A DNA stretch of 64,000 nucleotides. Source: Eledone cirrhosa (Eukaryota). The position numbers were made by a program, and so were the translations under genes. Where the stretch lies: the NCBI GenBank assembly GCA_964016885.1, contig OZ024743.1, positions 64,046,001 to 64,110,000 on the forward strand. Reading direction: 5' to 3'. This document shows, one piece after another, positions 1-64,000 of this stretch; positions within the stretch are counted from its first letter, which is position 1, and every line of letters begins with the position of its first letter. The notes beneath the pieces were generated by a model. That model worked only from the letters and a program-made list of their open reading frames with translations, did not search any database and was not told the origin of the DNA.

Positions 1-141
1 ATAAAATAAAAGTCAGAGACAGGTATATAATTAGTTCCTTTTTTTACGATCATTTCAGAGGGTTGATTGATTGTGGTAAATTGATATATCTACTAGTATA
101 GATTTTGAGATTAGTACAATGCTAGTCGATGTATATGTATC

Positions 142-186
<45 letters not shown>

Positions 187-191
187 CGCCG

Positions 192-270
<79 letters not shown>

Positions 271-607
271 CTGTATATATATATATAGAGAGAGAGATTG
301 GTGAAATATATTTTTTATTTGAAGAAATATATACAAAGGAGATTAATCATTTTAAAAAGTATCTATATTTGAAGTTCTAGTTAAACTTTAATTAGTTACC
401 TACCTAGCTATGTGTGCTTACACACTTTACAAATTATTCCCTGAGATTGTTTCATGTGTTTATTTTATATATATATATGTGTGTCAATCTATTTCTAGTT
501 GATATAAAATGCTCGGATCTGTTCATTGGAATCTTTGAGCTTATTCTGCAGTGAATATGGCGCATGTCTCTCAGACATGACAACCTTAATTTAATTTTAA
601 ATTAATT

Positions 608-1040
608 GTATACCAACAGCAATGTTACATGGTAGTGAAATCTGGACGCTGTCTGTAGAAGACTTGGGCAGATTAGAAAGAAACGAAGCTTGCATGCTCC
701 GATGGATGTGTAATATACGCGAACGGCAAAGCATAAACGAATTGAGAGAGAGACTGAGCATAAGAGGATTCAAATGCTGTGTGCAGGAGAGGAGGTTACG
801 TTGGTATGGACATGTGATGCGTATGAAGGATGACAGCTGCATAAAAAGGTGCAGAGCACTAGAAGTCGGTGGAAGCTGCGGAGTGGGGAGACCCAAGAAG
901 ACCTGGGATGAGGTGATAAAAGCCAATTGCACCTTTCAAGGGCAATGACACACAACCCTGACCTCTGGCGTCACGCAGTAATACAGAAGACCCGACTTCC
1001 CACAGGAACAAGCCGAAGCTGAAGCATATAGAAAATATAA
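608..1040 (+). mobile_element. RTE-clade LINE 3' fragment (RT C-terminus)
   Basis: ORF 622-948 MLHGSEIW..LERNEACMLRWMC..RLRWYGHVMR..GRPKKTW; same family as 29632-32078 and 61652-64000. Confidence 0.85.
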
Positions 1041-1345
1041 ACAAAATATTGGAGTTCGATTGACGCAAAATCAGGCGAGTAGCGAACTCTAGACCTACCA
1101 GATCGAAGAAACAATTGTCAGCAATGTGAATAAAGCCCTTATTGTATAACGAACCATGTCACTCTTTTTTCTTGAATTATTATTACTCCAAGTATAAACT
1201 ACATAGAAATCACCACGAACTCGCAGCATCACTATGGAAACGTCTTGTTGAGTCAAACTAAGCCACACGTTAGTACTATCCACTACACGGAGTACTCTAA
1301 CTGGACTACATCTAAGTGGACTCCCTATAAAGATAACCTGTTATC

Positions 1346-1394
<49 letters not shown>

Positions 1395-1405
1395 TAACAG
1401 ATTAA

Positions 1406-1448
1406 AGTTTAATCGCTGCTTTCACCCTTAACGGGATCTTCTGAAACT
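1406..1448 (-). ncRNA. Variant type I hammerhead ribozyme (U4A core, stem III partly deleted)
   Basis: agttt CAGAAGA t-ccc-gttaa-ggg-t GAAA gcagcga TT aaact; the sibling at 50807-50845 shows the full stem III gca..tgc. Confidence 0.55.
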
Positions 1449-1695
1449 AAAAAAATCTATCTGTGAACGCAGAAGTAAATATTTCGAAAAACGTTGCAAC
1501 TGAAGGAAAACAGGACGACGATACTTTGGTTCGTGAAGACGTTCCCTGGCAATGAACGGAAAAAAGCGAAGATAATACGTCATTATGTGGATCGCTGAGA
1601 GCAATTACACGCAAAGACAGATTTATGGTATAAATGGAGTCATTAGACTAATATTCTATTTAGGAAACCGAACGATTCTCGGCTTCAAAGTTAAG

Positions 1696-1787
1696 AATAA
1701 TTGTTTCTACTTTAGGCACAAAGCCAGCAATACACAGTGCATTACTGGTACTTTATTTTATCGACCCCGTAGGGATTAAAGGCAAAG
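1696..1787 (-). mobile_element. SINE family A 3' fragment
   Basis: Matches the 3' half of 57141-57325; flanked by aagaataat repeats. Confidence 0.75.
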
Positions 1788-2281
1788 AAGAATAATGTAA
1801 ATAAATTAGTAGAACGAAAATGATAGAGGTTATTGAAATCAACAATAATTAAATACAGTATATACATACACAGATCCACGCATGTGTGTATACATATAAT
1901 TATATAAACGATTATAAATAAACACACATAAATACGCAAATAACGCACACACTCACATACCTACAGGTAAATACACATATGTTCACTAAACGTACGTCAA
2001 CCAAAACACAAAGTACACATATACACACCTTACATACGTGCAAGCACGCATACACCCACAAACACAAAATACACATATACACATAACCATATACACATGT
2101 ACCAGTATATATAATATATACACCTATAACATATACAAGCAAATATACGTACGAGAAAGTATACGTACCTTCACAAAACATACGGGTAAGCTATACTTAC
2201 CTATACAAATAAGTAATGGTATAAACATAAAATATACTTAGCTACCACATCAAGACGTAAATTATCCGCGTATTGTTCGTA

Positions 2282-3727
2282 CTATCCGTTAAGGTTATAC
2301 AGGAAAGTTGTATGCAATTTATGTTTACAATCCGAAATTGCCTCAGATTTTTTGTTTAAGATATGGTCATTGGCGTAGAGTATTTCCAGGGCTTCAGCGG
2401 TGCGAAGATCGCATGGTCTTTTATTTCCGTTATACGATCTAGCCTCAACTAGGATCTCCCAGTGTAAGCTATATTGGGTGTGGTTGTCTTTTAGACTCCA
2501 GATATAAGCTGAAAGTGACGTCATATTCCTTCTTAAAGGGTTAAGAAAAGAATGGGCGTGCATGTAAAGACGCTGCTTGAATATATTGGCGGGTAACCCT
2601 ATGTAGGCCCTACGGGACGTGGGTGCTTCGACCTTACATTTGTAGACTATGTTACTGAAGAGGCATTTCCCGGATAGGGGGCAGTCAACCCGATTCCTAC
2701 AATTACAGTTAGTACTAGCTACAGGGTTCCACGTGTTCCTACGCCTAGGTAATTTAGCTAAATTTGAAGTAGTGATGTTATGTGCAAGGTTAAGAGTCGT
2801 AGAGTAAGATTTTTAATGGTATTTCTATTAAAAATGTTATATTTATGTGCTTCTTAATAAGGGAGAGAAAGATCTTAGCTAACGGTGTGGCCACGTCCAT
2901 ATTATATGGTGGGTTATACCTTATAATGCGTCGGGATCTATTTTTCTTTGGTCTATGCTCATACTTAGTATATGCTACCTTATCGACAAATCCACTGCGA
3001 GCAAGAGCTTCATTGTAATATGTGGAATGGTCGGTGAAAATATGCTCGTTTGTAGATAGACGGGAAATCCTCAAAGAAACGTTTCTTACCAAGTTCATGG
3101 TTATGCTGGCAGGATGGTTAGAATGCTTACTTATGTAATTAAGCGAATCATTCGGCTTTCTATACGAGTAGTGCAAGCCATTTGACAAATTGAGGGTAAC
3201 GTCGAGGTAATTAACGACCGAGAGGTTGGCCTCAACCTGTATGGAGAGGTTGAAGCCTTTAAAGAAGGCTGGGAGTTCTTTTCTGAACCTGTCAAAGCGC
3301 GTGGACCGCACTTTGTCATGGTCAAAAGACCGTCATCACGGTACAAACCACCGCCCACATTGGAGAATTCTTTCTTGATAGAGAAGAGAAGGAAAAGACC
3401 GATAAGATCAGTAACCTCCGCCGAATCGCTGGCGCCCACTCACGTCGAATGTGGTACTATTAGATTTTTTTATCCAAATAGAGACGTCTAAATTAATCAC
3501 CGACTTACGGGCATTGAGGATGACATCAACTTCGAAATCCTTAACCACCGTGAGCGTTTTAGCGAAATTGATAGCTCTAAGAAGAACCCCTCTATTCGGC
3601 TTATTAACCCTACGAAGTCCGATTCAGGTAGACTTAGTAAAAGGATTTTAGATAGAATTATCCCTGAAATTAGAAGCTTGGCCCCTGTTGCACTATGGAA
3701 CAATTTTTTTGCGGTGATCGATTGGTT
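2282..3727 (-). pseudogene. Disrupted PLE RT/GIY-YIG ORF
   Basis: Domains are spread over several frames with stops and frameshifts. Confidence 0.85.
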
Positions 3728-3768
3728 CAATCGAGCCCTCTTTGGATTTTAGTGTTCAAATTTATTAT

Positions 3769-3811
<43 letters not shown>

Positions 3812-3814
<3 letters not shown>

Positions 3815-3991
3815 CGTTTCTGAATTTGTTTAGCAAGATTTTTTATCTGAAAACGTGTGTTGAAACTGATATTGTTATATTTTGGGAGGGTCATGTTGCC
3901 AATAAGAAACACATGCACCAGTTGCTTTCACTTCAATTTATTATAATGCGTGTGTTTCTTATTGGCAACGTGACCCTCCCAAAGTATAACA

Positions 3992-3995
<4 letters not shown>
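3812..3995. repeat. Short fold-back element, same family as 48474-49042
   Basis: 3869-3917 is the reverse complement of 3947-3995; (TA)n on both flanks. Confidence 0.85.
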
Positions 3996-4037
<42 letters not shown>

Positions 4038-4321
4038 ATAGATATGTGTGTGTGTGTGTATATATATATTATTATTATTATTATTATTGTTATTATTATT
4101 GTCGTGATTATGTTGTTTTTATTTCGTGCAATGGCCATACTCGATAACGAGGGGGAAATCATCATGTATGTATGTATGTATGAATATATATGTATATATA
4201 TATTTATTTAAAAGCCAGGTGTTTCTATTAAGTTAACCATGGTCTGAGCTAACACTGGCCGTAACCTATTAAAGTTATGAAAGTTACATATATATACTCA
4301 TATACATACATACATATATAT

Positions 4322-4990
<669 letters not shown>

Positions 4991-5002
4991 TAATACCAGG
5001 AT

Positions 5003-5190
5003 GTTTTAGAGAGATAATCCCTCTGTTGACAGCAAAAGATTTCTCCGTACATACAGAAGGACAGCTGTATGATGACTGGGTGCAAAGTGTAATGCTGAAT
5101 GTTAGTGAAACATGGCCAGTGACTGCAGAAGACATGCGTAGACTGGAGATAAATATAGCAACCATAGTTATTGATATGGTATGTATGAGA
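5003..5190 (+). mobile_element. Degenerate RTE LINE fragment
   Basis: LYDDWVQSVMLNVSETWPVTAEDMRRLE. Confidence 0.7.
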
Positions 5191-5310
5191 AATCTTGTAA
5201 GAAATCTTGTAAAATCCCATATGATTCAGGTTGAATGATATATAACATTTGTGGTGTAATCTACCCTCGTAATTTTAGACACGGGTTTACTGTGTTTACT
5301 TCTACACATA

Positions 5311-5378
<68 letters not shown>

Positions 5379-5539
5379 TAGTATATCTACCAACATCTGT
5401 ATACAGATGCATACCTATGCTAGCAAATATATATGTTTTGTCTTAGTAACTTTGTGGTTCTATGCAAGGGGATGCAGAACAATTATATGAAAGACGTAAA
5501 TAAGAAAGTTATGAAAATTGACTTACTTACTAAAATTTC

Positions 5540-5620
5540 ACTCCAACTAATTAGTTTCTGTAAGGGGATAAGTATGGTTACGGAGCGTATCCACAGAGAA
5601 ACCTTACGTCATCAGGGAGT
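5540..5620 (-). ncRNA. Type I hammerhead ribozyme (GUU site)
   Basis: Reverse-complement copy of 5938-6018. Confidence 0.85.
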
Positions 5621-5937
5621 CTATTCTCAGCTAAGCTTCCAGGCAATGCGAGGACACTGGGAACTTATATAAAAATAATTCAGTGTTGAGCAAAACGTGC
5701 CGAAATTACTACTATGATTAATAGTAGTGGCTAGGCCCTGTCTTAATAGCACCCACTCCTCACTGATTAACCTCAGTGTCACGTGATTGATTCTTTTGAA
5801 TTTGCCACTTGACCAAGTAGGCAGTGAATTTTCCAATGTCTTGGAATCTAGTCCCGCTCGCTTTTTTCCATCCACTGAATTATTTTTATATAAGTTCCCA
5901 GTGTCCTCGCATTGCCTGGAAGCTTAGCTGAGAATAG

Positions 5938-6018
5938 ACTCCCTGATGACGTAAGGTTTCTCTGTGGATACGCTCCGTAACCATATTTATCCCCTTACAG
6001 AAACTAATTAGTTGGAGT
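5938..6018 (+). ncRNA. Type I hammerhead ribozyme with extended stem II (GUU site)
   Basis: actcc CTGATGA c-gtaagg...ccttac-a GAAA ctaattag TT ggagt. Confidence 0.85.
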
Positions 6019-6091
6019 GAAATATTAGTAAGTAAGTCAATTTTCATAACTTTCTTATTTACGTCTTTCATATAATTGTTCTGCATCCCCT

Positions 6092-6703
6092 AGCAATGAC
6101 TGTCCCTAGCAAGTCTGGTTCGGTTTCAAGACGATCGAGGATGTCCTGGAACACTTGCATGCGTCGACCCTTCTGGTCATCGTTCAGAAGTTTTGGCACC
6201 ATCTTCGCACAGACTTTCCGCATGTCCAAATCTTCAGTGAGAATCTTCCAGACGCTGTCCCGATTCATACCCAGCTCATTTGCCATCAGTCGAACAGTCA
6301 GTCGACGATCGCTACGCACCATCTGCCTGACGCGCTCAACGTTGACCTCAGTTGTTGAGGGCTTTCTGCTCCTGGGGTCATCTTGCACCACTCAAAAACA
6401 CGTGAGCGTGACATCTTCTCATTTCCATACACTTGCTGCAGCAATCCCAGTGCTTCTGACGGAGTTTTCCCCAACCAGAAACTTCAAGTTTGTTCGTTGC
6501 TCTGTGCTCATTGCTTGACGACCTGAAACAGAGGACATGTATATAAAATTATGAAGAAAAAAGTTTTATCGCTGCAGAGAGCTAAGATTACAGTTACATA
6601 CTCCAGGGGGATTACTTTGAAGGAGAAAACACTTAGTGTAAAGTTTGGGTGATTGAAATAAATCTATTGTGACATCAGTCCTGGAACTTTTCTGACACAC
6701 CTC

Positions 6704-6704
<1 letters not shown>
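6092..6704 (-). mobile_element. Truncated mariner DNA transposon (left TIR + transposase N-terminal half)
   Basis: TA-CGAGGTGTGTCAGAAAAGTTCC terminus at 6704; MSTEQRTNLKFLV..DDPRS..RSDRRLTVR..KVCAKMVPKLL (WVPREL-equivalent motif); ends just before the first catalytic Asp. Confidence 0.9.
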
Positions 6705-6770
<66 letters not shown>

Positions 6771-6784
6771 TATATATATATAAA

Positions 6785-6819
<35 letters not shown>

Positions 6820-6824
<5 letters not shown>

Positions 6825-6960
6825 AGGGTGTGGTAAGATACCAGATAGATCATAATGCACCATAGTACTCGATACTTGGGGTAGTAGAATGGGTAATATG
6901 AAAAGATTCAGGGCCCCGACGGCTGAGCTCCGGCCGTTTCGACAGCTAGATCCAACCTAA
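6820..6960 (-). mobile_element. PLE-type terminus with 3' half of a hammerhead
   Basis: Homologous to 27261-27395; minus strand reads GAAA cggc..gccg TC. Confidence 0.55.
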
Positions 6961-7228
6961 GCCACCAGTATTAGAACAGTGGGAATCTAACTGAACTTAT
7001 CAAGGGGTACAGTCCATATATGGACATGCAGTCAAAGCAAAAAAAAACAAAAAATCTAAGCAAAAATTCTTAAAAGTTTGTTGTTTTTCTTGTCTTTCTC
7101 CGGTAGTGGTCAGAGAGGGGAGTTACCCCAGATCAAATGGCTTGTGTAGTCCTGCTAAATGTCATGTATATAGTTTATTACCTTATTGGCAGCAGGGAGC
7201 TAGATAGTATAAAAATTTAATATAATAG

Positions 7229-7795
7229 TTACACAACGAAAACACAAACAAATATAATATATACAAAGGAAAGGGAAAGGAAAAAAAAGAAAGAGAAAAA
7301 ATACACAAACACATAATACACACATCTTAGACCACATAGAACAAAATGCAGGCGAAAGAGTAGAAAAGAGCCGCTACCAGAGCAAAAGATAGCAATATAG
7401 CGAGGAGCAATGGGAAACCTCTCTAATAATTTTTGAGGCAAGCCAGCACGATCGCAGCATTACCTGGGGTAATGGCGAGGCTGAGGTGCTGGGACAACCA
7501 AGTGCCCTCATGAGCATCACCAGTTACCTCTGTTTGGCGAGCCGCCAGTAAAGATAAGAACCTCGCTGTCAGTAGCTCGACTCCCCCAAATGTCTCGAAC
7601 GCCACAGGCTGGATAATGTAGTTAGCTGACAGATCTCGGTATTTTAGGATTTTGTTCCGTTCAGCTGCGGATGCTGTAGTTCTCGCCTTTACCGCTGCAT
7701 CCAGAATATGGGAATAAGCAAAAGAGTCACTAACTGTGACGTCCCAGGTAAGGCCCCTGCCTCTTGACCAGGAGCACAGAGTAAGACTGTCCCAT
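7229..7795 (-). mobile_element. CRE-clade non-LTR element 3' fragment (restriction-like endonuclease)
   Basis: LTLCSWSRGRGLTWDVTVSD..AERNKILKY..PVAFETFG..QHLSLAITPGNAA. Confidence 0.8.
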
Positions 7796-8039
7796 TAATT
7801 CTGGACAACCCAGATGGGTGAAAAGTTAAGAGGATGTTTGCCCGAGCCAAAGCTCTTAAGTGGTAATAGGACAGTGTGTGTATGTGCGCGCGTGTGAGTT
7901 TATCAGCATTCTTAAATTAGAGACGTATATGTGGGTGTGTCACTGTTTTTAACTTAGAGACATATACATGTGTGTATCCTTTTCCTTCCTTTTACACACG
8001 CATACATTCACACAAACACACACACATTGTGTGACAGAC

Positions 8040-8725
8040 AGGTGAACAGAAGTCCCTCAAATTTATATTTATGTGAATGGACTTCTACTGAAGCAGTTAG
8101 AGAAGTTCAAGTATCTCGGGGCCGTGTTCGCGAGTGATGGAATGCAGGAGGCTGAATTAAGTGCAAGAATTGCAAAAGCTGATGCAGTAATGCGCCAGCC
8201 TCAGCATTCAGCAATCAGAAGAAGGAGGGTAGGTGTAAAAGCCAAACTAGCTGTCTTCCAGGTATTCCTGCCAACTCTTACCGAGGATCATGAATCTTGA
8301 GTAATGACCAAAAGAATACAATTGCAAGTAAAAGCGGCAGACATAGGGTTCCTCCGAAGGGTCTTTGGAGTAATGTTACTCGATAAAGTGCATAGCTCAG
8401 AGACCAGAGAGTCACTCCTGGTAGAGCCACTACTTCTCCAAATTGAGAGATCACAACTCGGATATTATGAACATTTGGTTCATAATATCCGAGTTGTGAT
8501 CTCAGTAAAGAATCGCTGGACACATTTTATAGGCAAAACCAACCGGCATGAGATCCAGAGGTAGACCCTGAGCAAGATAGTTGGATAACATCCATGAGCT
8601 TGGCTGGTCACGCCTTGTGATCCAACTGGATCAATTGGAGATGTTTGCTTCTGACAGACTCGCTGGAAGGAGTGTTTGAGAAGGACTCTGCCCCCATGAC
8701 CCTCTCAGAAATAAGTGGGCAAAGA
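8040..8725 (+). mobile_element. RTE-clade (Expander/Rex3-like) LINE 3' fragment
   Basis: QLEKFKYLGAVFASDG..RIAKA..EPLLLQIERSQL; the same family is inverted at 36405-36890. Confidence 0.8.
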
Positions 8726-9194
8726 AGAAGATATTTTCAATTTACTTTTCAATTTACATATATCTATATGCATATATATTTGCGTATAATACGGAGATTT
8801 TTCTGCTAGTATATATAATACATAAGGGGTATTTGAAATCTTTCTAAATCTTGGTTTATCAGGTTTACACGAACATTTAAATTGATTAAATAAATGCATG
8901 ATCTAAATAATATTGTTGACCTTACATAGAGAGTCTGGTTTTGCAGTTTTTTTCACAAAATCAATGTCCATATCTTTAATGTTGCCTAGCAACCGATATA
9001 GTTCTATATGGTTGTTGATCTCTTGTAGTAACAGGATATTACAAAAACCAGTTTTTCTCACTTAATCAACATTTTCTCCAACAGCTGCCTTCTCCCTCAC
9101 TATATTATATATATACTAGTACATAACCTATTCTTTAAGCTATGGAATAATCCATATATATAAATATATACATATATATGGGCATGGGTAAAGA

Positions 9195-9510
9195 ACCCCT
9201 TCAGTCACAAATGATCATGGGATTTATACCTAGAAAGGTCTCCTCCAAGGCACAAGTCCAACCAAGGTTGTTTGTGGAAGACCAGTAGTTGTCCATGCAC
9301 ACCAGTCTCTCCTCTCCACAACACCAATGTTGTCCAAGAGAAAGACAAAGGCTGATACAGCTTGGCACCAGTGACATCACAACTCATTTCTACATCTGAG
9401 TAAACTAGAGCAACATGAAATAATGTGTCTTGCTCAAGGACACAACTAATCACATGGTCTGATAATTGAACTCACAACCTTACCATTACAAACCTATCAC
9501 TCTAACCACT
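9195..9510 (-). mobile_element. SINE family B (tRNA-like head, tgtccttgagcaagacac core)
   Basis: Homologous to 15150-15302 and 52695-53018. Confidence 0.7.
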
Positions 9511-9849
9511 ATATACATATATATATGATATTTGTATTAATCTCCCGATTTAATGTTAATATTTGTATTAATTTAATGCTAATATTTGTATTAATCTCCC
9601 GAGTCTTACAATTAACCTGTTAATAATTCTATTGACAGATTAATTGCATAAGTTTATTTTAAAAACTACCCGGTCGGGAGCTTATTCGATTTATGCTATT
9701 TATGCAATTTTTTGCATGGATTTACACATACTGAATTCATTTGCCAAAATCTGGGGTTTTTCTCCCGTGAGTTACGCATGTGCTTTTACAAAACACTGTG
9801 TCATCCACAACACTGGCGCAGAACAAAATACCTGTTGATAACGTGATAT

Positions 9850-10218
9850 TCCTCATTCGATCATTATACCAAAAGCTTATTGTTTTAAGCAGACAGTATT
9901 ATTGATTTAGGTGTCACAGAAACCCTGTACTGGATTTTACCATCAATTCCAAGGGTCCAGGTTTGCTATATATATATGTATATATATATATATATATATG
10001 AATATGTCATTTATTTTGTCTGACCTGTTTAGCTTGACTTGTTTTTTGGCTTAGGTGGTTAATGGCTTCTTGACCACCTTCTCAGTTTGTATGGCCTTTA
10101 TAACCTATGTTTATTGCTCTGGTCTTTTTTAGCCCATGGACCGCTTGCCAGCATGACTCGGAATTTGCGTTACGTTTCGCTTTTTCTACCCGCCGAAATG
10201 CGATTCTCGCTGAATTTA

Positions 10219-10220
<2 letters not shown>
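9850..10220. repeat. Unclassified dispersed repeat; diverged second copy at about 17700-18000
   Basis: Shared cagaaaccc..tactggattttacca..ttccaagggtcc and gccgaaatgcga.tctcg segments. Confidence 0.6.
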
Positions 10221-10286
<66 letters not shown>

Positions 10287-10404
10287 TAGATATAGATATA
10301 TATAGTAATAATAATAAATTTGAAGACTAAAATCCAAAGAGGGCTCGATATTTGCTTAAACTTTAATCTGTTATTTTAATATATATTTATATATATATAT
10401 ATAG

Positions 10405-10522
10405 GAACCAGTAAGACCCCGACAGCTGAGCTCAAGCCGTTTCGACGGCTAATTCTGGACGGCTAATTCCAGAATTAGCCGTCGAAACGGCTTGAGCTCA
10501 TCTGTCGGGGTCTTACTGGTTC
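10405..10522. repeat. Palindrome of a PLE-type terminus, centred in hammerhead stem II
   Basis: gaaccagtaagaccccgacag..gaattagccgtcGAAAcggc..ggggtcttactggttc. Confidence 0.85.
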
Positions 10523-11194
10523 ATGACACTATAGTCCTTGCTGGAATATTGCTCTCCTTCATAGGACAAGCCCTGGCTTGGTTCTTTGAAGTATGTCTTC
10601 CTTTGTAATCTTGTTTTTCCAGAGGCACCTTTGTTGGAAAGTATCAAGCTGTTTTTCAGTTGATGAGGATGATGATATATATATGAGTCCCAGGTTCAAT
10701 CGGGTGTAGACATAGTTAGTAAGGTACCCAATACATTAGTAGAGTGTATACATCAAGTTTAATATATTTCTATATTAAATTTGGGGAATAGGCTACATAG
10801 CCGATCCTGGCAAAATAAACAAACATGCCTTTTAAGCTTATTTTACCAGTAGACCCTAAAGGGATGCAACTCTAGTCGGGGTCCTGTAAACTTATATTAC
10901 CACTAAATAATAAATAGTGTTTTAGAACCCAGGTAGTGACTTTCTGCTAAAATTCTTAATTTCGAAATTATTTGACTTTCTGCGAACTGCTAAAATTCTT
11001 AAGCCATGTAACTCAGTAGTTGTGTGTGTATGGAACTCAGTAAAGTGTGTGTGTGTATGTAACTAAAGCATAGTGTGTATGTGCATTATGAATAGATGAA
11101 ACAAGCAGAATTACAATAAGATGATGACTAAATGATTTTAACTTGTTTTTAACAATTGATGGTGGAAAAGATTTCAAATTGTCTTAACAATTGT

Positions 11195-12207
11195 CTTAAC
11201 TTGAACCACAACTGCAATAGTATGGACATATGATGGATATAGAAAAGGATAGTTGTATAAAGAAATGCAGAAAAATCTTAATGGTTTGGACACCTGGAAG
11301 AGGCAGACCCAGGAAGACTTGGGATGAGGTTCTGAAGACCAAACTTAAGAAGCTAAAAATTACAACAGAGATGACAAAGGACCACAATACATGGTGACAT
11401 GCTGCACTAGAGAAAACCTGCCTACTAGCATAAAATGTGATCTGATCCATCCCCATGCTTCCAATTCACTAGTACTCTTTTGTAGCTATCCCCACCATCA
11501 CTATACACCACATTCATGCCCCCTCTGCTATCACTTTTAGTATCTATTCTCACCTTTCCTATACACCATTTCTAAAATCCCAACACACCAGTGAGGTCAC
11601 CCCTTCCTTCCTACTCATCATCCTGTCAAATCCCTTCACAATTCTGACACACCCATAACATCATACTTATCTTCCTTCTCTCCTCCATCCTCCCATATGG
11701 CAGAGAGGGCTCTTCAGTTGAGATAACGACCACCAACCTCTCTAGTGCTGGTGCCATGAAAATGCACCCAGTACACTCTCTAAAGTCGTAGTGCTGGTTC
11801 CATGATAAAATGCATCCAGTACACTCAGTAAAGTAGTAGTGATTGTATCATTATAAAATGCACCAAGTGCCTTTTATAAAGTGGTAGTGTTGGGGCCTTG
11901 ATAAAATGTACCCAGCCAACTCTGTAAACTGGTAGCGCTGGTGCCATAATAAATGCATCCAGTCCAGGACTTTTCAGATGCATTAAGGTTGGGACAAAAA
12001 TACACTCAGTACATTCTGTAAGTGGTTGGCATTAGGAAGGACATCCAGTTGTAGAAACCATGTGAAAACTGGAACATGTCTGATAGAAACATGTTTTTCC
12101 AGCCCATCTGGGAGGACAGTAATTAAGTATTTTATCACCCACCCAAACCATGTCAACATGGAAGAGCTGCCACTAAAACCTGATATCCAATGATGATGAT
12201 AATGATA
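11195..12207 (+). mobile_element. RTE LINE 3' end with tandemly expanded UTR module and (GAT)n tail
   Basis: YGHMMD..GRPRKTWDEV; about 45-bp repeats at 11740-12020; ggcattaggaaggacatccag motif. Confidence 0.7.
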
Positions 12208-12385
12208 ATTGTTTCTACTTTTGGCACAAGGTCACAATTACCCAGTGCATTACTGGTACTTTATTTTATCGACCTCGTAAGGATGAAAGGCAAAGTTAAC
12301 CGCGGCAGGATTTGAACTCCGAATGGCAAGGGCCGTAACTCTATGTGTCAAAGCATGGCGTCTGACCCTCTACCGATACTGCCAC
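12205..12385 (-). mobile_element. SINE family A
   Basis: Reverse complement of the 57141-57325 type. Confidence 0.85.
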
Positions 12386-12812
12386 ATGTTGACACACAGT
12401 ACTTCTACATTATAAAATATCAAATTTCAGCTCAAAACTTGATCACACCAGTGATTTATAAATGCAGAAGGCAACATTACATTTCTTGTACAATGTATCC
12501 ATTATACATCTGTCTAATTGTATATATAATGCATATCCTTCTATCCTTCTATAAAATGTATATAATATCCCTAACAACAAATAATGACGTACACACCTTT
12601 GAAACCAGAGATTGAGGACAACTGGGGCATCATGAAAATCGTGAAAATGTTAGTATAATGTATTGGTTTTTATGACATCATCGACTTTATTTCGCTTATT
12701 TAAATTTAAATTTACTTGTTGTTTATGAATTATTCAAATATTTTTTTGATGATTTACTTCAGGTTGACATAGTTAAAGGTTGTGTTTTGTGACTGTGTAA
12801 TTCTATTTGTCA

Positions 12813-13560
12813 CTAGCAGTGGTGCCCGGTGTTGCACAGGATAAAGTATTTTGGAACGCGGGCTGCCAACAGACCTAATCGTGGAAAAACTGCATACCTG
12901 GACAATCATCATCATCATCATCATCATCATCATTTTACGTTCACTTTTCCCTGCTTGCAAGGGTGGGACAGGAACTGATTCTGGCTTGATTTCTACAGCT
13001 GGATGCCCTTCCTAACACCAACCTCCTTTACAATATGTAAAGAAAATAAACCAAATACTCTGATGGCTGGATAATCTTTAAGATTTTCTTCGATGAAGAA
13101 GGAAAAATGCAGGTTTTCAGCTAATGCTGGGATCAAGAAAATGAATTTTTTTATGTGCATAATATGCCTTGAAATTTCGGGAAAATCAGCTAGACTCAAA
13201 AAAGCCCTAAAAAGCTGAAAAAATGAAGTTTTTCACCTAATGCGGGCCCTAGGCCATAAAAAAGTTGGATTTTTTTTTGCTCACGGTATGAAGAAGAGAC
13301 TGACTAATACATAGTTACAATTTCAAGGAAATTGCTCTGACATAACACCTAAAAAAAAACCTAAAAAGCTGAAAAAAACGCAGTTTTTCACCTAATGTGG
13401 GCCCTAGGGGTCAAAAAGTTGAATTTTTTATGTGCATAACGCTCCCTGAAACACATGTAAAGTTTGAAAATATTCGGTTGGGTACTTCTCGAGTTTTAGG
13501 GATTCAAACTCACAGACACACACACACACAGACAAACATCTTCAGTTTTATATATATAGA
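12813..13560 (-). mobile_element. Non-autonomous Helitron-like element, interrupted by an RTE tail at 12905-13035
   Basis: 5' TCtatatatataaaa; 3' cctgtgcaacaccgggcaccactgCTAG followed by T. Confidence 0.6.
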
Positions 13561-13595
13561 CTAGCAGAAAACCACCCGGGGCGGTTTTCTGCTAG

Positions 13596-14100
13596 TCTAT
13601 ATATCTAAAACAGAGAATGTCTGTCTGTCGGTCAGCTCACTAAAACTTGAGAACCATCCAACCAATTGTTTTCAAACTTTAGACATGTAATACTTATGGT
13701 CCTGTGAGAGTTTTGAGCAAAAATTATTTCAAATTTTCAATGCCCTAGGGACCGCATTAGGCGATTTAGCGTTCTCTCTATATAATTCTTAGTCTTTCTT
13801 TTTAGATAGATACATAGATATAACGTTGCGCCCTTATAATATCTGTCTGTATGTCTGCTGTCTGCATTACGTCATTATGACGCGCTCAGCACGATTCCCC
13901 CGGCCTCAGTGACCAAAGTGAGTGGAGAGGGGAAGGTAATGTTTCTGTAGCACGTGTTTTAGCGTCTATTCACTCTCTCTCTCTCCCTCTCTCCCTCTCT
14001 CCCTCCCGCTATCCCCCTCTCGTAGTCTGTCTCTTTCTTTCACTCTCACTCTCTCTCTACGCACGTGTTTCCACTGTCGGACAGACAGACAGAGAAATTG
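13596..14100 (+). mobile_element. Helitron-like element 5' part
   Basis: TCtatatatctaaaacagagaatgtctgtctgtc..aaaacttgagaa..ttttcaaacttt; related copy at 42051. Confidence 0.55.
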
Positions 14101-14231
14101 CTGGTTATATATATAAGTAGATAAATGAAAAACAAAATTGTAAGAATTCTTTAAATAACATTTTATCTAGTCCCACTATCAGGGTTTCACTGAAGACACC
14201 AACAGAAAAAAATATGATTACATAAGCAGAT

Positions 14232-14690
14232 GCACCCAGTCCACACTGTAAAGTGGTCATGTAGGTGTCATAACAAAAATGCCCAGTCCACACTGTAAAG
14301 TGGTCATGTAGGTGTCACGAAAAAAAGCACCCAGTCCACACTGTAAAGTGGTCATGTAGGTGTCACGACAAAAAGCACCCAGTCCACACTGTAAAGTGGT
14401 CATGTAGGTGTCACGACAAAAAGCACCCAGTCCACACTGTAAAGTGGTCATGTAGGTGTCACGACAAAAAGCACCCAGTCCACACTCTGAAGTGGTCATG
14501 TAGGTGTCACGACAAAAATGCCCAGTCCACACTGTAAAGTGGTCATGTAGGTGTCAACGAAAAAAAGCGCTCAATCCACACTGTAAAGTGATCATTTAGG
14601 TGTCATGATAAAAAGTGCCCAGTCCACACTGTAAAGTGGTCATGTAGGTATCACAACAAAAAGCACCCAGTACACACTGTAAATGTGGTT
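14232..14690 (+). repeat. 48-bp minisatellite (about 10 units) derived from the RTE 3' UTR
   Basis: Unit aaagcacccagtccacactgtaaagtggtcatgtaggtgtcacgacaa runs into an RTE tail ending in (GAT)n. Confidence 0.9.
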
Positions 14691-15149
14691 GACATTCAGC
14701 CATAGAAACCAAACCAGAAACAGTTCAAGAGCAAGACATGACCATCTAATTTAGCATGTCTCACAATGGGATAACTCATCTTACCCATGCTAGCATGGAA
14801 AATGGACATTAAATGATGATGATGATGATGATAATGATGATGACTGCATATCATGATCATCATCATCATGTGTGTATATATATATATATATATGCATACA
14901 CACATGTGTATATGTATATATACACATACACATACACACACAAGAATATATATATATATATATATATATATTTTCATTTCATTTTACGTCCACTTTTCCC
15001 TGCTTGCAAGGGTGGGACGTGAACTGATTCTGGCTTAATTTCTACAGCTGGATGCCCTTCCTAACACCAACCTCATTAACAGTGAGTGCTGGGTGCTTTT
15101 TTGCCGTGGCACCTCCACGACCACTTTGCAGTGGAATGATAGGGACCCC

Positions 15150-15302
15150 AGTCCTATCATCTCATTTCTACAGCTGAGTAAACTGGAGCAATGTGAAATA
15201 AAGTGTCTTGCTCAAGGAAACAACACATCACCCGGTCTGAGAATTGAACTCACAACCTTTCGATTGCAAGGCCAATGCTCTAACCACTAAGCCATGTGCT
15301 TC
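15150..15302 (-). mobile_element. SINE family B 5' part
   Basis: gcacatggcttagtggttagagc..gagttcaattc..ccttgagcaagacact. Confidence 0.75.
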
Positions 15303-15352
15303 CATATACCATGATATTAAATAAATGGAAACTATATTTATAAAACCATATT

Positions 15353-15417
15353 TATTTTATTATATATATTTCAAGGGCAACCAAGCCAACCTTGGTGCGC
15401 TTTCATCAGATAAAATA
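15353..15417 (-). ncRNA. Minimal type I hammerhead ribozyme (AUA site)
   Basis: tattttat CTGATGA aagcgcaccaag-gttgg-cttggttgccctt GAAA tatata TA ataaaata. Confidence 0.85.
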
Positions 15418-15611
15418 CAAAGTTTGTTTTATAAATAAAGACGTACCCATGAAGATTTAACCTTATCAGTCGGAAATTATAAACATTTATGTTTGTCGGA
15501 ATTCCACAAATTAAATAAAACTTCTACATATATATATATATGTATGTAAAAGGTAAACAGAAATAACAACACAATCGGTACAGTATATGGAAGGTATATA
15601 TTAGGTTAACG

Positions 15612-16378
15612 CTTGATATAAACGTTTCAGACGCTAGTCCTTCATCAGAAGAAAGAATGAGAAATAAAATAGATTAAGGGTATTGGCGGGATGGAATTGG
15701 AAAAACGGTCTTTAGATAAAAATAATAGGTCCATTCATGTTGACATCTCTTGCAAAACTGTTGGTGCTGGCATTTTGTGTATGATTTGTTTTTTAGAAAA
15801 TGAGAGCAGCCTGGATCAAGGAGGGGGGATATCCATGCTGGATGAAGCGGGAAGCCATGCGAAGGGAATGGGTTTCGAAATCATCGTCCTGGCTACAGAG
15901 TTGATGAAGACGGAGGAATTGGGAATAGGCTATGGAGTGTTTGGTGTCAGTTGGATGGGAGGAGGTGAAGTCGAGATAAGATTGGGAGTCTATTGGTTTA
16001 ATGTAGATGGAAGTAGAGAGAGTGTGGTGAGAGTGATTAATAGATAGAGAGATATTTATAAAAGCGACAGAAGAATCGGAGACAGAGGCAGTGAAATTGA
16101 GAGCAGGATGGAAAGATTGGACAAAAGAAAGAAAACAGTCAAGCTGTTCTCGTGATAGAGAGGTGGTGCTGATACAGTTGTAGATATAACGAACGTATAG
16201 CTCAGGAGTCGGTCCACGTACTGGGAGAAGATCTGGGCTTCGATGTAGCCAACAAACAAGTTGGCATAATTTGGACCCATTCTGGTTCCCATCGCTACCC
16301 TAGAGACCTGCTGGTAAAAAACACCCAAAAAAGAAAATCCATTAAAGGTGAGAACAAGCTCAGCCAGACAGAGAATAT
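15612..16378 (-). mobile_element. Penelope-type RT fragment with downstream hammerhead-like motif (15615-15655)
   Basis: LAELVLTFNGFSF..YQQVSRVAMGTRMGPNYANLFVGYIE; CTGATGA aggac-tagc-gtct GAAA cgTT. Confidence 0.85.
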
Positions 16379-16440
16379 GTATGTATGTATGTATATATAG
16401 AGAGATATTATAAAACGGTGTGAAATCCTTGGTACAGTTA

Positions 16441-16692
16441 GATATATTTGAAAAAAGAAAAAGAATGACTTTACTTGTAGTTCTAAACAATTTAATTATA
16501 TAATATTAGAATCTTACAGTTTTGATTTGTAGATCTATTAAGTTCTTTGTTAACTTTGGTGGGGGATTTTTTAAAGATTCCTGGTTAACCAAAGTTAACA
16601 AAGAACTTACTAGATTTGCAAAACAAAATTGTAAAATTATAATATCATAAAATTAAAATGTGAAGTCATTCTTTTCCCTTTTTCAAATATAT
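16441..16692. repeat. Diverged inverted repeat
   Basis: aagttctttgttaactttggt / accaaagttaacaaagaactt and atatttgaaaaa / tttttcaaatat. Confidence 0.7.
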
Positions 16693-16847
16693 ATATATAT
16701 CAGGAGTTAAAAGAATGTTATGCTTCAGAGAACACAATTACAAGGAGCACTGGTGGAAAGTGCAAGAGGTACAAGCAAAAAGTACAGGCAAAAAAAATTA
16801 CAAGCAAAAGAAGTTACAAGCAAAAAAGGTTATATATATATATATAC

Positions 16848-17570
16848 ATATCAAAGGTATATATTGAGTTAGAAACTCAAAATAGTCTCCTACAATTAAA
16901 TAGCTCAAAGAAAAAGGTTTTTCTGAGCCGTGTAATATAATTGAATATAAAAGAGAGATAAACACAGATAAAAACATATATGTGTTCAAATCGAAAGGGA
17001 CCAGATTCGCTAGGGTGAAAAAAATACTAACTATTAACAATAGGGTTTGCCAGACTCAATTTAAAATAATAAATCAAGAAAATAAATACAAACAGATATT
17101 GGGCAACTGCCAGACACCCAGACAACTTATGGTAGGCTGTTTCGCAATTTTAGCGAAGGGAATTACCAATTCGTTGCTCATCAGTGGGTGTAAAATTAGT
17201 AAACTCTTCACTTCTAAGTATCTCAGAATACTGAATAGTGTGTGTATATATAAAATAACGCACATGGCATCAGAACCTAGCGTGTCTCATAAAGGTACGC
17301 TACTAAAAATAACAGCCAAGTTTACTCGACATTTAAATTAGCTCTACCAAATTGAAGGAGCCGACTATATCAAAGGTATATATTGAGTTAGAAACTCAAA
17401 ATAGTCTCTTACAATTAAATAGCTCTATTGTTAATAGTTAGTATTTTTTTCACACTAGCAAATCTGGTCCCTTACGATTTGAACACATGTATGTTTTTAT
17501 CTGTGTTTATCTCTCTTTTATATTCAATTATATTACACGGCTCAGAAAAACCTTTTTCTTTGAGCTATTT
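16848..17570 (-). mobile_element. Hammerhead-bearing module: direct repeat (519-bp period) plus inverted copy
   Basis: 16848-16906 = 17367-17425; 17425-17570 is the reverse complement of 16898-17043. Confidence 0.8.
17114..17191 (-). ncRNA. Canonical type I hammerhead ribozyme (GUC site)
   Basis: acaccca CTGATGA gcaa...ttgc GAAA cagc...gttg TC tgggtgt. Confidence 0.92.
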
Positions 17571-18111
17571 GGTGGCTTTGGTGGTCTGCAAAATTTAGTG
17601 CGTTTGTATATATATCTTGCCGATCCCCACGTGGAGTCAGCAATAGTCAGTCCTTGTATTAACATTGAACTAAAACCTGTTGAGAAAGTGGCTTCCTTGT
17701 TCAATCATCTTACCAGAAGCCTGACATTATTTATGTAAGCGGACGGTACTTGATTTAGGAGCCGCAGAAACCCAAATACTGGATTTTACCAACCTTCCAA
17801 GGGTCCGGGTAAATTTTCAATACCCGAATTACTTGATCGTTTTTTTGGCTATGCGAATTATTGTTTAACCATCGTCTCAGTGTGTTTGGCGTTTAATGTT
17901 TGTTATAGTTCTGGTTCATCTGAACCATTGAGCACTTGCCTCACATCTCGGAGGTTGTTTTTCGTTATTTCGTGGGCCGAAATGCGAATCTCGATAATTT
18001 ATGTTTATATATATATACACATATGTATATATATATATGCATATACATATATATATATATGCTAGTATGGAAGAAAGATGTTAAACGATGATGATGATAT
18101 ATATGTGTGTG

Positions 18112-18193
<82 letters not shown>

Positions 18194-18434
18194 CCTAGTT
18201 ATATATATCTTCCTTTGTTTGCAATTTCCTGTTTCTTTTTTCTTGTTTATCCTGTCATTAATCATCAAATGTCCTTATATTTGCCAGAAAATTAATCCAT
18301 GGATTTATCTTGAGAATTATTTGGATTATACTTGGAAGTTGTATTGTAAAAGGTTTATGAATCTATTGTCATTAATGTTAGATCTAACTATATAATGTAT
18401 GGTCACATATGTATATCATTATCATGATATGTGC

Positions 18435-18510
<76 letters not shown>

Positions 18511-18763
18511 ATATTATGTTAGTACCACAAAACATCCAGCCCATACTGTAAAGTGATCATGTAGGTGTTACGGCATCCAGCACACACTGTAAATGTGGTT
18601 GGCATTAGGAAGCGCATCCAGCTGTAGAAAACCAGCCAGAAATACTCCTATATGAGCAAGACATGGTCACCTGACCCAATTTGCCTCTAAATGAAACCAA
18701 CCCATCTAACCCATGCTAGCATGGAAGATAGACGTTAATCGATGATGATGATGATGATGATGA

Positions 18764-18860
<97 letters not shown>

Positions 18861-19220
18861 CATTCATATATACATATCTATATTTATCAACATCATTTTA
18901 CATCTAAGTTTCCATGTTTGAATGCGCTGGGTAGGTTGTTTTTCAGCACACCATCTCTCCACGAGTTGCAATCAGATTGCACACAACAGACGTGGGATCT
19001 TTAAGCTGTGGTGAAGGTGACCATCTCAGAGAGCAATAACTGAATAAAAACTGAATAAAAACTGATTCATGATGGAAAGAACTCCAGAGTCTGGTCAAAC
19101 AAATTCCCTAGAGCTGGTGACATGATGAATGTACCTAGTCCATGCTGTAAAGTGGTTGGTGTTTGGCAGGGAATTCAACAAGATAAACATTGCTAAAATT
19201 ATGAAATGGACCATCAATGA

Positions 19221-19449
19221 TTAATCCTTTAGCATTTAAACCGGCCGTATCCGGCCAGAATTCTCTCACCTCTCTCTGCTTAAACTGGGTGTAACTGGCC
19301 ACTCAAACTGATGTTAAGGTATTGTTTTCAAAATAAATAAAATCAAAATTTCATAGATTCAATATTATGTGAGATAACTGTTTAAGGTAAAGCCTTTACT
19401 GTGAAAATATAATAGTATATATAGAGTAATGTAAATGCTAAAGGGTTAA
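19221..19449. mobile_element. piggyBac-like MITE
   Basis: TTAA-(t)cctttagcattt ... aaatgctaaaggg-TTAA; relatives at 44254-44668 and 54454-54676. Confidence 0.75.
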
Positions 19450-19740
19450 ACCAACAACCCCACCAAGCTTGCTTGGTGAAAAATAATTCTTGGTCACCTT
19501 GTGGGTTTAAAAACAAAACCTATCAAAAGGCAGAGGAATTGTTGAGAGCCAACAGTTATTTAATAATGTACATATATGTTTAATAATGGCAATAATAGTT
19601 ATGATAATGGTGGTCTATAATCCCACTTTTTCTTACGGCCTATTTATGTGTGGGTCACTTTAACGACCTGACCTCATGCATCGGGCAGAAAGCGATATTT
19701 TACAAACTACGAGGCTTTGTGCCCTGTGGTATGGAAATAG

Positions 19741-19820
19741 CTGTCTGAAGAGCTGATTTTTTTTCCATTGGAAATTCTCTGAATTTCCAATCTTTTGATA
19801 AGCAAAACCATCGGTCACAG
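19741..19820 (+). ncRNA. Hammerhead relic with G12A (probably inactive)
   Basis: ctgt CTGAAGA gct...agc AAAA cc-atc-gg TC acag. Confidence 0.7.
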
Positions 19821-19894
19821 AATTAGAACGGGTGAATATTTAAATCGTATTTTAATTTATTTAAAAGATTGTTTAATGTTTACTTGTTCAGCTC

Positions 19895-19950
<56 letters not shown>

Positions 19951-20003
19951 GTGTGTGTGTGTATGTGTGTGTGTGTGTATGTATATATGTATATATATAT
20001 ATA

Positions 20004-20745
20004 TCATCTTGGTTAAGAAAGTGAGACTGGCTTTGTGCAGTGCCTTTGCTCACTATAAAAGCTTCACGGCACAGGCATTGCTTTATATCTGGAGATCTCT
20101 CTGCACTTGTTGTTACATGGTACCATGGGCCCAGCACTATGTGTCAATAATTGTCACAAGTGTAGTGTCTGTACCAGAGTTTTCAAGTTGCTGGCTGGAC
20201 TAAAAAGTCACACGCGTTCAGCGCATCGGTGGGAGTTCTCCTACATGGACATAAAGTGGTGGCCGTACTCGAAAACGAGTTGGCAGCCATCATGTATATA
20301 TATATATGTGTATGTATGTATGTATATATGTATCCGGGAGAGATGACCCCTTAGCCTTTGTCAAGGCAGAATTATAGGAGAAGGAAAACTCTGATATAAC
20401 GCCTGCAACTCTGATGGTATCCAATGATGTTGACTTGTTCTTCTTTTTGGTAAATATCATCTTGGTTAAGAGATTGGGACTGGCTTTGTGCAGTGCCTTT
20501 GTTCACTATAAAAGCTTCACGGCACAGGCATTGCTTTATATCTGGAGATCTCTCTGCACTTGTCGTCACATGGTGCCATGGGCCCAGCACTATGTGTCAA
20601 TAATTGTCACAGGTGTAGTGTTTGTTCCAGAGTTTTCAAGTCGCTGGCTGGACTAAAAAGTCACACTTGTTTAGCGCATCGATAGGGGTTCTCCTACATG
20701 GATATAAAGTAGTGGCCGTACTCGAAAACGAGTTGGCAGCCACCA
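20004..20745 (+). repeat. Two direct copies (about 290 bp) of a LINE-like 3' end with a C2H2 motif; third copy at 37770-37955
   Basis: [22 protein letters not shown]; both copies end ctcgaaaacgagttggcagcca. Confidence 0.7.
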
Positions 20746-20747
20746 TA

Positions 20748-20778
<31 letters not shown>

Positions 20779-20840
20779 ATATGTATATATACATGTATAT
20801 ATATGTATATATAAATATATATATATATGTAGATATATAC

Positions 20841-20888
<48 letters not shown>

Positions 20889-20957
20889 ATATATATATAT
20901 ATGCATATGCGAGCAGGGAAGAGCGGACGTAAAATGATGATGATGATGATGATATAC

Positions 20958-20989
<32 letters not shown>

Positions 20990-21925
20990 GTATTCATACA
21001 CACAAATGTGTGTGTGTTTAGTTTTTGTTGTTTTTAATGTGGTTGTTGTGAGTTGAGTTCAACTATACTATCACCTCTCCAATGTTGGACCTCTTTCAAA
21101 TAACTAAATAAACATACCCCTCTTCACACCTTGGGTGACTACCAAGACGAAAGTAATAAATATTTTATAAACCCTAAGTAATAATTTGAATACCATCCAA
21201 CTTGAACATGAATTTAAAGTTAGAATGTTACTCTTGAGCCTTGAATAATCATCCTCCACCGTTTCTTGATTTTTCAGACCCTCCACGCTTTTTAAATTTT
21301 GCTAATCTATCTCCAGCAATATTTTATTTTAAGTGGTAGCATTCCTGTGATAATTAATTTTCTTTAGACATTAAAAAACATTATACATGACAAAAAAAGT
21401 ACTTTACTAGAAATCTCATATGTTATAAAATAAATAGGATCTGTTGAGGTCTCAATATTTAAACTAAACGACTAATTCTGGTTTTTGAACAAACCAAGGG
21501 AGTCAACCTAGAAAAATTACCGATTTTCCAAACTCTTCCCCTCCACTTATTCCACCCCCTGTATTATTTGGGACCCGACAGTAGAAAATAAAATACTTCG
21601 GTGTTTGTTTCACTTTTCTGTATTCTGAGATTAATTCTTATCAATGTCAATGTCATGTTTGACCTTCACATATTTGTGTGTTGACATATAAAGTAAGATA
21701 TGTTTCTTTTATTTGCCACCAGGGCATCAAAAGTGGGACAAGTACAAAGGGGGGAGTTTACACAAAAAGGCGTCCTCAATAAGGAGGAGGCAATAACAAA
21801 ATATAAAAATAAAATAAAATATAACAAAAAATAAAATTTATAACAAAATCCTCAAAAAAAGTGTGCAACCCTTTTCCTCAGGAGCACAGAGAGGGGGTGC
21901 TCCCTCGTTCCTTCCTCTTTTCCAC

Positions 21926-24600
21926 CTACAGGCTTATGTAAAGAGAAGGCCCATTCACACGGGCCATTCTCGCCACTTTCACCCACCTTTCATAAAAACG
22001 ACTGGGGTGGAGCACTTCTCTCTCCATCCTGATCCTTCTTCCGAAATGATATCGGAAGAAACGGACCAGTTGTTGGCCAGAGAGAAAGGTGCCTGACCTC
22101 AGTCCTTTCAGACGCGTCCACCATACAACTTCTTTCACCATGGCTATTACGCACAGAAACACCGCCTCTCCTTCATCTTTGAAGGGGGGAGGCGGCTTGA
22201 TTATTACAATAGACTCGGTGGTCAACCGGATCGGTCCCACCCTTGACAGCAGTTGTTCGACATAGCCCCACAGATCGGCTACGTCCGAGCAGTGTACCAA
22301 TGCGTGTGCAACGGTTTCCTCGTCGCACACGCATCTGGGACAGATCTTTTTGGCGGGGTCCCTACCCGGGCGCCCGTATCTGTAGAGCTTTTCTCGAACG
22401 GGTAGAGCCCCTTGGTAGCACTGCCAGGCCAGGGACTTCTGGAAGTTGTCCATAGGTCCTGGGCTGAATGTCCTACCGAACAGGCTGGCCAGTTCGTCCT
22501 CCTCCATGTCTAGGGCTTCTCCAAGGGCGTCGTCGCACAGCCCTCTATAGAATGTTGCGGTGGAGTCTCCACTGATAACCGGATCCGCCTGCCAGAGGGC
22601 GGTGAGCGCCTGGGCACACTCAGTGTGCCAGGCGCCCAGTTTTTTCGGTCTTTGCTTGACCCAGGATTGCAGCTCGGTGAGTGAGACGAGTCTGGGAAAG
22701 GTTCGTCTCACAAACGAGGCCCACACCGGTTGACCGGTGAGGAATACGTAGAGGTGCCGTAGCCTTTATGCGTGTTTACGCATCATTAGCCACGGCATCC
22801 CCAGCCCTCCTTTCGAAGGGTGTTGACAGCAGATGGATCTCCTCACCATAGGAGCCCGCCTCTTCCAAAGGAGTTGGAAGAGCGCGCGCTCCATCTTGGT
22901 GAGGGTTTCCCTTGGGCAGGGCACTACGGTCAGGCGGTAGTAGATGACGGACGCTATATAGGTGTTCGCCACCTCTGCCCGACCTTTCAGGGATAGTTTG
23001 CAACTGGCCCACTTCTGGGTCAGTGCAAACACCCTGTTCGTAACCTCCGCCCAGTTTTTCTCCACCTGGAGGTCCGGTCCGAACCAGACCCCGAGCAACT
23101 TCACCGGGCCCTCCGTCCAGCGTCCGACGACGCCATCGGAGGGCATCGGTCTGCCCCTCCACGTGCCGAGTTGCAAACCGATCGACTTGTCCCGGTTCAG
23201 CTTAGCCCCTGTGAACCTTTCGTACTCCTCCAGTAAGGTGCCGACCGCCTCGATTTTGGAGGCCGTCGACACCATTACTGTCACGTCATCGGCGTAGGCC
23301 GACACCGCTTTCCGCAATCCCAGTTCCAAAGGGATGCCCTGCAACAACTCCAACTTCCGCAGTAGTGGCTCGAGAGTCAACACATACAGAAGGGGGGAGA
23401 GAGGGCACCCTTGTCGGATGGACCGCGCGATTTTGAACGGCTCCGAGAGGTAGCCGTTCACCTTGACCCTAGAGCAGATGCGGCTGCTGTGCATAGCAGT
23501 GATCCAGCTCCTGAAAACGGGTCCGAAGCCTGCCGCCGCTAGCACCGCATCCAGGTACAGGGAATTCTCCCGTTCTGTTGCCAGTTGCAGTAGACCGCCT
23601 CGAGGAGATCGGGGAACAAGTCCGGCATAGCTAGATATAATTCGTAAGGAAGACCATCGAGACCCGGGGATTTGCGTTTGCCGCATTGGCCCAGCACGTC
23701 CTCTATATCAGCGGCCGAAATCGGCTCCTCGCAGGACTTCGCCTCCCTGTCCGAGAGGCGCGGCAGGCCGTCGAGGTATGGACCGAAGTCCACATTCCCA
23801 ACCGGCTCCCCGCCCCTCCTGAACAGTCGGGCAAAGTGCCTTTGAAAGGCCTCACACATCTGCTTAGGCTCAAGAATCGCCCGTCCATCCAGGTCTCGCA
23901 AAGACCGGATAGTGGATTTAGTTCCACTGTTGGCCTCTGTCACGCGGGCCCAGCTAACAGCTTTGGTCCCCTCGTTCCCTAGAGCACGTATTTTACTTCG
24001 GACAACGCAGCCTTCGTGCTTCGCGTCGAAAAACTGGCTCAAAGCCGTTCTCGACGCTAGCACTCTGGCCACGTCGCCGCTTCTAATTGCCTCTTCTACT
24101 CTATCTATTAGCTCCCTTTCCTTCCTATTCCTATCCGCAGCTAGAACCTTACTAAATTCTATCGAGACTACTCTAATCTCTCTCTTTAGAGATACCCACC
24201 ACCTGCTGTTGACGATCGCTCCAGTCAATCGTTCCTTAACTAACGTACTAATCCGATCCCTGTAGGCTCTACTTGCCGGCAAGGACAAGTTGAGCTTCCA
24301 GTAACCAGGGCCCTGTCTATGCGTTCTTTCAAGGTTGACCATGCAGGTCACCAACTTGTGGTCTGAATAGCCAACCATGAGCATTTCTGGACAACTTAAA
24401 AAGTCCCTGTCCTTATTTCTAACTAAAAATCTATCGAGGTACGACCTACATGATCCGCTGCGATTTGACCAAGACCAGGTTGGCACCGTCGGAAAATCTA
24501 GTCGAAATCTATCGGCCAGGTCAAATCGGCCGAGTAACCCCTTGAGGCTGTTGCACCCCTCTCTGTCGGGACATGCCCCTGCATAGTCCCAACGTGCATC
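21926..24600 (-). pseudogene. ORF2 remnant: APE C-terminal half, RT, C-terminal zinc finger
   Basis: SYLDRFLV..YSDHKLV..GPGYWKLN; KSPGLDGLPYE; IRQGCPLSPLLY; AYADDV; CPRC..ETVAHALVHC; APE N-terminus and an RT segment near 23556 are deleted. Confidence 0.9.
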
Positions 24601-25138
24601 CAGGATTTTTTAGGAGGACGCGGTTGATTGGTTTGGCGCAGGGGGGGCCCACGTCCTCCGTGAAATTTATTTTCAGTGTTTTGTACAAGTTCATTGGGAC
24701 TTTTATCATTTTTAAATGAGGTAGTCCCACAGCAGTTATAAAGTTTGGCCCTTTAGTTTGGACCGAAGGGTTTGCTAAAATTGTTTTCCGTAATTCTTTG
24801 TTGTCTGTGTTCATGTATGTGTATTGTAAGGTCTTTTTTGTGTAGCAGTTAGTGTTGTGTGACAGGGAGGGGTGGTTTGTGTGTAGTTTGTGTTCTCTTG
24901 GGGGGGGAGGGGGGTTAAAGTTAACATGTGTGTCTGTGGTGCGTCTCCTCTTCTTTCTTTTTACTTGTTGGAAGGGATCTTTTTCGTCTTGCGACGAAAG
25001 GGGTTCGTCTTCCTTGTTGGGTGGGAGGGGTATGTTTTCTGGTAGTGTTTGCGGTGTGTGTGTTTTTGTATTTGTTTTGGGTGGGGAGGGATTGGGTGGG
25101 ACAGTATTCTGTGTTATTTTTTCACGTGTTTGTTGTTG

Positions 25139-26095
25139 TTATTGTTGTGGTGGTGGTGGTGGGGTTGTTGGTTTTTGTTGTTGTTGTTGTTGTGGTTGTT
25201 TTTGTTGTTGTAGTTGGGGTGGTGTTGGTGTTGGTAGCAGTGTTTTTTTCTGTGTGAGCTGGGGACAGGCAGCCCTCAGGTGACCTCTATTGCCACAGAG
25301 GTAACAGGAGGGACGCCTACCCTCCACAATAATGTTGAGGTGGGTACGGTCATCCAGCATGACGCGCTCAGGGATTTGGGCGATGCGTTCTGGCCTTATT
25401 TGGGTCAGAACTTCGATGCTCGTTCCACTGAACGCGTCGCCGGATGCCTTCCCTATTGAAATGAGGTTGTCCTCGTCTAAATTGAGGAAACCGGTTAGTA
25501 ACCACCAGTAGTTTATGTTTGGGGTGATGGTGGTTATCCATATCCTCTGGGTTTTTTTACCCATGTAGGTGGGGAAGAAGGTGTAGTGTGTGGACCGAAT
25601 TGGCGACAGAGTATTTTTTCGCCGCCAATTCGTCTTTCATCAATATGGATAAACTCCCATAGAGTTTATCCTTTTGTATAAAAGTGATGTCTCTCATCGC
25701 GTCTTTCAAGACTAACTGAATTTCCGCTTGAGATGGTTGCGCTGGTTTTTTTGTTTTATTTAAAATTGTTCGGAATACGACAGTTCGTAATTCCGTCTGT
25801 CTTTTTAGTTCTGGAGGTGAATGTATAGAAAACGAACCGTTTTCGCCAAAAGATACATATTTCTTGGCTTTTTCCAGCATTTCTTTTGCTTTTGAAATAT
25901 CTTCCAGCACATACGCGACTGATAATTTAGCCGTTTGTGCAAAAGATATTTTGTTTTCGCTTTGGATTTTAGTATTGTTTTGTTTCTCGTCGTTTGAGTT
26001 GTTTTCATCTTTGTTGTTGTTGTTGTCTTTCTCGTTTGGTGTGTGGATACTTGTGACGTTTGTGTTGTTGTTGTTTTTGTTGTCTTTATTGTTGC

Positions 26096-26126
<31 letters not shown>

Positions 26127-26306
26127 GTTGTTTTCAAATTCTTGTGTAGTTGTGGCTACATCTAGTGGTCGGTCAACAGGTGAAGACAATTCTTCCTCTC
26201 TCTGACCTCTGTCTTTGGCATCTGCTGCTGTGACAGTGGCAGGGGGAAGCTGTGAGTATGACTTCTCCTTTCCTTCTTTGATTGATGGTGAAGATGCTTC
26301 AGCCAT
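25139..26306 (-). pseudogene. ORF1 (gag-like, zinc knuckle), frameshifted near 25560
   Basis: CYLCGNRGHLRAAC; Asn-rich and Gln/Pro-rich low-complexity segments. Confidence 0.8.
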
Positions 26307-26552
26307 TTTTCTCAAAATAGGGTTTTTCGAAGTTTTTCGAAAGATAAAATGTTCACAATACTATTTCGCCCAAAGGCGCAGAATATTTTGATAGACCGAC
26401 CAGATCAAAATTTGACCTGGCAGTCCCTCTACAAAATGGTACAAAAATGAAAGTTTACAGTTTACAATTTTCGTATGAATTTAAACAAAAACTTACCGAG
26501 CGAGTTCAGCACATGTGTCCATCGTAAAGAGATAGACATATAAAGTAAGATA

Positions 26553-26640
26553 GGCGGTGACATGGCAGAGTCATTAAGACGTCGGATAGAATACTTTACA
26601 GTATTTGCCCCACCTCATTGTGCGTTCTGAGTTAAAATCT
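26553..26640 (+). mobile_element. SINE family A head fragment
   Basis: ggcggtgacatggcagagtc..ttctgagttaaaatc resembles 57141-57225. Confidence 0.6.
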
Positions 26641-26850
26641 AAAATTTAAAGTAAGTGAGACTGTCACTACTCTAAAACAATAGCGTAAGGTCTTCGAAAT
26701 GCTTTTAATTAAGCATACAGTGTATTGCAAAATACAGTGTATATATATTCATATATATATATCGCTATTTCAGAGCACCAATTCTAATTTTTTATATATA
26801 TATATATATAGATAAATATACACGGGTGTGTATGATTGTGTATAGAAGAT

Positions 26851-27184
26851 TATATTAATAAAAGGAATTTCAACTTTGTCTGATTTACTCGTTTTATTTA
26901 CATTCCTTTAAAATTTATAATGGTATTAGAATGAAATAGTATGGTAGAATATTAAATGTTAAGTGTTAATTGAACAAGTACTTTCATGCTTTCGCAATCT
27001 TCAGGTTCATATTGTGTGGTGACAGTCAAGTTTGCAATTTTCAACTGAAAATTGCAAACTTGACTGTCAATTAACACTTAACATTTAATATTCTACCATA
27101 CTATTTCATTCTAATACCATTATAAATGTTAAAGGATTGTAAATAAAACGAGTAAATCAGACAAAGTTGGAATTCCTTTTATTA

Positions 27185-27189
<5 letters not shown>
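26851..27189. repeat. Fold-back element; hammerhead in the left arm only
   Basis: 26851-26973 versus 27067-27189; central 24-bp hairpin 27020-27069. Confidence 0.9.
26971..27009 (-). ncRNA. Minimal type I hammerhead ribozyme (CUU site)
   Basis: tgaac CTGAAGA t-tgc-gaaa-gca-t GAAA gtac TT gttca. Confidence 0.88.
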
Positions 27190-27225
<36 letters not shown>

Positions 27226-27260
27226 CATATATATATATACATATATATATATACATATAT

Positions 27261-27456
27261 AACGAAGGAAATGTGGTAAGGAACCAGGTGGACCATAACG
27301 CACCAAAGTACTCAATACTTGAGGTAGTAGAGTGGGTAATAGGAACCAGTAAGACCCCGACAGCTGAGCTCAAGCCGTTTCGACGGCTAATTCTCAATTC
27401 TGAATTAGCCGTCGAAACGGCTTGAGCTCAGCTGTCGGGGTCTTACTGGTTCCTAT
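27261..27456. repeat. PLE-type terminus with palindrome 27339-27456
   Basis: Same family and nearly the same turning point as 10405-10522. Confidence 0.85.
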
Positions 27457-27892
27457 ATACATATATATATATATGTATAAATACATTATCGGAGAAAGCT
27501 AATAGCGATACTCCGGCCAAATCCCAACTCACTCAACAAACATTAGGAAATAAGGGAGTATATTCCTAATTAAACGTTTGGGGTGCTAACTAATTGTATT
27601 GTGTGGAAAATTGGCTCTATTATTTCATATGAGATACATCAAATGTGTGTGTGTGTGTGTGTGCATGTGTGTGTGTATATATATATGTGTATTTATATAT
27701 CTATATATGCATATATAAACATCATCATCATCATCATCATCATTGTTTAACGTTTATCTTCCACGGTAGCATGGGTTTAGACGGGAATTGTCCTACTTGA
27801 GGCAAGATTGGTCGGGTGGCCATGTCTCGCTCATATAGGACTGTCTGGCAGGTTTTCTACGGCTGGATGCCCTTCCTAACACCAACCACATT

Positions 27893-27939
<47 letters not shown>

Positions 27940-27968
27940 ATAGAGGTGTAACACACAAGTTATTATAT

Positions 27969-28426
<458 letters not shown>

Positions 28427-28445
28427 ATATATATATATATATATA

Positions 28446-28519
<74 letters not shown>

Positions 28520-28521
<2 letters not shown>

Positions 28522-28975
28522 TCAACGTATCAGACATTAGTCCTTCATCGGGAAAGAACAAAGTTCAGAGAGAGGAATTTGGGAAATGGTGGTAGGTTCG
28601 AAGGCTGAGAAAGAAAAGGAGTCTTAAACATGAGTGAAAAGGCAGGTAAGTAGTCCAGCGTGCAGGGGTGGGTGCAGAGGTGGAGAATCCTATTGTGTAT
28701 CATTGGTACTGTTATGTGTGTGTGTTTGCACATGTGTGTATGAGGCGAAATGAACAGCCCTCCTTTTTCTCGAAGACATCTTTTTCATTTCTACTCTTCT
28801 CAATCTCCTCTATCTTTCTATTTCAATTTTTAAAATCCTCATTCTATTTTCTAATGAAGTACTAGCATCCGAAACGTTAAGAGTTTTCCAACTACATTAA
28901 GCGGGAAACTAATATGTATCTTCATTGGACTTCATCATCTATTGTGTTTTTCCTGTTAACTTTTCACATACATAT
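28520..28975. mobile_element. Two divergently oriented degenerate Penelope termini
   Basis: Minus: cCGATGAaggactaatgtcTGATAcgtt (28520-28555); plus: CTAATGAagtactagcatccGAAAcgtt (28851-28878); same motif as 15615-15655. Confidence 0.6.
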
Positions 28976-28989
28976 ATATATTAATGAGA

Positions 28990-29430
28990 GTTTCCGGGGA
29001 GCTCAAGACCAGGATTAATATCATCCATAAGTTAGTAGGAAATAGCTGGGGGTGTGATGCACACACACTCACAGTACTGTTTGCTGGTCTGGGCAAGGCG
29101 CGGCCATGCCAAGCAAGTTGACACTATCCTCAACTCAGCAATGAGAATAGTATCTGGCACACTGACATATACACCTATTCAGTAGCTTCTTACCATTTCT
29201 CATACATCTCCTTCTCACATGCAGCAACAGGAGATGATCCACGAGGTAGCATTTCTTACCAAGTCCCAGCCTGACCTTTCGATCTATGAAGACATGGAAA
29301 AGCTTCCCAACATACACTTGAAACAATTCTAGGAATCAATGAAGACCCTTAAAGACAATAACTATGACTTGAAGGGAGAGTGGCGACAATCATCGAATGA
29401 GTCTAAATTTTTCAACCAAGACCTCGTTCA
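28990..29430 (+). mobile_element. Degenerate Ingi/Vingi-like LINE fragment
   Basis: LKTRINIIHKLVGNSWGCDA..HAKQVDTILNSAMRIVSGTL. Confidence 0.6.
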
Positions 29431-29631
29431 TACTTATATATATATATATATATTTATCTATGTATAATCATTATTGTCCTTTTGTTGACTTTTCCATGCT
29501 AGCATGGGCTTGTCAGGATGTTTTGAGGCAATGTTTTATCCTCGGATACCCTTCCTGACATCAACCTTTTTAGTTGCTTCATATGACATGCAGGGATATG
29601 TATGTATGAATGTATATATATATATATATAT

Positions 29632-32078
29632 GGAAGCTGAAAGACTCCTCAGCTAGTAACAGATTTAAGGATATCTTATTCGAAGCCTGTGACAGTAAAG
29701 AAGAACAGTTAGAGACAGCACTGGGAGTTCCTAAAAAAATAACTTACTAAAGGTGATGGATGAGATTTGTGGTTGGAGCAAGACCACAGGGAGGAGAAGA
29801 GTGACTTGGTGGTGGAACAATAAGGTAGATGAGGCAGTTAAGGCCAAGAGACAGGCATCGAAAGAATGGAAGAATGAGTACATTACATAGAGACCAGGAG
29901 GGAAACTAGGCAACAAGTATACTTAGCTAGCAGGGAAGCGGAGGATAGAAAATTCAAGCATGTTTTGCAGCATGAGGACCAGAAGCAAGAGGTGTTCAAG
30001 ATTGTGAGGTAGTGTTTTAGAGAGAACTGTGATGTCATTGGAGAGAAGTGTGTCTGGAATGATAAAGGTGTGCTTGCCCTCACAAGTGCTGAGAAGAAAG
30101 ATGCGTGGAAGAGCCATTATGTAAGATTACTAAATGGGGAGAATGTATGGGAGAAAGAGACCCTACCCCAAGTGGACCCTATAGACGGGCCAGCAGTACA
30201 AGTCAGAAGCAGCGTAGTAAGTAAGGTAATTAAAGATATGGAGACTGGGAAGGCAACCGGTCCATCGGGTATAGCTGCCGAGATGCTGAAAGTATCTGGG
30301 TCGGTAGGTCAAACCATAACCATATGTATTGTTAACCAGGTAATACTAGTGGGTGTTATACCAAAGGATTGGTGCAGTAGCATCATTATCAACTGCTACA
30401 AGGGTAAAGGTGATGCACTAGATAGAGGAAACTATAGAAGTATAAAGCTGATGGACCAGGTCATGAAAGTAACAGAAAGAATTATAGCACAGTTGATTAG
30501 GGACCGGGTAAAACTAGATGAGATGCAGTTTGGTTTTGTGCCAGGAAAAGGCACCACTGATGCCCTCTTCCTTGTGAGGCAGTTACAGGAAAAGTACCTA
30601 GCTAAAAGTAAGCCGCTCTACCTGGCATTTGTCGATCTGGAAAAAGCGTTCAACAGAGTGCCCTGTACTATAATCTGGTGGGCTCTTAGAAAACTAGGAG
30701 TAGATGAATGGCTTGTGAAAGCTGTACAATCCATATAAGGGGGGGCAGTCAGCAAAGCTAAGGTTAGCAATGACTATAGCGAGGAATTTAGCATACAGGT
30801 CGGTGTCCACCAGGGCTCTGTTCTTAGCCCTCTCCTGTTCATTATAGTATTGCAGGCAATAACAGAGGAGTTTAAGACCGGATGCCCATTGGAACTCCTA
30901 TGGGTGGATGATCTCACACTTATAGCTGAATCTATGGTGGAACTAGAGAAGAAATTCCAAACATGGAAGCAGGGACTAGAAAGAAAGGGTCTCAAAGTCA
31001 ACCTGACAAAGACTAAGGTCCTCGTAAGTAGATGAGAAAACAGAACCCAGATCCCCTCAGGGAAATGGCCTTGCTCAGTATGTAGGAAAGGTGTAGGTAG
31101 AAATTCCATCCTCTACCCCAAATGCAAACTATGGGTACACAAGAGATGTAGCAGGATCTCAGGAAGCTTAGCTAAGAATGTAGGCTTTACATGTAACAGC
31201 TGTGTTGGGACAGCAAGCAGCAAACAGCCACAGGAAACAAGTACCACCAAACTCTGGGAGGGCTCTGTAGAAACAGTAGACAGCTTCTGTTACCTGGGTG
31301 ACCAAATTAGCAGCGGAGGTGGGTGTTCTGAAAGTACTGTAACCAGCGTAAGAATGGGGTGGAAGAAGTTCAGGGAGCTACTGCCACTGCTAGCTGCAAA
31401 AGGCTTTTCCCTCAAAATGAAAAGCAGACTGTATGATGTTGTATACGAACAGCAATGTTACATGTAGTAGTGAGACCTGGGCATTGTGTGGAGATTAGAA
31501 AGAAACGAAGCTTGCATGCTCCGACAAAGCAAAAACGAATGAAAGACAGACTAAGCATAAGAGGAATCAAATGATGTGTGCAGGAGAGGAGGTTGTGTTG
31601 GTATGGATATGTGATGCGTATGAAGGATGACAGCTGCATAAAAAGGTGCAGAGCACTAGAAGTCGATAGAAGCTGTGGCGTGGGGAGACACAAGGAGCCC
31701 TGTGATGAGGTGATGAAAGCCAACCTTACCCAATTGCACCTCTCAAAGGCGATGACACAGGACCATGACCTCTGGCGTCACTCAGTAATACAGAAGATCC
31801 GACTTGCCACGGGTACAAGCCGAAGCTGAAGCATATAGACAATATGCCCCACCCCCTCCCATTGCAAAGTGGTCGTGGAGGTGTCATGACAAAAAAGCAC
31901 CCAGCCCACACTGTAAATGAGGTTGGTGTTAGGAAGGGCATCCAGCTGTAGAAATCAAGCCAGAATCAGTTCCTGTATGAGAAGGACAAGGTCAGCCGAC
32001 CGGATACTGCCCACAACAGAAAAACCCGTCTAACCCATGCTAGAGTGGAAGAACGGACGTAAAACGGTGATGATGATG
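29632..32078 (+). mobile_element. 5'-truncated, degenerate RTE LINE with complete 3' UTR and (GAT)n tail
   Basis: ORF 30070-30738 YKGKGDALDRGNYRSIKL..QFGFVPGKGTTDA..FVDLEKAFNRVP; GVHQGSVLSP; UTR motif ttaggaagggcatccagctgtagaaa. Confidence 0.92.
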
Positions 32079-32124
32079 TATATATATATATATGTGTGTG
32101 TCTGTGTGTGTGCGTGTGTGCGTG

Positions 32125-32200
<76 letters not shown>

Positions 32201-33289
32201 TGATGTGTGTGTGTCTGCATTTACGTTTGTGTCGGTATCTACGTTTATGTTACGTAACATATCGATTTGACAAAATGAGATTGATATACAATAAGTACCG
32301 CGCAGGAAAAACATATTCTAGTCTTGATTAAATCCCTGTAAATTGGTGCACCACAACATTACCCCAACACAACAAAAAACCAACAAATGAAACGTTCAAG
32401 TCTAAGGGAGACTACTCTAATAAAAAAAATTGTCGTTTTTCTAATATAGAAAATTTTGTTCATAGTTAAAAAAACATTATTATTTAAAAACAGAAAAGGA
32501 AGGAAAGGCAAGGGCTTTAGGTTCACAGAAGACGGGGGTGATCTTCGCTAGGGCGCGGTGAATGAAAAAGAAGTTATACAAAGATGGAAATAGGCTAAAG
32601 AAATATGAAAACAAAATTAACTATTGGAAAAAAAGGAGTAAAGAAGGGCAGATCTGATTGTATGGGAAAGTAGAGGAAAGAACTATAAATGACATAATTA
32701 AGAAGAGAAATAGAGGAAAAGCAAGGACTCTAGGTCCACAGAAGAAAGGGAGGGTGATGGACTCCGGCCCTAAGGTGGAGTGGTTTTGCGGTGTATTACG
32801 TGGACAAAACTGCAAAAGCAAATAAAATAAATTATATTTATCTCAAGGTCACCGTCTTCGGATGTCCTTGATCCCCGCACTGCTGACCCTTTTTCGTAAA
32901 ATCCGAAAAATAAAAGTCTGCTCGAGGATGGAGCTCCATGAAGTGGGTGTCGCTGGTCATTCTCCGCGGCAATACCTTTGAATTTTGTCCACAGGCGCAA
33001 CAGAAACAGCGCTCAGACTGTAGAGTGGAGTCTTTCCTTCTATCCATCTTCCTTTTTTTTTGTTGTTTAATTCTTTTTTATTACTCGTTTTCTTCTTTTC
33101 CTTTCTTTTTTGTGTCCTTATTGTCATATATATTGTACACTTTTTTTTATCACATTTTCTGTACTCTTTGTAGCATATTACTAAGTAAATTCTCTTTAGT
33201 TCAATTTCACAGCACACGTTATCTCCCTTGATAAATCTAAGGGGAATAACTGTGACATACTTTTTATCTTCATTTACTTGATATTCTCA

Positions 33290-34160
33290 TTTCAACTGTC
33301 CCGTAGTCTGGGAGACAGTTGGGGCGCCAGCCACAGATGACCTGGCAACCAGCTCCTTCCATTCCTCTCGCCTCTCCACCTACCTCATGGTTGCACCAGC
33401 CTTATGACTGTCCATTCCAGGATGTTGTCCTCTCATCTCTTTCTCTGTGTGCCTCTCTTCCTTCCTCCTTGTACTGTTCCCTGCAGGGCAGTCTTGGCAA
33501 GCCCTAAAGATATTGTCACGTGCCCGTACCATCTCAATTTGTGTTTTTTTTACAATGGTCAGCAGATCTTCGTAGGGCCCGATGGCTTGCCAAATTCTGT
33601 TTCGCACCTCCTCATTGGAGGAACGGTCTCTGTAGGAGATGGCAAGGGGCTTTCTGAAGCATCTTATCACTATAGCCTGTATTCTTATTTCCAGATCTGA
33701 TGTTATTGCCCAAGACTTACAGGCATACAAAAATATGGATATGACCATGGAGCGCATCAGTCTGATCTTTGACAGGGCTATATTCTTGTCATTCCAGATG
33801 GTCTTAAGTTTTGTAAGTGCTACTGTGGTCTGGGTAGATCTGGTGAGAACTTCGTGTTTATATCCTTCATCTGAAATGATTACCTTCAGGTATTTCAAAC
33901 TGTTGACGAACTCTAGTTTCTTACCGTTGACCCTGATGTCAGTACTGATGCCGTTGGTGTTGTAGGTCATCAGTTTGGTCTTTTCTGCACTGATCTGCAT
34001 GTCGTAGGTGGTAGAAGTCTTGTCAAGATGTTCTACCTGGTTGGCTAGCTCCTCTTCCTTCCCTGCCACACCTTCTATGTCGTCGGCAAAAAGCAAGTTT
34101 ATAACAGTCCTGCCGCTAATGCTGACTGTCCCTTCATGGTCTACCAGTGCGTCTGTCATA
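33290..34160 (-). mobile_element. RTE/BovB-like LINE 3' fragment
   Basis: ISGRTVINLLFADDI..ISAEKTKLM..SIFLYACKSW. Confidence 0.88.
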
Positions 34161-34360
34161 CTTGATATTACTAGTTATTTAATAGTTATGTTTAGAGGAA
34201 GAGACAGTGCTTATAGTCTACAGAAGCCCTCAGAGAGGTAAGGATTCGATGCTGTTGATGTTCGGTTTAAATTGACGCAGGTCCACCACAAACATTCTGT
34301 ATTTGAAAATCATGTCTAGTATATTTCATTAGAAATATGGCAATGAAAGAGTTAAAGTAC

Positions 34361-34422
<62 letters not shown>

Positions 34423-34427
34423 ACGGT

Positions 34428-34477
34428 GAGCTGCACTGATGACGAGTAGTGCCCAGAAACATTGGTGTCTGCAGTTC
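34428..34477 (+). ncRNA. Type I hammerhead ribozyme (GUC site; imperfect stem II)
   Basis: gagctgca CTGATGA c-gagt-agt-gccc-a GAAA cattggtg TC tgcagttc. Confidence 0.8.
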
Positions 34478-34613
34478 TGTTTACACGCCAACACAAGAGC
34501 AGCAATGAGGGGTTCAATCTACTGACAAGGCTTTGAAAAGGAGGCTGTTTGCCTAATTGCAGACGTATCGAATGTTGTTTTGTTATTGGTGTTCGAAAAA
34601 CTCAGATTACATT

Positions 34614-34644
<31 letters not shown>

Positions 34645-35025
34645 AGATATGTATGTATATATATATATATATATATATATGAGTGTGTGTGTATGTATAT
34701 GTGTATGTATGTGTATGCATATATATATATGTGTGTGTGTGTGTGTGTTTACATATATGTGTGCGTGTGTGATTGTAGACACCTGACCATTTCGGCAGAC
34801 CCACCAATGAATGGCCATTGTTAGCTTAAACGAACCTTAAAAATCAGGAGTGCCCCCCCATGTGAACCTGTCTCCAGACACTTAGCTTGAATTTTTTTTT
34901 TCTGCCTTTGTTCTCTAAATATAGTTCTAAAGAATTCCATTTTCTTTAAATCCATCAACCAATGACCTCCACCCTCTCTTACCACCAGAAAAGGTATAAA
35001 TACCACCATACTACTTGGACAGTCA

Positions 35026-35073
35026 GCTTCCTGATGATTTCTCCAAATGAAACAGTTCTAATCCTGTAGAAGC
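35026..35073 (+). ncRNA. Type I hammerhead ribozyme (GUA site; weak stem II)
   Basis: gcttc CTGATGA tttctccaaat GAAA cag-ttctaatc-ctg TA gaagc. Confidence 0.75.
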
Positions 35074-35174
35074 CATTTCTATATTAAATATTAAATATTT
35101 ATACTCTGCTATGTATTGAGTACCTTACTTACTGTGGTTACCCCGATTGAACCTGGGATAAACTTATATATATA

Positions 35175-35645
35175 TATAGTGATAATAATAATATGAAAAT
35201 GATTGTGTACAGAGCTCAGGTGCACAACAACTCATCAAAAGTACATGTATAGTACATAAAATAATGTACAAATGTCAGGAAAGTGAACAGTTTATGTGTC
35301 ATGATACACACACACACATGCATATGTGTATGTGTGTGTGTATCGAGGAAGAATATCAGGTGTAGTGTTGGTGAATTTCAGGATGCATGGAAGTTTTGAA
35401 CGATGCAGTGTCCTGACAGCTAACAACCGATGCAGGTAGATTGTTCCATGCTTCAGCAACTCCGAGTGGGAAAATATGTTTTCAAAAGTTAAGGGAGCTG
35501 TACTGTTTTCTGATTTGTTAAGCATGTCCATGGGTGTTAGACATATGGAATTCAAAAGATTGCTCAGGGTTGTTGTTGGAAAGATGGTTAATAATCTTGT
35601 AAGTGTCTACCAAGTCAGTTGCCAGACGTTGGAACTTTAATGTAT
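35175..35645 (-). mobile_element. CR1-clade LINE 3' fragment
   Basis: RLATDLVDTYKII..NTHGHA; (TTA)n tail; sibling at 57530-57925. Confidence 0.8.
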
Positions 35646-35769
35646 TCAAAACATGGGGCATATAAGACACAGACAATATGTAAAGGAATGATAAGTAGAT
35701 AGGAATGTACTTTAGTTGTAGAAGTGACATCTGAACAAGTATCCTCACCCACCAGCTAACTTATAACTT

Positions 35770-36145
35770 ATCCTCCATCTCTGGGTCTTAGCTGACAGGA
35801 TGGAGAATACATTGCCCCAGAGAATGGCGAGCGAAATGCTCTAAACAAACACTCCACCTTGCAGGATGTGCACCTGTGGGTGACCAACTCTGCCACAATA
35901 GCAGTGAGTACCAATGTGTACCAGGGACCAAGAACATAGGAAGTCTCCAATGCTACAGGCTCTACCGAGAGCGGCTAATAATTGGACAGTTTACTCTTTT
36001 CGGTTTGGTGGGAAGCAGAACCTGAAATGGCATTTGAACGCACCAGGTTGCCACTTAAGTAGGTGTCACAGCATGTAGCATCCCAGATGAGGGCCCAACC
36101 ACCATGGAATGGGAAGATTGTCATCCTCTCGATCCAGTCCTACTG
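35770..36145 (-). mobile_element. Degenerate CRE-clade endonuclease fragment
   Basis: MTIFPFHGGWALIWDATCCDT..EKSKLSNY..EPVALETSYVLG. Confidence 0.7.
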
Positions 36146-36404
36146 GCTTGAGCTAGGAAAAGACAATATGTTATTTTCCAAAAACACCAGCTTAATAATG
36201 AGAAAGCTAATTATATTATTAAGTCCCATCAAACTCTTGATTATTATTAAAAGGTGCCAATAAACACACACACACATCTTCCATCATAATTTTATGTGTG
36301 AATAAGGTTTGTTCCAAAGACGGGCTTAATAATGAGAAACTATATTTCTAAATCCTTCCAAATTCCAGATTATTTAAAAAATTATTTAAAAGTCATAGGC
36401 AGTG

Positions 36405-36890
36405 TCTTCTTCGCCCACTTATTCCTGAGAGGGTCTTGGGGGCAGTGTCCTTAAACACTTCTTCCAGTGGGTCCTGTCAGAAACAACTGTCTCCAACTGA
36501 TCTGGCTGGATCACCAAATGAGACCAGCCAGGCTCATGGATGGTATCCAACTATCTTGCTTGGGGTCTACCCCAGGGTTTCCTGTCGGTTGGTTTTACCC
36601 GTAAAATCTGTCCAGCAATTCTTTCCGCAGACATTCTAACCACATGTCCATAGTATCAGACCTGTGATCTCTCAGTTCGATACCTATGATCTCTCAATTC
36701 GAAGCAGTAGTGGCTCTACCTGGAGAGACTCTCTGATTTCCAAGCTACGCACTCTATCGAGAAACGTTACTCCAAAGACCCTTAGGAGGAACCCCATTTC
36801 ATCTGCTTGTGTTCGCGATCGTATTCTTTCGGTCATTACCCAAGATTCAAAGCCATAGGTAAGGGTTGGCACAAATACCGAATTGAAGAT
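36405..36890 (-). mobile_element. RTE (Expander-like) 3' fragment
   Basis: PTLTYGFESWVMTERIRSRTQADEMGFL..EPLLLRIERS. Confidence 0.85.
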
Positions 36891-38079
36891 AATTAGAAAT
36901 ATAGTAATGAAAGGGTTAAAGAAGTTTTAATAGATTCATTCATTAGAAATGTGTTAGCAGAAAAGTGTTACACATTATAAGTATAATGAATTTTACACTC
37001 TACACTCAGTTCTGTATGTATATATGTATATATGTATCTACGTATGTATGGTCACTCTTCAGTGCTACTGGTAACATGTAACCCAGTACAACCTGTGCAT
37101 GGTCAGATCGTCGGCAACTAATCCAGCAAACCTCACCAAATTTGTTTGGTGAGGAGGGTGATTTTGGAGATCCTGTATGATGAAAAACAAAACAAAGAGT
37201 CAACAGCCATCCAATAAATTTTTTTTTTTTAGGTGGTCAGTGGAGTGAAAGATCCCTAGTCTTTATAAAGACATCTCTTTAGGAAGTCACTCTGATCTGA
37301 TGTAAAACCTGTGACTTCGTTTGCATCCAATGATGTAGACCAGTTCTTCTTTTTGGGTAAATATATTCAATGTTCAGAGAATGGGATTGACTCAGTGCAA
37401 ACCTTTCCTCACTTAAAAAAGCTTCATTTTTTGTAATGCATGGATTTGGTGGCCATAGGCAAGTCCCTAACAGGACTCAAAAACCACATCTGTGATGCTC
37501 ATGCTTAATTATGAAGCGATGGCATTACTAGAAATTGAGTTGCAGCCATGTATGTATGTATGTATGTATGTATGTATGTATGTACGTATATATGAATGTT
37601 GGTGCTACTGGTAACATGTATCCCAGTACAACCTGTCTCATGGTTGGGTCGTTGGCGACTAAACTGGCAACCCCACCAAGGTTTCTTGGTGAGGAGGGTG
37701 ACTTTGGACATCCTGCAGGACTAAAAACAAAACCTGTCAAAGGGCAAAGGAGCTCTTAAGAGTCAACTTGTCGTCACATGGTACCATGGGCCCAGCACTA
37801 TGTGTCAATAATTGTCACAGGTGTAGTGTTTGTACCAGAGTTTTCAAGTCGCTGGGTGGACTAAAAAGTCACACTCGTTCAGTGCATCGGTAGGGGTTCT
37901 TCTACATGAATATAAAGTAGTGGCCATACTCGAAAACGAGTTGGCAGCCACCATTTATGAATGTATGTATGCCTGGACCTGCAACTCCTTAAATCTGAAC
38001 ATAGCCAATTTCGTCCAGAGAAGGGAAGAAAGAGAGTGAGTGACAGATCGAAAGTGAACAAAAGATACAGAGGGAGAAT

Positions 38080-38232
38080 CAACCCCAGTACTAGACTGGT
38101 ACTTTTATTATTTACCTTGAAAGGATGAAAGGTAAAGTTGACCTTGGTGAGATTTGAACTCAGTGCACAGAGAACCTGAACAAATATCACACAGCATTCT
38201 ATCTGATGTTTTAACAACACTGCCAACCTGCA
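38080..38232 (-). mobile_element. SINE family A, diverged
   Basis: gagttcaaatctcaccaaggtcaactttacctttcatcctttcaagg on the minus strand. Confidence 0.7.
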
Positions 38233-38834
38233 GCCTTATACATAATGGGATGTAATAAACTAAAATGTATGACAAAGATGTTATTGTGAAAATGTCCTTG
38301 GTTATAACAACAGTTGACACTTTATTTTGGAATGTACTGTGATCCCCTATCAAATTCCATTCTTTCTATACACTTGACATGGGCTTATGTAAATACATGT
38401 ATGTATTTATGTATGTATGTATGCATGTATGTATGTGTGTGTATGTATGTATGATTGTTTGTATGTGTGTGTGTGTGTATATGTATGTATGTTTGTATGT
38501 ATGTAAGTATGTATGTGTGGGTGTGTATGTATGTTTGTGTGTGTATGTATATATGTGTGTGTGTATGTATGTTCTTCTGGTTTTATAATTTTATTAATTT
38601 TTACCAATAGAGAGAGAGCTGGATTCTAACATAGACACAAGACTCTTTCACTGCAATTTAGACAACATCAACTAGGTAGATATGTATGCATGCCTGCATG
38701 TGTGCATGTGTGTGCAGGTATGGATGTTGTTGTATGTATGTGTATGTTTTGAGTTATATGTGTGCATGTGCATATGTTTGTATCTGTATATGTGTACATG
38801 CAGCTATTACATGCAAAATTACATGATGATGATG

Positions 38835-38882
<48 letters not shown>

Positions 38883-39040
38883 TACAAACAAACTAGATGC
38901 ATATATGTACATACACATATACAAGATATATGTACATACACATATACAAGCTATATGTATATGTATACATACATGCAAACACACACATATATATATATAT
39001 ATACATGCATCATTATCATTATTTAAGGGATGTTAAATGT

Positions 39041-39272
<232 letters not shown>

Positions 39273-39496
39273 AGAATGTTTCTGATTAGAATCTTTTAGG
39301 TTTTTATTTCAACCGGCCACCCAACCAGTAGCAATAATATAAAGAGATGATTTTGTAAAATATGAAAGTTTATCTTACAAAATCGGAGGATTATTTCTGT
39401 TCTTTTCCGGAATACTCTTCATAACTGATCTGAGGCAGCATATGGTTTAGTAGTTAGGATGTTTTGCTGGTGGTTGTAAAGTCATAGGTTCTATTC

Positions 39497-40870
39497 ATAG
39501 TGATATCATGAGCCAGTGATATCAGGAGTCCGTCGGGCAGCGATATCATGTGTCCTTGAGCCAGTGATACCAAGTTTCCTTGAACCAGTGATATCATGTG
39601 TTCTTGAGCCAGCAATATGTGCCATTGAGCCAGTGATATCATGTGTCCTTGAGCCAGTGATATCATCTGTCCTTGAGCCAGTGATATCATGTGTCCTTGA
39701 GCCAGCAGCGATATCATGTGTTCTTCAGCCAGTGATATCATGTGTCCATGATCCAGCAATATCATGTGTCCTTCAGCCAGTGATATCATCTGTCTCTAAG
39801 CCAGTGATATCATGTATGCTTGAGCCAGTGATATCATGTGTCCTTCAGCCAGTGGTATCATGTGTCCCTGAGCCAGTGATATCACCTGTCCTTGAGACAG
39901 TGGTATCATGTGTCCTTGAGCCAGTTGTATCATGTGTCCTTGAGTCAGTGATATCATGTGTCCTTGAGCCAGCGTTATCTTGTGTCCTTTAGCCAGTGAT
40001 ATCATGTGTCCTTTAGCCAGTGATATCATCTGTTCTTGAACCAGTGATATCAAGTGTTCTTGAGTCAATGATAGCATGTGTCCTTGAGCCAGTGATATAA
40101 TGTGTCCTTGAGCCAGTGATTTCATGTGTCCCTAAGCCAGTGATATCATGTGTCCTTGAGCCAGTGATATCATGTGTCCTTGAGCCAGCAATATCATGAC
40201 CTTGAGCCAGTGATATCATGTGTCATTGGGCCAGTGATATCATCTATCCTTGAGCCAGTGATATCATCTGTCCTTGAGCCAATGATATCATGTGTTCTTG
40301 AGCCAGTGATATCATGTGTCCCTAAGCCAATGATATCATGTGTCCTTGAGCCAGTGATATCATGTTTCCCTAAGCCATGATATCATGTGTCCCTAAGCCA
40401 GTAATCATGTGTCCCTGAGACAGTGGTATCATGTGTCCTTGAGCCAGTGATATCATGTGTCCTTGAGTCAGTGATATTATGTGTCCTTAAGCCTGTGATA
40501 TCATGTGTCCTTGAGCTGGGTATATTATGTGTCCTTGAGCCAGTGATATTATGTGCCCTTCAGCCAGTAATATCATTTGTCCTTGAGCGAGTGATATCAT
40601 GTGTCCTTCAGTCAGTGATATCATGTGTCCTTAAGCCTGTGATATCATCTGTCCTTGGGCCTGTGATATCATCTGTCCTTGAGCCTGTGATATCATGTGT
40701 TCATGAGCCTGTGATATCATGTGTCCTTGAGCCTGTGATATCATGTGTCCTTGAATCAGTGATATCAGGTGACTTTGGGCCAGTGATATTATGTGTTCTT
40801 GAGCCAGCAATATCATGTGTCCTTGAGCCAGCGCTATAATGTCCTTGTGTAAGTGATATCATGTGTCCTT
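39497..40870 (+). repeat. 24-bp minisatellite (about 55 units) expanded inside a family B SINE
   Basis: Unit gagccagtgatatcatgtgtcctt. Confidence 0.95.
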
Positions 40871-41139
40871 AATAAGACATGTTAATTTATATTTTGTTAC
40901 ATTTTCATGCTTTCATAATTACATTTGAACCACTTTAGAGAGTGTTTCAGTGTTTTCGTGGGGGGGGGGGCAGTCTTTCCTTGGGCACTCCTCTGAGCAT
41001 AGGTCAACACAAACTTTTCCCTGACCATAACAGTCCTGGGCTCCAACTGTCTCCAGGAATGTCCTAACCTTTTTTGCTTCTTTTCTTTTCTAATGCAAGC
41101 TTTGGACTACTAGCCATAATGGAGTTATTTATTGAATGA

Positions 41140-41500
41140 ACTGGGTGCATTTTACCATGGCACCAGCACTATTTCTTTATCGAGTGAACTGGATGTATGT
41201 TATCATGGCACCAGCACTACTACATTACAGAGCATACTGGGTGTGTTATCATGACACCAACACTACCACTTCACAGAGTGTACTGGGTGTATTTTATAAC
41301 ACCAGCTCTACATTATAGAGAGCATAGTGGGTGCATTTGATCATGGCACCAGTACAAACACTTTACAGAGTGTACTAGGTGTATGTTATCATGACACCAG
41401 CACTATCATTTTACAGAGCATATGTGGCATATTTTATGGAGAGCACCAGCATTAGAGAGGTTGTCAGATGTTCAGCTAGAGATAAGAGTCCTCTCTGTTT
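41140..41500 (-). repeat. About 46-bp degenerate tandem repeat of the RTE/SINE tail module
   Basis: Reverse complement of the 11740-12020 units. Confidence 0.7.
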
Positions 41501-41565
41501 TATATTGTCTCCGTTTGATCTGCCAATTTAATACCACATAAACAGCAAGACCACATTTTGGTAAG

Positions 41566-41567
<2 letters not shown>

Positions 41568-41598
<31 letters not shown>

Positions 41599-41912
41599 TA
41601 GTTGTTGTTGATGCTGGTGTGTTATTGCTGTGTTGTTGTGATGATGGTGGTGGTGTGTTCATTGTTGATGTTGTTGTGATGGTGGTGGTGATTGTTGGAG
41701 GTGTTGTTATTGTTGTTGTAGTTGTTGTTGTTGTTGTTGTAGTTGTTGTTGTTGTTGTTCTGATAGTAGTGATGGAGTTGTTGTCACTATTTATCTTCAT
41801 CAAACAGAGCAGAAGTAACAAAAGTACCACTACCACCAATGCCACCCCACTAACACCACCACCACCACCATCCCACTACCCTCACCACCACCACCACTAT
41901 AACCGTCACCAC
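41568..41912. repeat. Mixed trinucleotide repeats (GCT/GTT/GGT/CAC)
   Basis: Directly visible. Confidence 0.9.
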
Positions 41913-42050
41913 AAAATGTCTAAATGTTACAATGACTAAAGGTTAGAGTGAAATAATTTTTTGAAACTACAGCAACTTTTGAAATATGAATTTAAAGATA
42001 TTCAATTTATTTCACTCATTGTAACATTTAGATATATATGACACCATCTC

Positions 42051-42480
42051 TCTCTATATAAAACAGAGGATGTGTCTGTGTAAACCCCTAAAACTCAAGA
42101 AGTATCCGACCGATTTTTTTCAAACTTTACACATGCGTTACTTATATTTCTTGAAGTGCAATGGGCTAAACACTTTTAAACTTTATCTGCCCTAGGCAAA
42201 AAACCGCATTTTTTTGGCATTTTTAGGGTTTTTTGAGGCGTAACTTAAAGATAATCCAGCTGATTTCCTCGAAATTTGCAGCACACATTAGTTAGTCCCC
42301 TCGCATTGCTATGGACAAAATATTTCCGATTCCATTAATGGTTTCTAGGAAATTTACGAATTAGCATGCCATTTTCATTTTCAATATAAACGTGACTTAA
42401 ACATCGTAAGTACTCTTTTTCCTGCTCCAGCCATCCGGCTGAGTTCATGCTGGGGCGTATAATATTTCGTTAAAAATTTG
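42051..42480 (+). mobile_element. Helitron-like element 5' part
   Basis: ctatataaaacagaggatgtgtctgtg..ctaaaactcaagaagtatccgaccg; homologous to 13440-13560 and 13596-13750. Confidence 0.55.
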
Positions 42481-42876
42481 GTTTATTTAACAAAGGACAC
42501 AACACTTACTTACTTTTAAGCAGGACCATTTTCAGGGGATTGAGGAAATGAGGAGGACCTTAAAAGTTTTGTCGGCGCCCTGTTGACGCTTCGTGCTTTG
42601 ATCACACACAAATCTGAGCCCTGTGTACGTTGCCGTGTTATTGACACTGTAAATCTCACATCTGTGCTACTTCTACTATGACCCCTTTTGTTGCACCTAC
42701 ACCGCAGTATAAACGCCCTGCACAAGTACGCTGAACAGTGGTTGTGTTAATTCCACGGTGACCCCTTTTGTCACACCTTTGTTGCTGTGTAAACGCTGTG
42801 CAACCAGTGCCGCCCAGCATTTATGCTAATTGCACGATGACCCCCTGGTGTTGTCCAGTAGAAGCAAGGGGGGACA

Positions 42877-42920
42877 ACCGTCTATGCATTTCAGGCTTGA
42901 CTGGCCATCGTCAGGACGAT
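42877..42920 (-). ncRNA. Minimal type I hammerhead ribozyme (AUA site)
   Basis: atcgtc CTGACGA t-ggc-cagtcaa-gcc-t GAAA tgca TA gacggt. Confidence 0.88.
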
Positions 42921-43037
42921 CCCTACCCCTCTTGCGACTGCTGGACTTGAAAACTGCCGAGAATATATAGTTTTCTCGTCTGTGTAATTGAGGTGATTAA
43001 TCTCATTTACATATGAAGCATAAGTTGGCTCAACTTA

Positions 43038-43205
43038 TAATAAAAAAGAAAATTTTGCTTTGAGCATAGCTTTATACAATATGTATTAAAGTTTTTAGGA
43101 AGCCGTAGCTATGTAAAGACCGGTCTTTACATAGCTACAGCTTCCTAAAAACTTCAATACATATTGTATAAAGCTATGCTCAAAGCGAAATTTTCTCTTT
43201 TTTAT
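43038..43205. repeat. Spacerless palindrome centred on accggt (43121/43122)
   Basis: About 84-bp arms with a few mismatches. Confidence 0.92.
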
Positions 43206-43232
43206 CTTATTAATTGTTTATTAATTTAATAA

Positions 43233-43334
43233 ACTCTGATGATTTCTATGGCTTGTACTGACTAACAGCAAATTGTTAAATAAGATAATTTTCTTTTTAA
43301 ATGTATATTGTTATAGGAAGAAACAATTGTCAGT
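43233..43334 (+). ncRNA. Type I hammerhead with long stem II (GUC site)
   Basis: act CTGATGA tttctatggc...gttataggaa GAAA caattg TC agt; stem I is short. Confidence 0.72.
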
Positions 43335-43490
43335 AATTAAAGGTCTTAAACTTTTAAAATTGGTTAATCACTGCATTACAATTATACATTGGTTCGGTTT
43401 GATTCAACTACCATAGCATTGAACTAAAATACGCCTGGTAAATGAGTAAAACCTATTTCTTACTCTCATAGATATTATTATATATGTATG

Positions 43491-43544
<54 letters not shown>

Positions 43545-44253
43545 TATATATGATGTGCATTCAAATATGAAGTCTCAACTACGCTGGGCAGGGCATGTCT
43601 CCAGGATGAAGGATCATCATCTGCCCAGGATCATGCTGTACAGCAAACTCTCCACTGGTCATTGTGGACCCCAACCCATCCTATTTATTTTATAACATAT
43701 GGAATTTCTAGTCATGTACTTTTTTGTCATGTTTAATGTTTTTTAATGTATAAAGAAAATTAATTGTCACAGGAATGCTACCACTTAAAATAAAATTTTG
43801 CAGGAGATAGATTAGCAAACTTTAATAAATGGGAGGTGGTGGGGATAAAAATCTGAAAAATTAATGGGTGGGGTGGGGTGAGGAGAGGGGGTCATTTTTC
43901 AAGATCCGAGAATACCTGGAACTGTGGAAATTCATACTAATTCTATCTGCTACTCTTCTGAAAACTAAATATGATCCGAATGACCCAGTTGTTTCTACTT
44001 TTGGCACAAGGCCAGCAATTTTGAAGAGAAGGATAAGTCAATTAAATCAACCTCAGTGCATTAACCCTTTAGCATTTACATTACTCTATTATATTTTTGT
44101 GGTAAAGGCTATATCTCTTTGTCACTTTCCGTATGATTGCTTCCAGTATCTTTTATTTCATATTGCTTTTGTTCCACATTGTGGCCGTAGCCTCACTCTA
44201 GCCATAGAGCTTGATTGTATGTTGAACTTGTTTAGTCTCCATCAAGATCTCCA

Positions 44254-44668
44254 TTAACCCTTTAGTATTTAAATTACTCTATATATACTATTGTATTTTT
44301 ACAGTAAGGGCTTTATCTTACATAATTATCTCACATAATATTGAATCTATGAGAATTTGATATTATTTATTTTGAGAAAGGTGGATTGGCAGTATCGGTA
44401 GAGGGTCTGACGCCATGCTTTGCAGCATAGAGTTACGGCCCTTTATGGTCTGAGTTCAAATCCCACCGAGGTTAACTTTGCCTTTCATCCTTAAGGGGTC
44501 GATAAAATAAAGTACCAGTAATATACTGGGATAATTGCTGGCCTTGTGCCAAAAGTAGATACAATTATTTATTTTGAGAACAATACCTTAACATCAGTAT
44601 GAGTAGCCAGTTATGGCCAGTTAGAGAATTCTGGCCGGATACAGCTGATAAAAATGTTAAAGGGTTAA
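44254..44668. mobile_element. piggyBac-like MITE containing a nested SINE
   Basis: TTAA-ccctttag ... taaaggg-TTAA. Confidence 0.75.
44379..44563 (+). mobile_element. SINE family A with 17-bp TSD
   Basis: TSD attatttattttgagaa at 44362-44378 and 44564-44580. Confidence 0.9.
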
Positions 44669-44669
44669 T

Positions 44670-45137
44670 GGTACTTTATTTTATCAACCTTTTAAGGATG
44701 AAAGGTGAAGTTGACCTTGGCGGGATTTGAACTCAGAACCTAGTGGGTCAACATTTTCAGTTCAAATCCCACCGGGGTTAACTTCACCTTTCATCTTTAT
44801 GGGGTTGATAAAATAATAATTATTTTCCTTATTTTTAATTTAGGTACAAGGCCAATAATTAGGGGGAAAGGAAAGTTGATTAAATTGACCCCAATACTGG
44901 ACTGGTACTTTATTTATTGACTAACTTAGGAAAGAATGGAAGGAAAAATTTACCTTTACAACAACAACAACAATAATAATTGTTTCTACTTTTGGCACAA
45001 GGCCAGAAATTACCCAGTGTATTACTGATACTTTATTTTATCGACCCCATAAGGATGAAAGGCAAAGTTAACCTCGGTGGGATTTGAATTCAGAATGGCA
45101 AGGGCCGTAACTCTATGCATCAAAGCATGGCGTCCAA
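44670..45137. mobile_element. Cluster of SINE family A fragments in both orientations
   Basis: Repeated ggtactttattttatc..ggatgaaagg..gggatttgaa motifs. Confidence 0.8.
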
Positions 45138-45151
45138 ATAATAATAATAAG

Positions 45152-45505
45152 TCAAAGACCCCAAAGAAAAAAATGCCTTCTAATAAATGAATCTATCCCC
45201 ACAGATGACAATATATCTTCCAAGGAAATAGAGAAACTCTCCAAATATAAAGATCTAGAGATAGAAATAACTTGAATGTGGAAAATGAAAACAGAAACAA
45301 TACATATAATAATAGGTACTCTAGGAATGATAAACCACACACAGACAAATAGATAGCGAAAACCCCAGGACTTACAAATATATACAGCATACAAAAGATA
45401 GCACTACTAGGCACTGCACACATATTACGAAAAGTACTATCAATACTATAGAAACAACCTCAGCAAAAACTACACTGCTCATACCCAAGGCACACAGAGC
45501 TGTGC
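45152..45505 (+). mobile_element. R4/Dong-clade 3' fragment (degenerate restriction-like endonuclease)
   Basis: KEIEKLSKYKDLEIEI..IIIGTLG..IQKIALLGTAHILRKVL, within (AAT)n. Confidence 0.8.
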
Positions 45506-45569
45506 TCAGTAAAGCAGTAATGATGAACAATAAAAATAATAATGGAAATAATAATAATAATAATAATAA

Positions 45570-45980
45570 TAAACTGGAACACAATAGACCTGACCTGGTG
45601 GTTGTGGACAAAGAAAAAAGATCGTGTCTGATTGTGGATGTGGCCTGCCCGTTCGACACGAGAGTGCAAGAGAAGGAGAGGGAGAAAATTAACCGATACC
45701 AGGACCTAAAGTGGGAGGTGAAAAGGATTTGGAACTGCCATGAAGTCAAAGTGATCCCGATTGTCATAGGCGCACTGGGGACTATCTCCAAAAGTTTCCA
45801 GGGATGGTTAAAAAAAATCGGCCCCTTCACGCTTTTTGGAACGCTTCAAAAGGCATGCTTGCTTGGAACAGCAAGAACCCTCCGATACGTCCTGAATATC
45901 TGAGGCTGCAGGTAGTGGCTTGATATTCAATCCAACGGACTTTCCAGTTAACCAACATCAATGACTGAGATTCAAGGAAT
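45570..45980 (+). mobile_element. R4/Dong-clade 3' fragment (restriction-like endonuclease)
   Basis: HNRPDLVVVDK..IVDVACPFD..EKINRYQDL..PIVIGALG..LQKACLLGTARTLR, flanked by (AAT)n. Confidence 0.88.
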
Positions 45981-46016
45981 AACAACAATAATAATAATAA
46001 TAGTAATAATAATAAT

Positions 46017-46337
46017 GTTTTCTTTATTAACCACAAGGGTTTACATAAAGTAGACATTAAGGACAGTACAGGACAATACAGGACGGTACAAATGGGCATT
46101 TCTGCGTGTAAAAAAAACAGCGGATGAAATAAAATAACAAAGAAATATTCCCCAATAGGGGGGAGACTTCCGAGGGACATTTGTGGAGAAAGCCCATTAA
46201 AAGACCACAGTGGTCCTGACCACCAGGGCAAGTGCCCTCTCCCAGTTTTCCACCTTTAATTTACAGACACATACTCAGAGAAGGCCCATTCATTCGGGCC
46301 ATACTTGCCTCTCTCACCCATCTTTCAACAAAAAGCA
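46017..46337 (-). mobile_element. Tx1-family 3' fragment
   Basis: gagaaggcccattca..cgggccat..tcacccatctttca matches 21943-21995; flanked by (AAT)n. Confidence 0.75.
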
Positions 46338-46720
46338 TAATAATAATAATAATAATGATAATGGTTTATTTATTTATTAATAAGGATAATAGTAAGTTAA
46401 TGTTAAGAGATTTTCTCATACAACCAAAATGAGCTGAATGTTTTGTTTTTGATACAAATAAAATTATAAAACAAAAATAAAAAAAGAAATGATGATCTTA
46501 TTATTTCACAAACACTTTCACCCTTGTCACCTCCACTTCACCATCCCAATACCCCACCTCCACCCCAGCCCTATCCCTAAACAAACAAGAAACAGGAAGT
46601 AACCCCCACCCCACTCCTCCAATAACTAACTTCTCAGGCCATATATCACCAGACAAATCTCCCCATATATAAAAAATAATTACTTCACACCATTTTCATA
46701 TAGGATCATGGCATTGTAGC

Positions 46721-47505
46721 CAGTACAACACTGGTACCAACTAAATGAATACACTCTCAGTACAACACTGGTACCAACTAAATGAATACACTCTCAGTAC
46801 AACACTGGTACCAACTTAACGAATACACCCCCCCCCCAGTACAACACTGGTACCAACTTAACGAATACACTCCCCTAGTACAGCACTGGTACCAACTAAA
46901 TGAATACACTCCCTCAGTATATCACTGGTACCAACTTAACGAATACACTTCTCCAGTACAACACTGGTACCAACTTAATGAATACACTTCCCCGGTACAA
47001 CACTGGTACCAAGTTAATGACTACACTCCCCAGTACATCACTGGTACCAACTTAACCAATACACTTCCCTCAGTATATCACTGTTACCAACTTAACCCCC
47101 CCTTCCCCCAGTACAACACTGGTACCAACTTAACGAATACACTTCCTCAGTACATCACTGGTACCAACTTAACGAATACACTTCTCCAGTACATCACTGG
47201 TACCAAGTTAACGAATACACTTCCTCAGTACAACACTGGTACCAAGTTAACGAATACACTTCCTCAGTACATCACTGGTACCAACTTAACGAATACACTT
47301 GCCTCAGTATATCACTGTTACCAACTTAACCCCCCACCCCACCCCACCCCCACCCAGTATAACACTGGTACCAACTTAACGAATACACTTCCCCAGTACA
47401 TCACTGGTACTAATACATTTCTCCAGTGCATCACTGGTACTAATACACTGACCCTAGTGCATCACTGGTACTAATACACTGACCTCAGTACATCACTGGT
47501 ACTGC
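46721..47505 (+). repeat. About 36-bp minisatellite
   Basis: Unit cagtacaacactggtaccaacttaacgaatacacttcc; explains ORF 46782-47474. Confidence 0.92.
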
Positions 47506-47534
47506 CTTCAAAAATGGGAAAAAGAAACTATTCG

Positions 47535-48192
47535 TTTATAACTATATCACCTGGACATGCAGTAAACATATTTCGCTGCAAATAAAGTGTAGAATCATAC
47601 CTTTGATGGCTTATCAACAGGTGGGTCAACAATATGATCCATAGTTCTAAATATATATCAGATAACTAGTATGAGCACATGGTGATAAGAGAAAACATGC
47701 ACACTATACAGCCCATGGTGGTGTGAATGGACCAAAAGACTGCTAAATCCAGCAGCTGAGAACCATTCAACTTAAGAAGCTCTACTTACATATAGAAATG
47801 AATCAGTAGCCAATATATCAAATTAAATAACAGGGTTAAATACTTACATTAATCACCAATAATTTAATGAGCTCAAGGAATCGATTCCGGACTCTTTATA
47901 AGACAGTATATAGAGAGAAATACACAGAGGTATGTGTTCAATTATAGGGGATAGAATACCACCAGAGTGAAAGCCATATTGTTTACAAACGGAATAAAGA
48001 ATGCATAATTAAAAGAATAAGTTAAAATGTACAAACCATCCTTTTATAACTATAACACCTGGGCATGCTGTAAACATGTTTCCCCGCAAATGAAGTGTAG
48101 ATTCATACTGCTGACGGCTTATCAATTCCTTGAGCTTATTAAATTATAGGGGATTAACGCGAGTCTTTAACCCCATTTTTTAATTTGATATA
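47535..48192. repeat. Old direct-repeat plus inversion module
   Basis: 47535-47617 resembles 48043-48125; 47814-47885 resembles the reverse complement of 48121-48192. Confidence 0.7.
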
Positions 48193-48303
48193 TATTTATC
48201 AGGATTTAACCAGTACTAAACTAGTAAGACCATTATACACCAGAGTACTCAATACTATAGTAGTGTGACTATATTAGAAAGAGTTGGGCTCCGACTCTTT
48301 CTA

Positions 48304-48342
<39 letters not shown>

Positions 48343-48376
48343 TATACATATAAATATATATATATACATATAAATC

Positions 48377-48453
<77 letters not shown>

Positions 48454-48688
48454 ATATATATATATATATATATGTCGTTTCTGAATTTGTTTAGCAAGAT
48501 TCTTTATCTGAAATCGTGTGTTGAAACCGATATTGTTATACTTTGGGAGGGTCATGTTGCCAATAAGAAACACACGCACCAGTTGCTTTCACTTCAATTT
48601 AATTTATTATATATTTATAAATTTACAAATTTATAAATTTCTGGTTGGTTGGTTGGTTCCACAACCAGATAGTTGTTTATATATATAT

Positions 48689-48733
48689 AGTCATAGTTCT
48701 TTCGTCACACACTCTGTGACCTCTTCAGTGACT
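48689..48733 (-). ncRNA. Minimal type I hammerhead ribozyme
   Basis: Mirror of 48839-48883. Confidence 0.85.
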
Positions 48734-48838
48734 GGGGATTTCTTTCTTCGTTTCTGTGCCTTTCCTTTCTTCTATCCTACGCCATTTTGGCGTAGGATAG
48801 AAGAAAGGAAAGGCACAGAAACGAAGAAAGAAATCCCC

Positions 48839-48883
48839 AGTCACTGAAGAGGTCACAGAGTGTGTGACGAAAGAACTATGACT
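48839..48883 (+). ncRNA. Minimal type I hammerhead ribozyme (CUA site)
   Basis: agtca CTGAAGA g-gtcaca-gagtg-tgtgac GAAA gaac TA tgact. Confidence 0.85.
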
Positions 48884-49169
48884 ATATATATATAAACAAC
48901 TATCTGGTTGTGGAACCAACCAACCAACCAGAAATTTATAAATTTGTAAATTTATAAATATATAATAAATTAAATTGAAGTGAAAGCAACTGGTGCGTGT
49001 GTTTCTTATTGGCAACATGACCCTCCCAAAGTATAACAATATATATATATATGTATATATGTATATATATATATATATATTCGTAGGAAAATGGCATCAG
49101 GAAGCTGTTAAAACAGCAAAATTGCTCATTTTTCTACAAATTCTAATACCTTTGCGTTTCAAAACTCAA

Positions 49170-49987
49170 TCATCATCACCATTTTACGTCCGTTCTTCTA
49201 TGCTAGCATGGGTTAGACGGGTTGTCCTGTTGTGGGCAGTGTCTGGTCGGCTGATTATGCCTTGCTCATACAGGAACTGATTCTGGCTTGATTTCTACAG
49301 CTGGATGCCCTTCCTAACACCAACCTCATTTACAGTGAGTGCTGGGTGCTTTTTTCCGTGGCGCCTACACGTCCACTTTACAGTGTGGGCTGGGTGCTTT
49401 TTTGCCGTGGCACCTCCACGACCACTTTGCAGTGGGGTGGGGGACATATTGTCAATAAGCTTCAGCTTCGGCTTGTTCCTGTGGGGGCTCGGGTCTTCTG
49501 TATTACTGCGTGACGCCAGAGGTCACGGTCGTGTGTCATTACCCTTGAGAGGTGCAATTGGGTAAGGTCAGCCTTTATCACCTCATCCCAGGTCTTCTTG
49601 GGTCTCCCCACTCCGTGGCTTCCATCGACTTCTAGTGGTCTGCACCTTTTTATGCAGCTGTCATCCTTCATACATATCACATGTCCACACCAATGCAACC
49701 TCCTCTCCTGCACACAGCATTTGATTCCTCTTATGCTCAGTCTCTCTCTCTCAATTCGTTTATACTTTGCCGTTCGCGTATATTATTATTACACATACAT
49801 CGGAGCATCCAAGCATCGTTTCTTTCTAATCTGCGCAAGTCTTCTGCAGACAGCGCCCAGGTTTCACTTCCATGTAACATTGCTGTTCGTATACACGCAT
49901 CATACAGTCTGTCTTTCATTTTGAGGGAAAAGCCTTTTGCAGCTATCAGTGGCAGTAACTCCCTGAACTTCTTCCATCCCGTTCTTA

Positions 49988-49988
<1 letters not shown>
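49170..49988 (-). mobile_element. RTE LINE 3' fragment with full UTR
   Basis: LYDACIRTAMLHGSETW..GHVICMKDD..GRPKKTWDEV. Confidence 0.9.
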
Positions 49989-50030
<42 letters not shown>

Positions 50031-50082
50031 TATATATATATATATATATATAGATATATATATATATATAGATATATATATA

Positions 50083-50223
50083 TAAAATAAAATAAAATAA
50101 ATAAGTCAAATGTTTAAAATTTGGCTTCGTTTATTACTGCTATATATGTCACCGAAATATATATAGCAGTAATAAACGAAGCCAAATTTTAAACATTTGA
50201 CCTATTTATTTTATTTTATTTTA
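50083..50223. repeat. Palindrome with a hammerhead 3' half at the turn
   Basis: actgctatatat-gtcaccgaa-atatatagcagt. Confidence 0.88.
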
Positions 50224-50332
50224 CATTACTCCGGAGTAACCAAACCAACCTGCGCACTTCGTCGAGTGCTCCAATCTGCATACTGAGGTGTCGGTATACA
50301 ACCAACATATACTCAAAATACATATATATATA

Positions 50333-50380
<48 letters not shown>

Positions 50381-50404
50381 TATATATATATATTTATATA
50401 TATA

Positions 50405-50580
<176 letters not shown>

Positions 50581-50657
50581 TATATATATATATTATATAT
50601 ATATCATCATCATCATCATCACCGTTTTACGTCCGTTCTTCCACGCTAGCATGGGTA

Positions 50658-50751
<94 letters not shown>

Positions 50752-50753
<2 letters not shown>

Positions 50754-50952
50754 TAAAGTTTAAGCAAAGAATCGCTGCTTTTACCCTTAACAGGATCTTC
50801 TGAACATCCCGTTAAGGGTGAAAGCAGCGATTTTTTGCTTAAACTTTAATCTGTTATTTTAATAAATATTTGCTCTACGGTTCTTATAAATTTCATATAT
50901 ATTTATCCTTATCGAGCCCTCTTTAGATTTTAGTCTTCAAATTTATTATTAT

Positions 50953-50956
<4 letters not shown>
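50752..50956 (+). mobile_element. Fold-back terminus of the PLE family at 1389-3772
   Basis: Inverted repeat 50752-50850 turning at the hammerhead core; the long arm ends atcgagccctcttt..tcaaatttattattattac, as at 3730-3772. Confidence 0.85.
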
Positions 50957-50987
<31 letters not shown>

Positions 50988-51080
50988 TATATCCAGGAGC
51001 ACTATCCGGGAGCTTCCAACAGAAATGGTCGCATTCTTTAAGCGTATGTCAATATTTATTTATAAAACTGATCTATATTA

Positions 51081-51145
51081 TATTTTATCTGATGAAAGCA
51101 CACCATAATTTAACTTGGTGTCCTTGAAATATGTATAATGAAATA
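51081..51145 (+). ncRNA. Minimal type I hammerhead ribozyme (AUA site)
   Basis: tattttat CTGATGA aagcacacca..tggtgtcctt GAAA tatgta TA atgaaata; homolog of 15353-15417. Confidence 0.85.
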
Positions 51146-52053
51146 AATATGGTTTTATAAATATAGCTTCCATTTGTTAATATATCGTATTTTTACTCCA
51201 ATAATTTGTTGAGTGCTTTATATCAGTTATAAAAATATTTGCTTGTTGTATCCCAACAATTTAAATAGAACTTCTACAAATATATATATATATGTAGAAA
51301 TCTTATAATGAAACGAGTCGTCTGGGAAATGATATATCTACTTTTGGCACAAGGCCAGCAATTACCCAGTGCATTACTGTTACTTTATTTTATCGACCCC
51401 GTAAGGATGAAAGGCAAAATTAACCTTGGCGGGATTTTAACTCAGAATGGCAAGGGACGTAACTCTATGCATCAAAGCATGGCGTCCAACCCTCTACCGA
51501 TACTGCCAATCCACCTACAGCCAATTATCCACATTATTATCCAATTTAGCACCCAAACGTTTAATTGGGACTATACTCAGGTATTTCCTAATGTTTGTTG
51601 AGTGAGTTGGAATTTGGCCGGAGTATCGCTTTTAGCTTTCTCCAATTATGTATTTATATATTTACTCTTGGAGCAACAGATATGAACTTTCCCGATATAA
51701 GGTATGACTCTCTTTGTTTATTTTTTAGATGAATATTGATTGTTTGTTCTTGTATCTCATCCTGCTATTTTGCCTGAGAAAATATCTATATGTGTCATAA
51801 AGCCGTGCGCACATATGGTTATTTTTTCATATCCAATTGAGTTCTTAGCACGTGGCTTGAATTCTTGTCAGAGTTCAACGACCTGCGCATGTATTGTTTT
51901 TGGCGGTAGCCTCCTTCCTCCCATTTTCGGGACAGTGTGAGATTTTCTTTAGAACTGCTGGACTAACAACCTAGCAGTCCCCTTAAGCACTGATGGTGAT
52001 TATTGCTGGATATTGATGTTGATTTGGTTATCAATATTAATATTATTGGGTTA

Positions 52054-52176
52054 CCCACTGAAGATTTATAAGTTCCCACTAGACTAAGTATCTGTTGATC
52101 TTATACAAGCTTCTACATAACTTGGTATAATTTCACCCAACTTGTAGAAATCTTATAATGAAACGAGTCGTCTGGG
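52054..52176 (+). ncRNA. Type I hammerhead, long stem II (GUC site)
   Basis: ccca CTGAAGA t-ttataag...cttataa-t GAAA cgagtcg TC tggg. Confidence 0.85.
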
Positions 52177-52353
52177 AAATGATATATTTGATATATCTCA
52201 TGAAATAATACAGCCAATTATCCACACAATACAATATAGTTAGACCCCGAACATTTAATTGGGACTATACTTAGGTATTTCCTAATGTTTGTTGAGTGAG
52301 TTTTGAATTTGGCCGGAGTATCACTTTTAGCTTTCTCCGATTATATATATATA

Positions 52354-52478
52354 TTCCACTGATGATTTATAAGTGCCCACCTAAATATATTCTTACATGA
52401 ATATATATTAGGCTTCTACATAAACTGGAAACATTCCCCCAACTTGTAGAAAACTTATAATGAAACAATTGTTTGGAA
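52354..52478 (+). ncRNA. Type I hammerhead, long stem II (GUU site)
   Basis: ttcca CTGATGA t-ttataag...cttataa-t GAAA caattg TT tggaa. Confidence 0.85.
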
Positions 52479-52660
52479 AGAGAGATATACTTTAACTTTA
52501 ATTATATCTCATAAAATAATACAACTGGTTTTTCCACATTATACATATTGTTAGCACCCCAAACACTTAAATTGGGTTTATATTTTAATATAACCTAATG
52601 TTTGTTGAGTGAGATGGTTACCAGTCAGAGTTTAGCTTTAAACTATCTCTGTTATTGTAT

Positions 52661-52694
<34 letters not shown>

Positions 52695-52697
<3 letters not shown>

Positions 52698-53018
52698 CTG
52701 GCACTATGTCGATTATGATGACAAGTGTTCCTGTTGATTTGATCAACAGACCTGCTTGCTTTTGAATTTAACTTGCAAGTATCTGAGCATTCCACAGACA
52801 CATGCACCTAACATAATTCTCAGGGAGATTCAGTGTAACACACAATGCAACAAGGCTGGCCCTTCAAATTACAGGTACAACATACTTTTACCAGCTAAGT
52901 GAACTGGAGCAACATGAATTAAAATGTCTTGCTCAAGGCTATAATGTGCCACCGAGAATCGAACTCATGACTTTACAATTGTAAGCCAAATACCTTAACC
53001 ACAAAGCCACGTGCCTTC
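52695..53018 (-). mobile_element. SINE family B
   Basis: ggcacgtggctttgtggttaagg..gagttcgattc..ccttgagcaagaca. Confidence 0.8.
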
Positions 53019-53164
53019 ACACACACACACATATATATATATATAGAAAGAGAGAGAGAGAGAGAAGGGGGCTGAGTATGTGTCATGTAGCGATAGTCAT
53101 CATCTATGGCTGTTACATTATTAATGCAGATCTTGCCCCACCCCATTTGAACACACACATGTAT

Positions 53165-53221
<57 letters not shown>

Positions 53222-53599
53222 CAGACAGAATACTACATGAAACTCATGGTTGGTTTTTGTTTATATAATGTCTGTCTCTTGTTATGTATTATTATTATTA
53301 TCATTATACTGTGACTGTTTTGGCTGTGTTTTTTCTTGCAGTTATTCCATGTCTGTCGTTTTACGTCAACGTTTCGTTTGTTTTCTTCTGTTTTTCTCGT
53401 TTTCTTTCATTATGTGGGGTTTATTTTTTTGTTTCTTCTGATTCTTCTGCTGTTAACAGTTGTACAAATACAGACAGCATCTAATTTACATACATGCACA
53501 CACACGCACACACACACATATATATATATGCATATCATTATGTGTCTGTATTATATATATATATATATATACACATATATATATATATATATATACACG

Positions 53600-53644
<45 letters not shown>

Positions 53645-53854
53645 ATGTATATGTATATATACATATATTTACACACACACATGATTTAGACATGACAAAC
53701 ATAGTTAAGAGGGGGCTAGCATAGATGCATAGATGATATAACGATGTATGTTAGCCATCCAGACTTATATATAAGTATATACTAGCATAAGTACCCGGCA
53801 TTGCTTGGGTTAAAGAAAATAATGAAATTTCATTCAAAATAAATTCTGTGTGAT

Positions 53855-54300
53855 CGTCATCATCATCATTTTTACGTCCGTTTTTCCAGCACAAAATCTC
53901 TCCATTCATTGCAATCCTTTATCTTCTCTTCTGTGAGTCTCAGTGATTTGAGATCAGCTCTCACAACCTTTGCCCATGTCTTTCTTGGTCTGCCTCTACT
54001 GTGGGTTACTTCCACTAGTATTTCCTGACACTTCTTCACCCAGTTATCATCACGTGTCCATACCAATGCAGTCTTCACTTTTCATCACTGCTACAGATTC
54101 CTCTTAAACCCAGCTTCTCCCTCAACTCATCCAAGCTCTGCCTTTCTCTCACACTTACATTGAACATCCGATGAAGCATGGTTGCTTCATTTCTCTCAAA
54201 TCTATGTATGTTCTCTGCAATTACAGCCCATGTTTCACTACCATGCAGCATCACACTTTGTACACAGGCATCATACACACATTCTTTTGTATGAAGTGAA
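53855..54300 (-). mobile_element. RTE LINE 3' fragment
   Basis: YDACVQSVMLHGSETW..RGRPRKTW. Confidence 0.85.
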
Positions 54301-54453
54301 AATGTAAACAAATTCAAAATTAGGTCTTGTGATCCTCTTTGGACTTGTGTAGGTAAATATTAATGTTATTCAATAGGTTCTGATGAGATTGATATAGCAG
54401 GAAATAATATACTTGTTGTGTTAATCAAAATGTTCATCACTCAATTAAATGAT

Positions 54454-54676
54454 TTAACCCTTTAACATTTAAAGCAGCCGTATTTGGCCAGAATTCTCTC
54501 ACCATTTACTGTTCAAACTGGCCATAACTGGACCCTCATACCAAGTTTAAAGTATTGTTGTCAAAATAAATAATATCAAAATCTCACAGATTCAATATAA
54601 TATGAGATAATTATGTAAGGTAAAGCCTTTACTGTGAAAATACAATGGGATATATAGAATAATGGTAAATGGTTAA
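54454..54676. mobile_element. piggyBac-like MITE
   Basis: Homologous to 19221-19449, TTAA ends. Confidence 0.7.
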
Positions 54677-55594
54677 ATTAATTTAATCCTGGTTATTTTT
54701 AATCATTTATATATATGCTCTGTGATATTGTGAAACTACTGTGATTGGAAATTTACCGAATGGATTAAACTCTGAACTGTCTTTTACCTATCTAGCCATT
54801 GAGCTTTGAAATATTATTTGTCTTTATATGGTTGCATTATCAACTCAGCTAAACTCTTTTCATCATCTTTTTAATGTCTATTTTCCATGCTAGCATGGGT
54901 TAGATGAGTTGTCCCTTTTGAGGCAAGTCAGGTCAGGTGACTGTGTCTTTCTCATACAGAACTATTTCTGGCTAAGTTTCTACTATTGGATGCCCTTCCT
55001 AATGCCAACCCAGTGTGTGCTGGGTGCTTTTTGTCATGACTCCTACATGACCACTTTACATCAGTTTTTCTATTTTTAGGTTAAAGTTAGGTTTGGGGGG
55101 GTTGAGAGCATTCTTGATAGTTTAATAATCCTTAGAAATGCAGGGATTCCTGCAGAGATGAAAACAATTGGTACAATTATCTACTAGAACTCCTGAAACA
55201 GTGGCTATCTTTGGTGGGGTGGAAGGAGTGACTTGACACTTTGACATTGAACAAAGAAGGAGCAGACATGATGAAGTAATATTGTGTCAATGAAGTAAGG
55301 TTAATGAACTTTGGTATGAAACATAATTGGAATAAACCATTCTCACGACTGTATGGCTGAAAGCAAGGACATTATTGTCATAGAGAACTTGACATTCATC
55401 ATCATCATCATTTTTACATGTTTTTCCACACTTGCATGGTCCTTCTCAGCACAGCATCTCTCAACTCGTCACATTCCTTTGTCATCTCTTCTGGGTGTCT
55501 CAGTGATTTGAGGTTAACTCTCACAACTTCTGCCCATGTCTTTTTTGGTCTGCCTCTACTGCAGCTTTCTTCTTGGGAAAATAAATAAACTGAA

Positions 55595-55960
55595 GCATCC
55601 CTGACACCACCTGTTATTCCCCGTTAAACTGAGACCTTACTGACACAACCCTATCATTCCCCATTAAACTGAGACCATACTGATACCTCTTTGTCATTCC
55701 CCATTAAAATGAAACCTCACTGACACCCCTGTCATTCCTCATTAAACTGATACCTCACTGACACCAACCTGTTGTTTCCCATTAAACTGATACCTCACTT
55801 GCATAACCCTGTCATTTCCCATTAAACTGAGACCATACTGATACCTTTTTGTCATTCCCCATTAAACTGATACCTCACTGACACCAACCTGTCATTTCCC
55901 ATTAAACTGAGATCTTACTGATACCACTATAAAACTGAAACATCACTGACACCTCTCTGT
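55595..55960 (+). repeat. About 42-bp minisatellite
   Basis: Unit ctgtcattccccattaaactgagacc..actgacacc. Confidence 0.85.
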
Positions 55961-57140
55961 TGTTAACTTTACCATTAAACAATTCTATCTTCAAATCTGA
56001 GAGGTTGTTACAATGATGGCCACCAAATCTCAACATCAGTCATTGAATACATAATTAGTTTGAGTTTCTTCCTCCAACTAATTCACATATTTCATGCTTT
56101 CTTCCTTAACCTCTTGCTACCATATTTCTAACGAAAATAATCAAGAATTTTGGGATATTTAGCAATGTAACTAACTTTCATGTTATTAAGCTGATATTTG
56201 AAACATAACTTTAAAAAAAGTTTTTACATACAATCCTGATGGAAAGTTTTGGGTTAAATATAAACACTTTAACTCATTTATTATATATTTCTGATGAATA
56301 ACAATGCCTATTACTTTCTAATAATTTTGAAATTAATCTATAATTTTGTGGGATTTAGTATTATAACTAACTTTCTTATTATTAACTGGCATTTGGAACA
56401 TAACTTAACAAAGGTTCTTATATAAAATTATTATAGAAGATTTCTATCAAAAATGTTAAACAATGAGGAAGAGCCCTGCAAGGTGGAAGGGCTGTTGCAG
56501 TGGGTGTCACTGGCTAGTGTCCATGGAAAGCCTTTGTAGTTTAGTCCCCGGGGTGCAACAAAAACACTACCCTGACCTAGACGTAGTTTCTGTTGCAATC
56601 TCCCCTTCCTTCTTTCTTTCTTCCATGGCTCAATAGTCCTTGCACTTTCCCTCCCTTTCTTCTCATTTATGGCATTTTATAGTCCTTTCCTTTACTTTCC
56701 TATACAGTTAGATCTGCCCTTCTTTACCCTGTAGCAAGCTACTTTCCTTTGGTGCATTGATACCCTTTCCGTATGTTGTTTGGCTGAGTTGAGCCAATCG
56801 CTATCAGCGTATGGATGTGTATCTCAACTTCCGCCCAAATGGAGAAATTCCCGCTTCTTTTAATAAACTAATTCTCTTTGCGCATGAACTGCGGTAAGAT
56901 AAACACCTATTCTTCTTTCGCTCTGCAAACATCATTCCAATATGTAACCACAAAACATTACCGCGGCCTGGCTTCTCACTTCAGCCACTGGACCGTGTCT
57001 TCTCTTACAGATCTTAATTTGTTTGTTCATTTCTTTTGGCATGCCAACCAAGCTTAATACAGCTCTTCTCACCTTAAACATTGTTAATAAATTCTGTTAC
57101 AACGAACTACAAATTGTCGTCAACATTATTTTATCTTACA

Positions 57141-57325
57141 TGGCGGTGGATTGACAGTATCGGTAGAGGGTGGGACACCATGCTTTCCAGAATAGTTACG
57201 TCCCTTTACGATCTGAGTTCAAATCCCGCCGAGGTTGACTTTGCCTATCATCCTTACGGGGTCGATAAAATAAAGTACCAGTAATGCACTGGGTAATTGC
57301 TGGCCTTGTGCCTAAAGTAGAAACA
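57141..57325 (+). mobile_element. Full SINE family A (tRNA-like head, Meta-like central domain) with 15-bp TSD
   Basis: TSD attattttatcttac at 57125-57139 and 57326-57340; gagttcaaatccc B-box. Confidence 0.9.
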
Positions 57326-57529
57326 ATTATTTTATCTTACTTCTAAACTAGTTACTATTACATGCTGCTATACTGATGACATAATACATCATCATCTTAT
57401 GCTATAAACTGCTTCACTGGTGTCTTCTGTTGATACACAATACACAAATAAAAATATTATCATTCACGTTAAAATCTTCTTAGATACTATCTCCAACCCC
57501 TTTTCCCCTTTTATTTCATTATTTGTATA

Positions 57530-57925
57530 ATTAATATAATAATAATAATAATGAAATTATTGTGTAAAGTGCTCAGGTGCACTACAACTCGTCAAAGGTG
57601 CATGTATAGTACATAGAATAATACACAAATGTCAGGGAAGTGAATAGTGTATGAGTCATGATATACATGTGTGTACGTGTATAGAGGGGGAATATTAGGT
57701 GTAGTGTTGGCGAATCTCAGGAAGTATGGAGGTTTTAAAGGATGCAGTGTTTCGACAACTAACAACTGATGCAGGGAGTTTGATCCATGCTTCAGCAACT
57801 CTGAGCATGAAAAAATGTTTCCGAAAGTCATGGGAGCTGTGCTGTTTTCTGACTTTGTGGGCATGCCCACGTGTGTTAGACACATGGAAATCAAAAAGGT
57901 ACTCAGGGTTGTTGTTAATTATGAA
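57530..57925 (-). mobile_element. CR1-clade LINE 3' fragment
   Basis: NTRGHAHKV..RKHFFMLRVAEAWIKLPASVV. Confidence 0.85.
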
Positions 57926-58577
57926 AACTTAATAAATTACAGTTTGTACTTTAAGTAATTATAAACAATGACAGCCACTAAATCTCAATGTCATTCATTG
58001 AATAAAGAATTACTGAAGTTTAAATTTATATGCTAAAATATAGTAGGAAAAGAGTCATATATAAAAAGAAACATTTATTAGTAGTAATAGTAGCGGTAGT
58101 ATGTACAGGTGGAGTGGTAAATAAACATATACATATATACTAGGTCTGAACACAATGGAACCAAACTCCCACTGTCATTGCCTCTGTTTCTCTCCTATAC
58201 TCCCCATCTCTCCCATACTCCCCATCTCTCAGCAAATGTGGGTCCATGCGCTGGCTGCCCTGCGGCCCTGGCAGACAGAATTGAGACAGCGTTTCCCCAG
58301 AGGATGGTGAGAGAGACGCACTGGAAGAGCTATTCCAACAGATATATTCTCACATGAACTATGGCATGTTGTTCTGACAAGCATTACAGGAGAAGGTGCC
58401 GCACTCAGAATTAATCACACCATATATCTCTGCCATCTCTCTATTTAATTATTTAGACTAATTAAATAATTATATTTATTTATAAATTCATACATACATG
58501 TATATGTATATGTGTGTGTGAGTGTGTGTGTGCATGTATGCGTGTTTGTGCCTGTATGTGTGTGTTTATGTGTAACA

Positions 58578-58613
<36 letters not shown>

Positions 58614-58805
58614 ATGTGTATGTGAGTATGTGTATGTTTGTGTGTTGTTTTGTGTTGTCAATTTATAGATATATATAATAACAAACAACTACTGATGAGG
58701 TAACTGTGCCAATCAAGTGACATACAATATCTGATGTATCTATGTCAATATTTATATATAAAGTTTGTGGTGCCATGGTTAGGATTTTACATATCTCTAT
58801 CTATT

Positions 58806-58864
<59 letters not shown>

Positions 58865-58866
<2 letters not shown>

Positions 58867-59420
58867 CATCATCATCAACATCATCATTTAACGTCTATCT
58901 TCCACACTAGCATGGGTTAGACGGGTTTGTCCCATATAGAGGCAAGTTGGGTCGGGTGACCATGTCTTGCTTATATAGGATGGTTTTCTATGGCTGGATG
59001 CCCTTCCTAACGCCAACCACATTTACAGTGTGTGCTGGATGCTTTAGCGAGAGAGAGAGAGAGAGAGAGAAATTTTGTTGGATGCACAATGTAAACGTGA
59101 AGGAAAGGCAGAGCTTGGACAAGCTGAGTTTAAGAGGAATCTGAGATGCTGTGCATGAGAGAAGAATGTGTTGGAATGGACATGTGATATGCATTGACAA
59201 CGACCAATGGGTGAAGAAATGCCAGGAAATAACAGGAAATGCCAAGAAAGTCCTGGACAGAGGTGGTGAGAGCTGACCTCAAATCCATGTGACTCACAGA
59301 GAAGATGATGAAGAATGTGACAAGTGGTGGGATGCTGTGCTTAGAAGGACCCATCCAACTCATGCAAGTATGAAAAAAAAACAGACGAAAAAACGATAAT
59401 GATGATGATGATGATGATGA
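58865..59420. mobile_element. Two RTE 3' fragments in opposite orientations
   Basis: (CAT)n tail with ggatgcccttccta on the left; WNGHVICID..(GAT)n on the right. Confidence 0.7.
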
Positions 59421-59495
59421 TATGTATATATATTTTTATGTATATGTGTATATATATATATACACACACATATCTATATATATATATATATATAT

Positions 59496-61405
59496 AATAG
59501 AAAACGAAAAATCAGTGATGCATCTGAACTCAATTTATTGTGTGTTACAATTGTTTCGCCGGTGGACAGCTCGAGACGCGATCATTGTGTGGACCTGTCT
59601 GATTCTGGACCCGCAGGTTCGACGGACACGTCTAATGATTTCGGAGCATATTCTCTCACTGGGGTATCTGACCCTCTGGGCCAGTACCGTCAAAAACTTC
59701 ATCCTCTTCGTGTGTCCTGTGATTGGCTGCTGGTTGTCTGCGTCATCATAATTCTGACCACAGGTACCAGTCTGCTGACCATCAGGGCGTTGTCTGTCCC
59801 ATGTCTGCTACACTTCAATAAATCACTGCTGTGTTTGGTAGTTCACACATCCACACGCGCACTCACAGACACAGACACACACACACACACACACACATAA
59901 TCACATAGATAACGAGAGTCGTACGCATAGACTCCCACTATACACACACACTTAAGGAGAACATATAAACATATAAACATATAAACATACTCATACATGC
60001 ATCCAGAGAGGCACGTACATACACAGACACATGCCCACATGCCTATATACATCAACATGCACACACACACATGTGTGCATACACATGCATACGCGTATAT
60101 ATACTCGTACACAAAAACACGTACAGACATATACATAGACCCCCCCCCCCTTCACCCACGCACACACACATACACACACGTACCCATATACATATATACA
60201 CATGTATACACGCACAGATACACACTCGCTCGCAAACACACATATATACACACAAAGAAGCCCTTTCCCTACAGGGGGGGGGGGGGCTTGTACACACACA
60301 CACACACTGGCTCATATAGACTCCGACAAATATGCGCATATTCAGATACACACCCACGCACGCATAAAAAAATATATATATATATATACATAAATAGAAT
60401 ATACACACAAAGTCATATACAGATACACAATGGGCCATACATGAAAGGATGCATCTTGTTATAAACATGTACATGCATAGAAAATACATGCGTGCGTGGG
60501 TGTGTATGTGAATATTAGCATATTTGTCGGAGTGTATATGAGCCAGTGTGTGTGTGTGTGTGTGTGTACAAGCCCCCCTGTAGGGAAAGGGCTTGTTTGT
60601 GTGTATATATGTGTGTTTACGAGTGAGTGTGTATCTGTGCGTGTATATATGTATATATGTATATGGGTACGTGTGTGTATGTGTGTGTGCGTGAGTGGAG
60701 GGGGGGGGTCAATGTATATGTCTGTACGTGTTTCTGTGTACGGGTATGCACACATGTGTGTGTGCATGTTGATGTATATAGGCATGTGGGCATGTGTCTG
60801 TGTATGTACGTGCCTCTCTGGATGCATGTATGAGTATGTTTATATGTTTATATGTTTATATGTTCTCCTTAAGTGTGTGTGTATAGTGGGAGTCTATGCG
60901 TACGACTCTCGTCATCTATGTGATTATGTGTGTGTGTGTGTGTGTGTGTCTGTGTCTGTGAGTGCGTGTGTGGATGTGTGAACTACCAAACACAGCAGTG
61001 ATTTATTGAAGTGTAGCAGACATGGGACAGACAACGCCCTGATGGTCAGCAGACTGGTACCTGTGGTCAGAATTATGATGACGCAGACAACCAGCGGCCA
61101 ATCACAGGACACGCGAAGAGGATGAAGTTTTTGACGGTACTGGCCCAGAGGGTCAGATACCCCAGTGAGAGAATATGCTCCGAAATCATTAGACGTGTCC
61201 GTCGAACCTGCGGGTCCAGAATCAGACAGGTCCACACAATGATCGCGTCTCGAGCTGTCCACCGGCGAAACAATTGTAACACACAATAAAATGAGTTCAG
61301 ATGCATCACTGATTTTTCGTTTTCTATTCTATCATACTCTGCTCTGTAAGAGCATAGAGTGGTCAACCGGCATACCGCCTATGGAAGCATCTTAGCTACC
61401 GTCAA

Positions 61406-61408
<3 letters not shown>
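59496..61408. repeat. 1.8-kb fold-back (arms 59496-60365 / 60488-61328; right arm extends to about 61408)
   Basis: Mirror ORFs 59538-59900(+) and 60924-61286(-); PLE-like termini GAAAcaattgTA..aataaa; (TA)n flanks. Confidence 0.95.
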
Positions 61409-61436
<28 letters not shown>

Positions 61437-61485
61437 CATACACACACATATTTATATATATACATATATATATATATATATACAT

Positions 61486-61516
<31 letters not shown>

Positions 61517-61597
61517 CATACACACACACATATTTATATATATATATATATATACATACACACACATATATACATATAAATATATATATATATACAT

Positions 61598-61651
<54 letters not shown>

Positions 61652-61655
<4 letters not shown>

Positions 61656-64000
61656 CAGATTCTATGAGACACTGATGCTCACTACCTCCCAAATAACCGA
61701 CAGTGACTATATAATTATTGCAGGCGACCTAAATGGTCACGTTGGACAACATTGTGATGGCTACGACGAAATCCATGGAGGCTATGGGTTTGGTACTAGA
61801 AATGAGGAAGGCTCCAGAATCCTGGAATTCTGTGACGCAAATAACCTAACCATCTGTAACACTAACTTCAAAAAACGTGACAATCACCTGATCACCTATA
61901 GATCCGGGGAACACACAAGCCAGGTAGATTATATCCTTACCAGAAGACGCGACAGAGTGTCTGTTGTAAACACTAAATCCCTCCCCCATGAAGAATGCAC
62001 CCCCCAACATAGACTGATAATTAGCGACCTCATAGTCAGGACGAGACGTACCCGACAGCAGAAGAGGACTATCCTCAGGAGAAAAATATGGAAGCTAAAG
62101 GACCCCACAGCCAGAAATAAATTCCAAAGCATATTACTTGATGCTTTCGACAGTAAGGAAGAGCATTTAGAGTCGGACAATATAGAGGGACAGTGGGAAT
62201 TCCTGAAGGCAAACCTGCTGATGGCGGCAGACGAAGTCTGTGGCTGGAGCAGGCCTGTAGGCAGGAGGAGAGTAACATGGTGGTGGAACAGTAAGGTGGA
62301 GGGGTCAATTAAGGCCAAAAAGCAGGCTTGGAAAGTATGGCGGGATGGGGGAAATAGAGAAGACTATCAAGTGACCAGGAGGGAAGCTAGGAGACAAGTG
62401 TACTTCGCAAGAAGGGAAGCAGAGGAAAGAAAGTTCAAGCATGTTCTACAACGCAAGGAACAAAAACGTGAGGTGTTCAGGATTGCTAGGCAATGTGTCA
62501 AGGAAAACCGTGATATTGTCGGGGAGAAGTGTGTACTTAATGATGACGGCGTACTTGCCATCACCGACGCTGATAAGAAGGTAGCTTGGAAGTGTCACTA
62601 TGAAAGGCTACTAAATGAGGAGAATAAATGGGAGAAAGACACATCGACCCAATAGAGGGACCAGCAGTGTTAGTCGAGGGTAGTATAATAAGTAAGGCAA
62701 TCAAGGATATGAAGATGGGTAAGGCAGCTGGGCCTTCGGAAATAGTTGCTGAGATGCTGAAGGCATCTGGCACGGTGGGACACACCATGGTCACCCGGAT
62801 AGTTAACCAAGTCGTACAGAATGGGGTTGTTCCGAAGGACTGGCGTAGCAGCATCATCGTTAACTGTTATAAGGGTAAAGGAGATGCCCTAGATAGGAGT
62901 AACTATAGAGGCATTAAATTAATCGACCAGGTCATGAAGGTCATGGAAAAAGTAATAGCGCAACTAATCAGAGAGAGAATTGACCTAGATGAAATGCAGT
63001 TCGGGTTTGTGTCAGGCAAAAGTACCACAGACGCTCTTTTCATTGTACGACAACTACAGGAGAAGTACCTAGCTAAAAGTAAACCCCTATACTTAGCTTT
63101 TGTCGACTTGGAGAAAGCCTTCGACAGAGTCCCCCGTTCCATTATCTGGTGGGCTCTTAGAAAACTAGGTGTCGACGAATGGCTTGTGAGAGCTATACAA
63201 GCCATGTATAAAGAAACAGTCAGCAAGGTTAGAATTAACAACGAATATAGTGAAGAGTTTAGCGTAAAAGTTGGCGTCCATCAGGGCTCTGTTCTCAGCC
63301 CCCTACTATTTATTATTGCCCTTCAGGCTATAACAGAGGAGTTCAAGATCGGCTGCCCATGGGAACTCCTATACGCAGACGACCTAACACTCATAGTTGA
63401 ATCAATGGCCGAGCTAGAGAAGAAATTCCAAACATGGAAGCACGGCCTAGAATCAAAAGGCCTTAAAATTAATCTGGCTAAGACCAAAGTTCTAGTTTGT
63501 AGGAAAGAAAATAAGGCAGCGGTACCTTCCGGAAAGTGGCCATGCTCAGTGTGTAGGAAAGGCGTAGGTAGAAACTCCATTTTGTGTCCCAAATGCAAAG
63601 TATGGGTGCATAAAAGATGTAGTGGGATCACAGGTAAGCTAACTAAGAACATAGATTTCACATGTGGCCGGTGCTCTGGTGCAATAAGTAGCAGCAAGTG
63701 CCCACAAAATACTAGCTCTTTCAACTGCGCAGAGGGCTCTATAGAAATAGTGGACAGCTTCCGTTACCTGGGTGACAAAATCAGCAGTGGGGGAGGGTGC
63801 TCTGAAAGTACAGTAGCTAGAGTCAGAACTGGATGGAAAAAGTTCAGAGAGCTTATACCACTATTAGCCGCTAAAGGGTTCTCCCTAAAAATGAAAGGCA
63901 GGTTGTATGATGCCTGCATACGAACAGCAATGTTGCATGGCAGTGAGACCTGGGCATTGTGTGCAGAGGATATACGCAGACTAGAGAGGAACGAAGCTTG
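61652..64000 (+). mobile_element. Young RTE-clade LINE (APE + RT), one frameshift near 62645, running off the window
   Basis: [24 protein letters not shown]; FVDLEKAFDRVP; GVHQGSVLSPLLF; LLYADDL; FRYLG. Confidence 0.95.

What the first reader, a model, noticed from the sequence alone, without database searches (positions are those of the whole stretch)
10405..10522. Palindromes that turn inside the ribozyme (snap-back at stem II)
Seen: here and independently at 27339-27456, the right arm reads gaattagccgtc GAAA cgg..tg TC ggggtc (stem II 3' strand, GAAA, stem III, GUC). The CUGANGA half is replaced by the inverted copy. The centres differ slightly (an extra gacggctaattc here, tcaattct there), indicating separate events. 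Inference: nascent cDNA folds at the stem II hairpin, self-primes and copies back, which would explain how PLE inverted termini arise.
Basis: partly seen in the sequence, partly recalled or inferred. Interest (0 to 1): 0.72.

Follow-up and report, generated by a model that had tools for sequence, protein, structure and literature searches.

The report
Twin-primed Penelope stubs, not snap-back
These two short mirror-image repeats are among about 17,000 head-to-head stubs of a Penelope-like jumping gene in this genome; their arms stop at one fixed spot inside the element's predicted ribozyme, likely because both cut DNA ends each copy the same RNA to its start and are then joined, rather than one copy folding back, which would explain how this class makes inverted ends.

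Summary
Both palindromes are real (55-nt arms, 54/55 and 55/55 matched; different centres). They belong to a Penelope-like element with Hydra-clade protein motifs; 17,459 tight palindromes match one pattern genome-wide. Intact copies (6,041 motif hits) fold as a type I hammerhead, but the core is U3-A8 (75 of 100 listed), never CUGANGA (0 of 100). Snap-back at stem II is not supported. All 102 arms of 51 sampled palindromes stop 8-37 nt short of the 5' strand of any hairpin needed to fold. In 16 of 76 tail-selected inversions neither arm contains the other, which one copied-back cDNA cannot give. Arms share subfamily variants (46 of 46, 25 expected), and one arm usually carries an 83-nt tail. 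Best reading: both ends of a cut (TA)n prime cDNA at two sites on one RNA, both run off a fixed 5' end, and the ends are joined, sometimes with short templated inserts like the two here. That the end is a transcription start is inferred; no RNA data. A second family in the window turns 61-72 nt upstream of its ribozyme. The scan reached this reading before on other DNA of this genome.

The parts
10401..10460 (-). Site 1 left arm: short-type arm, reference 150-209 (3' part of loop II, stem II 3' strand, GAAA, stem III, GUC, stem I 3' strand), ending in (TA)n
   Evidence: 100% over 60 nt to natural copy L033
10458..10469 (+). Site 1 centre: 12-nt templated repeat of 10444-10455; 7 nt are not covered by either arm
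   Evidence: sequence; junction parse
10468..10522 (+). Site 1 right arm, reference 151-205; GAAA at 10484-10487, GUC at 10504-10506; one mismatch at 10501
   Evidence: 98.2% over 55 nt
27256..27338 (-). Site 2 tail: 83-nt extension present on one arm only (reference 210-292), ending in (TA)n
   Evidence: 27256-27394, 99.3% over 139 nt
27339..27394 (-). Site 2 left (tailed) arm, reference 154-209
27395..27401 (+). Site 2 centre: 7-nt insert holding a 6-nt direct repeat of 27389-27394
   Evidence: junction parse
27402..27456 (+). Site 2 right (short) arm, reference 155-209; GAAA at 27414-27417, GUC at 27434-27436; possible 13-nt target duplication in the flanking microsatellite (weak)
48530..49042 (.). 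Control, second family: 255-nt arms, 3-nt spacer, canonical CUGANGA hammerhead motif in each arm (48844 plus, 48728 minus), tail on the left arm; the turn lies about 60 nt upstream of the ribozyme

Best explanation
The two palindromes are head-to-head stubs of a very abundant Penelope-like retrotransposon whose arms stop at one fixed point inside the long loop II of a predicted hammerhead; they likely form by twin priming, both ends of a cut (TA)n target each copying the same RNA until it runs out at its likely transcription start, after which the two cDNA ends would be joined. Shown: family, ORF, hammerhead fold of intact copies, two fixed 3' ends (reference 209 and 292), pile-up of 5' ends at 143-156, arms from one subfamily, many pairs in which neither arm contains the other. 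Inferred: (a) the endonuclease cuts both strands of (TA)n; (b) one end primes at 209, the other at 292; (c) the RT from 292 must displace the first cDNA and sometimes stops early; (d) the RNA begins at A149/G150, so it lacks the 5' half of the ribozyme and is not cut in cis; (e) the two cDNA 3' ends anneal through 0-4 nt of microhomology, sometimes after short templated additions like the 7-nt extras at both window sites, and each templates the other's second strand.
For: 43 of 51 palindromes pair one tailed arm with one short arm; 69 of 77 inverted partners of tail-selected arms end at 209. Which arm reaches further 5' is even: 18 tailed, 17 short, 8 ties of 43 (12 vs 11 at 3 nt or more). In 102 arms selected by the tail only, 76 were given an inverted partner; in 16 the tailed arm starts 10 nt or more 3' of the short arm, so neither contains the other (17 listed, L167 dropped because both its arms are tailed), against 2 the other way, the direction expected if the second RT must displace the first cDNA. 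Some pairs overlap by a few bases or not at all (L016, L038, L045, L200, L219). Arms agree at subfamily sites 46 of 46 at reference 158 and 183 (25.1 and 24.6 expected if independent; 5 of 51 dropped for indels). 57 of 76 partner arms start at 143-156 and none before 140. Solo copies without an inverted partner also start there (L036, L091, L192). The Inr-like word at 147-152 is kept across subfamilies (Inr consensus recalled). Family 2 shows one tailed plus one short arm in 7 of 7 inverted pairs and 8 of 30 loci start within 15 nt upstream of one ATG, 61-72 nt before its ribozyme (counted by eye). In vitro, a Poseidon PLE cuts and extends both strands, starts RT at two internal sites that define the tail, and does not need ribozyme cleavage (PMC11167929).
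Against: No RNA evidence for the start site. The TATA-like word 29 nt upstream in the L033 subfamily is not conserved in others. The cap signature (extra G before 149/150) is unresolved: G in 8 of 19 arms starting at 149 and 5 of 20 at 150, and the partner arm can supply that G. The commonest centres leave 4-6 unpaired bases (15 of 51), a size that suits a small hairpin loop. In 14 of 76 pairs the short arm lies 3-9 nt inside the tailed arm and 28 start within 2 nt; these, and both window sites, fit a copy-back equally well. A weak hairpin (133-153, -1.7 kcal/mol) ends near the stop zone. The samples come from the first 25 Mb of one contig. Shared arm variants fit a copy-back as well as one RNA read twice.
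Confidence: 0.63

Rival explanations
1. One reading: nascent cDNA folds at the native stem II hairpin, self-primes and copies back.
For: The turn lies inside the stem II region of a real predicted hammerhead; arms share subfamily variants; both window sites have one arm inside the other.
Against: 0 of 102 arms and 0 of 76 partner arms reach the 5' strand of stem II; no centre keeps the native loop; 16 of 76 pairs have neither arm inside the other; family 2 turns outside its ribozyme.
Confidence: 0.03
2. One cDNA runs off the RNA 5' end and folds back on itself through one or two untemplated bases (or an antisense RNA self-primes, as proposed in PMC3846280); this makes a large share of the palindromes, twin priming the rest.
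For: 15 of 51 centres leave 4-6 unpaired bases and 10 of 51 carry inserts of 5 nt or more, some being short inverted copies of the arm; 14 plus 28 of 76 pairs are compatible; proposed in print.
Against: The short arm is the 5'-most as often as the tailed one (17 vs 18), as expected if the two ends are equivalent cDNAs; a copy-back gives no reason to end at 209, which is also the end of solo first-strand copies; 22 of 51 centres leave 2 or fewer unpaired bases.
Confidence: 0.14
3. Twin priming is right, but the fixed stop is an RT block (the inner hairpin of loop II or bound protein) or an RNA processing site, not a transcription start.
For: Inner hairpin ends at 153, close to the stop zone; many arms start at 153-155 (37 of 102 at 153 or 155); TATA-like word not conserved; no RNA data.
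Against: The hairpin is weak (-1.7 kcal/mol) and the modal 5'-most starts (149, 150) lie inside it, not at its base; stronger stems III and II are read through; 9 of 102 tailed arms pass the site freely; family 2 also has a fixed stop zone, 31 nt or less after an NRF-1-like word (motif recalled).
Confidence: 0.15
4. The centres were shaped after insertion, by cruciform or hairpin processing of longer inverted insertions.
For: Kilobase-long inverted copies exist (L031-L035).
Against: Solo copies start at the same point; deletions have no reason to stop at one base in thousands of loci; arms differ at 78 of 2,208 sites, so they are not being homogenised.
Confidence: 0.04

Closest known systems
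Hydra clade of C-terminal endonuclease Penelope-like elements (Craig et al. 2021, PMC8557442; passages, section 11, first hits of a supplement search)
   Same: Single ORF, RT then GIY-YIG; RW[K/R], DKT, CxCX5C linker, CxxC and CxH, no GxKF/Y; (TA)n target; hammerhead in the pLTR; unit about 3.1 kb.
   Different: RWR in place of RWK; core is U3-A8 or C3-A8, not canonical; full stem III and a 37-nt loop II; about 17,000 mini-palindromes; no tree was built.
EN+ PLE insertions with inverted pLTR and one-sided tail (Adineta vaga Pen2a/Pen3, PMC3846280, passages; D. virilis Penelope, PMC2377424, passages)
   Same: Head-to-head inverted copy, palindrome at the junction, tail on one arm only.
   Different: Tail is 83 nt, not 30-40; junction fixed to a 14-nt zone; that paper explains the junction by self-priming on an antisense template, which the neither-contains pairs here do not fit.
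Poseidon PAc of Anolis, in vitro (Frangieh et al. 2024, PMC11167929; parts 1-2 of 4)
   Same: Both strands cut and extended; two internal RT start sites bracket the tail; ribozyme cleavage dispensable.
   Different: The parts read do not address the inverted junction or where cDNA ends; their priming had no homology to target, whereas ends here merge with (TA)n.
LINE-1 twin priming (Ostertag and Kazazian 2001; recalled, not read)
   Same: Two target ends prime on one RNA and give a 5' inversion joined by microhomology.
   Different: L1 segments usually abut; here they usually overlap fully, giving a palindrome, and priming sites are two fixed positions.
U3-A8 hammerhead variant of Schistosoma mansoni PLEs (Cervera and de la Pena 2014, PMC4209133; passages)
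   Same: U3-A8 in place of C3-G8 in a pLTR hammerhead.
   Different: That motif is minimal; this one has a 5-6 bp stem III and could fold as a monomer.

Membership tests
EN+ Penelope-like element | Single ORF with RT core and C-terminal GIY-YIG | tested here: met
   719 codons from first Met in natural copy L033; RT motifs at 320 and 415, GIY-YIG-like at 658; nearest Atlas clusters 0.96-0.99 with HTH_animal, GIY-YIG, RVT_1 on part of members. Pfam gave 0 hits at E<=1 and PDB sequences none significant.
EN+ Penelope-like element | Partial tandem with pLTR, inverted 5'-truncated copy, one-sided tail | tested here: met
   L033 pLTR-ORF-pLTR plus inverted copy; L031-L035; 43 of 51 tailed/short pairs.
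Hydra clade | RWK, DKT, CxCX5C, CxxC and CxH, no GxKF/Y | tested here: met
   RWR at 104 (K to R), DKT 184, CxCX5C 639, CxxC 737, CxH 765, no GxKF/Y.
Hydra clade | (TA)n insertion preference | tested here: met
   Flanks of 43 palindromes printed are TA-rich on at least one side in all.
Hydra clade | Placement in the RT phylogeny | not tested
   No reference proteins were fetched.
Hydra clade | Canonical hammerhead core | tested here: not met
   0 of 100 listed cores are C3-G8; 75 U3-A8, 23 C3-A8, 2 U3-G8 (counted by eye; the pattern fixed U4, G5, A6, A9). Described, not clade-defining, in the paper; the Hydra label rests on protein motifs and stays 'Hydra-like' until a tree is built.
Type I hammerhead ribozyme | Three stems around the core, GAAA, NUH site | tested here: met
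   Unconstrained MFE of reference 95-200 gives stems I, II, III (-23.2 kcal/mol); N7 varies among G, U, C, A. Rfam gave no hammerhead hit in the window, which holds only half-motifs of this family.
Type I hammerhead ribozyme | 3-8 core pair | tested here: inconclusive
   U3-A8 pair in 75 of 100; mismatch in 25 of 100.
Type I hammerhead ribozyme | Self-cleavage | not testable with these tools
   Genomic trace inconclusive: 4 of 102 tailed arms start at 189-192 against 12 in 167-188.
Twin-primed insertion (LINE-1 type) | Second segment not derivable from the first; both from one RNA | tested here: met
   16 of 76 neither-contains pairs; 46 of 46 subfamily concordance.
Twin-primed insertion (LINE-1 type) | Target-site duplication | tested here: inconclusive
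   Hidden by (TA)n; 4 of 43 gave a 12-13 nt match containing G or C, all weak.

The most novel reading that the evidence does not exclude
This element's transcription start sits inside loop II of its own hammerhead, so the RNA made from that promoter carries only half a ribozyme and escapes self-cleavage while read-through copies carry a whole one; a dimeric RT-endonuclease copies that one RNA twice, from two fixed sites onto both ends of a (TA)n break, and joins the two run-off cDNAs. PLE inverted termini would then be a genomic record of the RNA's capped 5' end and show that the sense strand is the template.
Probability: 0.4. Interest if true: 0.72.

Novelty: new member of a known kind. Interest (0 to 1): 0.5.

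Why it matters
How Penelope-like elements make their inverted repeats is named as an open problem (PMC8557442), and the explanation I found in print is self-priming on an antisense template (PMC3846280). Thousands of minimal insertions with sharply fixed ends separate the models from sequence alone and define a roughly 150-nt RNA and a (TA)n target for an in vitro test. The structure itself is known. Searches for a published twin-priming account of PLE inversions found none in the held library (0 papers with both 'Penelope' and 'twin-priming'; 1 unrelated review for 'head-to-head'); subscription papers and supplements of preprints are not covered.

Tried and rejected
Rfam scan of the window: only microRNA-like hairpin noise, no hammerhead. 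Pfam and PDB sequence searches with the ORF: nothing significant. Sequencing runs: no RNA holder listed; no reads were laid. DNA search of G000 with family 2 returned nothing because common words are skipped; a motif search worked. TATA box as support for the start site: dropped, not conserved across subfamilies. Cap-derived extra G: unresolved. Splice acceptor at the AG of 149-150: rejected, since 39 of 102 arms start at 149 or 150 and keep the AG while 4 start at 151. Starts at the ribozyme cut site: no clear excess; single cases L152, L155, L180, L117, L047. Target duplications: masked by microsatellite. First parse had a mis-set variant position and was replaced; one search misplaced L156, L174, L214 because stem III is self-complementary, corrected; five copies shown starting at 137 really continue upstream across a 2-nt indel, L152 was scored solo though it has a short partner, and the two opposite-direction cases (L012, L169) look like alignment artefacts. 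A genome-wide tally of arm classes was not obtained, so those counts rest on samples of 51 and 102. PMC9977147 passages held nothing relevant. Sequence look-up in earlier findings was empty.

Full report
Observation. Site 1 holds a 12-nt repeat at the centre; site 2 a 7-nt insert with a 6-nt repeat. At site 2 the left arm continues for 83 nt beyond the palindrome. A 19-mer of the arm has 37,277 exact hits in the 3.0-Gb genome G000 and a tight palindrome pattern 17,459, with 0 in reversed controls.

The element. Natural copy L033 is a pLTR-ORF-pLTR unit of about 3.1 kb with an inverted partial copy beside it; I number the pLTR on it (reference 1 = L033:3701). Its ORF (719 codons from the first Met) has RT motifs, a C-terminal GIY-YIG-like motif and the RW[K/R], DKT, CxCX5C, CxxC and CxH motifs that Craig et al. 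list for the Hydra clade. Pfam and PDB sequence searches found nothing; the Atlas gave clusters with GIY-YIG, RVT_1 and HTH_animal on part of their members. No tree was built.

The ribozyme. The upstream half exists in 6,041 motif hits. The RNA 95-200 folds without constraint into a type I hammerhead: stem I 101-105/190-194, core 106-112, stem II 113-121/159-166 with a long loop, GAAA 167-170, stem III, cut after 189. Of the 100 cores listed, 75 are U3-A8, 23 C3-A8, 2 U3-G8 and none CUGANGA (by eye; the pattern fixed four core bases). U3-A8 is a known PLE variant (PMC4209133, passages). Activity is untested.

Where the arms turn. In 51 palindromes (49 from the places listed plus the two window sites), all 102 arms begin at 145-158, with modes at 149, 150, 153 and 155. 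None includes the 5' strand of stem II or of the weak inner hairpin, so no native hairpin could have formed in the cDNA; folding of cDNAs ending at 140-153 shows unpaired 3' ends. That sample was chosen for a close centre, so I drew a second one by the tail alone (29,483 hits; 102 distinct arms parsed, including a few bystanders): 52 of 102 tailed arms and 57 of 76 partners start at 143-156, and no partner before 140. Nine tailed arms run past the core.

One cDNA or two. A copy-back makes the second arm a subset of the first. Instead 43 of 51 palindromes have one tailed arm (ending near 289-292) and one short arm (near 209), and the arm reaching further 5' is the tailed one in 18 and the short one in 17. 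In the tail sample, 16 of 76 pairs have the tailed arm starting 10 nt or more downstream of the short arm's start, so each arm holds sequence the other lacks; 2 go the other way (L167 dropped from 17). Some do not overlap (L016, L038). The arms still come from one subfamily: 46 of 46 agree at two diagnostic sites where about 25 would if independent (5 dropped for indels). This is what two cDNAs primed on one RNA give, the one from the far site sometimes failing to displace the other. Against: 14 of 76 pairs have the short arm just inside the tailed one and 28 start within 2 nt; these and both window sites fit either model, and 15 of 51 centres leave 4-6 unpaired bases.

Why that point. I infer it is the RNA 5' end. 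For: solo copies begin there too; an Inr-like word at 147-152 is kept across subfamilies (consensus recalled); stronger stems are read through. Against or open: the TATA-like word at -29 is not conserved, the cap-G signal is ambiguous, and no RNA run was listed. An RNA starting at 149 lacks the 5' half of the ribozyme, which would explain why arms cross the cut site intact.

Control. The 513-nt palindrome at 48530-49042 belongs to another family (3,442 hits). Its hammerhead motif is canonical and lies inside the arms; 8 of 30 loci begin in a 15-nt zone 61-72 nt upstream of the core, 20 run through, 2 are other; 7 of 7 inverted pairs are one tailed plus one short arm (by eye). Turning at the ribozyme is therefore not general.

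Known work. Inverted pLTR, tail and (TA)n bias are described, and the origin of the inverted structures is called unresolved (PMC8557442; passages, section 11 and first supplement hits). Self-priming on an antisense template was proposed (PMC3846280, passages). In vitro both strands are cut and extended from two internal sites (PMC11167929, parts 1-2 of 4). An internal pLTR promoter is shown for D. virilis Penelope (PMC2377424, passages). L1 twin priming and templated inserts in end joining are recalled. Searches found no paper stating twin priming for PLEs in the held library.

Earlier scan notes. I stated this reading before seeing them; searches then showed the same conclusion reached on other pieces of this genome and in other genomes. 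They are not independent support; they prompted the cut-site check, which was inconclusive.

Verdict. Observation confirmed; ribozyme and PLE identity supported with a variant core; snap-back at stem II not supported. Most likely twin priming with run-off at the RNA start (0.63). A new member of a known kind whose copies make an open mechanistic question testable; interest 0.5.

Noticed in passing
window 48530-49042 (tail to about 48474); loci L121-L150: Second PLE-type family with canonical hammerhead motif, about 60-nt one-sided tail, 4,423-bp tandem unit (L147-L149) and a stop zone about 16-31 nt after an NRF-1-like word (motif recalled).
   Followed up: partly
listing; L094, L110, L111: 23 of 100 listed cores carry a C3-A8 mismatch yet belong to a widespread subfamily, which would fit ribozyme activity being dispensable.
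   Followed up: no
L174, L156 (C1 near 5.754 and 1.022 Mb): Junctions that use the self-complementary stem III as microhomology; they look like a native hairpin turn, but the tailed arm cannot be a copy of the short one.
   Followed up: partly
L152, L155, L180, L117, L047: A few arms begin at reference 189-192, the predicted ribozyme cut; no clear excess over background in 102 arms.
   Followed up: partly
L082, L169, L020: Poly(T)/(A) runs of up to about 20 nt at the junction or just before the 5' start.
   Followed up: no
window 5463-6095, 8447-8503, 16514-16634, 16898-17570, 26860-27180, 27973-28268, 43037-43205, 50084-50222, 50752-50850, 59499-61325: At least ten further inverted repeats, several bounded by (TA)n and likely from other PLE families.
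   Followed up: no
window 6829-6948 (minus strand): Older, 81% identical solo copy of the same family, reference 159-276.
   Followed up: no
window 1742, 12250, 38092, 44665, 45022, 51374: Six copies of a dispersed 74-nt SINE-like repeat (family D20).
   Followed up: no
window 14221-14731 and 11754-11976; 39497-40600; 46750-47413; 55609-55965: Tandem arrays with periods of 48, 24, 39 and 40 nt.
   Followed up: no
L033 3879-6236: The frame is open from inside the pLTR, 67 codons before the first Met; whether an upstream non-AUG start is used is unknown.
   Followed up: no
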